In this document: one piece after another, positions 1-64,000 of the stretch | Layout of the letters: each line of letters starts with the position of its first letter | How positions within the stretch are numbered: the first letter of the stretch is position 1 | NCBI GenBank assembly: GCA_030599585.1 | Contig: JAUVNS010000006.1 | Location: 1 to 64,000, forward strand | From: Promethearchaeota archaeon | GTDB taxonomy: Archaea; Asgardarchaeota; Lokiarchaeia; Sigyniarchaeales; SOKP01 | Direction: 5' to 3' | DNA: 64,000 nt | Notes under the pieces: model-generated | What the model was told of the DNA's origin: nothing | Database searches by the model: none | Seen by the model: the letters and a program-made list of their open reading frames with translations, nothing else | Translations under genes and position numbers: made by a program

Positions 1-1
1 T

Positions 2-487
2 GAGATAACGATATATATTAATGATAATATATCTCTGGCTTATTTTTTGACATTTATTGCATTTGTTTTAGTAGTGGAATCTTTTAGTGAGTTGCGTCAT
101 GCTAAACTTGACGATGATCGATACCATAAAAATCGAATTTACTTAATTGCATTTTTACAGCTAATGGCAAGTATAATGTATATCACAAGCGAGTATCTTG
201 TAGTTTTATTATCGGCGTTTGGATTTTTCTTTAGTGCAATTTTTGCGCTTATTGGGAATAAGGAACTTAAAGTATTTTACATTGACAACGGTTTTGTTAA
301 TGCTAAGAAAGAAATTATTGTTGGAATTCTTCTAGTACTATTACCTGTTATTATTCCAGCTGCCTTAATTCCTTATATTTATAGAATCGCTTTTGATATG
401 ATCCCAGCACTAATTTGGTTGCTAACAATATTAATTTATGGAATATGGACATTAAAAAGAGCAATAAGAAAGATTACATCAGAATAA
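2..487 (+). CDS. Multi-pass membrane protein, 5'-partial
   Basis: The frame of ORF 47..487 is open back to position 2 (EITIYINDNISLAYFLTF...), so the gene probably starts before the window. About 5 hydrophobic segments; no family recognised. Confidence 0.6.
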   Translation, partial: EITIYINDNISLAYFLTFIAFVLVVESFSELRHAKLDDDRYHKNRIYLIAFLQLMASIMYITSEYLVVLLSAFGFFFSAIFALIGNKELKVFYIDNGFVNAKKEIIVGILLVLLPVIIPAALIPYIYRIAFDMIPALIWLLTILIYGIWTLKRAIRKITSE

Positions 488-644
488 GAGCAAAAAATGA
501 GATTTTTATCATTTGGAATACTTAAAGCATAGAGAATAAACTATTTAAATTAATTCTATAAAAATTGTTTTATTTTACTTTATAATATCTGAAATCGGAG
601 ATTTGAAACAAGAAGAAGCTTTTTACCTATTTCTATCTGACTTT

Positions 645-881
645 TTAATCAATACTATTATTTTTTGAAATTTTTTTGTCGATTTCTCTTAAGGTGTCTC
701 TAAGTCCTTTAACTCCTTTATTTCTTTTAAGTCGTTTTTCTTTTTCTGGACCAAATTTTTTTTTAAATTTTTTTTCCAAATATGAATATACATGAACGTA
801 TAGATATAGTCTCACAAATAATGACATAAAATTCATCCACCTTAAAAAAGATAATCTAATGTTTACTAGATTGAAGAACAA
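645..881 (-). CDS. Small hypothetical protein (hydrophobic N-half, basic C-half)
   Basis: 78-aa ORF with TTG start and a TTTAAAT box just upstream; no motif recognised. Confidence 0.3.
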   Translation of the reverse strand: MFFNLVNIRLSFLRWMNFMSLFVRLYLYVHVYSYLEKKFKKKFGPEKEKRLKRNKGVKGLRDTLREIDKKISKNNSID

Positions 882-950
882 ATTTAAATGTTCGTATAAA
901 GGAGTTAAAATAGATTAAACATTTCTTTTTTATTAGAAGAAAAATGATTT

Positions 951-1181
951 TTAGAAGTTAATTTTTAAAAACTCGGTCAGTAGAATTTTTTTATATTCCG
1001 CTTCTCTTTCTTCGAATGGAATGTTTTCCATCCCTGTATAGACATCTAAATTAGGAGATTTTTGAAAAAGGTTTGAAAAGGGGATGATAGCACAAGAAAG
1101 ATCAAAAAAATCGTCATTTGGTACGATATAAATATCTTCTTTTAGGACAGGATTTTTCTTTTCAATAATTTCTAAACTCAT
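951..1181 (-). CDS. Hypothetical protein
   Basis: 76-aa ATG ORF with protein-like composition; no family recognised. Confidence 0.45.
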   Translation of the reverse strand: MSLEIIEKKNPVLKEDIYIVPNDDFFDLSCAIIPFSNLFQKSPNLDVYTGMENIPFEEREAEYKKILLTEFLKINF

Positions 1182-1296
1182 AGTTAGGATACAAAATTTA
1201 AGAATAATAAAAGAAGAGTCCCGACAAATTTAGTAATAAAAGTAAAATTGATAGGTTAAGTTCATATTACCTTTCTACCTATTCGCATAAAAAGGC

Positions 1297-1743
1297 TCAA
1301 TCTATTGGCATATAGCTAAACATCATGAATATCCAAGAAAATAACCATAAATAAAAGGCTATCCATACTACAATTCCAATAATACCAATAATTAACCCTG
1401 CTTTTGCCATTTTCGGATCGTCATCTTTATTTTTACCAATAGCACCAAGAGCGATGCCAATGATTGAACCTACTACGGGTATAACGCCAAATAATCCCAG
1501 CAGTCCAAAAATTAGGGCAACTGTTCCATTTGTATTGTTACTTCTCGGACGATAACCATAAGGTTGATATTGGCTTGGATCATATTGAGGTTTTTGTTGA
1601 GGATAAATTTTTTGAGGAATTTGAGCTTTTGTTGGTTGTTGATTCACTATCTCTGATTTGAGATTATGTCCACAATTTGAGCACACATTCCACGAAGCTA
1701 CAATCTTAGTTCCACATTCAGGACAAAAATTCATAGGGGACAA
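1297..1743 (-). CDS. Zinc-ribbon + DUF4190-like membrane protein
   Basis: N-terminal CPECG...CSNCG, a Q/P/Y-rich linker, then two TM helices (ALIFGLLGL...GIALGAIG...MAKAGLIIGIIG). The true start may be ATG at 1734. Confidence 0.8.
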   Translation of the reverse strand: MSPMNFCPECGTKIVASWNVCSNCGHNLKSEIVNQQPTKAQIPQKIYPQQKPQYDPSQYQPYGYRPRSNNTNGTVALIFGLLGLFGVIPVVGSIIGIALGAIGKNKDDDPKMAKAGLIIGIIGIVVWIAFYLWLFSWIFMMFSYMPID

Positions 1744-1804
1744 ATCAATTTTTTTTTAAGATTATGTTTTGATTTAAACTTCTTACTTAAAATTATCACC
1801 ATCC

Positions 1805-1822
1805 CACATAAAAAGTTATGTG
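1805..1822. promoter_or_regulatory. Inverted repeat CACATAA-N4-TTATGTG between divergent genes
   Basis: Perfect 7-bp arms in the 1743-2002 intergenic region. Confidence 0.3.
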
Positions 1823-2001
1823 ATGAATACTGAAGGTGTTTTTACTTCTTTGTTTTTTCTTTATCTAACAATTTAACGAAAGAATTTCCTTGTATAGTAC
1901 GATTAAATTTTAAAATCTCATCTTTCGGAAGAAACTCGCTTGATAAACAATATTTTTATTCGAACGCAACTTCTTTACGATAACCATCTTGTCTGTTTCT
2001 T

Positions 2002-3594
2002 TTGAATATTAGAACGGATGCTATTATTATGATTCGAGAAAAGCTAAAAATAATCCCTGAACCTGTGAAAGCGTCATTAAACGACGGTGTATTTTTCCTT
2101 AGTCAAAAAACTACTATTCAAGCGGATTTAACATCTGCAGGAAATGGTGAATATTTGAAACAAGTATTAGCGATACAGTATGGGTTGAATCTAGCTTTTG
2201 AGGAGTCCTCTCAAGACAATGAGGGAAAAAGCTCAATAATACTTAAAACATCTAATGAAAAAGATTTAAATAATTCTGAAAAGTATTCTCTTTTAATTTC
2301 AAAAGAAAACATCATTATATCTGCAACCTCATCAGTCGGGGTTTTTTATGGTATCCAAACTTTACTTCAACTAATCCCTCATAAAACTTTGAAAGATGAT
2401 AAGATTTCTTTAGAAGTTTCTATTCCTTGCGTTTCGATTGAAGATTTTCCTCGCTTTAAATGGCGAGGTTTCATGTTGGACGAATCACGTCACTTTTTTG
2501 GAAAAGAACAAGTAAAAAAAATTTTAGATTTAATGGCTCTCTTAAAATTAAACACATTTCACTGGCACCTCACAGATGATCAAGGTTGGCGAATAGAAAT
2601 AAAGAAATATCCACTACTTACAGAAATCGGCTCAAAACGGGAGGGAACAATAACTTCAAATCGATTCCTAAGAAGCAATCAAAAAATTAAAGCCCCTAAA
2701 GATGAAATTCCCATATTGGGTTGTTACACACAACAAGATCTTCGTGAACTGATTCAATACGCTACTGAGCGGTTTATTACAATTATTCCCGAATTAGATT
2801 TTCCCGGGCATACAACATCAGTTCTCGCAGCTTATCCCGAGTTGAGTTGTACTGGTGGACCTTTCAAGGTTAGTACTCGGTTTGGGATTCATAAAGATGT
2901 ACTTTGTATAGGAAAAGAAAAGGTATTTGAATTTATACAAAATGTTTTAGACGAAATTATTGAGATATTCCCTTCTAACATAATTCATATTGGCGGCGAT
3001 GAAGCTCCTAATAGGAGGTGGAAAAAATGTTTTGATTGCCAAGCTCGTATTAAAGACGAGAGCCTTGGAAGCGTAGAAAATTTACAGGGATATTTTACGA
3101 ATAGAATTACAGATTATTTAGGGTCTAAAGGAAAACGGATAATAGGATGGAACGAAATTCTTAACGATGATCTTATTGATAATGCTTTATGTCAATATTG
3201 GATAAATCATTTTGATAAAGTTTTAGAGCATATAAGGAAAGGGAGACAAGTAGTGATGTCGGAAATGAAAGCTCTTTATTTTGATTATCCTTACAGACTA
3301 ATACCACTCCATCAGACATATAACTATGATCCCATTCCAAGCAATTTAGAAGAAAAATTTCATAAAAATATATTAGGCCTTGAAGCCTGTTTATGGACGG
3401 AGTATGTTAAAAATAAGGATAAGTTAGAATGGCTAACCTTTCCAAGATTAATCGCTGTCGCAGAAACGGGATGGACACCTAAAAATAAGAGAAATTTTGA
3501 GTCGTTTTTAAAACGATTAGAAAGGTTCCTCCCACTGCTTAGTGCACTTGATGTAAATTATCCAAAAAAAGAGGAATTTTTACAAGAGCAATAA
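2002..3594 (+). CDS. GH20 beta-N-acetylhexosaminidase (no signal peptide)
   Basis: DFPRFKWRGFMLDESRHF, FHWHLTDDQGWR, PELDFPGH, catalytic HIGGDE, EACLWTE, FPRLIAVAE. The start is probably ATG at 2029. Confidence 0.93.
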   Translation: MNIRTDAIIMIREKLKIIPEPVKASLNDGVFFLSQKTTIQADLTSAGNGEYLKQVLAIQYGLNLAFEESSQDNEGKSSIILKTSNEKDLNNSEKYSLLISKENIIISATSSVGVFYGIQTLLQLIPHKTLKDDKISLEVSIPCVSIEDFPRFKWRGFMLDESRHFFGKEQVKKILDLMALLKLNTFHWHLTDDQGWRIEIKKYPLLTEIGSKREGTITSNRFLRSNQKIKAPKDEIPILGCYTQQDLRELIQYATERFITIIPELDFPGHTTSVLAAYPELSCTGGPFKVSTRFGIHKDVLCIGKEKVFEFIQNVLDEIIEIFPSNIIHIGGDEAPNRRWKKCFDCQARIKDESLGSVENLQGYFTNRITDYLGSKGKRIIGWNEILNDDLIDNALCQYWINHFDKVLEHIRKGRQVVMSEMKALYFDYPYRLIPLHQTYNYDPIPSNLEEKFHKNILGLEACLWTEYVKNKDKLEWLTFPRLIAVAETGWTPKNKRNFESFLKRLERFLPLLSALDVNYPKKEEFLQEQ

Positions 3595-3607
3595 ACATTT
3601 CAAAATT

Positions 3608-3626
3608 TAGTGATTAAAAATCACTA
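3608..3626. promoter_or_regulatory. Inverted repeat TAGTGATT-N3-AATCACTA (terminator hairpin or operator)
   Basis: Perfect 8-bp arms after the GH20 stop, just upstream of a TTTATATA box at ~3640. Confidence 0.35.
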
Positions 3627-3667
3627 GAGGGGCGGAGTTTTTATATAAAAATTGATTTTTCCTTTTC

Positions 3668-3835
3668 ATGAGTAGAGCAAAAAATTCTGATGACTTTTTT
3701 ATACCCAACTTCTTTTACAGAAAGAAAAAATGTTATGGATGCGAAATAAAACGACATAGGCTGTTCTTACAGGAATCTCATAATTACATAGAATTATTCT
3801 GTAAAGATTGTAAAAATACGATCATAATAGATTAG
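3668..3835 (+). CDS. 55-aa zinc-ribbon microprotein (below the ORF-track cutoff)
   Basis: MSRAKNSDDFFIPNFFYRKKKCYGCEIKRHRLFLQESHNYIELFCKDCKNTIIID: CxxC-x19-CxxC, with a TATA box ~20-28 nt upstream. Confidence 0.7.
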   Translation: MSRAKNSDDFFIPNFFYRKKKCYGCEIKRHRLFLQESHNYIELFCKDCKNTIIID

Positions 3836-3868
3836 ATATAAAAAAAAATTAGTTATTAAATTATTTAA

Positions 3869-4540
3869 TTAAACTTCTTTTAGAATTGAGGGAATCAGCG
3901 ATCTAAAATTCATTGTATCTATTAATCCTCTGTTCTCATCTGATGATTTAACTATATTTAAAACGGCAATATCGGCACCATTGAAATACGCTTTCCTTAC
4001 CGAATCGTGATCTAAACCACCCGCTACAGATATGAAAACACCGTATTTTGATCGGACCTTATTAATATCTTTGTATCTGATAATGCTTCGTGGATTGATT
4101 TCTTCGTCTCTGCCCTTATGAATTACCACTGCTTTAGGTTTAAATTTTAACGGTAGCAGTTTGCGTAAAGGTTTTTCCTGACCAAGCATGTCGATCATAG
4201 AAAGTAATCCATATTTTTCACAGATTTCATTAAAGAAATCCAGAGTTTCTGTGGGGGCAGTTCCAGCGGCAGTCACTGCATTAGCTCCTGCTGCATGTGC
4301 GAATTTTACTTCTTCATATGCGCCATCTGTGACCTTTAAATCTGCAACAAGTAAGCCCCGCCAAAGTCTTCGAATCAACCTTATTCCTGCAATTCCTTCT
4401 CTTTTAATGAATGGCGTCCCAGCTTCGATAATTAAGCGAGGATCGTATGGTATATTTGGTAAAATTCTTACAACTTCTGCCGTTGTGTGATTAAAAGCTA
4501 TTTGTACGTATCTTTGATTCGTTTTGAAAGTTCTACTCAT
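3869..4540 (-). CDS. OMP decarboxylase/HUMPS-family (3-hexulose-6-phosphate synthase-like) TIM barrel, divergent
   Basis: IIEAGTP, ADLKVTDG, MIDM, VIHKG, VAGGL; GGAGG SD upstream. Confidence 0.8.
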   Translation of the reverse strand: MSRTFKTNQRYVQIAFNHTTAEVVRILPNIPYDPRLIIEAGTPFIKREGIAGIRLIRRLWRGLLVADLKVTDGAYEEVKFAHAAGANAVTAAGTAPTETLDFFNEICEKYGLLSMIDMLGQEKPLRKLLPLKFKPKAVVIHKGRDEEINPRSIIRYKDINKVRSKYGVFISVAGGLDHDSVRKAYFNGADIAVLNIVKSSDENRGLIDTMNFRSLIPSILKEV

Positions 4541-4556
4541 CCTTGAGCCCTCCTTA

Positions 4557-5333
4557 TTAAGTAAACTTCTTAAGAATATTACCTATTTCAGACGGCATGA
4601 AAATAACTATCTTTTCAGAAGGATCCTGAGATATATCTCTGATAGTTTGAAGAGTCCTAAGTTGTAAAGCTCCAGGTTCATTTGTCATAATTTTGGCTGC
4701 TTCCGCTAGGTTTTTTGCTGACGCAAGCTCACCCTCACTAGCAATAATTGCTGCTCGTTTTTCCCGTTCTGCCTCTGCTTGCTTAGCCATGGCTCTTTTC
4801 ATTTCAGCAGGTAACTCTATTTCCTGTATCTTTATGCTTTTTATATCAATACCCCATTCGCTAGTCTCTTGATCTACAAGCTCTCTAATGCCGGAAGCAA
4901 TTTTATCCCTTTCAGTTAAAACGCTATCTAATTCCATATTACCGACAACATCTCTTAAAGCCGCTTGCGTATATTGTCTAACCGCATAAGCATAGTTTTC
5001 TATCTTGATAATTGCTTCCGATGGTTTTTCTACCTTGAAATAAACTACTGTATTTGCCAAAACAGGTATGTTATCCCTCGTAATTACCTCTTGTCTCGGG
5101 ATGTCAGCAGTTACGATTCTCAAATCGACTTTCTGGGACTTTTCGAACATTGGGACTATATAAACTACGCCAGGCCCTATTGTTCGTTTATATTTGCCGA
5201 GTCTGAATATTATAAGCCGCTCATACTCCAGTATCACCTTTATTCCTGAAAGAAGCCAACAAGAAAAGAAAATCACAGCGAAGATTATTACAGGTATTAC
5301 TATAAACAACATGTCAAAACCTTGAAATATCAT
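4557..5333 (-). CDS. SPFH/band-7 stomatin-like (slipin) membrane protein
   Basis: N-terminal TM, EYERLIIFRLG, PRQEVITRDN, MAKQAEAERE, ALQLRTLQT. Confidence 0.93.
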   Translation of the reverse strand: MIFQGFDMLFIVIPVIIFAVIFFSCWLLSGIKVILEYERLIIFRLGKYKRTIGPGVVYIVPMFEKSQKVDLRIVTADIPRQEVITRDNIPVLANTVVYFKVEKPSEAIIKIENYAYAVRQYTQAALRDVVGNMELDSVLTERDKIASGIRELVDQETSEWGIDIKSIKIQEIELPAEMKRAMAKQAEAEREKRAAIIASEGELASAKNLAEAAKIMTNEPGALQLRTLQTIRDISQDPSEKIVIFMPSEIGNILKKFT

Positions 5334-5376
5334 TTTTCATCCTCTATTTAAAATTGTAAAGTTATGGTATATATAG

Positions 5377-5408
5377 AAAGATGGAGTATTTAAAAGATGG
5401 GGTATTTA
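5377..5408. repeat. 16-bp tandem duplication AAAGATGG(A/G)GTATTTA x2
   Basis: Two adjacent copies with one mismatch; each contains a TATA-like TTTAAATA on the minus strand upstream of the SPFH gene. Confidence 0.6.
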
Positions 5409-5558
5409 AAACCAAAACTAGGGAAGGAATCCGAACATTTTTATATTTAAGTTTGAATATACTATTTTACTTGGAAGAAAAACAAGCTTAAGCATAACTT
5501 TTTTAAGCTCAATTTTGTAGTATATGTTAGATATTGAATTTTTGTTAACAAGAAGAGT

Positions 5559-5879
5559 ATGCTGCAAACTATGTTTCCATTCGATATATTTGGTTTTATA
5601 AGTGGATTTTTTATATTAATTTTTGTCATCGTAATTATTGTTTTCATCATAATAATTATTGTTGTTTACAAGCTTCTCCATAGCAATGTAGATCATGATA
5701 ACAAAACAAGATATAAAATACCGAAATTACGGACTGAGGGTGTTCGGTCTACTTTTGTAAAAATAGATAAAGAAAACTTAAGGCAAGAAAAAATAAGCAG
5801 TAAGTGTAAGTATTGTGGTGAAAAAATCGAGGAAGATATTGCATTTTGTCCGTTTTGCGGTTCAAATTTATCTGAATAA
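5559..5879 (+). CDS. Single-TM protein with C-terminal zinc ribbon
   Basis: Long Ile-rich TM and CKYCG...CPFCG. Confidence 0.8.
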   Translation: MLQTMFPFDIFGFISGFFILIFVIVIIVFIIIIIVVYKLLHSNVDHDNKTRYKIPKLRTEGVRSTFVKIDKENLRQEKISSKCKYCGEKIEEDIAFCPFCGSNLSE

Positions 5880-6060
5880 ATTAATATAACGATTTCGGTT
5901 ATAGTTTATTTCTTTTTTTTCACTTTTTATTTCTTTAAACTAAAATTTTACCTATTTATATCTATGAATCATTTTAGAACATGTTCGATATCAAAAATAT
6001 ATTGTAATTTCACTTAAATTAATTGAACAAGGATTTTTAGCAAAGTTAAATAAAATTAAA

Positions 6061-6840
6061 ATGAACGTTGATAAGTATCTAGATTGTGGTATTAAGGATT
6101 TACTCATGCAATTCCCTAAAATCAGAGAATTACTTGATGAAATTAAAATAAACTGTGCAGAATGCAGCGGAGGTACCTGTGAATTAAGGGATGTAATTGA
6201 AATCCATCATATCGGCGAGCATGATGAAAAAATACTTATCAACAAAATTATAGAGATAATATACCCTGAAAAAATAACACTGATGCCCCGATCAGTGGGA
6301 AAAATCGAAGCTCCAAAAAATTCCTTACATTCAACACCATTTAATAAGCTAATAGATGAGCACAAACTGATAAAAAGATGGTTAGTGCTAATACCCAAAA
6401 TTCACGATTTTCTAGATAAAGAACGGGATGAAGCTATTCAAATCTTGTCTGAAAGTAGCGATTTTGTTAGTTTTTATGTCGATAAATATCATCAGGTAAA
6501 AGAGGAAGATAAAATTTTCAATTTACTAGACCAAAAATTAGAAATTTTAAAAAATATGGCTGACGAGCACGAACGAATTCGATTTCATGCTGGAATTCTT
6601 TTAGATGCTACAGAAGACAATGTTAGGACAGCTATCAAAGAAAGCCTTAATATCTATAAAGTACTTCTTTCAGAACACATCATTAAAGAAGAAGAGGTTT
6701 TATTCCCATGGATAGAGAGACATTTATCGGCTGCTCAAAAAAATGATCTGAATTTGAAATTTATTGAACTTGAAACAGAATCTTTAATTCTCGACGAGAA
6801 ATACAACGCTCTTATTGAAAAATTAGAGGAATTATTATAA
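6061..6840 (+). CDS. Hemerythrin (HHE) domain protein with N-terminal Cys-containing DUF1858/ScdA-like domain
   Basis: IKDLLMQFP...CAEC...C; DEH, YHQVKEE, DEH, EHIIKEE...LFP. Confidence 0.8.
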   Translation: MNVDKYLDCGIKDLLMQFPKIRELLDEIKINCAECSGGTCELRDVIEIHHIGEHDEKILINKIIEIIYPEKITLMPRSVGKIEAPKNSLHSTPFNKLIDEHKLIKRWLVLIPKIHDFLDKERDEAIQILSESSDFVSFYVDKYHQVKEEDKIFNLLDQKLEILKNMADEHERIRFHAGILLDATEDNVRTAIKESLNIYKVLLSEHIIKEEEVLFPWIERHLSAAQKNDLNLKFIELETESLILDEKYNALIEKLEELL

Positions 6841-6889
6841 CATTATAATAGAGATACAAGTTTAATTAGTATGATAAAAAGGAGGAAAA

Positions 6890-7315
6890 ATGATGAGATT
6901 CTTATCGTTTCATGTTGATTATTTCCGATACAAAGTAACCAAAAAAGGTCGTTCGAAGGTTGTTGAAGAAATTACGGAAGATAATAGAGAAGCCCAAATC
7001 AAAAACGCGTTAGTTCTCTTCATTAGCACTGAAAAACGGGACGAAGAAAATTCAGAAATATTAAAAAAAAGTATTCTTGAAATTGAAAAAATAACTAACC
7101 AGCTGAAGATTTCAAATATTGTAATTGTTCCTTTTGCTCATCTTTTTGGCCAACTTAGCACAATAGAATTTTCATTTGAGTTTTTTAAAAAAATCGAATC
7201 AGAACTGAAAATTATGGATTATTCAGTGCTCCGCCTTCCTTTTGGATGGTTTAATGAGTTAGAAATGAAAGCTAAGGGACATCCCCTTTCCAGAATCTCA
7301 AGAATTATAGAATAA
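6890..7315 (+). CDS. Free-standing archaeal threonyl-tRNA synthetase editing domain (Ser-tRNA(Thr) hydrolase-like)
   Basis: MRFLSFHVDYF, VPFAHL, PFGWF, KGHPLS; GGAGG SD. Confidence 0.88.
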   Translation: MMRFLSFHVDYFRYKVTKKGRSKVVEEITEDNREAQIKNALVLFISTEKRDEENSEILKKSILEIEKITNQLKISNIVIVPFAHLFGQLSTIEFSFEFFKKIESELKIMDYSVLRLPFGWFNELEMKAKGHPLSRISRIIE

Positions 7316-7497
7316 TCATTGATTAATTTGAATTTAATCTATAGATTAAGATCTATTAGAATCGTTAGATTTTAATTCTTGGATATCCATATGAATGATG
7401 TTTATTGACATTGAGAGAGAAATTAATCTTTAACAACAAAGTATATTTTATCCAAAACTTTCTTTAAAGTAAAATTACAAAATATTTAGCGATTAAC

Positions 7498-7812
7498 ATG
7501 GAAATGAAAGAAGAAATAAGCGAATATTACTTCTCATTGGAAGAAAGAAAGAAGTTGGCTAGAAAAAATGCTATATCTTTAGCTTTTCCATTCACTCTGG
7601 CATTATTGGCTCTATATGGCTTAATTTTTTACCCTTTTGATGTTATGTCCACCATGATGTGGATTTTTGGAAGCTACCGTAGCCCATTATTGATTTCATT
7701 TAGCACAATTTTATTGTTGCTTTTTAGCATTTTTATAGGCCTTTTCTTTACAGCATATCTATGGAAGTATATATCCACCAAGAAGATAATGAAGGAATTT
7801 AAAAAGCAATAA
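7498..7812 (+). CDS. Small two-TM membrane protein
   Basis: 104 aa with two hydrophobic helices and a basic tail. Confidence 0.6.
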   Translation: MEMKEEISEYYFSLEERKKLARKNAISLAFPFTLALLALYGLIFYPFDVMSTMMWIFGSYRSPLLISFSTILLLLFSIFIGLFFTAYLWKYISTKKIMKEFKKQ

Positions 7813-7923
7813 AAACATGCAGAAAATAAAAAATAGAAAAGTTCCTATCATATAATAAACTTATCTTTTTCAAAAAGTACGAGAATCACTAAAAATTTTA
7901 AAAAACTGAGAGAAGTATTCGTT

Positions 7924-8406
7924 TTAATCTCTCTCTTTCAGTAACTCGGTAAACGAGCTGTTTTCCTTAATAACATTTAAAACCATATGTGTATTAGTCC
8001 GCTCAACAAATTGAGATGTATGAATTTTCTTTATCATTTTGCTAAGATCCCCTCTATTTTTAAATCTTGCTAGAATTAGGGCGTCGTACTCTCCTGTAAT
8101 ATCGTAAACTGCAAATACATCAGGAATTTTAGAGATATCTTGTTCAACTTCCAACATTTTTCCTTTAGATATTGTTAATTCGATAAGCGCTATAATATTG
8201 TATCCTAATTTTTCATAATCTATTTGAACTCCATAATTCTTTATGACACCATTCTCCTCCAAATTACTAATACGCTTAATTATTGTGTTTGGTGACCGAT
8301 TTAGATCATCAGCAATAGTGCTTTTGTTTTTACGACCGTCAATACTTAAGATACTTAAGATTTCAAGATCCAACTCATCAATTTCGTAAGGTTTCATTTT
8401 ATTCAT
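7924..8406 (-). CDS. Lrp/AsnC family transcriptional regulator
   Basis: IDELDLEIL...DGR wHTH, LEENGVI, DYEKLGY, VYDITGEYD RAM domain. Confidence 0.93.
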   Translation of the reverse strand: MNKMKPYEIDELDLEILSILSIDGRKNKSTIADDLNRSPNTIIKRISNLEENGVIKNYGVQIDYEKLGYNIIALIELTISKGKMLEVEQDISKIPDVFAVYDITGEYDALILARFKNRGDLSKMIKKIHTSQFVERTNTHMVLNVIKENSSFTELLKERD

Positions 8407-8501
8407 CTAGATATAATGTGTTCGGTATATAAATAAATATAACGGATTTTTTTTCATTCATTGACAAAAAAGACTTATTATTTTCATAGTATTTAAAAAA
8501 C

Positions 8502-8519
8502 ATGTGAATAAAATCACAT
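8502..8519. promoter_or_regulatory. Palindromic operator candidate ATGTGA-N6-TCACAT
   Basis: Perfect 6-bp arms in the divergent lrp / zinc-ribbon-glnA promoter, directly upstream of TTTTTAAG. Confidence 0.55.
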
Positions 8520-8589
8520 AGTTTTTAAGTGTACTTGCATATCATTTGTTATATATATTATCAAATTTAAATTTACACATTGATTAAAA

Positions 8590-8946
8590 ATGTCATTAAA
8601 ATGCCCATTTTGTGGAACGAAATATTTTCACGATAGAAAAGTATGCCAAAAATGTGAAAATGAATCGATTAATAGTATAAACATCCCCAAGAACTACACC
8701 TATGTTCATTACGAAAAAACAATTGCATTTGGACGTCGAAAATCGGACGAAGCTTACATTAATATCGATTCTGAACCTAAGTTTTCTGATTTTATATCAA
8801 AATTGGATTATAATTGGAACTGTAATCCGAGATTCAGATTTCATAATTTTGTCGTTTTAAAATCTGAACTCGCTCAATTAAGAGCTATCAAAGAATTGAC
8901 AACTTCCGATTTAAAAATCCGTGAAGAAGAAAAAATGAATGTATAA
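8590..8946 (+). CDS. Zinc-ribbon hypothetical protein upstream of glnA
   Basis: CPFCG...CQKC at the N-terminus. Confidence 0.6.
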   Translation: MSLKCPFCGTKYFHDRKVCQKCENESINSINIPKNYTYVHYEKTIAFGRRKSDEAYINIDSEPKFSDFISKLDYNWNCNPRFRFHNFVVLKSELAQLRAIKELTTSDLKIREEEKMNV

Positions 8947-9040
8947 CATTTGAACAGTTGATTAATGAAACTTAATTTATGTATTCTAACCAACATAGAT
9001 ATTTGTAATTTTAGCTAATTAAATTAAACTGAAGATAAAA

Positions 9041-10405
9041 ATGATTGAAAAGGGAGATTCAAATAGGAAGGGATTATGTGAGGATGTAATCGAGCAAGTT
9101 AAAGAGGAGGATATCAAATTTATATACCTCCAATTTACGGATATTCATGGGTTAATTAAATCCTTTGAAATTAACTCAAAGAGAATTGAGGAATGTTTTG
9201 AAATAGGCGAAGGTTTTGATGGGAGCTCTATAACCGGGTATGGGGCGATTGAGGAATCTGATAAAGTTGCTTTGCCTGATCCAAGCACTTTTTATGTATT
9301 GCCCTGGCGAAATAATGCCATGAATAATCGAGCAGCCAGAGTCATTTGTGATATTTATTCACCTGAGGGTGAACGATATGAGGGGGACCCGCGCTACATT
9401 CTCCAGAAAGCTGTTAAAAAAGCGAAACAACATGGATTTGAATACATTTGTGCTCCTGAGATGGAATTTTTTATGTTAAATCAAGAACATCAGCAGGCTA
9501 ACTTTAAACCATCTGATATGAGAGGATATTTTGATTACGATCCATACGACATTAACGAACGCATGCGCTACACGATTGCGGAATATTGCGACAAAATGGG
9601 AATAGAAATTGAAAAACTACATCACGAGGTGGCTTTTGGCCAACACGAAGTTGATTTTCGCTACGATAAAGCAGTTGTAAGTGCGGACAATACAATTACG
9701 ATAAAAACGATAATTAAAATTGTAGCAGCTCAAAATAATATGACGGCAACCTTCATGCCCAAACCGTTTGATGGGATAAACGGTTCTGGAATGCACTGTC
9801 ATCAGAGCCTTTGGAAAGATAGAAAGAACATATTTTATGACGAATCAGATCCAGCTTATATATCTTTGACAATGAAAAAATGGATTGCGGGTCAGTTACA
9901 TCATGCTAAAGCTATGTGCGCTGTTTTAAGTAGTTGGCCAAACTCATACAAAAGATTAGTTCCGGGATACGAAGCTCCCGTGTATATAGCATGGGGATTC
10001 CGGAATAGGTCCCCATTAATTCGGGTTCCAGACTTCCATGGAAAGCCAAGTGCCGCTAGATGCGAGATTCGTTGTCCAGATCCAGCCGGTAATCCATATT
10101 TACAGTTTGCTGTTCTTTTGAGCACAGGATTATATGGACTTTTATCTGAAGACCTTGAACTTTTTGAACCTACAGATAGAAACGTGTATAATCTTACCTC
10201 GAAAGAAATGGAGAAGGAGGGAATTAATTCTTTACCTGGAAGCCTAATGGAAGCACTGAAGGAATTTAAGAATTCTGAACTTATGAAGGAAATCTTCGGG
10301 GAACAACCATTTAAAAACTTTTATTACGCAAAATTGGAAGAAAACGACGCATACAGATTAGTTGTCTCTGAATGGGAAAGAAATAGATATATAACTCGTT
10401 TATAA
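9041..10405 (+). CDS. glnA: Glutamine synthetase type I
   Basis: FDGSSI, PEMEFF, HHEVA.GQHE, FMPKP..GINGSGMHCHQS, NSYKRLVPGYEAP, NRS..IR, EIRCPDP..NPY. Confidence 0.97.
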   Translation: MIEKGDSNRKGLCEDVIEQVKEEDIKFIYLQFTDIHGLIKSFEINSKRIEECFEIGEGFDGSSITGYGAIEESDKVALPDPSTFYVLPWRNNAMNNRAARVICDIYSPEGERYEGDPRYILQKAVKKAKQHGFEYICAPEMEFFMLNQEHQQANFKPSDMRGYFDYDPYDINERMRYTIAEYCDKMGIEIEKLHHEVAFGQHEVDFRYDKAVVSADNTITIKTIIKIVAAQNNMTATFMPKPFDGINGSGMHCHQSLWKDRKNIFYDESDPAYISLTMKKWIAGQLHHAKAMCAVLSSWPNSYKRLVPGYEAPVYIAWGFRNRSPLIRVPDFHGKPSAARCEIRCPDPAGNPYLQFAVLLSTGLYGLLSEDLELFEPTDRNVYNLTSKEMEKEGINSLPGSLMEALKEFKNSELMKEIFGEQPFKNFYYAKLEENDAYRLVVSEWERNRYITRL

Positions 10406-10533
10406 TTTTTCATTTTATTTTTATAATTTAATTTTAAGAGTACTTGAAAATTAGGTTCTAAATTTATATAGCAATTGGATGTAGCGGTAAAAATATCCAT
10501 GTTTTTTTTCCTTTTATTTTCCATTATAATTTA

Positions 10534-11103
10534 TTACAACTGAAGAGATTTAGCAACTCTTAGAACATTAGAGCCAAGTACTTCTGCTTGGTCTAAGCGA
10601 TTTTTTTGGTTCAAAATATCACTTGGTTTGTCTGCTACAGCAGTTACTCCGTTTAACTCGCCAGGAACACAGATAACCCCACACGAGAGCATCCATCTAT
10701 AAATTGCATTAATTACAATTGTTTGACCACCACTCGTTCCTCTACCAACTGCAATAGCGCCACCCGGTTTTCCTGCTAAAGGTTTTTCACTTTCTACCGC
10801 ATAGTGCCTATCAAGAATGGAGAGTAATTGAGGACTCACATTCCGATAGTAAACTGGACTTGAAATTACGATGGCATTGCACCATCGAAACGCATCATAA
10901 ATACGTTGCATATCATCGTCAGTAGTACAAGAGCCAATTTCCTGGCATGAGTCACAAGCTTTACAAGGATTAATTGTTAATTCACTAACTAGATAAATAT
11001 TTACATTCCACCCATCATTTTCAAAAGGTTTTAAAGCGTGCCTTAAGAGAATTTCACTGTTACCATTCTTTCTAGGAGTTCCTGATATCCCTATAACATT
11101 CAT
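10534..11103 (-). CDS. Iron-sulfur flavoprotein / flavodoxin-like NAD(P)H-dependent FMN reductase
   Basis: GTPRKNGNS, CKACDSC...C, SPVYY. Confidence 0.9.
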   Translation of the reverse strand: MNVIGISGTPRKNGNSEILLRHALKPFENDGWNVNIYLVSELTINPCKACDSCQEIGSCTTDDDMQRIYDAFRWCNAIVISSPVYYRNVSPQLLSILDRHYAVESEKPLAGKPGGAIAVGRGTSGGQTIVINAIYRWMLSCGVICVPGELNGVTAVADKPSDILNQKNRLDQAEVLGSNVLRVAKSLQL

Positions 11104-11127
11104 AATTATTTGGCCAATGAATGAACT

Positions 11128-11143
11128 ATGTAAATTGTTACAT
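11128..11143. promoter_or_regulatory. Inverted repeat ATGTAA-N4-TTACAT, operator candidate
   Basis: Perfect 6-bp arms 25-40 nt upstream of the flavoprotein start. Confidence 0.4.
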
Positions 11144-11242
11144 CCAAATTAATTAATAAAGTTTCAATATAATTTCTTCTTTCTAATTAGAATTTACATT
11201 TTAAGTAAATAAAAAGGTTTTAAGATAAGGATTAGTATCTTT

Positions 11243-13048
11243 TTAGCTCTTTATTTTGCCCATCTCTTCAACATACTCTAAAGATTGGTGTCTAAAATAT
11301 GTGTTATATAAATTAGCGTATGTTCCTCCACGTTTCATCAGTTCGTCGTGATTACCTTCCTCAACTATTTTCCCGTGATCTATAACTATAATTCTATCAA
11401 CTCGTCTAACAGTCCATAACCGGTGAGCAATAATTATTGATGTTCTCCCTTTTATCGTTTTTTCGAGGGCATCTTGAATTTGGGTCTCAGTGAAGGGATC
11501 TACAGAAGCAGTCGCTTCGTCTAAAATTAGAATTGAAGGGTTTTCTAACAAAACTCGAGCAAAAACAACTAACTGGCGCTGTCCCATTGAGAGGAGGGAG
11601 CCTCTTTCGCGAACATTTGTTTTTAATCCTTCAGGAAGGTTTTTAACCCACTTAGAGCCACCACTAATTTCCAAAGCGTGCATTACATCCTCTTTTGAAG
11701 CATTTTCATACCCATATTTGATATTATTTTCAACGGTATCCGCCCATAGGAATGGAGTTTGTGGGATTATACCAATGTGTTTTCTATACTCCGTAAGATC
11801 ATATTCTCTTATGCTTTTCCCATCAACTAAGATATCTCCACTTTGAAATTCATAAAAACGAGCAATAAGTTTAGCTATACTTGATTTACCCGCTCCAGTA
11901 TGACCTACAAGGGCTATAGACTCTCCTGGATTAACCCGAAGTGAAAAATTATCGAAAATTAATCTACTCTCATCGTATTGAAATGTTAAATTTTTGAACT
12001 CTATTTCACCTTTCAATGTAGTAGGTTTAATGTTATTTGTCTGAACAACAAGAGGTAAAGTATCAATTATTGCAAAAATTCTCTCCGAAGCTGCCATACC
12101 AGTCTGAAACATAGGCCAGAAAGATGCTATAATGAGTAAGGGGAAAAATAATAGAGAGATGCTTTGAATGAAGAGAACTAATTCTCCTATTCCAACAAAT
12201 CCTTCGGTTACCAAGATACTTCCTATTAAAATTAACAACATCGTGACAAAACCTTGAATTAGACCAAGAGTAGGAAAGATAGCGTTCAACAAGAATGCTC
12301 TTTTTAAATTCACTCTATAAGATTGGTTATTCACAGTAAGGAAGTCATCGTAGACTTTTTTTTCTCGCCTAAAGGTTTTTGCTATTTGGATACCAGAAAA
12401 ACTTTCTTTTGTATACGCGTTTACTGAAGCTAAGGCACGTTGTCCAAGTAGAGTCATTTTTCTCGCAAATTTCCTAAATGTCATTGCTGCTACAAAAAAT
12501 AATGGGAGCGAAACAAGAAGAACTAATGTTAGCACCACATCCACAGTAAACATCACAATGATTAAAATTGTTAAGACTACAACAGAGGAAATTACCTCAA
12601 TTGACAATTCCACTGTCTCTCCGAAATCACGAGAATCAGTGTTAATTCTTGAAACTATTTTTCCTAAGGGATTTTTATCAAAGAAAGATAAATCGTGATT
12701 TACGACTGATTTGTGAGCGTCCTGTCTTATATCTAACACTACACTTCCAATTACTTTAGTAGAATATATTTGTCTAATATAATTAAAAACCCAACTTGAA
12801 ATGTTAAAGATAAAAATGATCAAGATTAAAAATAAGATCAAAATTAAATCTGGAGATGTTTCTAAATTACTAATAATTATAGAAGTGATTATAGGTTGAA
12901 AAGCGTAAGTAAGCGATGAAATTGATAGGAAGAATATAACAAGAATCATTGCTCGTTTATAAGGCGAGAAATAAGAGACAATTCGTTTCAATAAGTCTTT
13001 ATCTTGATATTTTCGATCGTATTCTTCTGCTTCAAGTCCTACCCACAA
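11243..13048 (-). CDS. ABC exporter TMD-NBD subunit (consensus Walker B, deviant signature)
   Basis: 6-TM domain, GHTGAGKS, LSMGQ, ILDEAT, AHR; GGAGGTGA SD with TTG start. Confidence 0.93.
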   Translation of the reverse strand: MWVGLEAEEYDRKYQDKDLLKRIVSYFSPYKRAMILVIFFLSISSLTYAFQPIITSIIISNLETSPDLILILFLILIIFIFNISSWVFNYIRQIYSTKVIGSVVLDIRQDAHKSVVNHDLSFFDKNPLGKIVSRINTDSRDFGETVELSIEVISSVVVLTILIIVMFTVDVVLTLVLLVSLPLFFVAAMTFRKFARKMTLLGQRALASVNAYTKESFSGIQIAKTFRREKKVYDDFLTVNNQSYRVNLKRAFLLNAIFPTLGLIQGFVTMLLILIGSILVTEGFVGIGELVLFIQSISLLFFPLLIIASFWPMFQTGMAASERIFAIIDTLPLVVQTNNIKPTTLKGEIEFKNLTFQYDESRLIFDNFSLRVNPGESIALVGHTGAGKSSIAKLIARFYEFQSGDILVDGKSIREYDLTEYRKHIGIIPQTPFLWADTVENNIKYGYENASKEDVMHALEISGGSKWVKNLPEGLKTNVRERGSLLSMGQRQLVVFARVLLENPSILILDEATASVDPFTETQIQDALEKTIKGRTSIIIAHRLWTVRRVDRIIVIDHGKIVEEGNHDELMKRGGTYANLYNTYFRHQSLEYVEEMGKIKS

Positions 13049-13049
13049 A

Positions 13050-14882
13050 CTATTTTCTCACCTCCTTAAGCAATTGATCTTCTTCGATATCGAATTTCTT
13101 TACGAAAATTTTGCGATAATCTTCAGATGTCTTTAATAATTCTTCATGGTTCCCTTTAGCAACTATTTCACCATTCTCTAAAACTAAAATTAAATCTGCC
13201 CACCTAATTTGAGATAATCGGTGTGTTATTAAAATTGTAGTGCGATTTTTAAGAATGTTTTTAATTGCAAACTGAATTTTGTCCTCTGTGTTAGAGTCAA
13301 TAGCGGAAGTTGAATCGTCTAAGATAAGAATACGGGGATCCGACAAAAAAGCTCGTGCGATGGCAATCCTTTGTCTTTCTCCCCCACTAAGTTGAACCCC
13401 CCTTTCTCCTACCTTCGATTGATATTCTTCAGGCAGCTCACTGATAAAATCATGAGCTTGTGCTTGTTGAGCTACATTAATAACTTGCTCCAATGAACTT
13501 ACTCGCCCAAAAGAGATATTATCAAAAATAGTAGTAGAGAATAAGAATACATCTTGTTCAATATAAGATATTTGATCTCTTAAGGATTGTAAGGAGTAAT
13601 CCCGAATATCGCTCCCATCAACTAATATTCTACCATTAGAAACATCGTAAAGTCGCGAGATTAATTTAGTTAACGTTGTTTTTCCAGATCCAGTTGTGCC
13701 GACTATGGCAACTGTTTGTCCAGCTTGAACTTCAAATGAAATATCTTTTAACACCGGTGTTTTACTACCAGGATAAGTAAACTCTACATTCTCAAATGTG
13801 ATATTTCCTTCGAAAACATTTTCTTTGCCTTCTTTGTTTTCATTAATCTCAGTCTTTTTATTCATTAACTCAAGTAGTCTATCAGCACTTGATCCAGCTA
13901 AACGAAATATAGCAAACACAAACATAGAAATGTTTGTAGGAAAACGTAACAATCCCAAAATTCCTAAAAAAGCAATAATTTGCCCAATATTCATCAATCC
14001 GAAATTAAATAACACAACACTATGCGTGAAACCTGCAGTTATAACTAATGCCAAAACTAAAATCGGAAGATACTTTGCTTGTAATTTTCCTCGCTCGATA
14101 AACGCTTCTTTATAATTTTTAGCGTGTTTATAATATTTTTTCATCTCTTTTTCTTCTTGGACTGTAGCTTTTACTACTTCGATACCCGATAAGGTCTCGC
14201 TTAAAGTAGCAGTCATTTTACCAAAATTTCCCCTTAAACGGCCAGTTATAGGTCCAATGTTGCGTGAATATGACCTCAATAAGATAAGAAATGAAATAGA
14301 AAAGAATATAGGTTCAATTATTAACTGAAAAGGGTAATATAGAATGATGTAAATAACTGGAATAAATAAATACGTAAAGGATTCTACTATTAATGAGAGA
14401 GCAGGGCTAATCAAGAAATTCAACATCCGAACGTCATCAGTTACTCTCGCCATTAACTCTCCAATTTTCATTTGCTCGTGAAAAGATTGACTTTTTCCTA
14501 ATAGATTTGTAAAAAACTCTTTTCGCGCGTCTCTCTCTGTCCTCTGCGCTAAAATCTCTATTAACATTCGGCTTAGAATTCTCAAAATAGGACCCGTTAT
14601 CCCTAATATAAGCAAAATTAAAATGTAATTTCCTAATAATGCAGTTAATCCACTCAGCAATGCTGATATTGTTTCGCCAATTATAATATATATGATAGAG
14701 GATAAATTAGCAGAAAGGATAATTGTAAAAATTATGATTATGATGAAAAATTTGTTAGAGCCGTGAAATAAATGAGCTAAAATCCATCTAGTAGCTCCTT
14801 TTTTCCGCGCTTTAATATAAGAATCTTTACCTGGAGAAAACTCCACAACCGGTTCAGAATCTAATTTTTTTTTGGTCAGCAT
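13050..14882 (-). CDS. ABC exporter TMD-NBD subunit (degenerate Walker B); heterodimer partner of 11243..13048
   Basis: GTTGSGKT, LSGGE, ILDDST (catalytic E to D); asymmetric pair of the TM287/288 type. Confidence 0.93.
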   Translation of the reverse strand: MLTKKKLDSEPVVEFSPGKDSYIKARKKGATRWILAHLFHGSNKFFIIIIIFTIILSANLSSIIYIIIGETISALLSGLTALLGNYILILLILGITGPILRILSRMLIEILAQRTERDARKEFFTNLLGKSQSFHEQMKIGELMARVTDDVRMLNFLISPALSLIVESFTYLFIPVIYIILYYPFQLIIEPIFFSISFLILLRSYSRNIGPITGRLRGNFGKMTATLSETLSGIEVVKATVQEEKEMKKYYKHAKNYKEAFIERGKLQAKYLPILVLALVITAGFTHSVVLFNFGLMNIGQIIAFLGILGLLRFPTNISMFVFAIFRLAGSSADRLLELMNKKTEINENKEGKENVFEGNITFENVEFTYPGSKTPVLKDISFEVQAGQTVAIVGTTGSGKTTLTKLISRLYDVSNGRILVDGSDIRDYSLQSLRDQISYIEQDVFLFSTTIFDNISFGRVSSLEQVINVAQQAQAHDFISELPEEYQSKVGERGVQLSGGERQRIAIARAFLSDPRILILDDSTSAIDSNTEDKIQFAIKNILKNRTTILITHRLSQIRWADLILVLENGEIVAKGNHEELLKTSEDYRKIFVKKFDIEEDQLLKEVRK

Positions 14883-15029
14883 CTTTCAATTTCAACAATT
14901 ATAATTGACAAAAAGCTAATACGCAATTTTCAAATATAAATTAGAAAATTAAGCATTCGTTAATAGAATTTGTACCTATAACCTATAAATGAAGATTAAC
15001 AAAGATGGGATGCACTTCAAAAAATAAAA

Positions 15030-15227
15030 TCAGGTTTTATTATTATTGTTTTTAATGTTTCTTATAAAATTGAGTTTTTCAGATATTGCGAGAATTTGGT
15101 CAGACTCGAGGGTTTTAATATCATCTTTTTCAAATTCTAATCTGCATTCTGGGCAATCAATGGTATCGCCCATATCAATCATTTTATTGCCCTTGCATCT
15201 CGGGCAGACGTTAAACTTACTTTCCAT
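15030..15227 (-). CDS. Small zinc-finger protein
   Basis: CPRC...CPEC in 65 aa, with a TATA box upstream. Confidence 0.75.
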   Translation of the reverse strand: MESKFNVCPRCKGNKMIDMGDTIDCPECRLEFEKDDIKTLESDQILAISEKLNFIRNIKNNNNKT

Positions 15228-15351
15228 TTTGAAAGGATTCTTTGATGTCTACTTATATAAAAAAAGAGATACATTCCAGTTATATAAAAGTATCTTAAAC
15301 TTTAGATTTTAAACGATAAAATCTCCAATTTGGGATTTATGAATTTTTAAA

Positions 15352-15397
15352 ATATAGAGAATATAGAGAAAATATATATAATTAGAGAATTCTATAT
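15352..15397. promoter_or_regulatory. ATATAGAGA direct repeats plus inverted TCTATAT upstream of phoU
   Basis: ATATAGAGA at 15352 and 15361, ATTAGAGA at 15381, TCTATAT at 15391, flanking a TATA-like run. Confidence 0.5.
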
Positions 15398-15430
15398 ATA
15401 AGTTACACATTTAAAAGAGAAGAAAAAGTT

Positions 15431-16429
15431 ATGTCATTCAATATTGAAACAAGAAAAGTTCAGAAAACTGGTGGCTCCACCTATATCATTAGTCTACCAA
15501 GAGAATGGATTAATAAGCACGGAATTCAGGTTAAAGATACAATTGGAATCTTGTCACAACCAGATGGTAATTTGCTTATTACTCCCTACATAAGTTCAGA
15601 AAAGCTTATAAAAGAAAAGAAGTTTGATGTCGACGAGATTAAAAACTCTGATTTTTTATTCAGATTGTTAATTGGGGCTTATATCATGGGGTATAACATA
15701 ATAGAAGTGAGATCGAGTAAAAAATTCGAGTCAGTTATAAGAGATACGGTAAGAAACTTCAGTAAAATTACTATCGGGACTGAAATTATGGAAGAATCGG
15801 ATAATATTATTATAATAAAAGATTTACTTGACCCAAAAGAAATGCCGTTTGAGAAGACCATAAAAAGAATGTATATTTTAGCTAATAGTATGCACGAGGA
15901 CGCACTGAAAGCTCTTGAGACGGGAGCTAAAAAGCTTGCAGAAAAAGTAATTGAAAGCGACGATGATATTGATAGATTGAATTGGCTAGTTGAGCGCCAA
16001 GCTCATATTGTATTACGCGATATTATTTTGTGTCAAAAATTGGATATTACATTAGAAGATGCTAGTAATTACAAATTTATAAGCAGATTTTTAGAACGAA
16101 TAGGTGATCACGCCGTAAAAATAGCTAAAAATGTAATACTAATAGACTATCAAAAAATCGATAAGGAATTATACAATAACATTATGAAAGCAAGCGAAAT
16201 CTCATTAGACTTACTGAATATGAGTTTAGATGCCTGGCTCAAAAAGGATTTAAATTTAGCAAATGAAAATATTGAATCGATAAAAAGGTTAACAAAAGCG
16301 TGTAACGCCATTAAAATTAGCCCTAACTCAGAATACCTTGTAGAAATAGGGTTTATTATTGAGAGCATAAGGAGAACGGGCGAGTATTCATCAGATATTT
16401 CAGAAATTATTATAAACAATTTGATTTGA
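15431..16429 (+). CDS. phoU: Archaeal phosphate uptake regulator (AbrB DNA-binding domain + PhoU repeats)
   Basis: RKVQKTGGSTYIISLPREW, DDDIDRL, LERIGDHA, IRRTGEY. Confidence 0.93.
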   Translation: MSFNIETRKVQKTGGSTYIISLPREWINKHGIQVKDTIGILSQPDGNLLITPYISSEKLIKEKKFDVDEIKNSDFLFRLLIGAYIMGYNIIEVRSSKKFESVIRDTVRNFSKITIGTEIMEESDNIIIIKDLLDPKEMPFEKTIKRMYILANSMHEDALKALETGAKKLAEKVIESDDDIDRLNWLVERQAHIVLRDIILCQKLDITLEDASNYKFISRFLERIGDHAVKIAKNVILIDYQKIDKELYNNIMKASEISLDLLNMSLDAWLKKDLNLANENIESIKRLTKACNAIKISPNSEYLVEIGFIIESIRRTGEYSSDISEIIINNLI

Positions 16430-16435
16430 ACTTGT

Positions 16436-16723
16436 TCATAATTTGATATCAAAGTTTTTTTTTGTGCTAATTAGGGTGGTTGTTGCATCGATCCACTCTT
16501 TCAAATCGTTGTCCGTCCTGAAAAACGATACTATCTCGTCCAAATCACTTAATTTGTTAAATACACACTCTATAATTAAATCCCATCCACCGTAAGTAGG
16601 TGATGAGTAAGTAATCTTCCAATTATGGCCTTCGATAGGGTGAAAATGTTTTAATTTCTCTACTATCTTCCACTGAGTTCCGATGATCTTCAAGCGAACT
16701 AAAATGTATCCTCGATAGTAAAT
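16436..16723 (-). CDS. Stand-alone Lrp/AsnC ligand-binding (RAM) domain protein; probable ATT start
   Basis: TYGGWDLII...IDATTTLI. The frame extends past the TTG at 16693 to IYYRGYILVRL (first beta-strand), is bounded by TAG and is preceded by GGGTG. Confidence 0.75.
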   Translation of the reverse strand: MYYRGYILVRLKIIGTQWKIVEKLKHFHPIEGHNWKITYSSPTYGGWDLIIECVFNKLSDLDEIVSFFRTDNDLKEWIDATTTLISTKKNFDIKL

Positions 16724-16942
16724 CTATTTGACACCCGATATTTTTGTTATCCTCACATTTAAACTGTTATCTACCAGTTATCTAAAGCAAACTTTAATTA
16801 CTATTTATTTTTTTTCATGGTTTTTATTAATGGTGAAATTAAATATTTACCAGTAATTTTTGAAGCAAACCTTTTATACTAGTATGTAAAATATTATTAT
16901 ACCTTAGTTTTTAGGAGAATCTAAAATAAAAAGTGAAAAATT

Positions 16943-17899
16943 ATGGAAGAAGATACGAAGAAAATAATTATATTTTTTTTAATCCTCGCTGGAGTAACAT
17001 TTGTACTTGGTTTAATTCTATTACTTCTTGGTCTAAATATCTGGTTTAACGAGATGTTTTATAGTAATGAAATTATGTATCTTATTTTTTCGTTAATAAC
17101 CGAGTTAGGGGACACACGAGTATATATTTTTCTAATTGTAATAGTTTGGTATGTGTATGATAAGAAATTTGCTAAAAACATGGCCTTTTCTTTATTAGGG
17201 TCATTCTTTGTAAATTTAATTGCAAAAGACATTGCTCGAGATCCAAGACCATATACCAATATTCGAGATAGTGAACCTGTTGCCGAGGGATTTGGTTTCC
17301 CTTCAGGTCACTCTCAACAAGCTGTTGCTACATATGGATATATTGCCTATGAAGCTCATGTTAAGAAAAGCAAAATCGTTTTTTGGATTTTTACAGTTTT
17401 AATATACCTCATAGCAGCTTCGAGAGTTATTATTGGGGTCCACGATTTACAAGATGTTTGGGGGGGATTAACATTTGGGTTCATATGGTTAATTCTGTAT
17501 ATTATCTTAGAACCTACAGTATCTGAAAAGATATCATCATTGTCTCTTACAATTAAACTCATTTTGGCAGTAGTAATTCCTATTATCTTATTCCTAATAG
17601 GAATCTATGCGTTTCCAAACCCAACAGGAGATTATGGAATGATGAGTGGCGCGATGATGGGAATAGGCTTAGGATATATACTTGAGGCGGAAAAAATAAA
17701 ATATGACCCAAGAGAGTTAAGTAATAAACAAAGAATCATAAATTTGGTCATTGGATTAGTGATTACATTAGTTCTTTACTTAGGTTTGAGTTTAGCGTTC
17801 CCAGAGTCCCAAATTATGGATTTATTGCAATACTTAATACTTTCATTTGCGCTTGTCACATTAGTACCATGGATTTTTACAAAAATTAAACGGGATTAA
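16943..17899 (+). CDS. PAP2 family membrane phosphatase
   Basis: Kx6RP (KDIARDPRP), PSGH, SRx5Hx3D; about 9 TM segments. Confidence 0.92.
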   Translation: MEEDTKKIIIFFLILAGVTFVLGLILLLLGLNIWFNEMFYSNEIMYLIFSLITELGDTRVYIFLIVIVWYVYDKKFAKNMAFSLLGSFFVNLIAKDIARDPRPYTNIRDSEPVAEGFGFPSGHSQQAVATYGYIAYEAHVKKSKIVFWIFTVLIYLIAASRVIIGVHDLQDVWGGLTFGFIWLILYIILEPTVSEKISSLSLTIKLILAVVIPIILFLIGIYAFPNPTGDYGMMSGAMMGIGLGYILEAEKIKYDPRELSNKQRIINLVIGLVITLVLYLGLSLAFPESQIMDLLQYLILSFALVTLVPWIFTKIKRD

Positions 17900-17929
17900 A
17901 AAATCAAATCAAAATTTTTTTTATTTTTA

Positions 17930-20900
17930 TTACCAATATACTTCTTTTAGCGTTTGATGATACTCGTTAAGCGACTTTATTTCAATTTTCTTTTTACGCA
18001 TATTTTTTATAGCATCAATAACAGCTTTTGCTAACTGTAAATTGATTATAACCGGAATATTGTAGTCTACAGCCATGCGTCTAATTTTATATTCGTCCTC
18101 CATTATAGTTTTAAATTTTTCTTCTACTGTGGTTGGCAATGGAATGTTTATTACCATGTCTATTCGCCCATCCTGTAAACATTGCATAATATTAGGCTCC
18201 AATCCATATTCGTGAACTTTATAAAGTTTCACGGCATCAATGTTATTCCTTGTTAAAGCATTTTTGGTATCTTCGGTAGCAAATATCGTAAACCCGAGTT
18301 TACTTATTTCTCTTGCTAAGGGGATTACTTCGGATTTCAACTGATCTCCACCTACAGAAATTAAGATATTTCCTCCCTCTATTGGAACATCCATATCAGC
18401 AGCTTCTAACGATTTCATCAGTGCATCAGGAAAGTCTTCACCGATACATGCCACTTCTCCCGTAGAGCTCATTTCTACGCCAAGAACGGGGTCTGCTTTA
18501 TCAAGTCTCATGAAAGAAAACATAGGTGCTTTAACTGATACATAGTTACCTAAAGGAAGATTCATTAACCTTTCTGGTATTTTTCCGCCCATGATAACTT
18601 CAGCCGCAAGTCTCATTAAATTAATACCCCGAGATTTGGAAACATAGGGCATACTTCGACTTGAGCGCAGGTTACACTCGATAACAAAAACCTCGTTATT
18701 TTTAACAAGATATTGAACGTTAAAAGGACCGTGAATTTTTAATGCCAGAGCGATTTTTTTGGTATATTCTTCAATTTTTAACGTAACTTCGTTGGAGACC
18801 GTTTGAGGTGGTATAGCCATAGTTGCATCTCCACTATGAATACCAGCGTTCTCAATATGTTCTACAATTGCACCAATAAGCACATTATCACCATCACATA
18901 CGCCATCACACTCAATTTCTCTGGCGTCTATAAAAAATTTAGTTATTACAACGGGATAGTCGCTCGATATAGATGCAGCGAGGTCTAATGTATCTTGAAG
19001 CGTCTTTTCGTCATAAGATACCCTCATAGCGGCGCCACTTAATACATATGAAGGCCTAACTAGTATAGGATAACCAACTTTTTGCGCAAATTCGATAGCT
19101 TCTTCTTTAGTTGTCAAAGCGTTCCATTCAGGTTGTTTTATATCTAACTGATCTAGTAGTGTGCTGAATTTACTCCTGTTTTCCGCCATATCTATACGCG
19201 TTCCATGAGTTCCAAGAATCTTTATGCTAGTTTTTCTAAAAAAATCGGAATACTTAGATAATTTGGCAGCTAAGTTTTGGGCTATTTGACCCCCTGCGGA
19301 TACTACGATGCCATCAGCTTTCTCAAGCTCGCAAATATCTAACACCCTTTCTCCGGATAATTCCTCAAAATAAAGCTTATCCGAAATATCGTAATCAGTC
19401 GACACAGTTTCAGGATTATAATTAATCATTATCGCTTGATCGATTCCTAGATTCTTTAAGCCCCATAAGCAATTGACCGAACCCCAATCAAATTCCACAG
19501 AAGCACCAATTCGATAGGTTCCTGAGCCTAATACAATAATTTTTTCAAGGTTTAATTTATATTCGCTTTCAAAATCAATGTCGTGCTCCGATGCGCTGTA
19601 TGTTAAATATAGATAATTAGTCACTGCGGGCCATTCGGCGGCTAGGGTATCAATTCTTTTAACATAAGGATGAATATTTAGTCTTCTTCTCATTTGTCGG
19701 ATGAAGATTGTATCAACGCCCATAATCTTAGCAATCTGACCATCTGAAAAGCCGAATCTTTTAGCGCGCTCTAACCAATATTTTTTTTCGTTATCATCTG
19801 ATTCGAGTAATTCAATATCCTGGATTTGACGATTAAGATCTACAATATTTTTTAATTTATACAAAAACCATTTATCTACTCTTGATAAACGATATATTTC
19901 ATCAATTGAAATTCCTTTCTTGATCGCTTCAGCTATTCTAAAGAGTCTTAAATCAGTGGGGTTTCTTAACGAATATTTTAGTTCATTGAGGTCTTCAATC
20001 GGTGCTAAATCATTAGCAACAAATCCTTTCATGCCGATATCTAACATTCGTACCGCCTTTTGGAGAACCTCTTCAAAAGTTCTTCCTATCGCCATTACCT
20101 CTCCAATGGATTTCATCTGGCTTCCTAAGCGGCGATCAACTTTTTGAAATTTAGTCAAATCCCATCGTGGAATTTTAAGAACCAAATAATCTAGTGCGGG
20201 TTCAAAGCAAGCAGTAGTGATACCTGTAATCTTATTCTTTAACTCAGGTAGAGTATATCCTATCGCTAATTTAGCAGCAACATACGCCAATGGGTATCCA
20301 GTAGCTTTTGAGGCTAATGCAGACGATCTCGAAAGGCGTGCATTAACTTCTATAACTCTAAATTCTTTTGAAAAAGGATTTAACGCGTATTGAATGTTGC
20401 ATTCGCCTATTATTCCAAGACCCCTAATGATTCGAATTGAAGCAGACCGAAGCATGTGGTATTCTTCGTTAGTCAATGTTTGACTTGGTGCTACTACTAT
20501 ACTCTCTCCCGTATGAATTCCTACAGGATCGAAATTTTCCATGTTACAGTTTATAAAGCAATTGTTCGCAGAATCCCGTACCACTTCGTATTCAACTTCT
20601 TTCCAACCCCATACGGATTCCTCGATTAAGATTTGATTAATCCTCGATTGGGCTAACCCTTTTTTTGCCATTCTTTCGAAATCTTTCATATTATCAATGA
20701 TACCTGAACCCCTACCACCTAAGGTGTAAGCAACCCTAAGCATTAAAGGAAAACCAAATTCTTGAGCTACTTTAAGCGCCACTTTATATGATGTTACCGC
20801 TTTACTTCGGCACACTTTTGCATCTGCTTTTTTCATAGCTTTTACGAATAAATCTCGATCTTCTGTAACCTCGATCGCTTCTATCGGCGTACCAAGAACG

Positions 20901-21241
20901 CGGATATTATATTTTTCCAATATTCCTTGCTCTTTTAGCTCGACTCCGACATTTAAAGCAGTTTGACCTCCAAATGCCAGTAGTATACCGTCTGGTTTCT
21001 CTTTTTTTATTACTTCCTCTACATATTTAACATTAACCGGTAGTAAGTATACTTGGTCTGATAATTCAGGGTCAGTTTGGATAGTTGCAATATTTGGGTT
21101 GATAAGTATTGTTTTAATGCCCTCCTCTTTCAAGGCTTTAAGAACTTGACTCCCAGAGTAATCAAACTCTCCAGCTTGGCCAATCCGTATTCCACCAGAG
21201 CCTAATACTAATGCTTTTTTAATAGATTTATCTAAGGGCAT
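17930..21241 (-). CDS. carB: Carbamoyl-phosphate synthase large subunit
   Basis: IGQAGEFDYSG, two ATP-grasp domains, IEVNARLSRSS, C-terminal MGS domain. Confidence 0.98.
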   Translation of the reverse strand: MPLDKSIKKALVLGSGGIRIGQAGEFDYSGSQVLKALKEEGIKTILINPNIATIQTDPELSDQVYLLPVNVKYVEEVIKKEKPDGILLAFGGQTALNVGVELKEQGILEKYNIRVLGTPIEAIEVTEDRDLFVKAMKKADAKVCRSKAVTSYKVALKVAQEFGFPLMLRVAYTLGGRGSGIIDNMKDFERMAKKGLAQSRINQILIEESVWGWKEVEYEVVRDSANNCFINCNMENFDPVGIHTGESIVVAPSQTLTNEEYHMLRSASIRIIRGLGIIGECNIQYALNPFSKEFRVIEVNARLSRSSALASKATGYPLAYVAAKLAIGYTLPELKNKITGITTACFEPALDYLVLKIPRWDLTKFQKVDRRLGSQMKSIGEVMAIGRTFEEVLQKAVRMLDIGMKGFVANDLAPIEDLNELKYSLRNPTDLRLFRIAEAIKKGISIDEIYRLSRVDKWFLYKLKNIVDLNRQIQDIELLESDDNEKKYWLERAKRFGFSDGQIAKIMGVDTIFIRQMRRRLNIHPYVKRIDTLAAEWPAVTNYLYLTYSASEHDIDFESEYKLNLEKIIVLGSGTYRIGASVEFDWGSVNCLWGLKNLGIDQAIMINYNPETVSTDYDISDKLYFEELSGERVLDICELEKADGIVVSAGGQIAQNLAAKLSKYSDFFRKTSIKILGTHGTRIDMAENRSKFSTLLDQLDIKQPEWNALTTKEEAIEFAQKVGYPILVRPSYVLSGAAMRVSYDEKTLQDTLDLAASISSDYPVVITKFFIDAREIECDGVCDGDNVLIGAIVEHIENAGIHSGDATMAIPPQTVSNEVTLKIEEYTKKIALALKIHGPFNVQYLVKNNEVFVIECNLRSSRSMPYVSKSRGINLMRLAAEVIMGGKIPERLMNLPLGNYVSVKAPMFSFMRLDKADPVLGVEMSSTGEVACIGEDFPDALMKSLEAADMDVPIEGGNILISVGGDQLKSEVIPLAREISKLGFTIFATEDTKNALTRNNIDAVKLYKVHEYGLEPNIMQCLQDGRIDMVINIPLPTTVEEKFKTIMEDEYKIRRMAVDYNIPVIINLQLAKAVIDAIKNMRKKKIEIKSLNEYHQTLKEVYW

Positions 21242-21245
21242 GATA

Positions 21246-22385
21246 TCACAGCTCCATAAACTCTATGAATTTATCAAATAGATATAATGAGTCTAAAGGG
21301 CCTGGAGAAGCCTCAGGGTGGAATTGAACAGCAAAAATAGGTTTACTCTCATGAATCAACCCTTCATTAGAATTATCATCTATGTTTGTTAAAAATTCAG
21401 TAAAACCATTCCTTTCAAAATCTTTTACGCAAAATCCATGGTTTTGGGAAGTAATATAGCATTGTTGTGTTTTGGGATTTATTACGGTTTTGTTTCCTCC
21501 TCTATGCCCATACTTCAATTTATATGAGGAACCTCCAGCACCTAAAGCGATAATTTGGTTTCCTAAGCAAATTCCCATTGTTGGCACGCTATTTATTATT
21601 AATTTACGAGCAACTTCAATAGCTTTTGTATATTTAGCGGGATCTCCGGGACCATTGGAAATAAATACTCCATTTGGTTTGTAGGACATAACCATTTCAA
21701 ATGTATAATCATGTGGCACTAAAATTACTTCGATTTTTCTCTGTAGGAAATTTCGTAGGATATTATTCTTTACTCCTAAATCTATTATCACAACTTTTCC
21801 TTTAGGATTTAAGGGTGTAAATGTTTTCACTCCTTTAGTAGATACCTCGCTTGCTAGATGTCTGAAGTTTGGATCCTCCACTTTTTTGACTTCTTCTTTC
21901 AATTCGTCTAAATTTGGAGATTCTCCGGGGTTAAAAACTGCAAGTAATCCTAACTGCACTCCCTCTTCCCTTAATATTTTTGTAATTGCTCTGGTGTCTA
22001 TCCATTCGATTCCTGGAATATTTTCTTCCAAAAGAAATTCATTTAAGGTTTTTACGCTTTCGTAGTGGCTAGGATTTTTACAACATTCGTTAACGACAAA
22101 TCCACTTACTTTTATCGAATCTGATTCAAAATATTTGTGAATGCCGTGTGAATCTTTTTCCCACGCAGGAACGCCGTAATTTCCGACTAAGGGATGAGTC
22201 ATAACTACTATTTGTCCCTTATATGAAGGATCCGTTAGAGTTTCATTATATCCCGCACCCGTAATTGTCGTGAATACAATTTCTCCACATATTTTTTTAG
22301 TCGCTCCAAACCCAATCCCTTCGAAATAACGACCATCCTTAAACATTAAAATAGCTGGCCTTTCTTTCTTGTATAACATCGACAA
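21246..22385 (-). CDS. carA: Carbamoyl-phosphate synthase small subunit
   Basis: LTDPSY.GQI, SNGPGDP, GICLG, QFHPEASPGP. Confidence 0.97.
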   Translation of the reverse strand: MSMLYKKERPAILMFKDGRYFEGIGFGATKKICGEIVFTTITGAGYNETLTDPSYKGQIVVMTHPLVGNYGVPAWEKDSHGIHKYFESDSIKVSGFVVNECCKNPSHYESVKTLNEFLLEENIPGIEWIDTRAITKILREEGVQLGLLAVFNPGESPNLDELKEEVKKVEDPNFRHLASEVSTKGVKTFTPLNPKGKVVIIDLGVKNNILRNFLQRKIEVILVPHDYTFEMVMSYKPNGVFISNGPGDPAKYTKAIEVARKLIINSVPTMGICLGNQIIALGAGGSSYKLKYGHRGGNKTVINPKTQQCYITSQNHGFCVKDFERNGFTEFLTNIDDNSNEGLIHESKPIFAVQFHPEASPGPLDSLYLFDKFIEFMEL

Positions 22386-22631
22386 AAATGTATTTATCTT
22401 CTTTTATAGTCTTAACATATAGATAACAAATAACTTTTTTTAAGCTTATTATTAACGGGATAGATTGTTAATTGCGTTAGTTTAATCTTTCATTAAAAAT
22501 AGCTATAGGATATTTGGTTTCACTTTATATTAAATTAAAAATTTACATAGTTAATTTTAAGGAAAAATGTTTAAATAAAATTTAACGAAAAGAGTTTCGT
22601 TAAATACAACAGATAAAGCAGCGTGATATAA

Positions 22632-23648
22632 TTGTATAAGAAAACTCAAGTAAAATTTAAAACTTATAAATCTGACGCAGCTCCGTTTTTCTTCTATATT
22701 GAGATTTTCCCTTTCGATACATCGTTAATCAGAAATCCAAATTTATTTTCCCTATTAAAAATAATCGAAAAAAATCCGATTATTCCAATTCCGATGCGTG
22801 TCGATCGCGTATTTAACGGTGAAAATTCAGTGATCATCCGTCCTAGGGAAGTCATATCTTTTCAAATTTCAGAAGATCAGCTTGCTATTATTAACCCACA
22901 TCATTTTCTTTCCAATGGTATAAAAAATTTAATATATTTCTCTGAAATTCGTTCTTCAGAACAATTCTTTAAATCTTTATCAAGTAAAGATGTGATATCG
23001 TGGTGGGAAGCAACGAGATTCTTATATGGCAATCTTTCTAGACTTGAAGAAGATTTCTCCGCTTTCTTAAGAGCATATTTGCATACATTGGTAAAAAGTT
23101 ACATTGAAGGAGGTGATCTTGTGAGTGCGGCCATCCGATACTGCCAAATATTAGAAGATATCTGTAAAAAAAGGATGGAACAAAATAAAATTTTAATGGA
23201 GATCAATGGGGAGGAATCTAATGTGAAAATGTACAAAAGTAAAGTATTAACTTACTATAAAAAGTTCAAAAAAGTAAGAGAAAAGCAGCATCATCCAGAA
23301 TTAATTGATATTGAAATATTTAATTACTCCAGTAATAATTGGCCTAAAGATGCAACTTCTATAAAGAGAATAGAGAGTATAATAAAAAAATACATCCCTT
23401 TGTTGATTTATGATGATTTGCAAGAATGTATGCTACTGAATTTAAAATACTTAGAAGAAAATGAAAAAACAATTATAAATCCCTCAAGCTTGATAGAAGA
23501 AAAAATTATCACCATAATCGACTCGAAAAATTTTGATGATGATTTCAAGAAAAAAAATACTTGGTGGAAGGATTTTAACAACATTGAGCCAGATTTATTT
23601 TTAGAGGAGATTTTCCAATCACTTAAGATTAAGGGCTCTGGAAACTAA
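22632..23648 (+). CDS. Hypothetical soluble protein
   Basis: 338-aa ORF with normal composition; no family recognised. Confidence 0.75.
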   Translation: MYKKTQVKFKTYKSDAAPFFFYIEIFPFDTSLIRNPNLFSLLKIIEKNPIIPIPMRVDRVFNGENSVIIRPREVISFQISEDQLAIINPHHFLSNGIKNLIYFSEIRSSEQFFKSLSSKDVISWWEATRFLYGNLSRLEEDFSAFLRAYLHTLVKSYIEGGDLVSAAIRYCQILEDICKKRMEQNKILMEINGEESNVKMYKSKVLTYYKKFKKVREKQHHPELIDIEIFNYSSNNWPKDATSIKRIESIIKKYIPLLIYDDLQECMLLNLKYLEENEKTIINPSSLIEEKIITIIDSKNFDDDFKKKNTWWKDFNNIEPDLFLEEIFQSLKIKGSGN

Positions 23649-23865
23649 AGCAGAATTAGTTTATGATACACTTATTTATGAGAATGATTATTGTAAATAT
23701 TGTAATATTTATTTTGATACTTGTCCATCTAGCACTCTAGAAGGAGGAATTTATCTTAAAGATTTATGCAATAATTACTGTCTGCAAAATTTAAAAAATT
23801 TGCCAGAAAATACCGTGATTTGGTGAAACACTTGTATTGTATCTTGCCCTATAGGTAAAATATGA
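23605..23865 (+). pseudogene. C-terminal relic of an epoxyqueuosine reductase (QueG)/reductive dehalogenase-like 2x[4Fe-4S] protein
   Basis: RFSNHLRLRALETKAELVYD...DYCKYCNIYFDTCP...LCNNYC...W*NTCIVSCPIGK. No start codon, third Cys changed to Tyr, TGA at 23824. Confidence 0.65.
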
Positions 23866-23912
23866 GAATTATTCCGTATACAATACAAATACAACCTATA
23901 GCAATTATAAGT

Positions 23913-23926
23913 TTTACTTAAGTAAA
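23913..23926. promoter_or_regulatory. WTTAC-N4-GTAAW box (TTTACTTAAGTAAA), downstream of TATA, repressor-like position
   Basis: Perfect palindrome just after TTATAAG (23905), 30 nt before the ATG at 23957. Confidence 0.7.
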
Positions 23927-23956
23927 TTATTAAAGTAAATACTGATTTGAAACAAT

Positions 23957-25768
23957 ATGGAATTTGGGAAAAGTAAGATTGTTATAAAACCTTCTGGAAA
24001 AGGCAAATATAAAACAACTTGGATATATATCCCTAGTAAAGTTGCTAAAGATAGTTCCTTTCCGTTTAAAAATGATGAGGAAGTTTTGATAGAGATTAAA
24101 AATGGCTCTATATTAATCACAAAAGATGATACACGTACTAGAATGATTAAAGAGACAGGTATTGATAACATAACTCTTCCAAAGCTGCTAAGAAAAAAAG
24201 CGGTAGAAAATAGCGAGCAAGTAATACTATATTTTAGAGATGAAAAGTTAACATATAAGGATATTAATGAAAAATCAAACCAAATGGCATGGGGGATATT
24301 AGATTTAGTCAATTACCTAAATGTTAAAAGTCCAAAGATTTCATTGATGATGAGAAATTATCCAGATTTTTTATATTCTTGGTTTGGCATAGTAAAATCT
24401 GGCTGTGTTTTTGTCCCCATTAATACTGCATTGAAAGGAAAATATTTAGAACATGTTTTGAATGATAGTGATACGACAATTCTAATTATAGATTATAAGT
24501 TTCTTAAACTATTCAATGAAGTGCGACCTAATTTGTCAAAAATAAAAAGAATTATTGTACATAATGCTCCAAAAAACTTTGAGTTTAATGATGAATATCT
24601 AGATTTTCAATTACTTAAGAGTTCAAACACTGAAAATCCTGAAGTTAGCATATTTGAAGAAGATCCTATACAGATTATGTATACCGAAGGAATTACAGGG
24701 AAACCAAAAGGAGTATTGTATAGAAAAATGGTAGTTACAGCCATTAACATAGGTTTTCATTTAAAGAATATTGGTTTATCTAATGAAACAAAAATTTATT
24801 GCCCTATGCCTTTATTTCAAGGAGCAGCACAATTTTATGTTATTCTTCCCTCATTACTCTATAATATACCGGTGGTTTTAGCAGAAAAATTCGATGTAAA
24901 CAAATTTTGGGATGATGTTAGAACACATTCTCCTACGATATTTGCTTATTTTGGAGGCTATTTATTATTTCTCTTATATAATAATCCTAGCAAGTTTGAT
25001 AGAAAGCATCCTTTAAAATGGGCATATGGTTTCGGTGCTAGTATTGAATTATGGAAAGCATTTGAAAACCGGTTTGGAATAAAATTATATGAGTGTTATT
25101 CACATATGGAAGGAGTGGGAATTACAATTAATACATTAGGATCATATGGAGGAAAAACGGGATCAGTAGGAAAACCGTTAGATTCTCTTGATCTGAAAAT
25201 AGTTGATTCAAATGGTAATGAATTACCTCCAGGGCTAGATAATATTGGTGAAATAACTGTAAAATCAAAAAATAACACCATATTTGAATATTACAAACAA
25301 CCAGAAGTTAGGGATGTTAAAATCAGCGATGATGGTTGGGTTTATACTGGGGACTATGGATATATTGATGATGATAATTTTTTATTTTTTATGGGTAAAA
25401 AGAACGAGATTATACATAGAGCTGGAGATATAATCTATTTAAAAGAAATTGAAAGAATGGTTAATTCACATCCTTCAATTTATATAAGTGCTTGTGCTAC
25501 AGTTTTAAATGATTCAAAACCAAAAGCAGAAGTGATTTTATACGCCGTTAAAGTGAAAAATTCATCCCTTACTCCTAATGAATTAAGTGACTTCTTATAT
25601 CATAACATGGCTTATTACCACGTCCCTAGATATGTTGCTTTTTTAGAAAATTTGCCTACGAGTCCAAGTACGGAATATCTTAAGAATACCATTTTGGATG
25701 AGTGGGAAAAAATTGGAGGTAAAAAGAAAATTTGGGATAACCAACTTCAAGATTATTTTACAAATTAA
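23957..25768 (+). CDS. AbrB-like DNA-binding domain fused to a degenerate CaiC-like acyl-CoA synthetase domain (putative one-component regulator)
   Basis: aa1-58 KSKIVIKPSGKGKYKTTWIYIPSKVA...FKNDEEVLIEIKNGSILITK resemble a swapped hairpin. The AMP-binding fold has altered motifs YTEGITGKPKG, YSHMEG, FMGKK and LPTSPSTEY. Confidence 0.8.
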   Translation: MEFGKSKIVIKPSGKGKYKTTWIYIPSKVAKDSSFPFKNDEEVLIEIKNGSILITKDDTRTRMIKETGIDNITLPKLLRKKAVENSEQVILYFRDEKLTYKDINEKSNQMAWGILDLVNYLNVKSPKISLMMRNYPDFLYSWFGIVKSGCVFVPINTALKGKYLEHVLNDSDTTILIIDYKFLKLFNEVRPNLSKIKRIIVHNAPKNFEFNDEYLDFQLLKSSNTENPEVSIFEEDPIQIMYTEGITGKPKGVLYRKMVVTAINIGFHLKNIGLSNETKIYCPMPLFQGAAQFYVILPSLLYNIPVVLAEKFDVNKFWDDVRTHSPTIFAYFGGYLLFLLYNNPSKFDRKHPLKWAYGFGASIELWKAFENRFGIKLYECYSHMEGVGITINTLGSYGGKTGSVGKPLDSLDLKIVDSNGNELPPGLDNIGEITVKSKNNTIFEYYKQPEVRDVKISDDGWVYTGDYGYIDDDNFLFFMGKKNEIIHRAGDIIYLKEIERMVNSHPSIYISACATVLNDSKPKAEVILYAVKVKNSSLTPNELSDFLYHNMAYYHVPRYVAFLENLPTSPSTEYLKNTILDEWEKIGGKKKIWDNQLQDYFTN

Positions 25769-25854
25769 TCTCCTTCTAAAAAAATAGAGAACTTAAAAGG
25801 TTTGCAAAAAAAAAATGATAAAAAAAAATGAGTTAGAATTTGATTTGATTTCTT

Positions 25855-28152
25855 TTATTTAAATTTCTTTCGTTTTTTCATACCAATAGCAACTATAGCA
25901 ACTCCAGCAACTCCGAATAAGGCAAAAAGTGGAAATCCAGGTATTATCTCTACAGGAACTCCTGCCGCTTCGTAGCCATCACCGATCATGATTTCAGAGA
26001 AAGACCAACCACCCCAAGCATCCCAATCAATTTCATACTTTTTACTAAGCACATAAGCTGCTGTAAGTTGAGAAATAAACATTGTTGGGTATGTTTCAGT
26101 TGCGGTCCTAAATTGAATGTCGCTGTATGCTTTTACTCTTCCAGTATCATTTTGGAAATATAAAGCACGTAACAATTCTTGTAGCTCTGGATCGTTAATA
26201 AGGCCCCAATTCCAAGTATCTGGAATTAAACCCCACTCGGTGGGGTTCTGGTATCCACCAGTAGCATTCATCCATTGATATGTATAGCTATAAAAGGCAT
26301 CTAAGTATCCCAAATCGGTTACAGGCATAGGCCACGTCACATAGAAGGCTTCCAAATCTTTATCATACAAATCTTGCCTAAGAACAGGGTTTAACATCAC
26401 AGCCCACATACCATAAAGGCTAAGTGTCTTCCAATCACCATAATCATTAGAAGGTGTAGCTCCAGATTTATTTAATACCATTCCAATAAGTGCAAGGCTA
26501 GTTTCCAACGAACTCGTAAAGTCTACGCTATAGATACTGTGAAAAAAGTTTAATGTAAAAAGTTCCTTAGATGTAGCGTTTGCTAAAGTGCTGACATCGT
26601 CTGCAAAGTCAAGCCAATCTTGTGTTGTACTGCTTCCATTAATCCCATTAGCGGCTAGTGTAAAATTGTATGCTGGGTCATTAAAAAGGGCATTACGTGC
26701 GATTGTAAGATCAAAAGATGATCCTACAATACTATCATTAAGATAAACGCTTTGTTCCCCCATCAAATTATCGCAACGGTAGGATCTGTCAGTCAAGACA
26801 TTTGCGAAATATGCAGTATAATTAAACGCAAAAGATATGGCTTTTCTAAATGTTACATCGGTATTAGGCTGTATAAAGTCCAATTGTTCTATGTTGTCAA
26901 GTTGAGGAGCATACTCCGTCCAGTTTAGTATGGGTGAAGCTTGTAGTTGATCCTGAAAGAGGACTCCAGAGGGAGGACCATCATAAGCGAAATCAGCATC
27001 TCCAGATGTCAACGCAGTTGTTACTAATTGACCATCAGTATCACCAGGAATATATGAGATAACTCCATATTTAACAACCATTTTACCAGCAGCTCTCATA
27101 TCAGTAAAGTTCCAATAATCGTCATTTCGCTCCATTCTCATTATGTAATTTACTTTATCCACCTCAATAGCTTTCATAACTCCGGTCCCACAAGCAAGGT
27201 CATCACCAGTCCAATCACCCGTATCCTTTATTTGTTTGTAAAAGTAATCGACTCCATTAAGATCGCTATATTTTTCCATTGAGATCATCGCAACCCAAGC
27301 TACTAATCTAAGATCCGTTACAAAATCATTAAACTCTATTAGGAGAGTTCCACCGGTTCCACTGGCAGTTTCATCAGCAGTTTTTACAATAAGAGTTTTA
27401 TTAATGATTGGAAAGTGCCCATCTTGTATATAAGTCTTGCTTACATTTGTCCAACTCAGATTGGGGTCATTATCCTTGCCATAATACTGAGGCGCTACAG
27501 GTTCTCCCGAAACAGGATCATCACTATAAGTATAGGAATAATTCCAAGAGGGAGTATAGAAGTCCTTATAGTTTAAGCCAGCTTTATAAGTCATGTGGCC
27601 CATAATATCACTATGACCTGCTCCTTCCGTACCGGTTAAATTTCCTGTCAGTACATACGCACGATCAATATTCCATTTAGCTACCGTAGCATTCCATTCT
27701 GAACCATCCTGAAATCTGACATTTTCCCGAAGAGTAATATTCATAGCACGAATACCACCTGTATTGTTCCACAGAAAACTATTCTCTTCCGAAGGCCATT
27801 CCGAAACTACGTCATAACCTGTAGCTAATGTGGGCTTATATGCAGTATAAGGGGAAGTTGGAATAGTTATAATCTCGAATAATTTCTCTAAAGTCTCTCC
27901 TTTCGAACTTCCACCTTGTCCTCCAACCAACCAACTTGCTACAAGACTATATTCCCAGGTTGTAGGTCCCCAAGGTTTCTGATCAATGCCTCCAGTTACT
28001 ACAGTCAATGTACCATTATCTTGTGCTGTAATTAGAGCGCTAGTCCGTAATCGTGAGTCCGCAGTAACCGACATAGCACTTATTCCAAAGAACATAGAAC
28101 TAACGAGTATGAAAAGTATGAAATATCGTAAGTTATTTCTTTTCATTTTCAT
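25855..28152 (-). CDS. Opp/Dpp-family (cluster C) ABC substrate-binding protein with C-terminal sorting anchor
   Basis: Signal peptide, LRENVRFQDG..WNA..AKWNIDR, RNDDYW, FRKAISFAFNY, many NxS/T sequons, IPGF-TM-KKRKK tail. Confidence 0.9.
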   Translation of the reverse strand: MKMKRNNLRYFILFILVSSMFFGISAMSVTADSRLRTSALITAQDNGTLTVVTGGIDQKPWGPTTWEYSLVASWLVGGQGGSSKGETLEKLFEIITIPTSPYTAYKPTLATGYDVVSEWPSEENSFLWNNTGGIRAMNITLRENVRFQDGSEWNATVAKWNIDRAYVLTGNLTGTEGAGHSDIMGHMTYKAGLNYKDFYTPSWNYSYTYSDDPVSGEPVAPQYYGKDNDPNLSWTNVSKTYIQDGHFPIINKTLIVKTADETASGTGGTLLIEFNDFVTDLRLVAWVAMISMEKYSDLNGVDYFYKQIKDTGDWTGDDLACGTGVMKAIEVDKVNYIMRMERNDDYWNFTDMRAAGKMVVKYGVISYIPGDTDGQLVTTALTSGDADFAYDGPPSGVLFQDQLQASPILNWTEYAPQLDNIEQLDFIQPNTDVTFRKAISFAFNYTAYFANVLTDRSYRCDNLMGEQSVYLNDSIVGSSFDLTIARNALFNDPAYNFTLAANGINGSSTTQDWLDFADDVSTLANATSKELFTLNFFHSIYSVDFTSSLETSLALIGMVLNKSGATPSNDYGDWKTLSLYGMWAVMLNPVLRQDLYDKDLEAFYVTWPMPVTDLGYLDAFYSYTYQWMNATGGYQNPTEWGLIPDTWNWGLINDPELQELLRALYFQNDTGRVKAYSDIQFRTATETYPTMFISQLTAAYVLSKKYEIDWDAWGGWSFSEIMIGDGYEAAGVPVEIIPGFPLFALFGVAGVAIVAIGMKKRKKFK

Positions 28153-28254
28153 TTCCTTTTTATTTTGTTTTTAATTTTTTTTTTTATTAAATTTTTAAAT
28201 ATAATCATATACTTCTTCGAATAGTATTTAAAACTTTCAAACGAAAATTTAATT

Positions 28255-28268
28255 ATTACATATGTAAT
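28255..28268. promoter_or_regulatory. WTTAC-N4-GTAAW box (ATTACATATGTAAT) in the divergent SBP/permease promoter
   Basis: Perfect palindrome with TATA-like boxes 22 nt away on the minus side and 24 nt away on the plus side. Confidence 0.7.
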
Positions 28269-28360
28269 CAGTATTAAAAAAACTCATAATGATTAAATAC
28301 AATTTTAATTTTTCAATACTATTAAAATAGGAAATATGATCTGGACATAAATAACTCAAC

Positions 28361-28873
28361 ATGCCAACTAAAAGTAAGAAAAGAGGAAGTTGGAAAATAG
28401 ACTGGGGACGACAAGGACGAGTTACTTTTGCATATATAATTGTTTTTCTTGCTTATTACGGTATTATTGTTAATATTTTTATGTTCGACGAAGGAGAGAA
28501 TTGGTTTTCCTTTGCGGATATACCCAGTTCTGTAAAATCGATACTTTTTTGGACTTACGGATTTGTATTTATTAGCCCAAGTTGGTATTTCGTTGATTGT
28601 TTATTATTATTTTTGGTTTGTTTTTGGTTAACCTATAAAGAAGATATTGCGCATTATGGAATTAGAGCTTCTTTATGGTTAGTTCCTTTTATTGTTTTTG
28701 AAGGTTTCGTTCTATACTTAATCATGTTTGGATTTTCTGTTGAACCACTCATTCTTCAGTTTGCATCTATACAGGGGTATGTCAATTTGTTAATTTTATT
28801 TGGTATAAATATAAGTGGAGCATTTTCTGGTATGTTTTTGAAGAGATATATTAAAGCTCGACTTGAAATTTAA
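28361..28873 (+). CDS. Four-TM accessory membrane protein heading the transporter operon
   Basis: 170 aa with 4 hydrophobic helices, ending 35 nt before the permease ATG. Confidence 0.75.
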   Translation: MPTKSKKRGSWKIDWGRQGRVTFAYIIVFLAYYGIIVNIFMFDEGENWFSFADIPSSVKSILFWTYGFVFISPSWYFVDCLLLFLVCFWLTYKEDIAHYGIRASLWLVPFIVFEGFVLYLIMFGFSVEPLILQFASIQGYVNLLILFGINISGAFSGMFLKRYIKARLEI

Positions 28874-28908
28874 CGAGGTGAATTAATATCGCTAAAAAAT
28901 CTATTAAT

Positions 28909-30147
28909 ATGGTTAAATATATTATAAGACGCATCCTCGTGATGATTCCAATGTTATTCGTTGTCTTGACAATCACTTTTTTTTTATCTCATGCTATGTC
29001 TATAAATCCTTTACAATCGATGATGACTGGATGGGATATAAATATTTATTTCGACGAAATGGAAAGATTAGGTTTAAATGAACCAATTTATGTTCAATTC
29101 GCATATTACCTTCGAGATTTTTTCACAGGTAATTGGGGGGAATCTTATAGTGGTCCATTTCAGGGTTGGTCAGTTAACGACGTAATTACAACAGTTCTTC
29201 CAAGGACGCTTGAGTTAATGATTATTCCAATTATTATAACACCTATAATTGCTGTTAAACTGGGGACCACATCTGCAAAAAATAGGATGAAGAGGAAAGA
29301 TATTTTGATTAGATCTGTAGCAGTTGTTGGTGCGGGATTTCCTAGTTTTTGGATCGCTATATTGCTTCAATTTTTGTTTGGTAGGATATTATATGAAGCA
29401 ACTTTTTTTGAATTTGATATTGAAATTTATAATTCTAATAGTGTTATATTGAATCCCTCTTTTCCAGACATGATACCAACTCCATCTAATATCTTTTTCG
29501 TTGTATTTTTTCTCTTTTTAATGATTGGAGGATTTTACCTAATTTATCGTGGTAATAAACTCAGAAAACGGGAGGAACCATCAACTAGAAATTATTTACT
29601 TTTGTTTATTTCAGGAATATTAATCTGCTTTATTGCAATTGTTCCAATTATGAATCACATAAATACGTATGGCACAAAGTTTAGACTTCTTGATAGTATT
29701 ATATTCAATGACCCTATCTATTTTTGGGATACAATTGCTCATTTATTGCTTCCTTCGATTTCGATGACATTTCTAAGTCTTGCCGGTATTACACGTTTAA
29801 CAAGGTCCAGCATGTTAGAAGTACTAGATCAGGACTACATAAGAACGGCTCGTGCTAAAGGAGTTCCTGAAAAAGAGATCATTAATAAGCACGCACTTCG
29901 CAATGCATTAATTCCAACAAGTAATCTTATTATAGGGGGAGTTGCTAGTGCTCTATTGGGGTCATTATTTATTGAACTAATATATGGATATTCTGGATTT
30001 GGGAACACTTTCTTTTTTGCGATAATGAATGGAAATATTCCATTAATAAATGGATGTGTAATGGTTGCTACAATAATCCTATTAAGTAGCAATTTGCTTG
30101 CGGATGTGATGTACACTATTATTGATCCTAGGATTATCTATACATGA
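28909..30147 (+). CDS. DppB/OppB-type permease with an inserted two-TM hairpin
   Basis: KYIIRRIL, LGLNEPIYVQF, GNWGES, DYIRTARAKG, HALRNAL, IIDPRI. Possible ATC start at 28888. Confidence 0.92.
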   Translation: MVKYIIRRILVMIPMLFVVLTITFFLSHAMSINPLQSMMTGWDINIYFDEMERLGLNEPIYVQFAYYLRDFFTGNWGESYSGPFQGWSVNDVITTVLPRTLELMIIPIIITPIIAVKLGTTSAKNRMKRKDILIRSVAVVGAGFPSFWIAILLQFLFGRILYEATFFEFDIEIYNSNSVILNPSFPDMIPTPSNIFFVVFFLFLMIGGFYLIYRGNKLRKREEPSTRNYLLLFISGILICFIAIVPIMNHINTYGTKFRLLDSIIFNDPIYFWDTIAHLLLPSISMTFLSLAGITRLTRSSMLEVLDQDYIRTARAKGVPEKEIINKHALRNALIPTSNLIIGGVASALLGSLFIELIYGYSGFGNTFFFAIMNGNIPLINGCVMVATIILLSSNLLADVMYTIIDPRIIYT

Positions 30148-31163
30148 AAATAAACTTTAAAATAAAACATAGGCGAATATTTTTGATTAAGTTAGAAGAA
30201 GAAACTACGATAAATACCAAAAATAAAGATAAACCGGGAATTTTATCGTTAATAAAATTTTATCTAATTCCGGGTTGGAGAGTTCCTGAATTCTCTGAAC
30301 AAGAGTATGAAATTGAGAAGACAAGATCTAAAAGAAGGTTCTTTCGTCATTTACTTACTCCTTTGACAATAGTCGGTTCTTTAATTATTTTAGGTTTTGT
30401 TTTCATGGGCGTATTTACTTCATGGTTAACAAGATATCCTCTCCAAACCCTAGTACCTCCATCGATTCCGGGTGTTCCTTATGAGCTTCCGAGCTTATTG
30501 CATCCATTAGGAACTACTAATAATGGCTATGATGTTCTGGCAAGAATACTTTGGGGTACTCAAACTTCATTATTTATGGCTGTGATACCTACTGGAATTG
30601 CAGTTGGTGGAGGATTAGTACTTGGAGTTATCTCAGCATATTTTGGAGGTAAAGTGGACTATATTTTTATGCGAGCTGTGGATTTAATATATTCAATACC
30701 TACTTTAGTAATAGTTTTAATTTTAACGCAGATTTTCGGCTTGAATATGATGGACATTTTAATAATCTATGGAAGCTTTGCTATTGCTGGCAATTTAAGA
30801 TTTATGAGATCATTAGTTTTGCAAATAAGAGAAATGTTGTATGTTAAGGCGGCAAAGACAGGAGGTGCATTAAAGTTTAAAGTAATGTTTTCACACATTT
30901 TTCCAAATGCCTTACCTCCTATGATTTTAACTTTTTTTGGACAGATGGCAATTACCATGTTAGGAATAGCCGCAATTGCATTTCTCGGCCTAACTACCTC
31001 CCAAATTCCAAACTGGGGACAAGATATTGCCTGGGGGAATATTTATGAAGATAATTTCTTTGCTTTTTTAATTCCCGGTTTATGCACGGCGTTTTTTGCT
31101 ATTGCAGCCATGTTAATTGGTGATGGTTTACGAGATGCTATAGATCCTAGATTAAAAATATAA
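30144..31163 (+). CDS. DppC/OppC-type permease
   Basis: HPLGTTNNGYDVLARILWG, YVKAAK..G, HIFPN, GDGLRDAIDPR. Likely TTG start at 30183. Confidence 0.92.
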   Translation: MKINFKIKHRRIFLIKLEEETTINTKNKDKPGILSLIKFYLIPGWRVPEFSEQEYEIEKTRSKRRFFRHLLTPLTIVGSLIILGFVFMGVFTSWLTRYPLQTLVPPSIPGVPYELPSLLHPLGTTNNGYDVLARILWGTQTSLFMAVIPTGIAVGGGLVLGVISAYFGGKVDYIFMRAVDLIYSIPTLVIVLILTQIFGLNMMDILIIYGSFAIAGNLRFMRSLVLQIREMLYVKAAKTGGALKFKVMFSHIFPNALPPMILTFFGQMAITMLGIAAIAFLGLTTSQIPNWGQDIAWGNIYEDNFFAFLIPGLCTAFFAIAAMLIGDGLRDAIDPRLKI

Positions 31164-31187
31164 TTAAATAAAGAATAAAATAAAAAA

Positions 31188-33101
31188 ATGATATTTCAGA
31201 TAATCGTCTACATTAATCCGCTAATGGCATTTTTAGAGACTCTTTTACTAATAATACTTCTACTTGTAGGGTTTTATATTATTTATAGACTTATTCCAAG
31301 GGAATCTAGATTTGATGACAAATCTTTTGGTTTAAGTGCGGGAATTAGTTGTTTGATTTGTTTTGGAATATTCATGGTTATCAAGATTCTCTTTCAGATG
31401 TTTGAATCTTTTCATGAAATTTTTACAGCGTTGTCTAAAGATCTCTTTCTATTTGGTGTAGGAGTTTTATTATTCGCTCAATTTTATAGATTATTAGAGT
31501 CAAGAAAAAAGCGAAAAATCAGCAATGAGTTTAAGAAATGGACCAGACTATATGTAATTTTATGTTTAGCACTATCTTTGTCGTTTTTCTCTATTGATCT
31601 TCTTGATATTTTAAACATTTCATTATACATCGAACCCCTTGTTAGAGCGTTTATCTCTGTACTATCTTCACCAGCAGGGTTTAACGATATTTTCTATCTC
31701 AGTTTTATGAATCAATTTGGAATCGTATTTTTTTGTTTAATAATTACTTATCTTTTGAATAGAATGAGAGGTATAAACACTAGAATAGCTAAACTTGTGT
31801 TAAAAAAGGCAATGATAATTAGTAGTTTTATTACTTACTTCTTATGGTCCTTCCTTACCTTTCTTTTTGTTGCATATTTAGGTAATTTTTTCGATTTTGG
31901 TAGTTTTTTCTTAGATTTTCGAGTTCAGATAATTACCAATATTGGAACTTATATTGTTTTATTTTTTTATTTCCTAAAATATAAGTATTTACCGGAAAGC
32001 GGTGAAATAACCAGGTATAGACTTCAAGAGGAAATCAAAAAGAAGGAAGAAGATCGCATCGGAGAGCTGAAAGATGTTGTTTTGGAAGTTGAAAATCTTA
32101 AAACATATTTCTACACGGAAGAAGGAGTTGTGAGAGCTTTAGAGGAAATATCTTTAGAGATAAAGAAAGGTGAAGTATTAGGGCTAGTAGGGGAAACAGG
32201 TTGTGGAAAAACGGTCACAGCATTATCTATTCTTCAGATAATAAGAGATCCAGGGGTAATTGAAGCCGGACGGATTATTTATAAAGGAGAAGATTTACTG
32301 AAAAAAAATGAGGAAGAAATGTTAAATTATCGTGGAAAAGAAATAACGATGATTTTTCAGGATCCTTTACTTTCCTTAAATCCTGTTTTTAAAGTAGGAA
32401 AACAGATATCTGAAGTTTATCTTCTGAATATGGAAAAAGAATTGACTTTGGAAGCTTTAAAAAACCCCAAAACAAGTATATATGGAATTGCTCGTGATTG
32501 GAGTGTAAAAATGTTAGAAGATTTAAATATTCCTAATGCTGAAAGCATCTATGACCTATATCCTCACGAATTAAGTGGTGGTATGAGACAAAGAGTCCAA
32601 ATTGCTATGGCTCTTGCATGTAATCCAAGTTTATTGATAGCAGATGAACCAACGACTGCTTTGGATGTGACTGTTCAGAATCAAATACTAAAACTTATGA
32701 AAGATTTATTGAAGAAATATGAAACTTCAATTTTGTTTATTACACATGATTTAGGAATTATTTCAAAGGTAAGTGACAAAGTCGCGGTGATGTATAGTGG
32801 TTATATTGTGGAAAATGGCGCGCGAAAAACATTATTTAGTTCTCCATTTCATCCGTATACTAAAGCTCTCTTGAGATCGATTCCAAAAGTAAGAGAAGAA
32901 AAAGAAAAATTAGAGGTCATTCGTGGATCAGTTCCTAATTTAATATATCCTCCTTCAGGTTGTCGTTTTCATCCACGTTGCCCCTATCGATTTGAAATAT
33001 GTGATTCAATAATACCAAAAAATATAGAAGTTAGCCCAGATTATTATGTGGCTTGTCATCTCTATGATCCTGAATTTAAAGATCATACAGAAAAGATATA
33101 A
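31188..33101 (+). CDS. DppD/OppD-type ATPase with ~270-aa N-terminal multi-TM domain
   Basis: About 7 hydrophobic segments, then VLEVENLKTYF, GETGCGKT, LSGGMRQR, ADEPTTALD, PPSGCRFHPRC. Confidence 0.9.
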   Translation: MIFQIIVYINPLMAFLETLLLIILLLVGFYIIYRLIPRESRFDDKSFGLSAGISCLICFGIFMVIKILFQMFESFHEIFTALSKDLFLFGVGVLLFAQFYRLLESRKKRKISNEFKKWTRLYVILCLALSLSFFSIDLLDILNISLYIEPLVRAFISVLSSPAGFNDIFYLSFMNQFGIVFFCLIITYLLNRMRGINTRIAKLVLKKAMIISSFITYFLWSFLTFLFVAYLGNFFDFGSFFLDFRVQIITNIGTYIVLFFYFLKYKYLPESGEITRYRLQEEIKKKEEDRIGELKDVVLEVENLKTYFYTEEGVVRALEEISLEIKKGEVLGLVGETGCGKTVTALSILQIIRDPGVIEAGRIIYKGEDLLKKNEEEMLNYRGKEITMIFQDPLLSLNPVFKVGKQISEVYLLNMEKELTLEALKNPKTSIYGIARDWSVKMLEDLNIPNAESIYDLYPHELSGGMRQRVQIAMALACNPSLLIADEPTTALDVTVQNQILKLMKDLLKKYETSILFITHDLGIISKVSDKVAVMYSGYIVENGARKTLFSSPFHPYTKALLRSIPKVREEKEKLEVIRGSVPNLIYPPSGCRFHPRCPYRFEICDSIIPKNIEVSPDYYVACHLYDPEFKDHTEKI

Positions 33102-33124
33102 TAAAAAATAATTTGAGAATGTGA

Positions 33125-34900
33125 TTGATTTTGTTATTACAAACCTTTAGAAATGAACCTTGGATTCAAATAAGTTTATTAATTGTTGTTTTTATAATTG
33201 GAATTGCTTTACAAAAATCATATAATAAAAATATACTGAAGTTAGAAACTTATACGAACGGTTTTTCTCTAACATTGAGAAAAAACTCTCCTTTTATGAG
33301 ATTAATCTTTTTAAATCTTACTTGGTTAATAGTTAATCTTTCAGGAATTTTTATTTCCTTCTTTCTATTTAATTTTGTTTTTTTTTATTTGGTTAACATA
33401 ATTGATGTTTTATTGATTATTGCTAATATAATTATAGGTACTCTATTGTACATGAAATTGTATAATAAAGAATTAAAAAATTCTCTCATTACAATCACAC
33501 TAATTCAAATAGTTCTAAGTGGGATTGGTATCTTGCTTAACCTTTTTTTTAAGGTATTCCAAACCAGTTTGTCTCTACCTGATGATCAAGTAATGATTTA
33601 TTTCTTCGAATATATTATAAGTGTTGTAATAACGATTAGCCTTACAATATTTTTTATTAAATATGGGAGTAAAATCCAATTAGTTTATGAGACAACAGGT
33701 TTAATAGCTCTTACAGCTGTTATACCAGGGTTGATTTTTATTTCAATTAATTTTCTTTTAGACCCAGTATTTATTTTTTATAATCTCGTTCAAGTTATTA
33801 TAGTTGCCTTGGCTATTTCTATTATTTTAGCAATAATTCTTAAAAAGCTTTCATATAGAAAAATCCCTCGATATGATTTAGAAGAAATGAAAGCTCTTGA
33901 AAAAGGTCAAGCCCTATTGGACATTGAAGATTTAAAAGTCCATTATCCGCTTCTTAAAGGTGTTTTAAGAAAACAAATTGGTTCTGTCAAAGCAGTAGAT
34001 GGTGTTTCCTTTAGCATTAAAGCTGGTGAAACTGTTGGATTAGTTGGAGAAAGTGGATGTGGAAAAACAACAGTAGCTTTGGCTATTTTAGGATTAATCG
34101 AGAAAACATCAGGTAATTTGTTATTAAAAGAAGAACTCCTACCAAAAGATTATTCGCGTATAATAAGAAAAAGTATTCAAATGGTATTCCAAGATCCTGA
34201 TGCTTCATTAAACCCTCAATTGAAAGTAATAGATATCATTGCAGAGCCGCTCAAAAACATATTGGGAATCACTAATAATATTAAACTTAGAAAGCATGTG
34301 TTAAAACTTTTAGAAGAAGTCTCTCTAAAGAAAGAGCATTTAGATAGATATCCGCATGAATTCTCAGGGGGACAAAAGCAACGAATAATCATTGCCAGAG
34401 CATTAGCTTGTAATCCAGAACTAATTATACTGGACGAACCTACTTCTGCCCTTGATGTATCTGTTCAAGCTCAAATCCTTAATTTACTCAGAGATTTACA
34501 AAGAACTTATAATTACGGTTTTCTATTTATCACACATGATTTATCTGTGGTTCATCACATCGCTGATCGGATTGCTGTTATGTATCTTGGCAAAATTGTT
34601 GAAGTGGGTAATAAAAAACAGATATTCTCAAATCCCACTCACCCATACACTAAAGCCCTTCTCGCGTCCCGTTCAGAAGTCAGTGAAGAGGATCGGGAGA
34701 TTACCTTTGTTCTTTCAGGAGAGGTTCCAAGTCCAATTAATCCACCTCCAGGTTGCAGTTTTCATCCCAGGTGTTATACAGAATCGTATAACGAACTATG
34801 CAAACAAGAATCACCTCATAAGATTGAAGTAGAAGAAGGGCATTTTATTTGGTGTGTGAACGAGGAAGTACTAAGAGATACTCACGATTTTGTTTTTTAA
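33125..34900 (+). CDS. DppF/OppF-type ATPase with ~240-aa N-terminal multi-TM domain
   Basis: About 7 hydrophobic segments, then VKAVDGVSF, GESGCGKT, FSGGQKQR, LDEPTSALD, PPPGCSFHPRC. Confidence 0.9.
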   Translation: MILLLQTFRNEPWIQISLLIVVFIIGIALQKSYNKNILKLETYTNGFSLTLRKNSPFMRLIFLNLTWLIVNLSGIFISFFLFNFVFFYLVNIIDVLLIIANIIIGTLLYMKLYNKELKNSLITITLIQIVLSGIGILLNLFFKVFQTSLSLPDDQVMIYFFEYIISVVITISLTIFFIKYGSKIQLVYETTGLIALTAVIPGLIFISINFLLDPVFIFYNLVQVIIVALAISIILAIILKKLSYRKIPRYDLEEMKALEKGQALLDIEDLKVHYPLLKGVLRKQIGSVKAVDGVSFSIKAGETVGLVGESGCGKTTVALAILGLIEKTSGNLLLKEELLPKDYSRIIRKSIQMVFQDPDASLNPQLKVIDIIAEPLKNILGITNNIKLRKHVLKLLEEVSLKKEHLDRYPHEFSGGQKQRIIIARALACNPELIILDEPTSALDVSVQAQILNLLRDLQRTYNYGFLFITHDLSVVHHIADRIAVMYLGKIVEVGNKKQIFSNPTHPYTKALLASRSEVSEEDREITFVLSGEVPSPINPPPGCSFHPRCYTESYNELCKQESPHKIEVEEGHFIWCVNEEVLRDTHDFVF

Positions 34901-34921
34901 TAATTAGCTTCTTTTTTTCAA

Positions 34922-34935
34922 ATTACATTAGTAAT
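34922..34935. promoter_or_regulatory. WTTAC-N4-GTAAW box (ATTACATTAGTAAT)
   Basis: About 24 nt upstream of TTTATATA (34960), which precedes the 35015 gene. Confidence 0.7.
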
Positions 34936-35014
34936 TTACAGAGTTTTTACCAGTTATATTTTATATAATGAAGTACTTTTTCTTTAGAATTTATTAAAAA
35001 AGTGCTTAAATATA

Positions 35015-37099
35015 ATGATAAAAAAAAGAAGAAAACTAAAAATTATATGCATAATCTCCTTAGTTCTGATTTGTACTTCATATTCTTTATCTTTTCTAGG
35101 ATTTACCAGCGAAGGTGAGTATAATTCATCTACTTTCTCACCTATTACTGCCCAAGGAGGTGTCCATTGGCCAGGAAATTCAAGTGAATGGACAGAAATA
35201 GATCCTGCAGACCAGGGATTAGATGCTGATAAGATATCGCAAATGTTTGATGTAATTGAATCTTCTTCGTACGATATCCACAGTGTTATCATTGTAAAGA
35301 ATGGGTATCTTATAAGAGAAGAGTTCTTAAATGATTCGGTAATTCGTCCAGAGGAAACATACGCAGATGGGACTAAACTCCATTTCCAAGCTTCCACAAC
35401 CAAATCCTTAATGTCTCTTTTAATTGGGGCTGCTATAGGACAAGGTTTTTTAAATGATATAAATCAGACTCTCTACGAATTTTTTGCTGATATTTGGAGT
35501 CCTAGTTTTGCTAATAGTACGCTAAAAAAGAACATTACAATAGAACAGCTGTTAATGATGAATGCAGGGCTTATGGGCTCTTATGATTCTGCTTATCCCG
35601 AAGGTTCTACTGTTTTGATTGATTGTATTAATTGGACGCTTAATAACGTGCCTATACAATATACTCCTGGAGAACTTGGAGGTTTTGCATATAGTAATGA
35701 TGGACCTCATCTCTTATCAGGGATAATAGCTAATGTAACTGGGATGAACACATCTGCTTTTGCTCAACAGTATTTATTCGGACCAATGGGAATAACAGAA
35801 GAAGAATGGAGTTGGCGGAATGATAGCAAAGGTGTTAGTTTAGGGGGATATGGATTTGATTGTTCACCGAAAGTACAAGCAAAAATAGGAGTACTATGTT
35901 TGAATAATGGTAATTGGAATGGCACTCAACTGATACCTTCAGATTATGTAAAGGAAGCGACATCATTCAAGACATCTCATGGAAGATGGACTTATGCTCC
36001 CCCAACTGATATCTTTAATTATGGATATCTATTCTATACTAACGACTCTAATAATGGATACCATACAGCTGGTGCAGGTGGGCAAAATATCTATGTTATT
36101 CCGGACTACAATACAACTGTAGCTTTTACAGGTTGGGACATGTCTGATGCAGTGTATAAGAGTTTTATATATGATTATATTCTTTATGCTGAAAGTAATG
36201 ATACTAAATGGGAACGAACCAGTGATTGGACTGGTGCAGAAGAAAAAACATATACTTGGGAAACAACTGAAGCGGATGAAAGTACACTATTACAGATGAA
36301 TACAGAATTAAAGCTTTCTCTCGGAGCTTCTTCTCGGCAATATTCTTTTAGTTCGGGAACTGCTACTGGTTTAGCGGGATCTGGGATGATAATAGAAGCA
36401 ACTATAACGAATGTCGCCTACGACCAATTGTCTGCGTCATTCAACGGGAATGTTTCAATTTTAAGCGGAGATGTGACTACAGAAATCGGTGGAGTAACAG
36501 ACATCTACGGCCTCACATCTAGTGGAGAAATTTGCATAATTGCCAATGAATCTAACACAGATAATTTAGACGCACATTTAACTATGTATTATAAGTATTC
36601 AAGCATATTTTACACATTTCCATTAGATTACATGATGCCCTCTGGTTATGGTTGGACGAGTACTGGTTATAATCTGTATCTACTATTTACCGCGATAAAT
36701 ACTGATTGGGATTATGTACTCTCAAATTGGAACGCTACCCTTCAAGGCTCACTGACTTATGGTACAGACTATACACTGGAGAAATCTGGGAATGGGTGGA
36801 ATGTTTGGTATAATGTGGGTGCCACAAATCCATTTCTCGTTCCTATTTGGGGTGACTATGACCAGACAGAGACACTCGAAATTACATTTGAATATGATAA
36901 CAATGGTGTTTTAAACTATTCCTCGGTAAGTTATGGTGGAGTAGTTGCTCATAGATTAGAGCTAAAGGTTGAAGCACCTCCAACTCCGCCTCCCGAAATT
37001 CCGGGTTACGATCTTGTCTATTTGTTAGGTGTTAGCACATTTGCTGGAGTAAGCATAATATTACTTAAAAAACGCAGAAAATTTCAGAAAGAACTTTAA
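35015..37099 (+). CDS. Surface-anchored serine hydrolase of the class C beta-lactamase/PBP-like family
   Basis: Signal peptide; SxxK (STTK), YSN, HTAG; extra C-terminal domain, Pro linker, IPGY-TM-KKRRK anchor. Confidence 0.88.
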   Translation: MIKKRRKLKIICIISLVLICTSYSLSFLGFTSEGEYNSSTFSPITAQGGVHWPGNSSEWTEIDPADQGLDADKISQMFDVIESSSYDIHSVIIVKNGYLIREEFLNDSVIRPEETYADGTKLHFQASTTKSLMSLLIGAAIGQGFLNDINQTLYEFFADIWSPSFANSTLKKNITIEQLLMMNAGLMGSYDSAYPEGSTVLIDCINWTLNNVPIQYTPGELGGFAYSNDGPHLLSGIIANVTGMNTSAFAQQYLFGPMGITEEEWSWRNDSKGVSLGGYGFDCSPKVQAKIGVLCLNNGNWNGTQLIPSDYVKEATSFKTSHGRWTYAPPTDIFNYGYLFYTNDSNNGYHTAGAGGQNIYVIPDYNTTVAFTGWDMSDAVYKSFIYDYILYAESNDTKWERTSDWTGAEEKTYTWETTEADESTLLQMNTELKLSLGASSRQYSFSSGTATGLAGSGMIIEATITNVAYDQLSASFNGNVSILSGDVTTEIGGVTDIYGLTSSGEICIIANESNTDNLDAHLTMYYKYSSIFYTFPLDYMMPSGYGWTSTGYNLYLLFTAINTDWDYVLSNWNATLQGSLTYGTDYTLEKSGNGWNVWYNVGATNPFLVPIWGDYDQTETLEITFEYDNNGVLNYSSVSYGGVVAHRLELKVEAPPTPPPEIPGYDLVYLLGVSTFAGVSIILLKKRRKFQKEL

Positions 37100-37145
37100 A
37101 TATTTACATTTTAAAATAATTCTCTTTTTTTTTTTAAACTCTTAA

Positions 37146-37919
37146 CTATTTTAATTTTTTAAAATATTCTCTGTAGCCTTTCTTTACTATATTATGTTGG
37201 CTAATCTTCACACTTGGAGGTAGTTCGACATATTGCTTCATTTTATCTAAATAAAATTGAACCTTACCTTCGAACTCCTTTTGTAAAATAACGGGATCCG
37301 GGAGATGAAACGATCTACAAGCAATCAAGCCCATTATTGCATTTCCTATAGGATTTACATGCAAACCGTCAAGCATTAATTCGGAATATGTGTTTTTGTC
37401 ATTCTTATAAAACGCTGAGAAATACTTGTATTGATCGATAAGTGGGATTTGCCTTTCAGAACTAATCATCCTTTTAATTTCCATATAATCTGGAAACTTT
37501 TGAAATGTTTCAGACATTTCTTCAAATATCGGGCAATAATATGTTTGAAGAATTGGTAAACACTTGATTCCATATAGTTTATCAATAATTTTATCCAAGC
37601 TAGCTCTATAATCATCAAGTGGCATTCCTGCATTGGCATCATTACCACCTATGGTTATAAAGGTAATATCCGGTTTGTAGTTAATAACATCACGATCGAT
37701 TCTTTTTAATAGGTCTTCGACTGTTTCTCCATTAATCCCTTGATTTATAGTAGTTATCTGTCTTCCAACCCATTCACGGAAAGAAGCTGTTAGCCAGGAA
37801 AACCAATTAAAATGACCTAAAGAGTGCCAATGAAGTTCGGTATTACTCGATCCGAAAGCAATAATGCGAATTGCTTTACTTGGTTCTTTTTTCCAATTTC
37901 TTGTTAATTGTTTAAGCAT
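37146..37919 (-). CDS. SGNH/GDSL hydrolase
   Basis: FGSSNT, NQGING, GGND, DGLH. Confidence 0.88.
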   Translation of the reverse strand: MLKQLTRNWKKEPSKAIRIIAFGSSNTELHWHSLGHFNWFSWLTASFREWVGRQITTINQGINGETVEDLLKRIDRDVINYKPDITFITIGGNDANAGMPLDDYRASLDKIIDKLYGIKCLPILQTYYCPIFEEMSETFQKFPDYMEIKRMISSERQIPLIDQYKYFSAFYKNDKNTYSELMLDGLHVNPIGNAIMGLIACRSFHLPDPVILQKEFEGKVQFYLDKMKQYVELPPSVKISQHNIVKKGYREYFKKLK

Positions 37920-37969
37920 TTTTACTTAGGCTCTTTAATTTTTCAGTTATTCTTTTTATTATCGCAAAA

Positions 37970-39844
37970 CTAAAAATTATATTTTGAGTTTAAAATCCTA
38001 TTATATATTTCTTTTGTCATAAGTTCATATCCAGATGAGTTAGGTAAAAGAATATAAAGAGAATCTTCTATTTTTTCAAGATTAAATGACTCTTTTTTTA
38101 AATTTCCTTTCTGAATTTTAAGAGTTGCTGTTGTGATTAATTTAGGAGTAAAACGAATAAATTTTGGAATAGCGTATTCTGGTAAACAATCCTGAAGCAT
38201 AGAGTAAAATTTTGAAAAATTAAAATCATTAATAGACTTTGAATTGGTGATAAGCGAAACCATTCCAGCTCGCCCTTCTGTATTAGGTATTAATACACCA
38301 TAAACACAACTCATTTCAACTTGGTCAAAATCATTAATTACAGCCTCAACTTCTTCAGTAGACACATTTTCTCCTTTCCATCTAAAAGTATCTCCAATTC
38401 TATCAACAAATTGAGCGTGTTTATAGATCTTCTTAAAAATTCTTATTTCTTTGATAAGATCTCCAGTATTAAAAAAAATATCTCCCTCCTCAAACACATT
38501 TCTGAAAATCTTTTTTTCATTCGCATTTTTATTAGTATATATGTAAAAATCATCTGTAATTATCTGTGCTATAAGAAGCCCTGCTTTACCTTCCTTTACT
38601 CTAATCATATAACCGTTTTCATCTCTGATAGGCTCATTAGTATCTAAATCATATTTCACAATTGCATATGGATTTAAGGTAAAGCCAACGGTACAATTTA
38701 AATTGAAACGGTTTGCTAAATTTGGTGAATTTTTTTCGGTAGCACCATAGAATTCAAAAATTTGTTTAATTCCAAATCTTTTTTTGAAATCCCTCCACAT
38801 TTCATTCCTGAGACCATTTCCCACGATTTTTTTTATATAATGTTTTCGATCAGTAGGTTTTTCGGGTTGGTTGTATAGGTATCGACAAATTTCACCAATA
38901 TAATTAAAACTAGTAGCTTTAAATTTAATAGCATCATCCCAAAATTTACTAGCAGAAAATTTACGCCTTAATGCAATAGTTGAGCCATATCTTAATGCTG
39001 CTGCATAAGCTACTTGTATAGCATGAGAATGAAACAGAGGAGTAGTCACATATATTACATCCTTGTGGTCAAATCCAACAACAGTATCAGCGAAGTAAAT
39101 ACTACAATCGTAAGTATGTCCGTGTGTAATGATTGCTGCTTTTGGTAACCCCGTTGTTCCACTAGTGAAGATGTAAGCGTATGGGTCTTTCGCTTGGAGT
39201 GTTTTTGATGTTGGAGGGTTGGAAATATCTTCATTTTTTACAAGATCTAATAAATTCTGAAACTCGTCGGGTTTTTTAACATCTCCGTTATCTGGAACAA
39301 AGTATAAATGATTAGATTGTTCTTCTGATAATTTAAGGTCCTGACGAATATCTTCAAACGCTTCTATTAATTCTTCACCAATAATAAAGACTTTTCCAGG
39401 ATCGATGTTAATACTATGCACTAGAGAATTGGATCTTTGTTTAGTATTAATTAGAGAAGAAATAACTCCTATTTTAGACAATCCAAATATTGTAAACATC
39501 ATCTCAGGCCTATTCGTTATAAAAACAACAGCTATATCTCCTTTGTTTAACCCGACCTTTTTTTGGAAATAATTGGCATATCGGTTGCACCATTCATTAT
39601 ATTCCTTATGTGTGTACCTTTCATCTTCAAAAAGAAGTGCGGCATCATTAGGATACTCTTTAGCATGTTTTTCTATCAAAATTGCAACATTATTATAAGA
39701 TTCTGGAGTTATAGCCAAGGCTTCATCAACAACGCTTTCCATTCGCTTAATTACATGGCGAGAAAATAACCAAGTCTTAATGTAATCCCATTTAGAGGGT
39801 AAGTAACTATTCCTTTTTTTTGATTGGGTACGATTTATACTCAT
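37970..39844 (-). CDS. Long-chain acyl-CoA synthetase, FATP/SLC27-like
   Basis: YIFTSGTTGLPKAA, YIGEICRY, GNGLR, FYGATE, FVDRIGDTFRWKGENVST, TATLKIQK. Confidence 0.93.
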   Translation of the reverse strand: MSINRTQSKKRNSYLPSKWDYIKTWLFSRHVIKRMESVVDEALAITPESYNNVAILIEKHAKEYPNDAALLFEDERYTHKEYNEWCNRYANYFQKKVGLNKGDIAVVFITNRPEMMFTIFGLSKIGVISSLINTKQRSNSLVHSINIDPGKVFIIGEELIEAFEDIRQDLKLSEEQSNHLYFVPDNGDVKKPDEFQNLLDLVKNEDISNPPTSKTLQAKDPYAYIFTSGTTGLPKAAIITHGHTYDCSIYFADTVVGFDHKDVIYVTTPLFHSHAIQVAYAAALRYGSTIALRRKFSASKFWDDAIKFKATSFNYIGEICRYLYNQPEKPTDRKHYIKKIVGNGLRNEMWRDFKKRFGIKQIFEFYGATEKNSPNLANRFNLNCTVGFTLNPYAIVKYDLDTNEPIRDENGYMIRVKEGKAGLLIAQIITDDFYIYTNKNANEKKIFRNVFEEGDIFFNTGDLIKEIRIFKKIYKHAQFVDRIGDTFRWKGENVSTEEVEAVINDFDQVEMSCVYGVLIPNTEGRAGMVSLITNSKSINDFNFSKFYSMLQDCLPEYAIPKFIRFTPKLITTATLKIQKGNLKKESFNLEKIEDSLYILLPNSSGYELMTKEIYNRILNSKYNF

Positions 39845-39913
39845 AATATAGGCACTTCTTAATTTTAACTAAGTCTTTCATTTAAAAAGTACTTACTATG
39901 TAATTTCTATCAA

Positions 39914-39927
39914 ATTACATAAGTAAA
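39914..39927. promoter_or_regulatory. WTTAC-N4-GTAAW box (ATTACATAAGTAAA) in the divergent ligase/esterase promoter
   Basis: Matches the consensus; a related TTACTATGTAAT at 39893-39904 forms a larger inverted repeat with it. Confidence 0.65.
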
Positions 39928-40007
39928 AAAGGATAACTTATAAAAAAAATAAATAAACTTAGTTAGATAAATATTTTTAAAGAGTAAGAAACAGATGAAA
40001 TAAGCTA

Positions 40008-41519
40008 ATGAAAAATTCTGATATTGTTGAAACTACGACGGGAAAACTAAGGGGTTGTATAGAAAAGGGTTTGCCCATTTTTAAAGGGATACCATATGCA
40101 GAACCTCCAATTGGTGATTTGCGTTTCAGGAACACTGTTGAAAAGGAACCTTGGGAAGGCATCCTTGAAGCTGTAGAATTTGGTTTTATCGCCCCTCAAC
40201 CTGATATAGTTGGATCATCGATAAGATATCATCCTCAGAGCGAGGATTGTTTAACATTAAATATTTGGACTCCCGCATGTGATAATGAAAAACGCCCTGT
40301 AATGTTCTGGATTCATGGAGGAGGATTTCACTACGGAGGAGCTCCATCACCACGTTATAATGGTGAATTTTTAAGTCAAAGGGGTGATGTTTGTGTAATT
40401 ACGATAAATTATCGTTTGGGAGCATTAGGGAATCTCTATGTACCTGATGAAGTTTCAAACCTTGGTTTTATGGACCAGATCGCTGCTTTAAAATGGGTTT
40501 ATGATAACATAGCAAATTTTGGTGGAGATCCTCATAATATCACGATTTTTGGTGAGTCTGCAGGAAGTACAGCTGTTTGCACATTACTTTCAATGCCCGC
40601 TGCAAAGTCGTTCGTTCGTCGAGCAATTTGTCAAAGTGGAGCTCTGGATTCTCAAGGTCATCACACAGAAGGTGGTATTCTAGCTTCTAAGACTTTATTT
40701 TCGAGACTCGGAATAAAAATAGGTGACATTGATGCTATTCGCAAAATCTCAGTTGAAAAATTGATTAAAAAAGAAAACGAGATAAGATTAGAAAAATGGG
40801 ATAAACAAGACTGGACGGGTTATCCTCCTACTATTGATGAAAATAAGGTACCGGATCACCCTCTACTAGCCATTGGTAAGGGATCGTCAAAGAATGTAGA
40901 TTTATTAATTGGAACTAACCTTAATGAGTGGACATTCTTTTCAATGTTGACTCCAAAATTACAACTTATTGATTGGAATGGTTTAACTGAACTGATAAAT
41001 ATAAATTTAAATAAATTAGATTTAGATAAAACCCAAGTTGAAAAACTTATCGATTCATTTAAACACTCTAGAAATAACCCCTTTGAGGTATTGAATGCCA
41101 TATCCACGGATGTAACTTTTCGATATCCCTCTATAAGAGTAGCAGAAGCTCAATCAACACACAATAATAATACATATATGTATCTATTTACTTATAGAAC
41201 CCCTGTAATGGGGGGCGTTTTTGGAGCCACTCACGCGCTCGAAATTCCTTTCGTATTTGGATCTTTAGATAATACTGAATTTGGGGTTTATCCTAAGAGG
41301 GATGAAATTAATTCAAAAATTTCTGAGCTAATGATGGATACTTGGATTTCTTTCGCAAGATCAGGTAACCCAAATCACAATGAAATCCCTCCGTGGCCTA
41401 CGTATGATACAGACAATAGATACACATTATTATTTGGTGAGACTATTAAAATAGAGAAAGATCCATTGCGAGCTGAAAGGTTAGCAATGGAAAAACTTCC
41501 TTTTAAGTATAGACATTGA
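40008..41519 (+). CDS. Type-B carboxylesterase/lipase
   Basis: FKGIPYAEPP, SEDCLTLNIW, HGGG, FGESAG, ATHALE. Confidence 0.94.
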   Translation: MKNSDIVETTTGKLRGCIEKGLPIFKGIPYAEPPIGDLRFRNTVEKEPWEGILEAVEFGFIAPQPDIVGSSIRYHPQSEDCLTLNIWTPACDNEKRPVMFWIHGGGFHYGGAPSPRYNGEFLSQRGDVCVITINYRLGALGNLYVPDEVSNLGFMDQIAALKWVYDNIANFGGDPHNITIFGESAGSTAVCTLLSMPAAKSFVRRAICQSGALDSQGHHTEGGILASKTLFSRLGIKIGDIDAIRKISVEKLIKKENEIRLEKWDKQDWTGYPPTIDENKVPDHPLLAIGKGSSKNVDLLIGTNLNEWTFFSMLTPKLQLIDWNGLTELININLNKLDLDKTQVEKLIDSFKHSRNNPFEVLNAISTDVTFRYPSIRVAEAQSTHNNNTYMYLFTYRTPVMGGVFGATHALEIPFVFGSLDNTEFGVYPKRDEINSKISELMMDTWISFARSGNPNHNEIPPWPTYDTDNRYTLLFGETIKIEKDPLRAERLAMEKLPFKYRH

Positions 41520-41585
41520 TCTTTTTCTTAAGAATTTCTTATCTAGTTTGTGATATATTAAGAATTTAAACAAGATTAGCTATTT

Positions 41586-41599
41586 TTTACGATAGTAAA
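41586..41599. promoter_or_regulatory. WTTAC-N4-GTAAW box (TTTACGATAGTAAA)
   Basis: 23 nt upstream of TTAATAT (41623), before the Fe-ADH/CoA-transferase genes. Confidence 0.65.
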
Positions 41600-41699
41600 T
41601 ATTAATTCTATAAAGAAAATAATTAATATCAATTTCATATAATCATTATTAATTTATGACAGAGTTCAATAATAGTAAAGATAATTATGAGGAGATGTT

Positions 41700-42866
41700 A
41701 TGAAAAATTTCAATTATTATTTACCAACGAGTATTAGATACGGTTGGGGCCGTGTGAACGAAATTGGAAAAGTTACTTCGCGTTTAGGAAAAAAATGTCT
41801 TTTAGTTACAGTCAAACCCTTTCCCGCAATGAAACCTTTGTTTGAAAAAGTTATAACGCTATGTAATGAAGCAGGAGTTGAAGTAATTCATTTTGACGGT
41901 GTTATTCCCAATACAACCACCGATTCTATAAATCTAGCATCTGAAATGGCAATCAAAAACAACATTGATGTTGTATTAGGTGTTGGTGGTGGATCGAGCA
42001 TTGACACTGCCAAGAGTATTGCAGTAGGTGCTACTCATGAAGGAGATATATGGGATTATCGATTAAAACAAAAACGTATTAACAGTAAAAAGTTATTACC
42101 AATTGTTACCATTCCCACTACTTCAGGAACTGGAGCTGAAATCACAAGCGTAGCAGTTATAAAAAATCCTAAAGAAAAACTAAAGTCTGTGCTTGCAGAT
42201 TGGTCTTTATGTCCAAAAGTTAGTATCGTTGATCCTGAAACCACAATGACGGTTCCTTCATATATAACAGCTTCAACTGGCTTCGATGTTTTCTGCCATT
42301 TATTTGAAAGTTATTTGAATAAATTCTCGACATACATAGTTGATTTGATTGCTTTGGATTCTATAAAAATGGTAATTAAGCATCTACCAATCGCTATTGA
42401 AGATAGTTCAAATAAAGAAGCAAGAGAAGCTCTTTCTATGACTAGTACATTTGGAGGAATTTGCATAACAAATGTTGGAACCACACTTTTTCATGCAATA
42501 GGCATGTCTATAGGTGGAAATACCTCAAATATTATGCATGGAGAAGCCCTTGCGATAATGTATCCTGAAATAAATCGTTGGACTTGGAAGCATGCTGCAC
42601 AAAAATATGCAACCGTTGGTAGACTATTTAATCCAAATTTAATAAATGAATCTGATGTTGTCGCCGCAGAACAAGCGTGTATTGAAATAGAGAAGTTCAT
42701 AAAGAAAATTGGATTGTGGATAAGCTTAGAGGATAAAAATGTTTCTGAAGGTGATCTAAAAAAAATAGGTGATGATGCACTTGAAATCCCTAATTATAAG
42801 TTTCATCCTAAAGTTCCCAATCTTGAAGAAATAAATAACCTTATTAGAAGAAGTTATAAAAATTAA
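41700..42866 (+). CDS. Iron-containing alcohol dehydrogenase
   Basis: GGGSSID, PTTSGTG, DVFCH, FHAIG, MHG. Confidence 0.92.
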   Translation: MKNFNYYLPTSIRYGWGRVNEIGKVTSRLGKKCLLVTVKPFPAMKPLFEKVITLCNEAGVEVIHFDGVIPNTTTDSINLASEMAIKNNIDVVLGVGGGSSIDTAKSIAVGATHEGDIWDYRLKQKRINSKKLLPIVTIPTTSGTGAEITSVAVIKNPKEKLKSVLADWSLCPKVSIVDPETTMTVPSYITASTGFDVFCHLFESYLNKFSTYIVDLIALDSIKMVIKHLPIAIEDSSNKEAREALSMTSTFGGICITNVGTTLFHAIGMSIGGNTSNIMHGEALAIMYPEINRWTWKHAAQKYATVGRLFNPNLINESDVVAAEQACIEIEKFIKKIGLWISLEDKNVSEGDLKKIGDDALEIPNYKFHPKVPNLEEINNLIRRSYKN

Positions 42867-42933
42867 ATATCTAAGCATTTTTTATTACTATTTATTTAAA
42901 TTATGAGGTGAAAAAATAATTTCTAATAAAATA

Positions 42934-43845
42934 ATGACTATGGAAGAGGCAATAAAGAAATCTGTTCTTAACAATGATTTAGTTTTTTTAGGTGGATTTT
43001 CTAATGGTATTCCATTTTCCGCTGCTCATGAGATTATAAGACAAAATAAAAGGAATCTTAAGATATGTAAATGTAGTGGGGGAATGCTGTTTGATCAATT
43101 AATAGGAGCAGGAGTTACAGATCAAATAATTACATCACATTGCTGGAACCCCCATGGTCCACAACCAGCTTGGAATCTTAAGAGAGCGATAGAGGAAGGA
43201 ATACCTCAAAAAATAGTCTATAATGAGCAATCACTCTTTATGATCAACATGTCTTTTTTTGCTGGTTATATGGGTGTGCCTTTTATGCCGATTCGTTCAA
43301 TTATTGGGACCGATATTTACGATCATCCCAAAGAAGTTGGATTAAAAGCAGCGGTAATGGAATGTCCTTTTACTGGAGAAGAACTTTGTGTTGTTCCTGC
43401 TATAAATCCCGATGTTGGAGTTATCCAGGTACAACGGTCAGATAGTGAAGGTAATGCACAAATGTGGGGATTAATTGGTGATACAAAGTTTGGTATTAAT
43501 TCATGTAAAAAAATAATTGTAGCTGCAGAAGAAATTGTAGATAAAAAAGTAATTATGGAATCTCCCGAACGTACAATCGTGTCTGCAAATAAGGTTGATG
43601 CGGTTGTGCATGAACCTTGGGGAGGTCATCCTAGCTACATACAAGGCTTTTATTACATCGATTTAGAATATAGATTTAATTATGCTAAAGAAACTAAAAC
43701 AGTAGAAGATTGGGAGAATTGGCTTGAAAAATGGGTCACTGGGGTAGATGATCGAGAAGAATATCTGAAAGTATTGGGAACTGAAAAAATAACGAAATTA
43801 AAAGCAAAAAGTCTTATACAAGGAGCTGTCGATTATGGATATTGA
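42934..43845 (+). CDS. Family I CoA-transferase subunit A (glutaconate CoA-transferase-like)
   Basis: PFSAAHEIIRQ, GVPFMP, CPFTGE, VPAINPDV, GGHPS..GFY. Possible ATT start at 42919. Confidence 0.88.
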   Translation: MTMEEAIKKSVLNNDLVFLGGFSNGIPFSAAHEIIRQNKRNLKICKCSGGMLFDQLIGAGVTDQIITSHCWNPHGPQPAWNLKRAIEEGIPQKIVYNEQSLFMINMSFFAGYMGVPFMPIRSIIGTDIYDHPKEVGLKAAVMECPFTGEELCVVPAINPDVGVIQVQRSDSEGNAQMWGLIGDTKFGINSCKKIIVAAEEIVDKKVIMESPERTIVSANKVDAVVHEPWGGHPSYIQGFYYIDLEYRFNYAKETKTVEDWENWLEKWVTGVDDREEYLKVLGTEKITKLKAKSLIQGAVDYGY

Positions 43846-44671
43846 TGAAAATATATATTGTAAGGAATATACCGGCTTTGAGATGATGCTAGTCTCAGCA
43901 TGTAGACAGATTAAAGATGAAGATATTGTATTTAATGCTTTTCATTGGCCGTTTCTTGCGGTTCATATGGCAAAATTACTTCATGCCCCAAATCTTTTCA
44001 CAGTATTAGAAGTTGGTTTGTTTCAGGACGAGCTTCCTAAACCCGATAAACTTCCGTATTCGATTAGTGATCCAGTTTTAATCCCAAATTCATTGTTTAT
44101 CGGAGATTCTATTGATGCATTATCAGTTCTTCAACGTGGTGAAGTCACTCTGGCACTATTAAGTACATCTAGTATTGATAAGTATGGAAACTGTAATACC
44201 ACTGTAATTGGCCCTTATCAAAAGCCGATTTATCGATTACCAGGGGGCGGAGGAGCTACAGAAATAGCAGGTTTATCAAAAAGAGTGATTTATCTTGTAG
44301 ACGACCATTCAAAACGTAGATTTATTAAAAAATTGGATTTTATCACCGATCCGGGATATTTAAAAGGCTATGATAGTCGAATTAAAGCGGGATATCCTCC
44401 TGATACTGGTCCTGAGGCTATAATTTCACCTCTTTGTATTATGCGATTTGATTCCGTGACTAAAGAAGCGTATCTGGACGCTTTAAATCCAAATGTTACT
44501 ATAGACCAAGTAAAAGAAGTCACTGATTGGGACCTAAATGTTGCAAAAGAAGTGAAAGAAGTCGAACCACCTACAATCAGAGAAATCGAAATATGTCGAA
44601 AAACTATGAAAGACGCAATCGACCAATATTATATATTAAAGCCAGAATGGACCAAGTATCTGGATAAGTAA
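43835..44671 (+). CDS. Family I CoA-transferase subunit B (glutaconate CoA-transferase-like)
   Basis: HAPNL..VLEVG (putative catalytic Glu), IDKYGNCNTTVIG, RLPGGGGA, LDFITDPG; overlaps subunit A. Confidence 0.88.
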   Translation: MDIDENIYCKEYTGFEMMLVSACRQIKDEDIVFNAFHWPFLAVHMAKLLHAPNLFTVLEVGLFQDELPKPDKLPYSISDPVLIPNSLFIGDSIDALSVLQRGEVTLALLSTSSIDKYGNCNTTVIGPYQKPIYRLPGGGGATEIAGLSKRVIYLVDDHSKRRFIKKLDFITDPGYLKGYDSRIKAGYPPDTGPEAIISPLCIMRFDSVTKEAYLDALNPNVTIDQVKEVTDWDLNVAKEVKEVEPPTIREIEICRKTMKDAIDQYYILKPEWTKYLDK

Positions 44672-44679
44672 AAAATTTA

Positions 44680-45729
44680 TTACAGTAAATTTTCTATAAA
44701 TTTTTTAATTTTTTCCATAGCTCCATTTGATTCAGGTAAATCAGTATTATGAAATACATGTATAGTATCATCCCACGTTTGCATTGATATCTTAACCCCC
44801 GCTTTTTTCGCACGTTCATAAAATCTTTTAGAATCATCATATAACATTTCACTTGTACTTACTTGAAGCAAAATAGGAGGTAAGTTTTTTAAATCAGCAT
44901 ATAGAGGAGAAACAGTAGGATCATAAGGGTTTTTGCCTGCTAAATGAGATTCCACCCACCAGATGTAGCCTAAATCCCCTAAAATAATATCAGTGGAAGA
45001 ATTTTTTTTTATTGAATCACCTGTTATCGTCATATCTGTTGATGGTGAAAGCCCTATTGCTCCTGCGGGTAATAAAATTCCATTATCTCGTAGTTTAAGT
45101 AAAGTCATAAAGGTGTAATACCCTCCCGCAGAAGATCCAGCAATTATTATACTTTTAGATTGAAATCCAGAGGAAAGAAGCCATTTGTAAACAGAAACAC
45201 AATCTTCCAATGCTGCAGGATGAGGTTCCTCTGGAGCAAGACGATAATTTATGCTTAAAACCTTCAAGTTAGTCGATTTTGCTAATTTCAAGGTGAAGAA
45301 CTTATGACTGTTTGAAGACCCCATAATATGACCCCCTCCATGAATGTATAAAATGATGCGATCTTCTCTTGCTCCACGATAGTAAAACCATTCGCAAGGA
45401 ACATTATTGGCATTAACTGGTTTTCTTATTATTTCATCTGTAAATGGAAATAATTGTTCCATATAGTCTGCGCTATATTCCATATAAAACCTAAGATGTT
45501 CTGCTAAAAGTAACTTCTCCTTCATAGTTAGCATATTTTTCACATCTTCTCCATTAAGCCAACGACTATTCAAATCTCCTACTTTTTTCCAAATCGGGTT
45601 GTAATCATCCTCTGTATAAGTTACGCTTTTAAAAAAGGCTTTGTTAACTTGAGTCAAGAAATTTTGGCGGATTTCAAAAATTTCAAGGATTTCAGGTCGA
45701 ATAATTTTCGACTTATCAACTATAGGCAC
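44680..45729 (-). CDS. HSL-family alpha/beta hydrolase (esterase)
   Basis: HGGG, YRLAPE, GSSAG, SPLYADL, HVF. Confidence 0.92.
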   Translation of the reverse strand: MPIVDKSKIIRPEILEIFEIRQNFLTQVNKAFFKSVTYTEDDYNPIWKKVGDLNSRWLNGEDVKNMLTMKEKLLLAEHLRFYMEYSADYMEQLFPFTDEIIRKPVNANNVPCEWFYYRGAREDRIILYIHGGGHIMGSSNSHKFFTLKLAKSTNLKVLSINYRLAPEEPHPAALEDCVSVYKWLLSSGFQSKSIIIAGSSAGGYYTFMTLLKLRDNGILLPAGAIGLSPSTDMTITGDSIKKNSSTDIILGDLGYIWWVESHLAGKNPYDPTVSPLYADLKNLPPILLQVSTSEMLYDDSKRFYERAKKAGVKISMQTWDDTIHVFHNTDLPESNGAMEKIKKFIENLL

Positions 45730-45814
45730 TAATCAACACTCTTTTCATAAACTTAATGTCTACTAGAATTCTAGAATAGTAACTATTTTAATCAATTCCT
45801 ACTTAGTAACGGAT

Positions 45815-45828
45815 TCTACGTAAGTAAT
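45815..45828. promoter_or_regulatory. Degenerate WTTAC-N4-GTAAW box (TCTACGTAAGTAAT)
   Basis: One mismatch; 23 nt upstream of minus-strand TTAAAATA before the esterase gene. Confidence 0.45.
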
Positions 45829-45956
45829 TTCATAATCTCACATACTATTTTCATAGCTTAATATCTTCTAAGATCGATGTATTAAAACTTTGAGTGAATG
45901 CAAAAATTGAAATTGCTGTATTTGTATAAAGATGTGATTTTAATATGATTAAAAAT

Positions 45957-45970
45957 TTTACTGAAGTAAT
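45957..45970. promoter_or_regulatory. WTTAC-N4-GTAAW box (TTTACTGAAGTAAT)
   Basis: 22 nt upstream of TTAAAAAG (45993), before the ACAD start at 46028. Confidence 0.65.
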
Positions 45971-46027
45971 TTTAATTCGAGAGAAACAGAAATTAAAAAG
46001 TTAAGAAAAATAGATAAATATTGAATC

Positions 46028-47245
46028 ATGTTGGGACACATAAATTTTGAAGATTTGGAACTAAAGTTTGGATATTCCTGTATGCCGAATAGGTTACATT
46101 ATTATTCGAAAGAAGAAAACGATTTTAGAATGGAAGTTCGCGAATGGTGTGAAATAAATGTTGTACCAGTCGCAGAACAGATAGATAGAAATAGAGATAA
46201 GGAATTAGCTGTAAAGACTTTAAAGAAAATGCCATATCTTGATATGACCATCCCAAAAGAAGCCGGAGGTCAAGGTAAAGCGATTCTATATCGCACTATT
46301 TTAGGAGAGGAATTAACTGCTTTTAGTTATGCCTTAGCGGGTGTTTATGGAGCGTCATCTTGCCTGTTTGCTGGTCCGATTATTGAATTTGGTACTTCTG
46401 GTCAGAAAAAGAAATACTTATCTGGTATCGGAAATGGATCAAAACTCGGTGCAATTGCTATTACAGAGCCAACAGGTGGTTCTGATGCAATTGGTGGTAT
46501 GAGATTGAGAGCAATCCGAGATGGTGATCATTATATCTTAAATGGTGAGAAATGTTTCATTACTAATGGAAGCGTAGCTGATTATCTATGTTTGTATACA
46601 ATAACCAATGATCAGGTTAGATCACACAAAGGAATGACTGCCTTTATTTTTGAGACAGATACACCAGGGTTCGAAGTGGTCAAAGATTATAAGCATATGG
46701 GGAGAAGAGGTATGCCAAACTCGCATTTAAGATTTACCAATTGTAGAGTTTCCGTTGAAAATATGCTTCACAAGGAAAATGAAGGTCTTGATGTACTACT
46801 TTATGGATTAGATGGTGAACGTACTTTTACTGCATCTCAATACGTCGGTTTAGCAAGAAGCGCGTTTGAAATTGCTTACAGATATGCTCATAAACGAGAA
46901 CAATTCGGAAAAACATTATATAAGATGGAAGGAATTAGCTTTAAACTTGCTGAAATGTTCATGGATATAGAATTAAATCGAATTGCAATGGTGCAAATTG
47001 CGCGAATGCTTGATAATGGTCATTACTTAAGAGCAACAGTTGCAGCATTGAAAGCTAAAATAGCTGATGCCACTGTACGAATTACACAAGAAGCGATTCA
47101 AGTTGTTGGTGGTTTGGGATATACTGAAGAATACCCATTAGAACGATATTATAGAGATGCTAAAATCGGGCAAATATCAGCAGGTACATCAGAAATTATG
47201 AGATATCTTATCACAAGAGAAATGGTCCGAATGTGGGGAAAGTAA
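46028..47245 (+). CDS. Acyl-CoA dehydrogenase (IVD/LCAD-type catalytic Glu position)
   Basis: ITEPTGGSD, LNGEKCFITNG, GLDGER, REQFGK, QISAGTSEI. Confidence 0.93.
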   Translation: MLGHINFEDLELKFGYSCMPNRLHYYSKEENDFRMEVREWCEINVVPVAEQIDRNRDKELAVKTLKKMPYLDMTIPKEAGGQGKAILYRTILGEELTAFSYALAGVYGASSCLFAGPIIEFGTSGQKKKYLSGIGNGSKLGAIAITEPTGGSDAIGGMRLRAIRDGDHYILNGEKCFITNGSVADYLCLYTITNDQVRSHKGMTAFIFETDTPGFEVVKDYKHMGRRGMPNSHLRFTNCRVSVENMLHKENEGLDVLLYGLDGERTFTASQYVGLARSAFEIAYRYAHKREQFGKTLYKMEGISFKLAEMFMDIELNRIAMVQIARMLDNGHYLRATVAALKAKIADATVRITQEAIQVVGGLGYTEEYPLERYYRDAKIGQISAGTSEIMRYLITREMVRMWGK

Positions 47246-47251
47246 GGGTGA

Positions 47252-48049
47252 ATGAATATGGAAGGAAAAGTTAAACTTGATATCGAGGACAAAGTTGCTA
47301 AAATAGTTCTCAACGATGCAGAAAATTATAACCCATTGAACAAAGAGATGGGAAAAGAGTTACTCGGAGTTTTAGAAAAACTTAGAGACAACAAAAATGT
47401 GAGATGTTTAATGATCACTGGTTCTGGCAAAGCCTTCTCTGCAGGTGGCGATATTAAAGCTTTTAAGGACAGTATTGAAAAGGGGAGACCAGGGGAAGCT
47501 ATGGATGAACTATTGAAAAGTCTCTATAAGATTGCCCTAGTATTGCGTCAATATCCAAAACCAGTAATAGCTGCTGTAAATGGTTGGGCAGTTGGGGCGG
47601 GAATGAATCTTGCACTCTCCTGTGATCTAATCATTGCATCGAGTAAAGCCAAATTTAGACAGTCGTTTAGTAAGCTTGCATTAATTCCCGGATTTGCGGG
47701 AACCATGCTTCTTAGCCGCCAATTAACCTGGCAACAAGCAACTGAAATGGCGTTTTTTGGAGATACGTACACAGCGGAGGATATGCTTAAATTAGGGTTT
47801 GTTAATGAAGTTGTTGACTCCGAAAAATTAATGGTAAGAGCTAATGAGATGGCATCGAAACTCGCTAGTGGTCCAACGCTGACTTTCGCGCGTACGAAGA
47901 AGTTATTTTTTGATGCTTTAAGTGATCCTCTAATAGATCATCTTGAAAACGAAAGGCAAATGCAGATAAAATCAGCAGAAACACAAGATTTTAAAATTGG
48001 TGTTTTTGCTATTAATGATAAAAAAGAACCAGAATTTATTGGTAGATAA
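47252..48049 (+). CDS. Enoyl-CoA hydratase/isomerase (crotonase) family, PaaG-like
   Basis: AFSAGGDI, PKPVIAAVNG.AVGAG, LALIPG. Confidence 0.9.
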   Translation: MNMEGKVKLDIEDKVAKIVLNDAENYNPLNKEMGKELLGVLEKLRDNKNVRCLMITGSGKAFSAGGDIKAFKDSIEKGRPGEAMDELLKSLYKIALVLRQYPKPVIAAVNGWAVGAGMNLALSCDLIIASSKAKFRQSFSKLALIPGFAGTMLLSRQLTWQQATEMAFFGDTYTAEDMLKLGFVNEVVDSEKLMVRANEMASKLASGPTLTFARTKKLFFDALSDPLIDHLENERQMQIKSAETQDFKIGVFAINDKKEPEFIGR

Positions 48050-48219
48050 ATTAACATAGTAGAATTGTTAACTCATTATGAGGGAATCGGCTAATTTCAA
48101 TAAAGAACTTGCTTTACCATGAGAAGAATTCAATTGATCTAATAATAATAGATAAATAAAGATTTAACTTATGCAATTTTAAACAGAAATTGGCGTAAAT
48201 AAAAAAAAATAATTAGTAG

Positions 48220-49512
48220 CTACCACAATGTCATTGATTCAGTGAAAAGCTGTCTTAGATCTTCAGCACTGGCTGGTCTAGGACTCAATTTAGTTACACG
48301 ATGCTGAGGCAAAGTTCCTTGAACTAATTCCTCTATATCGTTTGAACCATACCCAACAGCTCTTAAACCATTAGGCATCCCTGTGGCTCGCATTAGTTTA
48401 ATAATTTCATTTGCAAGAATTTCACCAGCATCTTTTTTGTCTGAGTCAGATATATCAACACCCATAAGTTGGGCAGTGTACAAGTGTAACTCTGGATTAG
48501 TACTAGCGGTGAAACGAAATACAGCAGGTGAAACAAGTACTACACACATACCGTGTGGAATAATTGGATACTCTGATTTTATTCCTTCAGGTTTGTATTC
48601 TCTTACCATCCCTGACACCGGATAGGACATCCCATGGGCTAAATGAACCCCTGCATTGCCAAAACCTATACCTGCAAAGGTAGATGCTAGGATCATTTCA
48701 GCTCGCGCTTGATCATCGGACGGGTTTTGAACAACACGAACAATGTTTTTCGAAACCATTTCGACCGCCTTGGACGCCCAAAGATGGCTAATCGGATTGG
48801 CACCTTGGTAAGCAGGACGCATCTCAAGGCTTTCAGGAGCAGGTCGTTGATGGTAAGGGAGGGCAGTTATTGATTCCAACGCGTGACAAATAACATCGAA
48901 ACCACAGGAGGCAGCGACTATCTTTGGTACAGTTCGAGTGTTATTTGGATCGATGATTCCTATTAAAGGCCGTAATGCCCGATGTGCAATACCAGTTTTC
49001 GCATGCATTGCTTCTAAATCGAAAATCGCAACTCCAGTTGTTTCACTTCCAGTACCCGCGGTTGTTGGAATTGCTATCATTGGTTTTAAAGGTCCTGGAA
49101 TGGGTTGACCCTTCCCGATTGGAGCGTTGACATAATATAAAAAGTCGGCGGGGTATGTCGAGAATAAATTGGCGATCTTTGCAGTATCCATGCTCGAACC
49201 CCCCCCAATGCCTAGAAAACCATCGAAGTTACCATCAATTGCGAATTTGATCACCTCCTTAAAGGAAGTATCCGTAGGTTCTACTCGTGATCGATCATAC
49301 AAAACAGTTTCTATGTTTACATCTTGTAAAGCTTCAAGTGCAACTGAAACGGGTTCACTATCACTCAAGTTAGGATCTGTAACTACCATAACTCGACTGG
49401 AACCAAGCTTTTTCATGTCATAACCCACCTCACGAGTAACACCAGGACCATATTTGATACTGGATGTAGCCATCGTGAAAGCTGTTTCAAATTTATGTTC
49501 TCGGTTTGTCAT
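48220..49512 (-). CDS. Hydroxyacid-oxoacid transhydrogenase (HOT/ADHFE1-like)
   Basis: VEPTDTSF, YVNAPIGKG, TGSETTG, KTGIAHR, RPAYQGANP, GNAGVHLAHGMSYP, IPHG. Confidence 0.93.
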   Translation of the reverse strand: MTNREHKFETAFTMATSSIKYGPGVTREVGYDMKKLGSSRVMVVTDPNLSDSEPVSVALEALQDVNIETVLYDRSRVEPTDTSFKEVIKFAIDGNFDGFLGIGGGSSMDTAKIANLFSTYPADFLYYVNAPIGKGQPIPGPLKPMIAIPTTAGTGSETTGVAIFDLEAMHAKTGIAHRALRPLIGIIDPNNTRTVPKIVAASCGFDVICHALESITALPYHQRPAPESLEMRPAYQGANPISHLWASKAVEMVSKNIVRVVQNPSDDQARAEMILASTFAGIGFGNAGVHLAHGMSYPVSGMVREYKPEGIKSEYPIIPHGMCVVLVSPAVFRFTASTNPELHLYTAQLMGVDISDSDKKDAGEILANEIIKLMRATGMPNGLRAVGYGSNDIEELVQGTLPQHRVTKLSPRPASAEDLRQLFTESMTLW

Positions 49513-49569
49513 TTCTACAAAACCTTTTTTTTAGTTTTACTTTTATTATTGGTTTTTTTGTTTAACACA

Positions 49570-51048
49570 TTAATCCCACGGAATTTCGGTAGTTCCATGG
49601 AATTTTTCGATCACAACTACTTCTTTGGTATAGAACTTTATTACTTCAGGTCCTTGTGCCCGAAGTGACCCAAAGAAGGAATCTTTTGCTCCAGCAAATG
49701 GAAACCATGCAATAGGTGCCACAATACCAATATTGATACCGATTTGTCCCGCGTTTGAATTATAGCGGAATTCCCGTGCTTCTAACCCATTTTCTGTATA
49801 GATTGTGATTGCATTACCCATAGGATGTGCATTGCTAATTTCAATTGCTTCAGGTAATGTATCTACTCGATCAAGACACACAACAGGACCAAAGATCTCA
49901 TCGTCATATACTTTCATCCCTGGCTTAGCTTTCTCATACACGCAAGGACCTAACCAATAACCTTTAGGATATCCTTCAATTTTTAAATCTCTTCCATCTA
50001 AGATTAATTCTGCTCCTTCATCAACTCCGTCTTGAATTTGCTGAAGTAATGTTGCCAAAGCTTTCTTAGATACGATAGGTCCCATAGCATTTTCCTTATC
50101 CATTCCGTATCCAATTTTTAGCGCATTTGTAGCTTCAAGAAATTTTTTTTTGAAATGGACATAATATTCTTGACTACCCACAACCATTATGACAGATCCT
50201 GCCAAACATCGCTGTCCTGTATTACCAAAACAAGAATTCATCATATTTGGCATGATCGAATCAAGATTGGCTTGTTCAGTAACCACTAAAAAATTATTGG
50301 CACCACCATGACATTGTGCGCGTTTACCTGCATTGGATGCGGTTTTATAAATATGAGAAGCAATAGGGGTTGATCCTACACTTGATACAGCTTTAATTAA
50401 GGGATGTTTAATTAAATAGTCACCTTTAGCTGCATTACAATGGAGGTAGTTGATAACACCTTTTGGAAATCCTGCTTGATCAATATATTCGGTCATTAAT
50501 TGCATAGGAAGGGGTGTTTGTGAGTTGGATTTAATGATAACTGTATTTCCTGTTGCCACAGCAAAGGGTAAAAACCAGAATGGGATCATTGCGGGGAAAT
50601 TGAAAGGTACAATGATTAAAACAACACCTAAAGGTTCAAGAACGGAATATTCGTCAATGCCAGTGCCAATGTTTGACATAAATTGTCCTTTTTGGATTTC
50701 TGGAACAGATAATGCGGCTTCTACCATTTGATATCCTCGAATTACTTCTCCACGGGCAGCAGCCCATTCTTTTCCGTGATTTACAACGACTGCTTCTGTG
50801 ATTTTATCCAGATTTTCAATTAAAAGTTGGTGCAATTTAATTAACGGATGAATTCTTGTTATTCCAGGGGTATCTCGCCAGCCAGGAAATGCTGCTTGAG
50901 CCATAGCTATAGTTTCATCAATTTCTTCATGGGTAGAATTCGGCTTTAAAGCAATTACTTCATCCTTCGCAGGATTCATAATATCGATAAATTGGGTGCT
51001 TTTTGAAGCAACAAATTTCCCATTTATATAATTTTTTAAGATATTCAT
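49570..51048 (-). CDS. mmsA: CoA-acylating (methyl)malonate-semialdehyde dehydrogenase
   Basis: PFNFPAMIPFWF, VGST, GQRCLA, EIFGPV, GINIGIVAP..FPF.G.KDSFFG. Confidence 0.88.
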   Translation of the reverse strand: MNILKNYINGKFVASKSTQFIDIMNPAKDEVIALKPNSTHEEIDETIAMAQAAFPGWRDTPGITRIHPLIKLHQLLIENLDKITEAVVVNHGKEWAAARGEVIRGYQMVEAALSVPEIQKGQFMSNIGTGIDEYSVLEPLGVVLIIVPFNFPAMIPFWFLPFAVATGNTVIIKSNSQTPLPMQLMTEYIDQAGFPKGVINYLHCNAAKGDYLIKHPLIKAVSSVGSTPIASHIYKTASNAGKRAQCHGGANNFLVVTEQANLDSIMPNMMNSCFGNTGQRCLAGSVIMVVGSQEYYVHFKKKFLEATNALKIGYGMDKENAMGPIVSKKALATLLQQIQDGVDEGAELILDGRDLKIEGYPKGYWLGPCVYEKAKPGMKVYDDEIFGPVVCLDRVDTLPEAIEISNAHPMGNAITIYTENGLEAREFRYNSNAGQIGINIGIVAPIAWFPFAGAKDSFFGSLRAQGPEVIKFYTKEVVVIEKFHGTTEIPWD

Positions 51049-51109
51049 GGTTCACATCTAAATTTTAAATTATTTTAAGTTATAAAAGTTTTTATCCATT
51101 TTTTTTTTA

Positions 51110-51123
51110 ATTACTTATGTAAA
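51110..51123. promoter_or_regulatory. WTTAC-N4-GTAAW box (ATTACTTATGTAAA)
   Basis: About 23 nt upstream of minus-strand TTTATAA (51086-51080), before mmsA-HOT. Confidence 0.7.
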
Positions 51124-51467
51124 TTTGTGGTGATATACATTCAACTGAAAAATGCTTAAAACCGAGTTTTAAAAAAAGATTATATACCTATTTGATATTT
51201 CTTTATTAGAAGATTATAAAATTGATACAATGCGAATTAAAATAGGTTATTAAAATTGGTTGGATTTAACCACCAAAAAAATTATTCTATGCCGTAACAA
51301 TGTGGTTTGTATCCACCACCTCCAATAGAATACAAAAAAGCAAGAGGAATTAGTTACATCTATACGAATTTCATACAGTTGATAAAAGAGTTAATTAATA
51401 TTAGACCTATTTTTAATAACAAAGAGAAATTAATCTAATTATAATTTTAATATGAGAAATAGTAATA

Positions 51468-52919
51468 ATGACATTAAAAACTCCAGAAGAGTATTTAAAA
51501 AGTATCCAACGCCCTGTTAATCTCTACATGTTTGGTGAAAAAGTAGAGGAATTTTGGAACCATCCAATAATTAAACCATCGATAAATACCGTTATGAAAA
51601 TCTATGAAATAGCCCAAATGGACGAGTATAAAGATTTAATGACAACAATGTCTCATTTAACTGGTGAGACCATTAATAGATTTACTCATATTCACCAATC
51701 TGTTGACGATTTAATTAAAAAGGTAAAAATGCAGAGGTTATTGGGCCAACAGACAGCGTGTTGTTTCCAAAGGTGCGTAGGTTTTGACACTGCTAACGCT
51801 TTATATAGCATAACCTATGAAATGGATAAAAAAAATGGAACTGATTATCATAACCGCTTCAAAAAGTATTGGACTGAAGTGCAGTCTCAAGATTTAATGG
51901 TGGGCGGTGCTATGACAGATACTAAAGGAGATAGAAGCAAAAGACCTAAAGACCAACCTGACCCAGACGCTTTTTTACATATTATCGAGGAAAATGATGA
52001 CGGAATAATTGTTCGCGGTGCAAAAATCCACCAAACAGGATATTTAAACTCACATAGAGCAATTATTATGCCCACTCTTTCTTTACGATCCGGTGAAGAA
52101 CAGTACGCTGTAAGTTTTGGCGTTAATACGAATGAAAAGGGAATAACACTAATCTATGGAAGACAGTCGTGTGATACTAGAAAAATGGAACCCGGTAAAT
52201 TAGACGTTGGAAACTTCAAGTATGGCGGCCAAGAAATATTTGTAATATTTGATAATGTGTATATACCAAATGATCGAATATTTATGAAGGGAGAAATAGA
52301 GTTTACTGGTAAATTAGTTAATAGGTTTGCTGGTTTCCATCGACAGTCCTATGGGGGATGTAAAGTTGGTGTGGGTGATGTACTTATCGGTGCGTCATCG
52401 TTGATTACTGAATACAATGGAACCGAAAAGGCATCCCATATACGAGATAAACTTGTGGAAATGGTTCATTTAAACGAAACATTATATAGTTGTGGTATTG
52501 CTTGCAGCTCGTTAGGGTTCCAACGGGAAGCAGGAAATTTTGAAATGGATATGCTTTTGGCAAATGTGTGCAAACTAAATGTTACTCGTTTTCCATATGA
52601 AATTGGGCGCCTTGCTGAAGATTTAGCAGGTGGGCTAATCTGTACAATGCCTTCTGAAGCAGATTTTAAATCAGAGGAAATTGGACAGTTGATTGAGAAA
52701 TATCTTAATACAAGTGAAGAAACATGCGCTGAGGATAGATATAAAGTTCTAAGATTTATTGAAAATTTAACGATGGGCTTGGCTTCGGTTAGCTATAGGA
52801 CGGAATCATTACATGGAGCAGGAAGTCCACAAGCGCAAAGAATTATGATTTCTCGTCAAGCAAATCTAGAAGAAAAGAAGAAATTAATAAAAAAAATTCT
52901 CGATATAGATTCAGAATAG
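51468..52919 (+). CDS. abfD: 4-hydroxybutyryl-CoA dehydratase / vinylacetyl-CoA isomerase
   Basis: CFQRCVG, MTD.KGDR, GAKIHQTG, HRQSYGGCK ([4Fe-4S] ligands), ESLHGAGSPQAQ. Confidence 0.95.
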   Translation: MTLKTPEEYLKSIQRPVNLYMFGEKVEEFWNHPIIKPSINTVMKIYEIAQMDEYKDLMTTMSHLTGETINRFTHIHQSVDDLIKKVKMQRLLGQQTACCFQRCVGFDTANALYSITYEMDKKNGTDYHNRFKKYWTEVQSQDLMVGGAMTDTKGDRSKRPKDQPDPDAFLHIIEENDDGIIVRGAKIHQTGYLNSHRAIIMPTLSLRSGEEQYAVSFGVNTNEKGITLIYGRQSCDTRKMEPGKLDVGNFKYGGQEIFVIFDNVYIPNDRIFMKGEIEFTGKLVNRFAGFHRQSYGGCKVGVGDVLIGASSLITEYNGTEKASHIRDKLVEMVHLNETLYSCGIACSSLGFQREAGNFEMDMLLANVCKLNVTRFPYEIGRLAEDLAGGLICTMPSEADFKSEEIGQLIEKYLNTSEETCAEDRYKVLRFIENLTMGLASVSYRTESLHGAGSPQAQRIMISRQANLEEKKKLIKKILDIDSE

Positions 52920-53081
52920 TATTTCCTTACTTTTTTATACTAATGTAATTGTTGCTAAATCAAAACCCTATTTAATAGAACTGTACTCGTGTTTCTATCT
53001 ATATCCTATAATTCTGAATAAAAAGTTTTAAAACCACGAATACATTAAAAAAAAAATAAGTATCAACACTAAACTTAAAAG

Positions 53082-53390
53082 GTGAGTATTTTAGAGCCAA
53101 AAAACGTATTTGATAATCAGAAATTTAAGACAGATGGACCCGCAAAAGATAAAATCTACATTTCAGAAAAGTTTAAGGTGATGCGAGTTTCTTTAAAAAA
53201 AGGTTTAGAAATCGAACCTCATGAAGGATCGCATCCAGCTGTTTTCTTAGTAATGAAAGGAAAGGCAATTTTTCCTACTGCTTCTGGAGAAGTAGAATTG
53301 GGTGAAAACGATTATATTGCATATAGCGAAACTGAACCAAGAGGTATAAAAAGTTTAGAAGACCTGACTGTGTTAGTTATTCGCGACTAA
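53082..53390 (+). CDS. Cupin domain protein
   Basis: LKKGLEIEPH, LVMKG, PRGI; 102 aa; the end overlaps pyrG by 18 nt. Confidence 0.8.
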   Translation: MSILEPKNVFDNQKFKTDGPAKDKIYISEKFKVMRVSLKKGLEIEPHEGSHPAVFLVMKGKAIFPTASGEVELGENDYIAYSETEPRGIKSLEDLTVLVIRD

Positions 53391-55085
53391 TTTACCTTTT
53401 TTTTTTTTATATGTCGTACAAGCTTTGATAAAATCGTAGTAAACCTTAGAAGGTGCGTAGGGTCTGGATTTGAATTCGGGATGAAATTGTGTTCCAATCA
53501 TCCAATGATCTGCTCTGTCTAATTCGATACTATTTATAATTTTTCCAGTTTCGTCCCTGCTTGATACAATCAATCCTTTCTCTTTAGCTTTTTCGTCAAT
53601 GTATCGCTCTTGGATATGATACCTGTGTCTAAACCTCTCGTATATTTCCTTTTGTTGATAAGCATCGTGGAGCTTTGTTTTTTCATTAACAATAATTTTT
53701 TCAGCTCCTAAGCGCATTGTCCCCCCCTTTTCCGTAACATCCTTTTGGCTGGATAAAAGATCCACTACAGGATAAGGAGTATTAGGATCAATTTCCGATG
53801 AATTAGCTCCTTTTAGTCCAAGATATTTTCTACAGAATGCCGCAAAGAATAATTGCGCTCCAAAACAGATTCCCAGAAATGGAACTTTGTTTTCCATTGC
53901 GTATTCCGCAGATTTTATCATACCTTCGATTGCGCGTCCTCCAAAACCAGGTGTCAATAAAATACCGTCACAATCTTTCAACTCTTCGAAAATATTAGTT
54001 TCTTCCGTTATATTAATCATCTTTAATTCAGCTTTATAACCTTGATGAGCCGCAGCGTGATCTATAGCATCATTTATCGATATATATGAATCTGAGATGT
54101 TGAAATATTTACCGGGCATTGCAATCTTCACCCGTTTTTCAGCATTTTTATACATTTCAACCATTTTCAACCATTCGGAATAGTTATTAACCTCACTGTA
54201 TGACACCAGCTTAGCTTTTAAATCAATTAACTCACAAAGAAAATCACCTAGACCTTGTTCCTCAAATAGTAGAGGTAATTCATACACAATTTGTAAATCA
54301 GGATTAGAAATAACTGCGGCTTCTGGAACATTCGAATAAAGGGAAATTTTTGATTTTATATCGTCAGCAAGCGGTTTTTCACTCCTCCCGATTATTATGT
54401 CAGGTTGCAATCCCACACTCTGAAGCATTCTGACAGAATGTTGTGTTGGTTTTGATTTTTGCTGACCAACTGCACGAGAATAAGGGACAAGAGTCACATG
54501 AACTAAGGCAGTATGTTTAGGAAATTCTAATTTAATTTGCCTAAAAGCTTCTAGAAAGATACCTGATTCTAAATCACCAACAGTTCCTCCACATTCGATT
54601 AGTAAGACGTCTAAATTTTCGTTTTTAGATATCTCCATTAACCTTTCTTTAATAATGTTAGTTACATGAGGAATTAATTGTACTGTTTTCCCTAAAAATT
54701 TACCTTTTCTCTCCCTTAAAATTGTAGAAAGATATATTTGGCCAGAAGTAATATTATGTGAAGGATGCATCTCAATACCAAGGAATCTAGAATATGTTCC
54801 GAAATCCTGGTCTATTTCAGAGATTCTATATGTTCTTTCATCTGAACCAGGTACAGGAGTAAAGTCCCATACATCTTCTGTAATAAAACATTCTCCATGT
54901 TCTATTGGATTAAGCGTTCCAGGATCGACATTAAGGTAAGGATCAATCTTCACCACAGAGATATTGAATCCCCGAAATTGGAGTATTTTTCCTATACTTG
55001 CTGTAGCTACACCTTTTCCTACAGCAGACATTACACCTCCAGTAATGAATATAAATCGCGTATTTTCATTATTAGTTTCTGTCAA
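53373..55085 (-). CDS. pyrG: CTP synthase
   Basis: FITGGVMSAVGKG, KIDPYLNVDPGT, GGTVGDLE, KSKPTQHSV, GICFG, RHRY, QFHPEF. Confidence 0.96.
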   Translation of the reverse strand: MTETNNENTRFIFITGGVMSAVGKGVATASIGKILQFRGFNISVVKIDPYLNVDPGTLNPIEHGECFITEDVWDFTPVPGSDERTYRISEIDQDFGTYSRFLGIEMHPSHNITSGQIYLSTILRERKGKFLGKTVQLIPHVTNIIKERLMEISKNENLDVLLIECGGTVGDLESGIFLEAFRQIKLEFPKHTALVHVTLVPYSRAVGQQKSKPTQHSVRMLQSVGLQPDIIIGRSEKPLADDIKSKISLYSNVPEAAVISNPDLQIVYELPLLFEEQGLGDFLCELIDLKAKLVSYSEVNNYSEWLKMVEMYKNAEKRVKIAMPGKYFNISDSYISINDAIDHAAAHQGYKAELKMINITEETNIFEELKDCDGILLTPGFGGRAIEGMIKSAEYAMENKVPFLGICFGAQLFFAAFCRKYLGLKGANSSEIDPNTPYPVVDLLSSQKDVTEKGGTMRLGAEKIIVNEKTKLHDAYQQKEIYERFRHRYHIQERYIDEKAKEKGLIVSSRDETGKIINSIELDRADHWMIGTQFHPEFKSRPYAPSKVYYDFIKACTTYKKKKGKLVANN

Positions 55086-55293
55086 TTTTATATTACACTT
55101 CTCTGATAGAATAAAAAATAATTATATTTTAATTATAAAAATAGTAAATATCAAACACATTTAATAAGAATTTCGAGAGTACCTCAAAAGTAGATGTTAA
55201 AATAAATATATTAGGTTATCAACAGACTTTTGACGACCTTTATACAATTTCTCAATATAGATATTAATTTGGTTATAAATATTAGAATTAAAC

Positions 55294-56037
55294 ATGTATG
55301 CAACTTTTGAAATAGATCCCAAGAAACATAAATCAGAATTAAAAAGTATAAAAAAACTATATAAAAACAGTTTTCCTCTAGAAGAAAGGGAACCGTGGTA
55401 TTTATTAAAACATGGGCTTAAAATAGTTGGTATAAGTAAAATACCTTATAACAAAACCTATACAACAATGTTAGGAATAAAGAATGTCGGGGATCCTTCA
55501 AAAGTCTTAGGTTTTGCTATTATTGTTTATATTATACCATCTAATTTCTGTTTTGGAAACTATATCGCAATTGAACCAGAATATAGGAATAAAGGTTTAG
55601 GGTCGATATTTGTGAATGAAATTAAAAAATATTTTATAGAATTGGCTAAAAAATTTGATGCTGAAAAACCAATTGGCTTTTTCTACGAAATTGATAAGCA
55701 TGATTTATGTAGATATGGTATTAAGGACAGAGAACAAATATTTGCTAGATATCGTTTTTATAATAGACTTAACCAAAAAAAGATAGATGTACCTTATTTC
55801 CAGCCTGCTTTGAGGTCATGGCTTCCAAAAGTACCAATGTATTTGATGTTTGGTCCCATTGAAGAGAGGAAATTCTTTTCAAAAGAAGAAATATTAAGGA
55901 TTTATGCGAATATTTACGCGGTAATTTATCATAAAAGCGAAAGGAGTTTAAAAAAATTGTTTAGAAGATTAAATGTAGTTGATTTACCAAACAGAATAGA
56001 TTTGCTTTCATTAGATTCAATTGTTCAATTAAAATAA
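55294..56037 (+). CDS. GNAT family N-acetyltransferase
   Basis: SFPLEERE, YIAIEPEYRNKGLGS, RFY..L, YFQP. Confidence 0.85.
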   Translation: MYATFEIDPKKHKSELKSIKKLYKNSFPLEEREPWYLLKHGLKIVGISKIPYNKTYTTMLGIKNVGDPSKVLGFAIIVYIIPSNFCFGNYIAIEPEYRNKGLGSIFVNEIKKYFIELAKKFDAEKPIGFFYEIDKHDLCRYGIKDREQIFARYRFYNRLNQKKIDVPYFQPALRSWLPKVPMYLMFGPIEERKFFSKEEILRIYANIYAVIYHKSERSLKKLFRRLNVVDLPNRIDLLSLDSIVQLK

Positions 56038-56066
56038 TATACCATAGATATATTCAGGATTCCTGC

Positions 56067-57587
56067 TTAGGTTATAAATAGACTTTTTGATGAAAAGTTT
56101 GGATCAGAGGTTATATTAAGACCTAAGCGTCTCAAACCAGCTTCATCTCCTGGAGTAGGTATGTGAGTTGAGTGCATTTCACATCCACTTAATTCTTTAA
56201 GTTTATCTATGGCTACCTTAGCAGAATGGTTGAAATCAGCACTAATGCTTAAAGTTATTAGAGTTTCTTCAAGATTTAGACTCAATCGTTTGTTATTGAA
56301 AATTTCCGATTTTAAATAACTAATAGATTCCAAAATATTGGGAGATAGAAGATGAATATTTTTAGGAATTCCTGCCAATATTTTAATCGTATTTAGAATC
56401 AAACTTGAAGCTGCATGCAGTAAAGGAGAATTACTACCAGTAATAATTTTTCCATCAGCCAATTGTAAAGCAGCTCCAGCAAATACACCCTCGTTCCCCT
56501 TCCCTTTATTTTCAGCGGCTATGGAAGCTTGTCGAGCCTCGTGAACAACTTTTCGATCGAGCACAGTAAGATTCAGTTCTTTCATTAACAACTCCGCTCT
56601 TTGTACAGTCTTCCTATCTGAAACTCCCATCACATATTCACAACTATATCTTAAATATCTTCGGATGAGTTCTTGTTTTGCGGCTTGTTGCACTATATCA
56701 TCATTGATTATAGCAAAACCTGCTCTGTTAACGCCCATATCTGTAGGTGATTTATAGACTAATCTGCTATCCATAATTCTTTGCATTATTTTCTTAACCA
56801 CTGGAAAAACCTCTACATCTCTATTATAGTTAACTGCCTTTATATTATAGGCTTCAAGATGAAAAGGATCTACTTGATTAAAATCACCAAGGTCAGCAGT
56901 TGCAGATTCATACGCCATATTTACGGGATGTTTTAACGGTAAATTCCAAATTGGAAACGTTTCAAATTTAGCATAACCCGCATCGATCCCCTTTGTATGG
57001 TCGTGATATATTTGGGAAAGACAAGTTGCGAGTTTTCCACTACCGGGACCGGGAGCCGCAACGATTATTATAGGTTTGGAAGTCTCGATGTAAGGATTAA
57101 TACCATACCCTTCTTCACTTATGATTCTCTCGATGTTAGTTGGATATCCCCTAATCAACTTATGTGTGTAAACCTGAATATCACGGCGCTCTAGTTTATT
57201 CATGAATTGTTTTACTACTTGTTGTCCATTGTAGCGTGTAACTACCACCCCACTTACATTAATTTCTCCATCTCGAAGATCATCGATTAATTTCATTGCA
57301 TTTATGTCATAAGTTATGCCAAAATCTGCTCGGATCTTTCTTCTTTCTATATCTCCGGAGTATATACAAATAATAACCTCAATTTTATCCTTAAGCACCT
57401 TTAGAAGCTTCATTTTCACATTTGGATCGAATCCCGGGAGAACTCGCGAAGCGTGATAATCATATACAAGCTTTCCGCCAAATTCAAGGTACAATTTATT
57501 ACCGAATTGACCTGCTCGATCTAGGATGCTCTTTGATTGTTCTTTTAAATATTTCTCGTTGTCAAATCCAATTTTTTGATCTGTCAT
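56067..57587 (-). CDS. DUF1846 (UPF0371) protein
   Basis: GFDNEKYL, LYLEFGGKL, HASRVLPGF, GPGSGKLATC, GYAKFETFPIWN, SPTDMGVN. Confidence 0.9.
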   Translation of the reverse strand: MTDQKIGFDNEKYLKEQSKSILDRAGQFGNKLYLEFGGKLVYDYHASRVLPGFDPNVKMKLLKVLKDKIEVIICIYSGDIERRKIRADFGITYDINAMKLIDDLRDGEINVSGVVVTRYNGQQVVKQFMNKLERRDIQVYTHKLIRGYPTNIERIISEEGYGINPYIETSKPIIIVAAPGPGSGKLATCLSQIYHDHTKGIDAGYAKFETFPIWNLPLKHPVNMAYESATADLGDFNQVDPFHLEAYNIKAVNYNRDVEVFPVVKKIMQRIMDSRLVYKSPTDMGVNRAGFAIINDDIVQQAAKQELIRRYLRYSCEYVMGVSDRKTVQRAELLMKELNLTVLDRKVVHEARQASIAAENKGKGNEGVFAGAALQLADGKIITGSNSPLLHAASSLILNTIKILAGIPKNIHLLSPNILESISYLKSEIFNNKRLSLNLEETLITLSISADFNHSAKVAIDKLKELSGCEMHSTHIPTPGDEAGLRRLGLNITSDPNFSSKSLFIT

Positions 57588-57630
57588 TTTATTTAGAATT
57601 AGCCTTGTTTTGTAGTGATATTAATTAAAT

Positions 57631-58458
57631 TTATTTTCCTTTAAAAATAGGGTCTCTTTTTTCTCTTAAAGACTTTGTCGATTCCCTAAAATCGTGTGTT
57701 TTAAAAGCTGCTTGAAGAGCTTCATTTTCTTTATCTAGCGTGTTTGATAATATATCTTTGAAGTAGGCATGCATAGTCTTCTTCATTAATTTTAAGGCAG
57801 TACTTGGTCCTTTTGGTGGTATTAATCTTTCGGCTTTTTCTCTTACAATAGCCATCAATTCCTCAGGAGGTACTGATTTATTAATCAATCCTAATTTTTC
57901 AGCCTCTTTCGCATAGATTTTTTCGCCAAAATATAATATTTCCTTAGCTTTCTGGAATCCAACATAAAACGGAAGTAAAAAAGAAAGCCCAAACTCAGGT
58001 ATTATTGCACGTTTAACAAATATTAATCCTAAATATGTTTCAGGATCATCAGCCATATAGATTAAATCAGCACCCGCCAGAGGCATTGTAAAACCTGCTC
58101 CTAAAGCTAACCCGTTTATAGCAGCAATCACAGGTTTATTAAAATTCCAAAATTTCATGCAAGTTTTTTTTTGAGCGATATCCAGCAAATCAATATCCTT
58201 CATTATTTCTTTGGGAATTTGAGTCATCATTTTCATGTTAAAATATCCTCCTGAGGAAAATGCTCTACCCTCCGGAGAGCCAGTAATAATTAAAACTCGA
58301 GCATTCTTATCTTTTTCCATGTCATCTAATGCTGCACATATTTCTAAAAAGGTCACAAATGATAGTGCGTTTCTTCTTTCAGGTCTATTAAAAGTAATAG
58401 TACAAATCCCGTTTTCTTCTTTCTCATAAAGAATATCTTCAAATTCTTCGATTTTCAT
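57631..58458 (-). CDS. Enoyl-CoA hydratase/isomerase family protein
   Basis: FNRPERRNAL, AFSSGG, KPVIAAINGLALGAG, IIPEFG (single Glu, isomerase-like). Confidence 0.9.
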   Translation of the reverse strand: MKIEEFEDILYEKEENGICTITFNRPERRNALSFVTFLEICAALDDMEKDKNARVLIITGSPEGRAFSSGGYFNMKMMTQIPKEIMKDIDLLDIAQKKTCMKFWNFNKPVIAAINGLALGAGFTMPLAGADLIYMADDPETYLGLIFVKRAIIPEFGLSFLLPFYVGFQKAKEILYFGEKIYAKEAEKLGLINKSVPPEELMAIVREKAERLIPPKGPSTALKLMKKTMHAYFKDILSNTLDKENEALQAAFKTHDFRESTKSLREKRDPIFKGK

Positions 58459-58573
58459 ATTAAAAACTCAAACACCTTAATTTGAATATATACAGAGTTT
58501 GATTTATTCATTTATAATTGTTTTCAACAAAAAAAAAGAAAAAAAAATAGACTTAATTTAGAAAACAAAACCA

Positions 58574-59758
58574 TTAAAGCAATTTAAATAATTGTCTTAG
58601 GGTTAAACTCATAATATATTGCTGCACTTGCCTTGTACCGCCGCCTATCTCTTGAATTCGAGTAATTCCCAAAAGATCATACATTAATGTATTATCACAA
58701 ACCCCAGCTCCACCCATAAGATTAGCACTTTCATAAACCACTCGTTCACATAGTTTTGTGCTAAGAAATTTCATTTGGGATGCAGTAGCAGCCAAAGCTA
58801 AGTTAAACTCTTTTGGTAATGTACCTAATTGCTCCATCTTATCATCAATCGTTTGACAAATTTTTAAACACGCTAAAGTCATGTTCATTGTTTGTGCCCA
58901 TAAGTCAGAAAGAGGAAATCCTACTCCTTGATATTTTAGAATTTCTTTATCAAACTGTTTTCTCATGTTAGTGTATATTACTGCGTGAGTGACTGCGTTC
59001 CATGCTTCAGCTAAATTTAAACAAACAATACCCAATCGTTCTAGATTAAGCCCCTCGAATAAATGTGATCTACCTTCGCCGGGTTTACCTAACACGCATT
59101 CAGATGGAACTTTTAGGTTTGACATTGTTTCTTTACCGATGTGTATTCTCGGGGTCCATGGAATGTTCACTCGCTCATGGGACCAACCATCCCAAGAAGT
59201 ATCAACTAAAAATTGAGCCATCGTGTTCCCGTTATTTTTTTCTGTAACAGCATAAACTACTGCCCAATCTGCTTTGCTACCATTGGTTTGATATATTTTT
59301 TGCCCATTTAAAATATAACTTCCATCTCCTTGTTCTTCACAGGTAGTGAGCATATGCACTGCGTCAGAACCTCTTTCTGGTTCAGTTATACATATACAAC
59401 CTATTTTTTCTCCCATTACTAATTCTTTTAAGGCTCTTAGTCGAATATCAACATTTTCATGATGAAGCATTAATGGATTGACGGCTAAAACTGTAGCTCC
59501 AGCGCCCATTGTTAGCTGTGGATCAAAGAAATCCATAGCTAAAACCCTCATAAATTCCGTAGTCATCCCGTAAGGCTCGAAGTTTAATCCAATATTATCA
59601 AATTTGTGCATTCGAGTAATATATCCGTTTTTGCCAATTTCGGGTATCCATTCGTAGAAATCTTCGTTATGGGTTATGTTTTTGTCCTTTTCAAATTTTA
59701 CGAAAAACTTTTGGGCTTGTTTAAGGAAATTGAAGTGCTTTGGTTTTAAAAAACTCAT
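58574..59758 (-). CDS. Acyl-CoA dehydrogenase
   Basis: ITEPERGSD, LNGQKIYQTNG, GLNLER, RKQF, EIGGGT. ATG at 59758 (MSFLKPKH) preferred over the TTG at 59863. Confidence 0.9.
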   Translation of the reverse strand: MSFLKPKHFNFLKQAQKFFVKFEKDKNITHNEDFYEWIPEIGKNGYITRMHKFDNIGLNFEPYGMTTEFMRVLAMDFFDPQLTMGAGATVLAVNPLMLHHENVDIRLRALKELVMGEKIGCICITEPERGSDAVHMLTTCEEQGDGSYILNGQKIYQTNGSKADWAVVYAVTEKNNGNTMAQFLVDTSWDGWSHERVNIPWTPRIHIGKETMSNLKVPSECVLGKPGEGRSHLFEGLNLERLGIVCLNLAEAWNAVTHAVIYTNMRKQFDKEILKYQGVGFPLSDLWAQTMNMTLACLKICQTIDDKMEQLGTLPKEFNLALAATASQMKFLSTKLCERVVYESANLMGGAGVCDNTLMYDLLGITRIQEIGGGTRQVQQYIMSLTLRQLFKLL

Positions 59759-59986
59759 CAAATTGTAATTTAAAAACTTATTACGGGTTTTTAGGGAGAG
59801 TTTTTCGAGAATTTCATCGTTAATACATTGAACTTGTCCTTTTTTAATAACCAATTTTATCAAATCTTTGATTTAGAAATAAATTAATAGTTATGAATAG
59901 TATTTGATGAAGTTCTTAAAATAATTTCATTAAATGTGGATTAAAAATTCTAAAAAAAATAGAAAAAATAATAATTAATTAAAAAA

Positions 59987-61015
59987 TTAATCGAACTCTA
60001 CAAGCACTTTTATTTCTTCATGTGGAGGGTTAGCTAATGTTTTAAACATTGAGGGGACTTCGTCTATTTTAATCGTTTTTGTAATTATAGGGGCTACATT
60101 TACTTTACCCTCAGAGATTAAATTTACCGAGGTTGCGAAAACTTCTTGATTAAAACTAAACACTCCTTTTATTGAAATATTTTTAAGCATTAACTGCATA
60201 AACCCTTTCATTTCGAAAGGTTCTACATGTATTCCAATAAGTGTTATTTGCCCTCCTTTTTTAACTAAATTCATTGATGTCATATAAGTTTCTGGAAGCC
60301 CCACACAATCAAAAACATGATCAGGTCCAATTTTTTTGGTGAATCTAACGATCTTATTCCAAGCATTTGGTTTTAAAGCTTTTTCTGCACCTAATTCAAG
60401 CGCTTTTTGCTGTTTTGATTCAACTGGTTCTATTACGTAAATACTACCAGCACCGGCAACTTTTAGCGCTTGAATCGTCATCAATCCTATTGTTCCCGCT
60501 CCAATAACTGCAACACTATCACCAATTTTTAAACCAGATTGTTGAATTGCGTACACACAGTTTGCTAAAGGCTCTACTGTAGCTCCTGCTTTAAACGACA
60601 TTGAATCCGGTAAGGCGTGTAACCTCTCCGCCTTCACATTTATGTATTCTGCCATTCCACCATTTTGTGTCGTACCTAAACCATTGTTAGTTAGTTTGCA
60701 CATGTTTTCTTGGTAATGGTTGCACCAATAACAATCATAGCATGGAACATTAGGGTTTACCGTTACTCGATGACCAACTTTCCATTTTCTTACATTATCG
60801 CCTACTTCCGCGATTTCTCCCGAAAACTCGTGACCAATAATGATACCAGGCAAATACATTCCCCCAGATTCGTAAGACTCAATTCCAGAACCACATACAC
60901 CGCAATATTTTACCTTTATTAATACCTCGTCAGAAAGAACCTCTGGTTTAGGTAAATCGTCTCTTATTTCAATTTGATGTTTTCCTACAAATACTGCTCC
61001 TTTCATATCTTTCAC
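59987..61015 (-). CDS. Zinc-dependent medium-chain dehydrogenase (butanediol/threonine/sorbitol DH-like)
   Basis: CGVCGS, GHEFSG, CYDCYWC..C, VEPLA, GAGTIG. Confidence 0.92.
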   Translation of the reverse strand: MKDMKGAVFVGKHQIEIRDDLPKPEVLSDEVLIKVKYCGVCGSGIESYESGGMYLPGIIIGHEFSGEIAEVGDNVRKWKVGHRVTVNPNVPCYDCYWCNHYQENMCKLTNNGLGTTQNGGMAEYINVKAERLHALPDSMSFKAGATVEPLANCVYAIQQSGLKIGDSVAVIGAGTIGLMTIQALKVAGAGSIYVIEPVESKQQKALELGAEKALKPNAWNKIVRFTKKIGPDHVFDCVGLPETYMTSMNLVKKGGQITLIGIHVEPFEMKGFMQLMLKNISIKGVFSFNQEVFATSVNLISEGKVNVAPIITKTIKIDEVPSMFKTLANPPHEEIKVLVEFD

Positions 61016-61058
61016 ACTCTATTAATTTTAATTAACCAAAATAAAGAATAAATTTTAT

Positions 61059-62774
61059 TTATAAAATTCCCATACTTCCTAGAAGTTTTGTTGCATCGGG
61101 GATTTTTGTTGAATCAATTTTAACATCTATTACAGCTGGTTTACCGGAATTTTTAGCTCTTTCTAGTGCCGGTTTAATTTCGTTTGGATCAGTCACAACC
61201 TCCCCATAACACCCAAATCCTTCAGCACATTTAGCATAATCAAAATTGGGTAATTCCACATCAATATAGTGTTTATTGGCAAATAATTTTTGACCTGATT
61301 TGAGCATTCCCCAACCGCTATTATTTCCTATCACATAGATTAGATTGCTTAAACCTAATCTTACAGCAGTTTCGAGATCTTGAATATTCATCATAAAACT
61401 ACCATCACCAGATATTGATATAACCTGTTTATCTGGTTTTGCTAGCTTCGCTCCAATACCATACCCTACAGAAGTTCCGAGATGACCCATACCAACAGCT
61501 TGCAAGTATGATAGTGGTGGTCTTGGTTTATAGAAATCTATTTGTTCTACAGTATAACAAGCGATATCCCCACCATCAGAAATGAAAATAGCATCCTCGT
61601 CCATGAATTCTAAGACATCCTTTACTAATCTTTGAGGCAATATTGGGATCTTATCTTTTGTTGCTTTTTTCATCATTCCAGCCATTTGTGTTTTTCTCAA
61701 AGCTACTAGGTCATCTAACCAAGGTCTGTTTTCAACTTCTTGTGTTTTCTTTGCTTCTTCTAATATTTGTTTTAAAAATTGTTTGCAATCGCTTACCACT
61801 CCTAAAGAAATAGGTTTTGCTCTTCCAATTATTCCTGGATCAATATCTACCTGTATCATTTTTTGAGAATCTTTCCAAAAAGGTTCATCCCCATGAGCCA
61901 TTATGTGACTAAATTTGCACCCAAGCGCTAAAACTACATCTGCTTCGGGACCTGCTTTTAAACCTGGACCATTAATACTTGTTCCAATAAAACTTTCTGA
62001 TTTACTTGATATTGTTCCAACTCCCATGAGCGTTGTCATAACGGGAATTTTTAAATATTCAGCAAATTCTTGAAGTTCTACCCATCCTCCAGACCTCGAA
62101 ACTCCACCTCCAGAGACAATTAACGGCTTTTCAGCTTTTACTAACAGTTCCAGTGATTTTTGGATAACTTCATTGCTAACTGCTGGTTTTTCAAAGCATC
62201 GATACTGAGCAGGAGACATTATGGGAATTTCACTTTCATCTTTCTCACTGAGAAATGCATCTTCGTAAATCTCTAATAACACTGGTCTTGGTCTCCCACT
62301 AGTAGCCTCTCGAAAAACTTTTTGAACTGCATCAGGAACTTCCTCTATTGTGCGAATGGATTTCTGATACTTCGTAATTGGTTTAAACATAGTAACTTGG
62401 TCAAGGTTTCCTTGGAGTGTGAACGAATCTGAAAATTTACTATTTACTTGAGGAACAATTACTATCATTGGTATATTATCACTCCACGCTGCACCTACAC
62501 CTGGAACGAGTTGGGTTGCACCAGGACCAACAGTTCCGAAACAGATACCCGGTTTATTAGTCACTCTTGCCCAAGCGTCAGCTGCTTGTGCTGCTGCTTG
62601 TTCGTGTCTAAACATAACAGTATTGATTCCTTTTTCACGACCCCACTTGTATATTGCATCAAACATATTTAAAAACTGGCCACCGATTATCCCAAACAAG
62701 TATTTGACATCTTCTTCAAGTAAGGCTTTGATAAGAACATCTCCACCATTTATAATATTCTTTTTTTCTTCCAA
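61059..62774 (-). CDS. ThDP-dependent enzyme, acetolactate-synthase-like / 2-hydroxyacyl-CoA lyase-like
   Basis: FRHEQAA..AADAWAR, GPG, DGGD, GHLG, GDGSF...GNNSGWG. Confidence 0.9.
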   Translation of the reverse strand: MEEKKNIINGGDVLIKALLEEDVKYLFGIIGGQFLNMFDAIYKWGREKGINTVMFRHEQAAAQAADAWARVTNKPGICFGTVGPGATQLVPGVGAAWSDNIPMIVIVPQVNSKFSDSFTLQGNLDQVTMFKPITKYQKSIRTIEEVPDAVQKVFREATSGRPRPVLLEIYEDAFLSEKDESEIPIMSPAQYRCFEKPAVSNEVIQKSLELLVKAEKPLIVSGGGVSRSGGWVELQEFAEYLKIPVMTTLMGVGTISSKSESFIGTSINGPGLKAGPEADVVLALGCKFSHIMAHGDEPFWKDSQKMIQVDIDPGIIGRAKPISLGVVSDCKQFLKQILEEAKKTQEVENRPWLDDLVALRKTQMAGMMKKATKDKIPILPQRLVKDVLEFMDEDAIFISDGGDIACYTVEQIDFYKPRPPLSYLQAVGMGHLGTSVGYGIGAKLAKPDKQVISISGDGSFMMNIQDLETAVRLGLSNLIYVIGNNSGWGMLKSGQKLFANKHYIDVELPNFDYAKCAEGFGCYGEVVTDPNEIKPALERAKNSGKPAVIDVKIDSTKIPDATKLLGSMGIL

Positions 62775-62865
62775 ATTTTTACACCTTCATCTTAAATTGT
62801 AATATTGATTTTAAAATTGGTTTTTATTGCTTAAATAATTACCTTTAACAAAAATGTAAAGGAGT

Positions 62866-63852
62866 TTAAATCTTATAACTGCTAAGCTTATCTAAATAAG
62901 CCTTTACGGCATTAGGAATTTTACTGATTTGGTTATTTTGAATTCTTAAAGTAGTTAAAGATTTTAAATTCGTAATGTCTTCGGGGATTTCATCCAGCAT
63001 GTTATAACTCAAATCTAAATATTTAAGATTAGTAAGCAAAAATATAGTTTTTGGTAATTCAATGATGTTATTTTTGCTTAGATTCAATTTTCTGAGTTTT
63101 CTAAGTAACGAAATTGATTCGGGTATTTTAAAATTTTCAGTATAGCCTACATGGAATTTTTTTAGCATATTTAAATATACAATAGTATCTTGTAAATTGG
63201 ATATAGAATCATACATATCAGGATTATGTTTCATGTATCTCCAATTAAAATAATTAAAGCTTAAAGACTCAATGTGCTTGTTTTTTATTGTTAACCAAAA
63301 TTCTCCAAGTTTAGAATCTTTAAGTTTTTCATAAAATTGATATGATTTTAACTCAAGGACATAATTCTCCTCGTTTTGTGCAAAAATAGCTTCTAAATCT
63401 AAGATAAACTTTGCCTCATTTGATACTATACCCACCACTAATGTAATTTTAGCTAGATATTCGTTTAACTCTTTATTTAGTGACTTTAATTGCATGTCAG
63501 TAAGTTCTAAATTCAGATCAAAAATAGCTTTTATTACTAGTGGTGAATTATCATGTTGAACTACCCATGTTAGCGTGTCTAACCCATCTTTTAAAAACTG
63601 ATTACCAATAAGGTTTACAGCAGAGCGTCTAACATACTGACTTTCATCTGATAAAAGAGAGCTTTCTACGATTTTGAAAATTTTTAGATCATGAAATTTT
63701 AGTTGATTCAAAACGGAAATTGATTCAGCGCGAATTTGTGGTTTATTACTTTCTTCAATTAAAGAAATTAATTGATCACGAGCGATATTTCGGTCAATTT
63801 CTTTATTTTTCAAGCTAGAGTATATGCTTTCTGGCGATAAGAACTTTCCCAT
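62866..63852 (-). CDS. HEAT-repeat + leucine-rich-repeat protein
   Basis: LLSDESQYVRRSAV and HDNSPLV HEAT-like repeats; C-terminal LRRs of the IPESI..L..L..L.LS.N.I pattern. Confidence 0.88.
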   Translation of the reverse strand: MGKFLSPESIYSSLKNKEIDRNIARDQLISLIEESNKPQIRAESISVLNQLKFHDLKIFKIVESSLLSDESQYVRRSAVNLIGNQFLKDGLDTLTWVVQHDNSPLVIKAIFDLNLELTDMQLKSLNKELNEYLAKITLVVGIVSNEAKFILDLEAIFAQNEENYVLELKSYQFYEKLKDSKLGEFWLTIKNKHIESLSFNYFNWRYMKHNPDMYDSISNLQDTIVYLNMLKKFHVGYTENFKIPESISLLRKLRKLNLSKNNIIELPKTIFLLTNLKYLDLSYNMLDEIPEDITNLKSLTTLRIQNNQISKIPNAVKAYLDKLSSYKI

Positions 63853-64000
63853 TTTTAACTAAAATAAAAAACCTAAATAGTTTACCCTAACTTGTCTTTA
63901 AAATTTAAATAATTTTACTTAATTAAAACTAATGAATTTTGTCAGAACTCATTAATAGATTTATAATCTCAATAAATTAAATTTATATATACGGTAAGTT

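What the first reader, a model, noticed from the sequence alone, without database searches (positions are those of the whole stretch)
23957..25768. AbrB domain fused to an apparently inactive acyl-CoA synthetase: candidate new type of acyl-sensing transcription factor
Seen: the first ~58 aa resemble an AbrB/MazE swapped hairpin (beta-beta, IYIP-helix, F...EEVLIEI..GSILITK). The remainder is a full-length CaiC-like adenylate-forming fold with several conserved positions altered at once: P-loop YTSGTTG to YTEGITG (24680-24712), YGxTE to YSHME, hinge Arg DR to GK, and no A10 catalytic Lys (LPTSPSTEY, 25652-25678). The ligase at 37970..39844 keeps all of these and serves as an internal control. 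The ORF is intact, so this does not look like decay. Inference: a pseudo-enzyme reused as the ligand sensor (carboxylate, CoA or acyl-CoA) of a one-component regulator. This differs from the FadR/TetR-type fatty-acid regulators I know. Its own promoter carries the palindrome shared by the neighbouring catabolic genes.
Basis: partly seen in the sequence, partly recalled or inferred. Interest (0 to 1): 0.92.

Follow-up and report, generated by a model that had tools for sequence, protein, structure and literature searches.

The report
AbrB-like DNA-binding domain fused to ligase
An intact Asgard-archaeal gene joins a small AbrB-type DNA-binding domain to an acyl-CoA-ligase-like body that lacks the catalytic lysine; a 14-bp palindrome sits just upstream of this gene in distantly related archaea, so it is probably a self-regulating metabolite-sensing transcription factor of a kind not yet described.

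Summary
ORF 23957-25768 (603 aa) is intact, under purifying selection, and has more than 100 full-length relatives in Lokiarchaeia, Thor-, Hel- and Hermodarchaeota and Bathyarchaeia.

- **N-terminal domain.** Residues 1-58 model as beta-beta-alpha-beta-beta. The only 10 of 48,161 PDB chains with Z>=2 are AbrB/SpoVT/MazE/VapB swapped hairpins. An interleaved homodimer is predicted. Sequence-level support is sub-threshold.
- **Ligase body.** The rest is an adenylate-forming (ANL) fold. The A10 catalytic Lys is missing in 102 of 108 relatives. The P-loop and hinge changes are specific to the Loki clade. P-loop Lys251, Mg-binding Glu385 and ribose-binding Asp466 do not vary, so nucleotide binding is probably retained. 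"Dead enzyme" is therefore not established.
- **New evidence.** TTAC-N4-GTAA lies within 70 nt upstream of the fusion gene in 13 of 19 loci. That compares with 2 of 252 neighbouring genes and 8 of 3,831 genes genome-wide. The association holds across four unrelated gene neighbourhoods and into Bathyarchaeia.
- **Local regulon.** In the window, 7 of the genome's 19 intergenic sites lie within 27 kb, in front of ester and acyl-CoA catabolic operons.

Best reading (about 0.55): an autoregulated one-component regulator with an ANL sensor domain. Rivals are a BirA-like bifunctional ligase-repressor and a plain enzyme controlled by another factor. DNA binding and ligand are untested. First readers of this scan noted the same fusion in other genomes.

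The parts
23957..25768 (+). Whole ORF, 603 aa: AbrB-like N-domain fused to an ANL (adenylate-forming) body
   Evidence: dN/dS 0.16-0.30 in all three parts against the 79%-identical orthologue
23957..24130 (+). N-domain, aa 1-58: predicted swapped-hairpin (AbrB/MazE/SpoVT-like) DNA-binding and dimerisation domain; invariant S13 G14 Y18 W22 Y24 P26 F35 P36 F37
   Evidence: AF2 topology b8-13, b18-23, a27-30, b43-48, b51-56; all 10 PDB chains with Z>=2 are AbrB-fold; homodimer ipSAE 0.44 against control 0.00; alignment A2
24131..24178 (+). Linker, aa 59-74: predicted helix 59-67 plus a short connector into the ANL fold
24179..25390 (+). ANL large N-terminal subdomain, aa 75-478
   Evidence: Pfam PF00501 E 7e-50; AF2 pLDDT mostly above 90; Foldseek matches to 4CL, AuaEII and DhbE at E 1e-38
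24680..24712 (+). A3 P-loop YTEGITGKPKG: Gly245, Gly248 and Lys251 invariant, Pro250 in over 90%; Ser to Glu244 and Thr to Ile246 are specific to the Loki clade
25097..25111 (+). A5 YSHME in place of YGxTE: Glu385 invariant; Gly and Thr not kept
25343..25354 (+). A7 YTGD: ribose-binding Asp466 kept in 107 of 108 members
25391..25768 (+). ANL small C-terminal subdomain, aa 479-603
   Evidence: Pfam PF13193 weak, 22.3 bits against cut-off 24.5; AF2
25394..25408 (+). A8 hinge GKKNE in place of GRxxD (Arg to Lys481, Asp to Glu484); canonical in the distant clade
25652..25678 (+). A10 LPTSPSTEY: Glu573 (25673-25675) at the position of the catalytic Lys; Lys absent in 102 of 108 family members
   Evidence: phmmer alignment to FATP2
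23913..23926 (.). Palindrome TTTACTTAAGTAAA, 30 nt upstream of the ATG: candidate operator for autoregulation. A one-mismatch copy lies at 23926-23939.
   Evidence: conserved position in 13 of 19 loci
28255..28268 (.). Palindrome in the divergent region between the SBP_bac_5 gene (-) and the Opp-like ABC operon (+)
34922..34935 (.). Palindrome 79 nt upstream of the beta-lactamase-like hydrolase gene at 35015
39914..39927 (.). Palindrome in the divergent region between the canonical FATP-like ligase (-) and the carboxylesterase (+); conserved in the G264 orthologous locus
41586..41599 (.). Palindrome 100 nt upstream of the Fe-ADH / CoA-transferase operon; conserved in G264
45957..45970 (.). Palindrome between Abhydrolase_3 (-) and the ACAD-ECH operon (+)
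51110..51123 (.). Palindrome between ALDH (-) and the AbfD/HpaB-family gene (+)

Best explanation
The gene encodes an autoregulated one-component transcription factor.

Two N-terminal AbrB-like domains interleave into a swapped-hairpin dimer. This dimer reads the two-fold symmetric operator TTAC-N4-GTAA, which lies at or next to the BRE/TATA region of the gene's own promoter and of about six neighbouring catabolic operons. Those operons encode esterases, an Opp-like importer, a canonical acyl-CoA ligase, Fe-ADH with a CoA-transferase, ACAD with ECH, and ALDH with AbfD. In other genomes the operator also precedes a DUF2284 / corrinoid protein / RACo operon.

The ANL body no longer works as a canonical acyl-CoA synthetase, because the A10 Lys is replaced by Glu. 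It still binds a nucleotide and probably a carboxylic acid, acyl-AMP or acyl-CoA. Ligand binding would change the ANL conformation and so the DNA affinity.

Shown computationally: the fold, the predicted dimer, the motif states, purifying selection, and the association of the operator with the gene. Inferred: DNA binding by this protein, repression by occluding the promoter, the identity of the ligand, and loss of ligase turnover.
For: 1. N-domain fold. The AF2 model has pLDDT 80.5 and beta-beta-alpha-beta-beta topology. In an exhaustive structural search of 48,161 chains, only 10 reach Z>=2 (Z 2.4-4.0), and all are AbrB-fold DNA binders: Sso7c4, VapB, SpoVT, AbrB-N, C56 and MazE. The top Foldseek hits are from the same family. 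PF04014 is the commonest, though sub-threshold, Pfam hit among 84 homologues (28 of 84, best E 1.3e-4).

2. Homodimer. ipSAE is 0.44 against a best control of 0.00. That mark was reached by 20 of 30 proteins solved as homo-pairs and by 1 of 23 solved as single chains. The runs agree in at least 95% of contacts, and partner pLDDT is at least 63. Contacts 53:53, 23:23 and 43:6 are the interleaved swapped-hairpin pattern. AbrB and MazE dimers are solved, so the pass may reflect likeness to them.

3. Operator tied to the gene. The exact core lies within 70 nt upstream of 13 of 19 fusion genes, against 2 of 252 other genes in the same loci (Fisher p 5e-16; the loci are related and not independent) and 8 of 3,831 genes in the genome. 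The set includes Bathyarchaeia, Helarchaeota and a different Asgard family, and four unrelated gene neighbourhoods.

4. The motif is not a general promoter element. The genome holds 62 copies, about what chance predicts. Nineteen are intergenic, and 7 of those lie in 27 kb of this window.

5. No ORF in the 24-52 kb cluster other than this one matched a DNA-binding family; two ORFs (hyp338, hyp170) have no Pfam match.

6. The ANL body is under purifying selection (dN/dS 0.16-0.30) but lacks the A10 Lys in 102 of 108 members. Nucleotide-contacting Lys251 and Glu385 are invariant and Asp466 is kept in 107 of 108.
Against: - No experiment and no RNA data are available.
- The N-domain is below Pfam's threshold (13.7 bits against 24.7). 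It is not significant in profile-profile comparison with a genuine AbrB domain.
- Z scores of 4 or less are low in absolute terms.
- A conserved operator upstream of a gene is also what a conserved regulon member would show.
- The fusion is co-inherited with the DUF2284 / corrinoid / RACo cassette in many genomes, which also fits a pathway enzyme.
- AbrB-type proteins often lack sharp palindromic specificity (my own knowledge).
- Retention of the P-loop Lys, the Mg-binding Glu and the ribose-binding Asp argues against a fully dead enzyme.
Confidence: 0.55

Rival explanations
1. Bifunctional ligase-repressor of the BirA or RbkR type. The ANL body still adenylates a carboxylic acid, slowly or with another basic residue such as Lys576 standing in. 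The bound acyl-AMP, or the catalytic cycle, controls binding of the AbrB-like dimer to TTAC-N4-GTAA. In some lineages the protein would also be the activating enzyme of its pathway.
For: Lys251 of the P-loop, the Mg-binding Glu385 and the ribose-binding Asp466 do not vary or nearly so. The distant clade keeps canonical TSGTTG (23-31 of 34) and GRxxD (27-31 of 34). AF2 places the model in the adenylate-forming conformation (rmsd 3.3-4.0 A to 5bsw, 4wv3, 1md9 and 5bsm, against more than 10 A to thioester-state structures). In the Helarchaeota locus the fusion is the only ANL gene called within the 12-kb locus that also holds the SDR-ECH and DUF35-thiolase-NMO genes. All the operator evidence listed for the best explanation applies here too.
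Against: The A10 Lys, needed for adenylation in every characterised ANL enzyme I know of, is Glu (charge reversal) in this clade and Leu, Phe or Met in the distant clade. The A5 Thr and the A8 Gly490 vary. The window regulon already contains a canonical ligase at 37970-39844.
Confidence: 0.22
2. A non-canonical ANL enzyme, or an accessory protein of the corrinoid / RACo methyl-transfer or ester-catabolism pathway. Its AbrB-like N-domain serves only to dimerise or to dock on a partner. The palindrome is bound by another, unlinked transcription factor, and this gene is simply a constant member of that regulon.
For: The gene order DUF2284 / B12 corrinoid protein / RACo / fusion is conserved in Loki genera, Hermodarchaeota and, in part, Bathyarchaeia. 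The cassette co-occurs with the fusion. Swapped-hairpin folds also occur in non-DNA-binding contexts (my own knowledge). The N-domain is not significantly similar in sequence to known AbrB domains. A MarR-type gene lies next to the fusion in one locus.
Against: The operator follows the fusion gene into neighbourhoods that lack the corrinoid cassette (the window, G264, G297, Helarchaeota, L059). No second regulator gene is conserved beside it. The gene is patchy (4 of 27 genomes of its genus, 30 of 301 of the phylum). A trans factor would therefore have to travel with it. The N-terminal half of the domain is strongly basic (8 Lys and 1 acidic residue in aa 1-31).
Confidence: 0.18
3. Nothing special: a mis-called start or a chance N-terminal extension on an ordinary or decaying ligase gene, with chance palindromes.
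For: The extension has no Pfam hit above threshold.
Against: The extension covers 100% of the query in more than 100 relatives and contains nine invariant residues. dN/dS is 0.05-0.23. No internal start is conserved. Palindrome enrichment is 8 against 0.65 expected, and its position is conserved.
Confidence: 0.02

Closest known systems
SpoVT (Bacillus subtilis; PDB 2w1t) and archaeal AbrB-PhoU proteins
   Same: An N-terminal swapped-hairpin AbrB-type DNA-binding domain is followed in one chain by a larger ligand-binding or sensor domain. SpoVT is among the structural matches (Z 3.7). An AbrB-PhoU protein is encoded in this very window at 15431-16429.
   Different: The sensor here is a 530-aa ANL adenylate-forming fold, not a GAF or PhoU domain. 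The N-domain belongs to a separate sequence family with the signature IYIPS..A.DS.FPF, which stays below the PF04014 threshold.
BirA (biotin protein ligase / bio repressor)
   Same: An adenylate-forming enzyme fold is fused to an N-terminal DNA-binding domain. It regulates its own pathway through a palindromic operator, and ligand state controls DNA binding (established knowledge).
   Different: BirA has a winged-helix domain and a class II aaRS-like ligase fold, and it is fully catalytic. Here the domain is AbrB-like, the fold is ANL, and the canonical catalytic Lys is absent.
RbkR (archaeal riboflavin kinase/regulator; PMC5397151)
   Same: It is an archaeal precedent for an enzyme fused to a DNA-binding domain that regulates genes of the same pathway. 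It was found by the same comparative-genomics logic.
   Different: RbkR has a winged-helix domain and an active CTP-dependent kinase. The fold, the ligand and the taxa all differ.
Canonical ANL acyl-CoA synthetases (4CL, FadD13, MenE, FATP2, CaiC)
   Same: Homologous fold over aa 75-585 (E 1e-38 to FATP2 and 4CL). The A3 skeleton, the A5 Glu and the A7 Asp are kept.
   Different: None of them carries a DNA-binding domain. Here the A10 Lys is Glu, the A5 Gly and Thr are lost, and A8 Arg and Asp are Lys and Glu. Scores fall far below every NCBIfam equivalog cut-off (for example CaiC 235 against 651).
FadR / TetR-type acyl-CoA-responsive regulators
   Same: Local control of fatty-acid and ester catabolism operons through palindromic operators (established knowledge).
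   Different: They have helix-turn-helix DNA-binding domains and small helical acyl-CoA pockets. They share no homology with either domain of this protein.

Membership tests
AbrB/MazE/SpoVT swapped-hairpin superfamily (Pfam PF04014 clan) | Domain of about 50 aa with beta-beta-alpha-beta-beta topology | tested here: met
   AF2 model from 46 sequences, pLDDT 80.5: b8-13, b18-23, a27-30, b43-48, b51-56. The same elements appear in the full-length model.
AbrB/MazE/SpoVT swapped-hairpin superfamily (Pfam PF04014 clan) | Structural similarity to solved AbrB-fold domains | tested here: met
   All 10 chains with Z>=2 among 48,161 are AbrB-fold: 5itj Z 4.0 (rmsd 2.0 over 46 aa), 5k8j 4.0, 2w1t 3.7, 1yfb 3.6. 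The absolute Z values are low, as expected for a 50-aa half-barrel.
AbrB/MazE/SpoVT swapped-hairpin superfamily (Pfam PF04014 clan) | Sequence match to PF04014 above the gathering score | tested here: not met
   P0001:1-62 scores 13.7 bits (E 0.061) against a cut-off of 24.7. Of 84 homologues, 28 match below threshold. hhalign against a genuine AbrB-domain alignment is not significant. The best profile hit against PDB is MazE at E 0.16.
AbrB/MazE/SpoVT swapped-hairpin superfamily (Pfam PF04014 clan) | Obligate interleaved homodimer | tested here: inconclusive
   The prediction supports a dimer: ipSAE 0.44 against a best control of 0.00. The mark was reached by 20 of 30 proteins solved as homo-pairs and 1 of 23 solved as single chains. 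At least 95% of contacts are shared between runs, and pLDDT is at least 63. This is a model only, and the pass may come from likeness to solved AbrB and MazE dimers.
AbrB/MazE/SpoVT swapped-hairpin superfamily (Pfam PF04014 clan) | Binds DNA | not testable with these tools
   Indirect evidence only: a basic N-terminal half and a conserved palindrome upstream of the gene.
ANL superfamily (Pfam PF00501 / PF13193) | Homology and fold of the two-subdomain adenylate-forming enzymes | tested here: met
   PF00501 170 bits against a cut-off of 29.9. AF2 pLDDT 86. Foldseek E 8e-39 and TM 0.82 to 4CL.
Catalytically canonical acyl-CoA synthetase | A10 catalytic Lys (PxxxxGK) | tested here: not met
   Glu573 aligns with the Lys of FATP2 TGTFK and of the window ligase TATLK. 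The Lys is absent in 102 of 108 relatives.
Catalytically canonical acyl-CoA synthetase | A3 P-loop T-S-G-T-T-G-x-P-K-G | tested here: inconclusive
   The sequence reads T-E-G-I-T-G-K-P-K-G. The Gly / Gly / Lys skeleton is invariant, and Ser and Thr are replaced in this clade only.
Catalytically canonical acyl-CoA synthetase | A5 YGxTE, A7 TGD, A8 GRxxD | tested here: inconclusive
   Glu385 is invariant and Asp466 is kept in 107 of 108. The A5 Gly and Thr are lost. A8 Arg is Lys and Asp is Glu here, while both are canonical in the distant clade.
CaiC crotonobetaine/carnitine-CoA ligase (NCBIfam NF005947) | Score above the equivalog cut-off | tested here: not met
   235 bits against a cut-off of 651. 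All other equivalogs are also far below their cut-offs.
Autoregulated one-component regulator / trigger enzyme (BirA, RbkR, SpoVT type) | DNA-binding domain and ligand-binding, enzyme-derived domain in one chain | tested here: met
   Architecture conserved in more than 100 relatives of about 600 aa with 100% coverage.
Autoregulated one-component regulator / trigger enzyme (BirA, RbkR, SpoVT type) | Conserved operator in its own promoter and in promoters of linked pathway genes | tested here: met
   13 of 19 own promoters carry the site, against 2 of 252 neighbouring genes and 8 of 3,831 genes genome-wide. Seven clustered intergenic sites lie in the window.
Autoregulated one-component regulator / trigger enzyme (BirA, RbkR, SpoVT type) | Ligand-dependent DNA binding | not testable with these tools
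   Needs EMSA, DAP-seq and ligand screens.

The most novel reading that the evidence does not exclude
This is a previously unrecognised family of archaeal transcription factors, found in Asgard archaea and Bathyarchaeia. An ANL adenylate-forming fold that has lost its catalytic lysine serves as the sensor of an AbrB-type DNA-binding dimer. The protein may hold an acyl-adenylate or nucleotide-plus-acid complex as the effector. It switches on ester, acyl-CoA and corrinoid methyl-transfer catabolism through the operator TTAC-N4-GTAA. The family also shows a visible evolutionary path from a near-canonical enzyme (the distant clade) to a pseudo-enzyme (the Loki clade).
Probability: 0.5. Interest if true: 0.8.

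Novelty: new variant of a known kind. Interest (0 to 1): 0.72.

Why it matters
As far as I know, few or no Asgard transcription factors have an assigned operator and regulon. This finding gives a concrete, cheaply testable triplet: a protein, a 14-bp operator and target operons.

If confirmed, it would add the ANL fold to the short list of enzyme folds recruited as transcription-factor sensors, alongside BirA, NadR, PutA, RbkR and MocR. It would document a pseudo-enzyme or trigger-enzyme transition within one family.

It would also define a regulon linking esterases, an Opp-like importer, acyl-CoA metabolism and a DUF2284 / corrinoid / RACo cassette. That would help annotate carbon use in uncultured sediment archaea.

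Public annotation currently calls these proteins only 'AMP-binding protein' or 'acyl-CoA ligase'. Metabolic reconstructions may therefore be counting a regulator as a ligase.

Tried and rejected
- Pfam on aa 1-70 found nothing.
- A profile of the N-domain against PDB sequences found no hit. The wider profile A3 gave MazE only at E 0.16.
- Foldseek of the N-domain model against PDB gave a consistent AbrB-fold top list, but all hits had E>0.28.
- hhalign of A3 against the window's own AbrB-PhoU N-domain was not significant, either alone or as a 7-sequence alignment (probability below 1%). The template was very shallow because only 6 homologues were found.
- Control attempt 1: look for orthologues of a target gene (the carboxylesterase at 40008) in same-genus genomes without the fusion. 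Only G264, which has the fusion, holds a true orthologue. All others are 40-52% paralogues without the site. The test was uninformative.
- Control attempt 2: look for DUF2284 cassettes in genomes without the fusion. Every cassette-holding genome whose fusion status was known also holds the fusion; eight further handles were not checked. No fusion-less control was found.
- Seven standalone small homologues of the N-domain had no TTAC-N4-GTAA upstream. The motif cannot be tied to the fold family in general.
- The genome-wide palindrome count (62) is about what chance predicts. A per-genome count cannot be used as a co-occurrence test.
- No RNA holder was listed for the locus, so there is no TSS or expression evidence.
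- Four literature searches found no AbrB-ANL or ANL-sensor transcription factor. The library is partial.
- The neighbour hyp338 (22632-23648) was checked as an alternative regulator. It has no Pfam family, and the protein atlas gave only 'hypothetical protein' clusters.
Full report
**1. The observation**

ORF 23957-25768(+) is one open frame of 603 aa. Pfam places an AMP-binding domain at aa 79-440 (E 7e-50) and a weak AMP-binding_C at aa 497-570. It finds nothing in aa 1-70. NCBIfam matches many acyl-CoA ligase models, all far below their cut-offs; CaiC, for example, scores 235 against 651.

- A3 YTEGITGKPKG (24680-24712)
- A5 YSHME
- A8 GKKNE
- A10 LPTSPSTEY (25652-25678)

In the phmmer alignment to human FATP2, and in the alignment with the window's own ligase at 37970-39844, Glu573 stands where those proteins have the catalytic Lys. 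Lys576 matches their second basic residue. That ligase is canonical at every motif. So is the closest paralogue in the genome, C9:256367-257911, which lacks the N-terminal domain.

**2. The fusion is conserved and under selection**

A search of 5.8 billion proteins returned 293 relatives. The best 120 are almost all about 600 aa long and cover 100% of the query. Their sources name Lokiarchaeota/Promethearchaeota, Thor-, Hel- and Hermodarchaeota and a Bathyarchaeote (MCG SMTZ-80).

The N-terminal 60 aa contain nine invariant residues: S13, G14, Y18, W22, Y24, P26, F35, P36 and F37. Against the 79%-identical orthologue, dN/dS is 0.23 for the N-domain, 0.16 for the large ANL subdomain and 0.30 for the small one. 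This is not decay.

The genome (4.85 Mb, 33% G+C) has one copy of the fusion. It also has about 15 ANL paralogues without the N-domain. In a survey of 301 genomes of the phylum, 30 carry the fusion. In the window's own genus, 4 of 27 do, so the distribution is patchy.

**3. What the N-domain is**

An AF2 model built from 46 sequences (pLDDT 80.5) has strands 8-13 and 18-23, a short helix 27-30, strands 43-48 and 51-56, then helix 59-67.

An exhaustive structural comparison with 48,161 PDB representatives gave only ten chains with Z>=2. All ten are AbrB-fold DNA-binding domains:
- Sso7c4 5itj: Z 4.0, rmsd 2.0 A over 46 residues
- VapB 5k8j: Z 4.0
- SpoVT 2w1t: Z 3.7
- AbrB-N 1yfb: Z 3.6
- also C56, other VapBs and MazE

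Foldseek gives the same families at the top, but with E>0.28.

Sequence evidence is weak but points the same way. PF04014 is the commonest sub-threshold hit among 84 homologues (28 members, best E 1.3e-4). P0001:1-62 itself scores E 0.061. Profile-profile comparison with the genuine AbrB domain of the AbrB-PhoU protein at 15431-16429 is not significant.

A two-copy prediction passed its mark. The score was 0.44 against a best control of 0.00. That mark was reached by 20 of 30 proteins solved as homo-pairs and by 1 of 23 solved as single chains. The runs share at least 95% of contacts, and pLDDT is at least 63. The contacts (53:53, 23:23, 43:6) are the interleaved strand pattern of a swapped hairpin. 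Because AbrB and MazE dimers are solved, this pass shows likeness rather than binding.

A profile search of 1.84 billion representatives found 381 proteins with this domain. About 15 are the fusion or fragments of it. The rest are standalone proteins of 50-130 aa with the signature IYIPS..A.DS.FPF. That is the size and form typical of small AbrB-type binders.

I conclude that the N-domain is a divergent member of the swapped-hairpin fold class.

**4. State of the ANL body across the family**

I examined 108 full-length members.
- Kept throughout: Lys251 (A3) and Glu385 (A5, the Mg ligand in characterised ANL enzymes) are invariant, and Asp466 (A7, ribose binding) is kept in 107 of 108.
- A10 Lys: absent in 102 of 108. 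It is Glu in every member at or above 55% identity to this protein, mostly Glu in the 47-55% group, and Leu, Phe or Met in the most distant group.
- Distant group: keeps canonical TSGTTG (23-31 of 34) and GRxxD (27-31 of 34).
- This protein's clade: has Ser244Glu, Thr246Ile, Arg481Lys and Asp484Glu.

So the loss of the adenylation Lys is family-wide and probably dates from the origin of the fusion. The other changes are a later, clade-specific erosion.

The full-length AF2 model (pLDDT 86) superposes best on adenylate-forming conformers. The retained nucleotide-contacting residues argue that the domain still binds ATP, AMP or acyl-AMP. From the established role of the A10 Lys in Acs, luciferase and 4-CBL (my knowledge, not tested here), canonical adenylation should be badly impaired. 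Complete inactivity is not shown.

**5. The palindrome**

WTTAC-N4-GTAAW occurs 8 times in the window against 0.65 expected, and 0 of 100 shuffles reach 8. Genome-wide there are 62 copies, about the chance level. Nineteen are intergenic, and seven of those lie between 23.9 and 51.1 kb of this window.

The seven sites precede:
- this gene
- the SBP / Opp-like divergon
- a beta-lactamase-like hydrolase
- the canonical ligase / carboxylesterase divergon
- the Fe-ADH / CoA-transferase operon
- the Abhydrolase_3 / ACAD-ECH divergon
- the ALDH / AbfD-like divergon

No ORF in that stretch other than this one matched a DNA-binding family; two ORFs, hyp338 and hyp170, have no Pfam match.

**6. The decisive comparative result**

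I fetched 18 further loci that encode the fusion. The exact core TTAC-N4-GTAA lies within 70 nt upstream of the start in 13 of the 19 loci. It is present with one mismatch in three more.

The three loci without a site in front of the fusion have it in front of the first gene of an operon: DUF2284, B12 corrinoid protein, RACo, then the fusion.

In the same loci only 2 of 252 other genes have the core upstream. In the whole genome 8 of 3,831 do (Fisher p 5e-16, overstated because the loci are related).

The association survives wide divergence. It holds in a Bathyarchaeote, with an exact site at -36 and a one-mismatch site at -55, the same two-site layout as in Loki genus g2. It holds in a Helarchaeote (-18) and in another Asgard family (-22 and -64).

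It also holds in four unrelated neighbourhoods:
- CarAB / Opp
- corrinoid / RACo
- NMO-SDR-ECH
- SDR-ECH / DUF35-thiolase

The flanking sequence is otherwise unalignable. The only constant partner of the palindrome is the fusion gene, which carries a DNA-binding fold. This is the classic signature of autoregulation.

The site sits 18-53 nt before the ATG. For leaderless or short-leader transcripts that is at or beside BRE/TATA. I therefore favour repression by occlusion, but this is inference.

**7. Limits**

No control genome exists in which the target operons occur without the fusion. No RNA data are available. Standalone homologues of the N-domain do not carry this palindrome.

The tight linkage with the corrinoid / RACo cassette also fits a pathway role for the protein. 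One extra intergenic site in this genome precedes a B12-binding corrinoid protein. That fits either reading.

**8. Comparison with known systems and verdict**

The architecture works like SpoVT or the archaeal AbrB-PhoU proteins (a swapped hairpin plus a sensor). It also works like BirA or RbkR (an enzyme fold plus a DNA-binding domain regulating its own pathway; PMC5397151). No AbrB-ANL regulator, and no ANL fold used as a transcription-factor sensor, turned up in four literature searches. Public records name these proteins only as ligases.

I rate it a new variant of a known kind. Confidence is 0.55 for the autoregulated sensor-regulator, 0.22 for a still-catalytic BirA-like form, and 0.18 for a plain enzyme controlled by another factor.

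First readers of this scan flagged the same fusion in other genomes, and the palindrome regulon in this one. Those notes are unchecked and are not independent evidence.

Noticed in passing
window 15431-16429 (+): A genuine AbrB/MazE domain (PF04014, E 2e-10) fused to a PhoU domain. This is a second swapped-hairpin fusion protein, 8 kb upstream and outside the palindrome cluster.
   Followed up: partly
L013:5158-10603, L058:257-5738, L056:1-3845 (other genomes): A conserved four-gene cassette: DUF2284 (predicted metal-binding), a B12-binding corrinoid protein, RACo (reductive activator), then the AbrB-ANL fusion. It occurs in Loki genera and Hermodarchaeota and, in part, Bathyarchaeia. In most Loki loci examined two palindromes 85-107 bp apart lie in the divergent promoter it shares with an alpha/beta-hydrolase gene. 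No methyltransferase subunit is evident.
   Followed up: partly
protein P0136 (652 aa): One representative protein carries ten tandem stretches matching the N-domain profile. This is a poly-swapped-hairpin architecture of unknown role.
   Followed up: no
window 23323-23336, inside ORF 22632-23648: An eighth exact palindrome (ATTACTCCAGTAAT) lies inside the unannotated 338-aa ORF just upstream of the fusion. That ORF has no Pfam family and is syntenic in G264.
   Followed up: partly
G000:C22:231693 (own genome, outside the window): An intergenic palindrome TTTACCATGGTAAA lies 92 nt upstream of a B12-binding corrinoid protein gene (230953-231600, minus strand). It may be a distant member of the same regulon.
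   Followed up: partly
window 23.9-51.1 kb and G264:C126:99.7-146 kb: The whole ester / acyl-CoA catabolic island is syntenic only with genome G264 among those searched. This includes the palindromes on both sides of the carboxylesterase gene. G264 carries two copies of the fusion.
   Followed up: partly
47-55% identity group: Six family members have Lys at the A10 position (PSTKFLK-type). They could be reversions or could mark a subgroup that kept adenylation.
   Followed up: no
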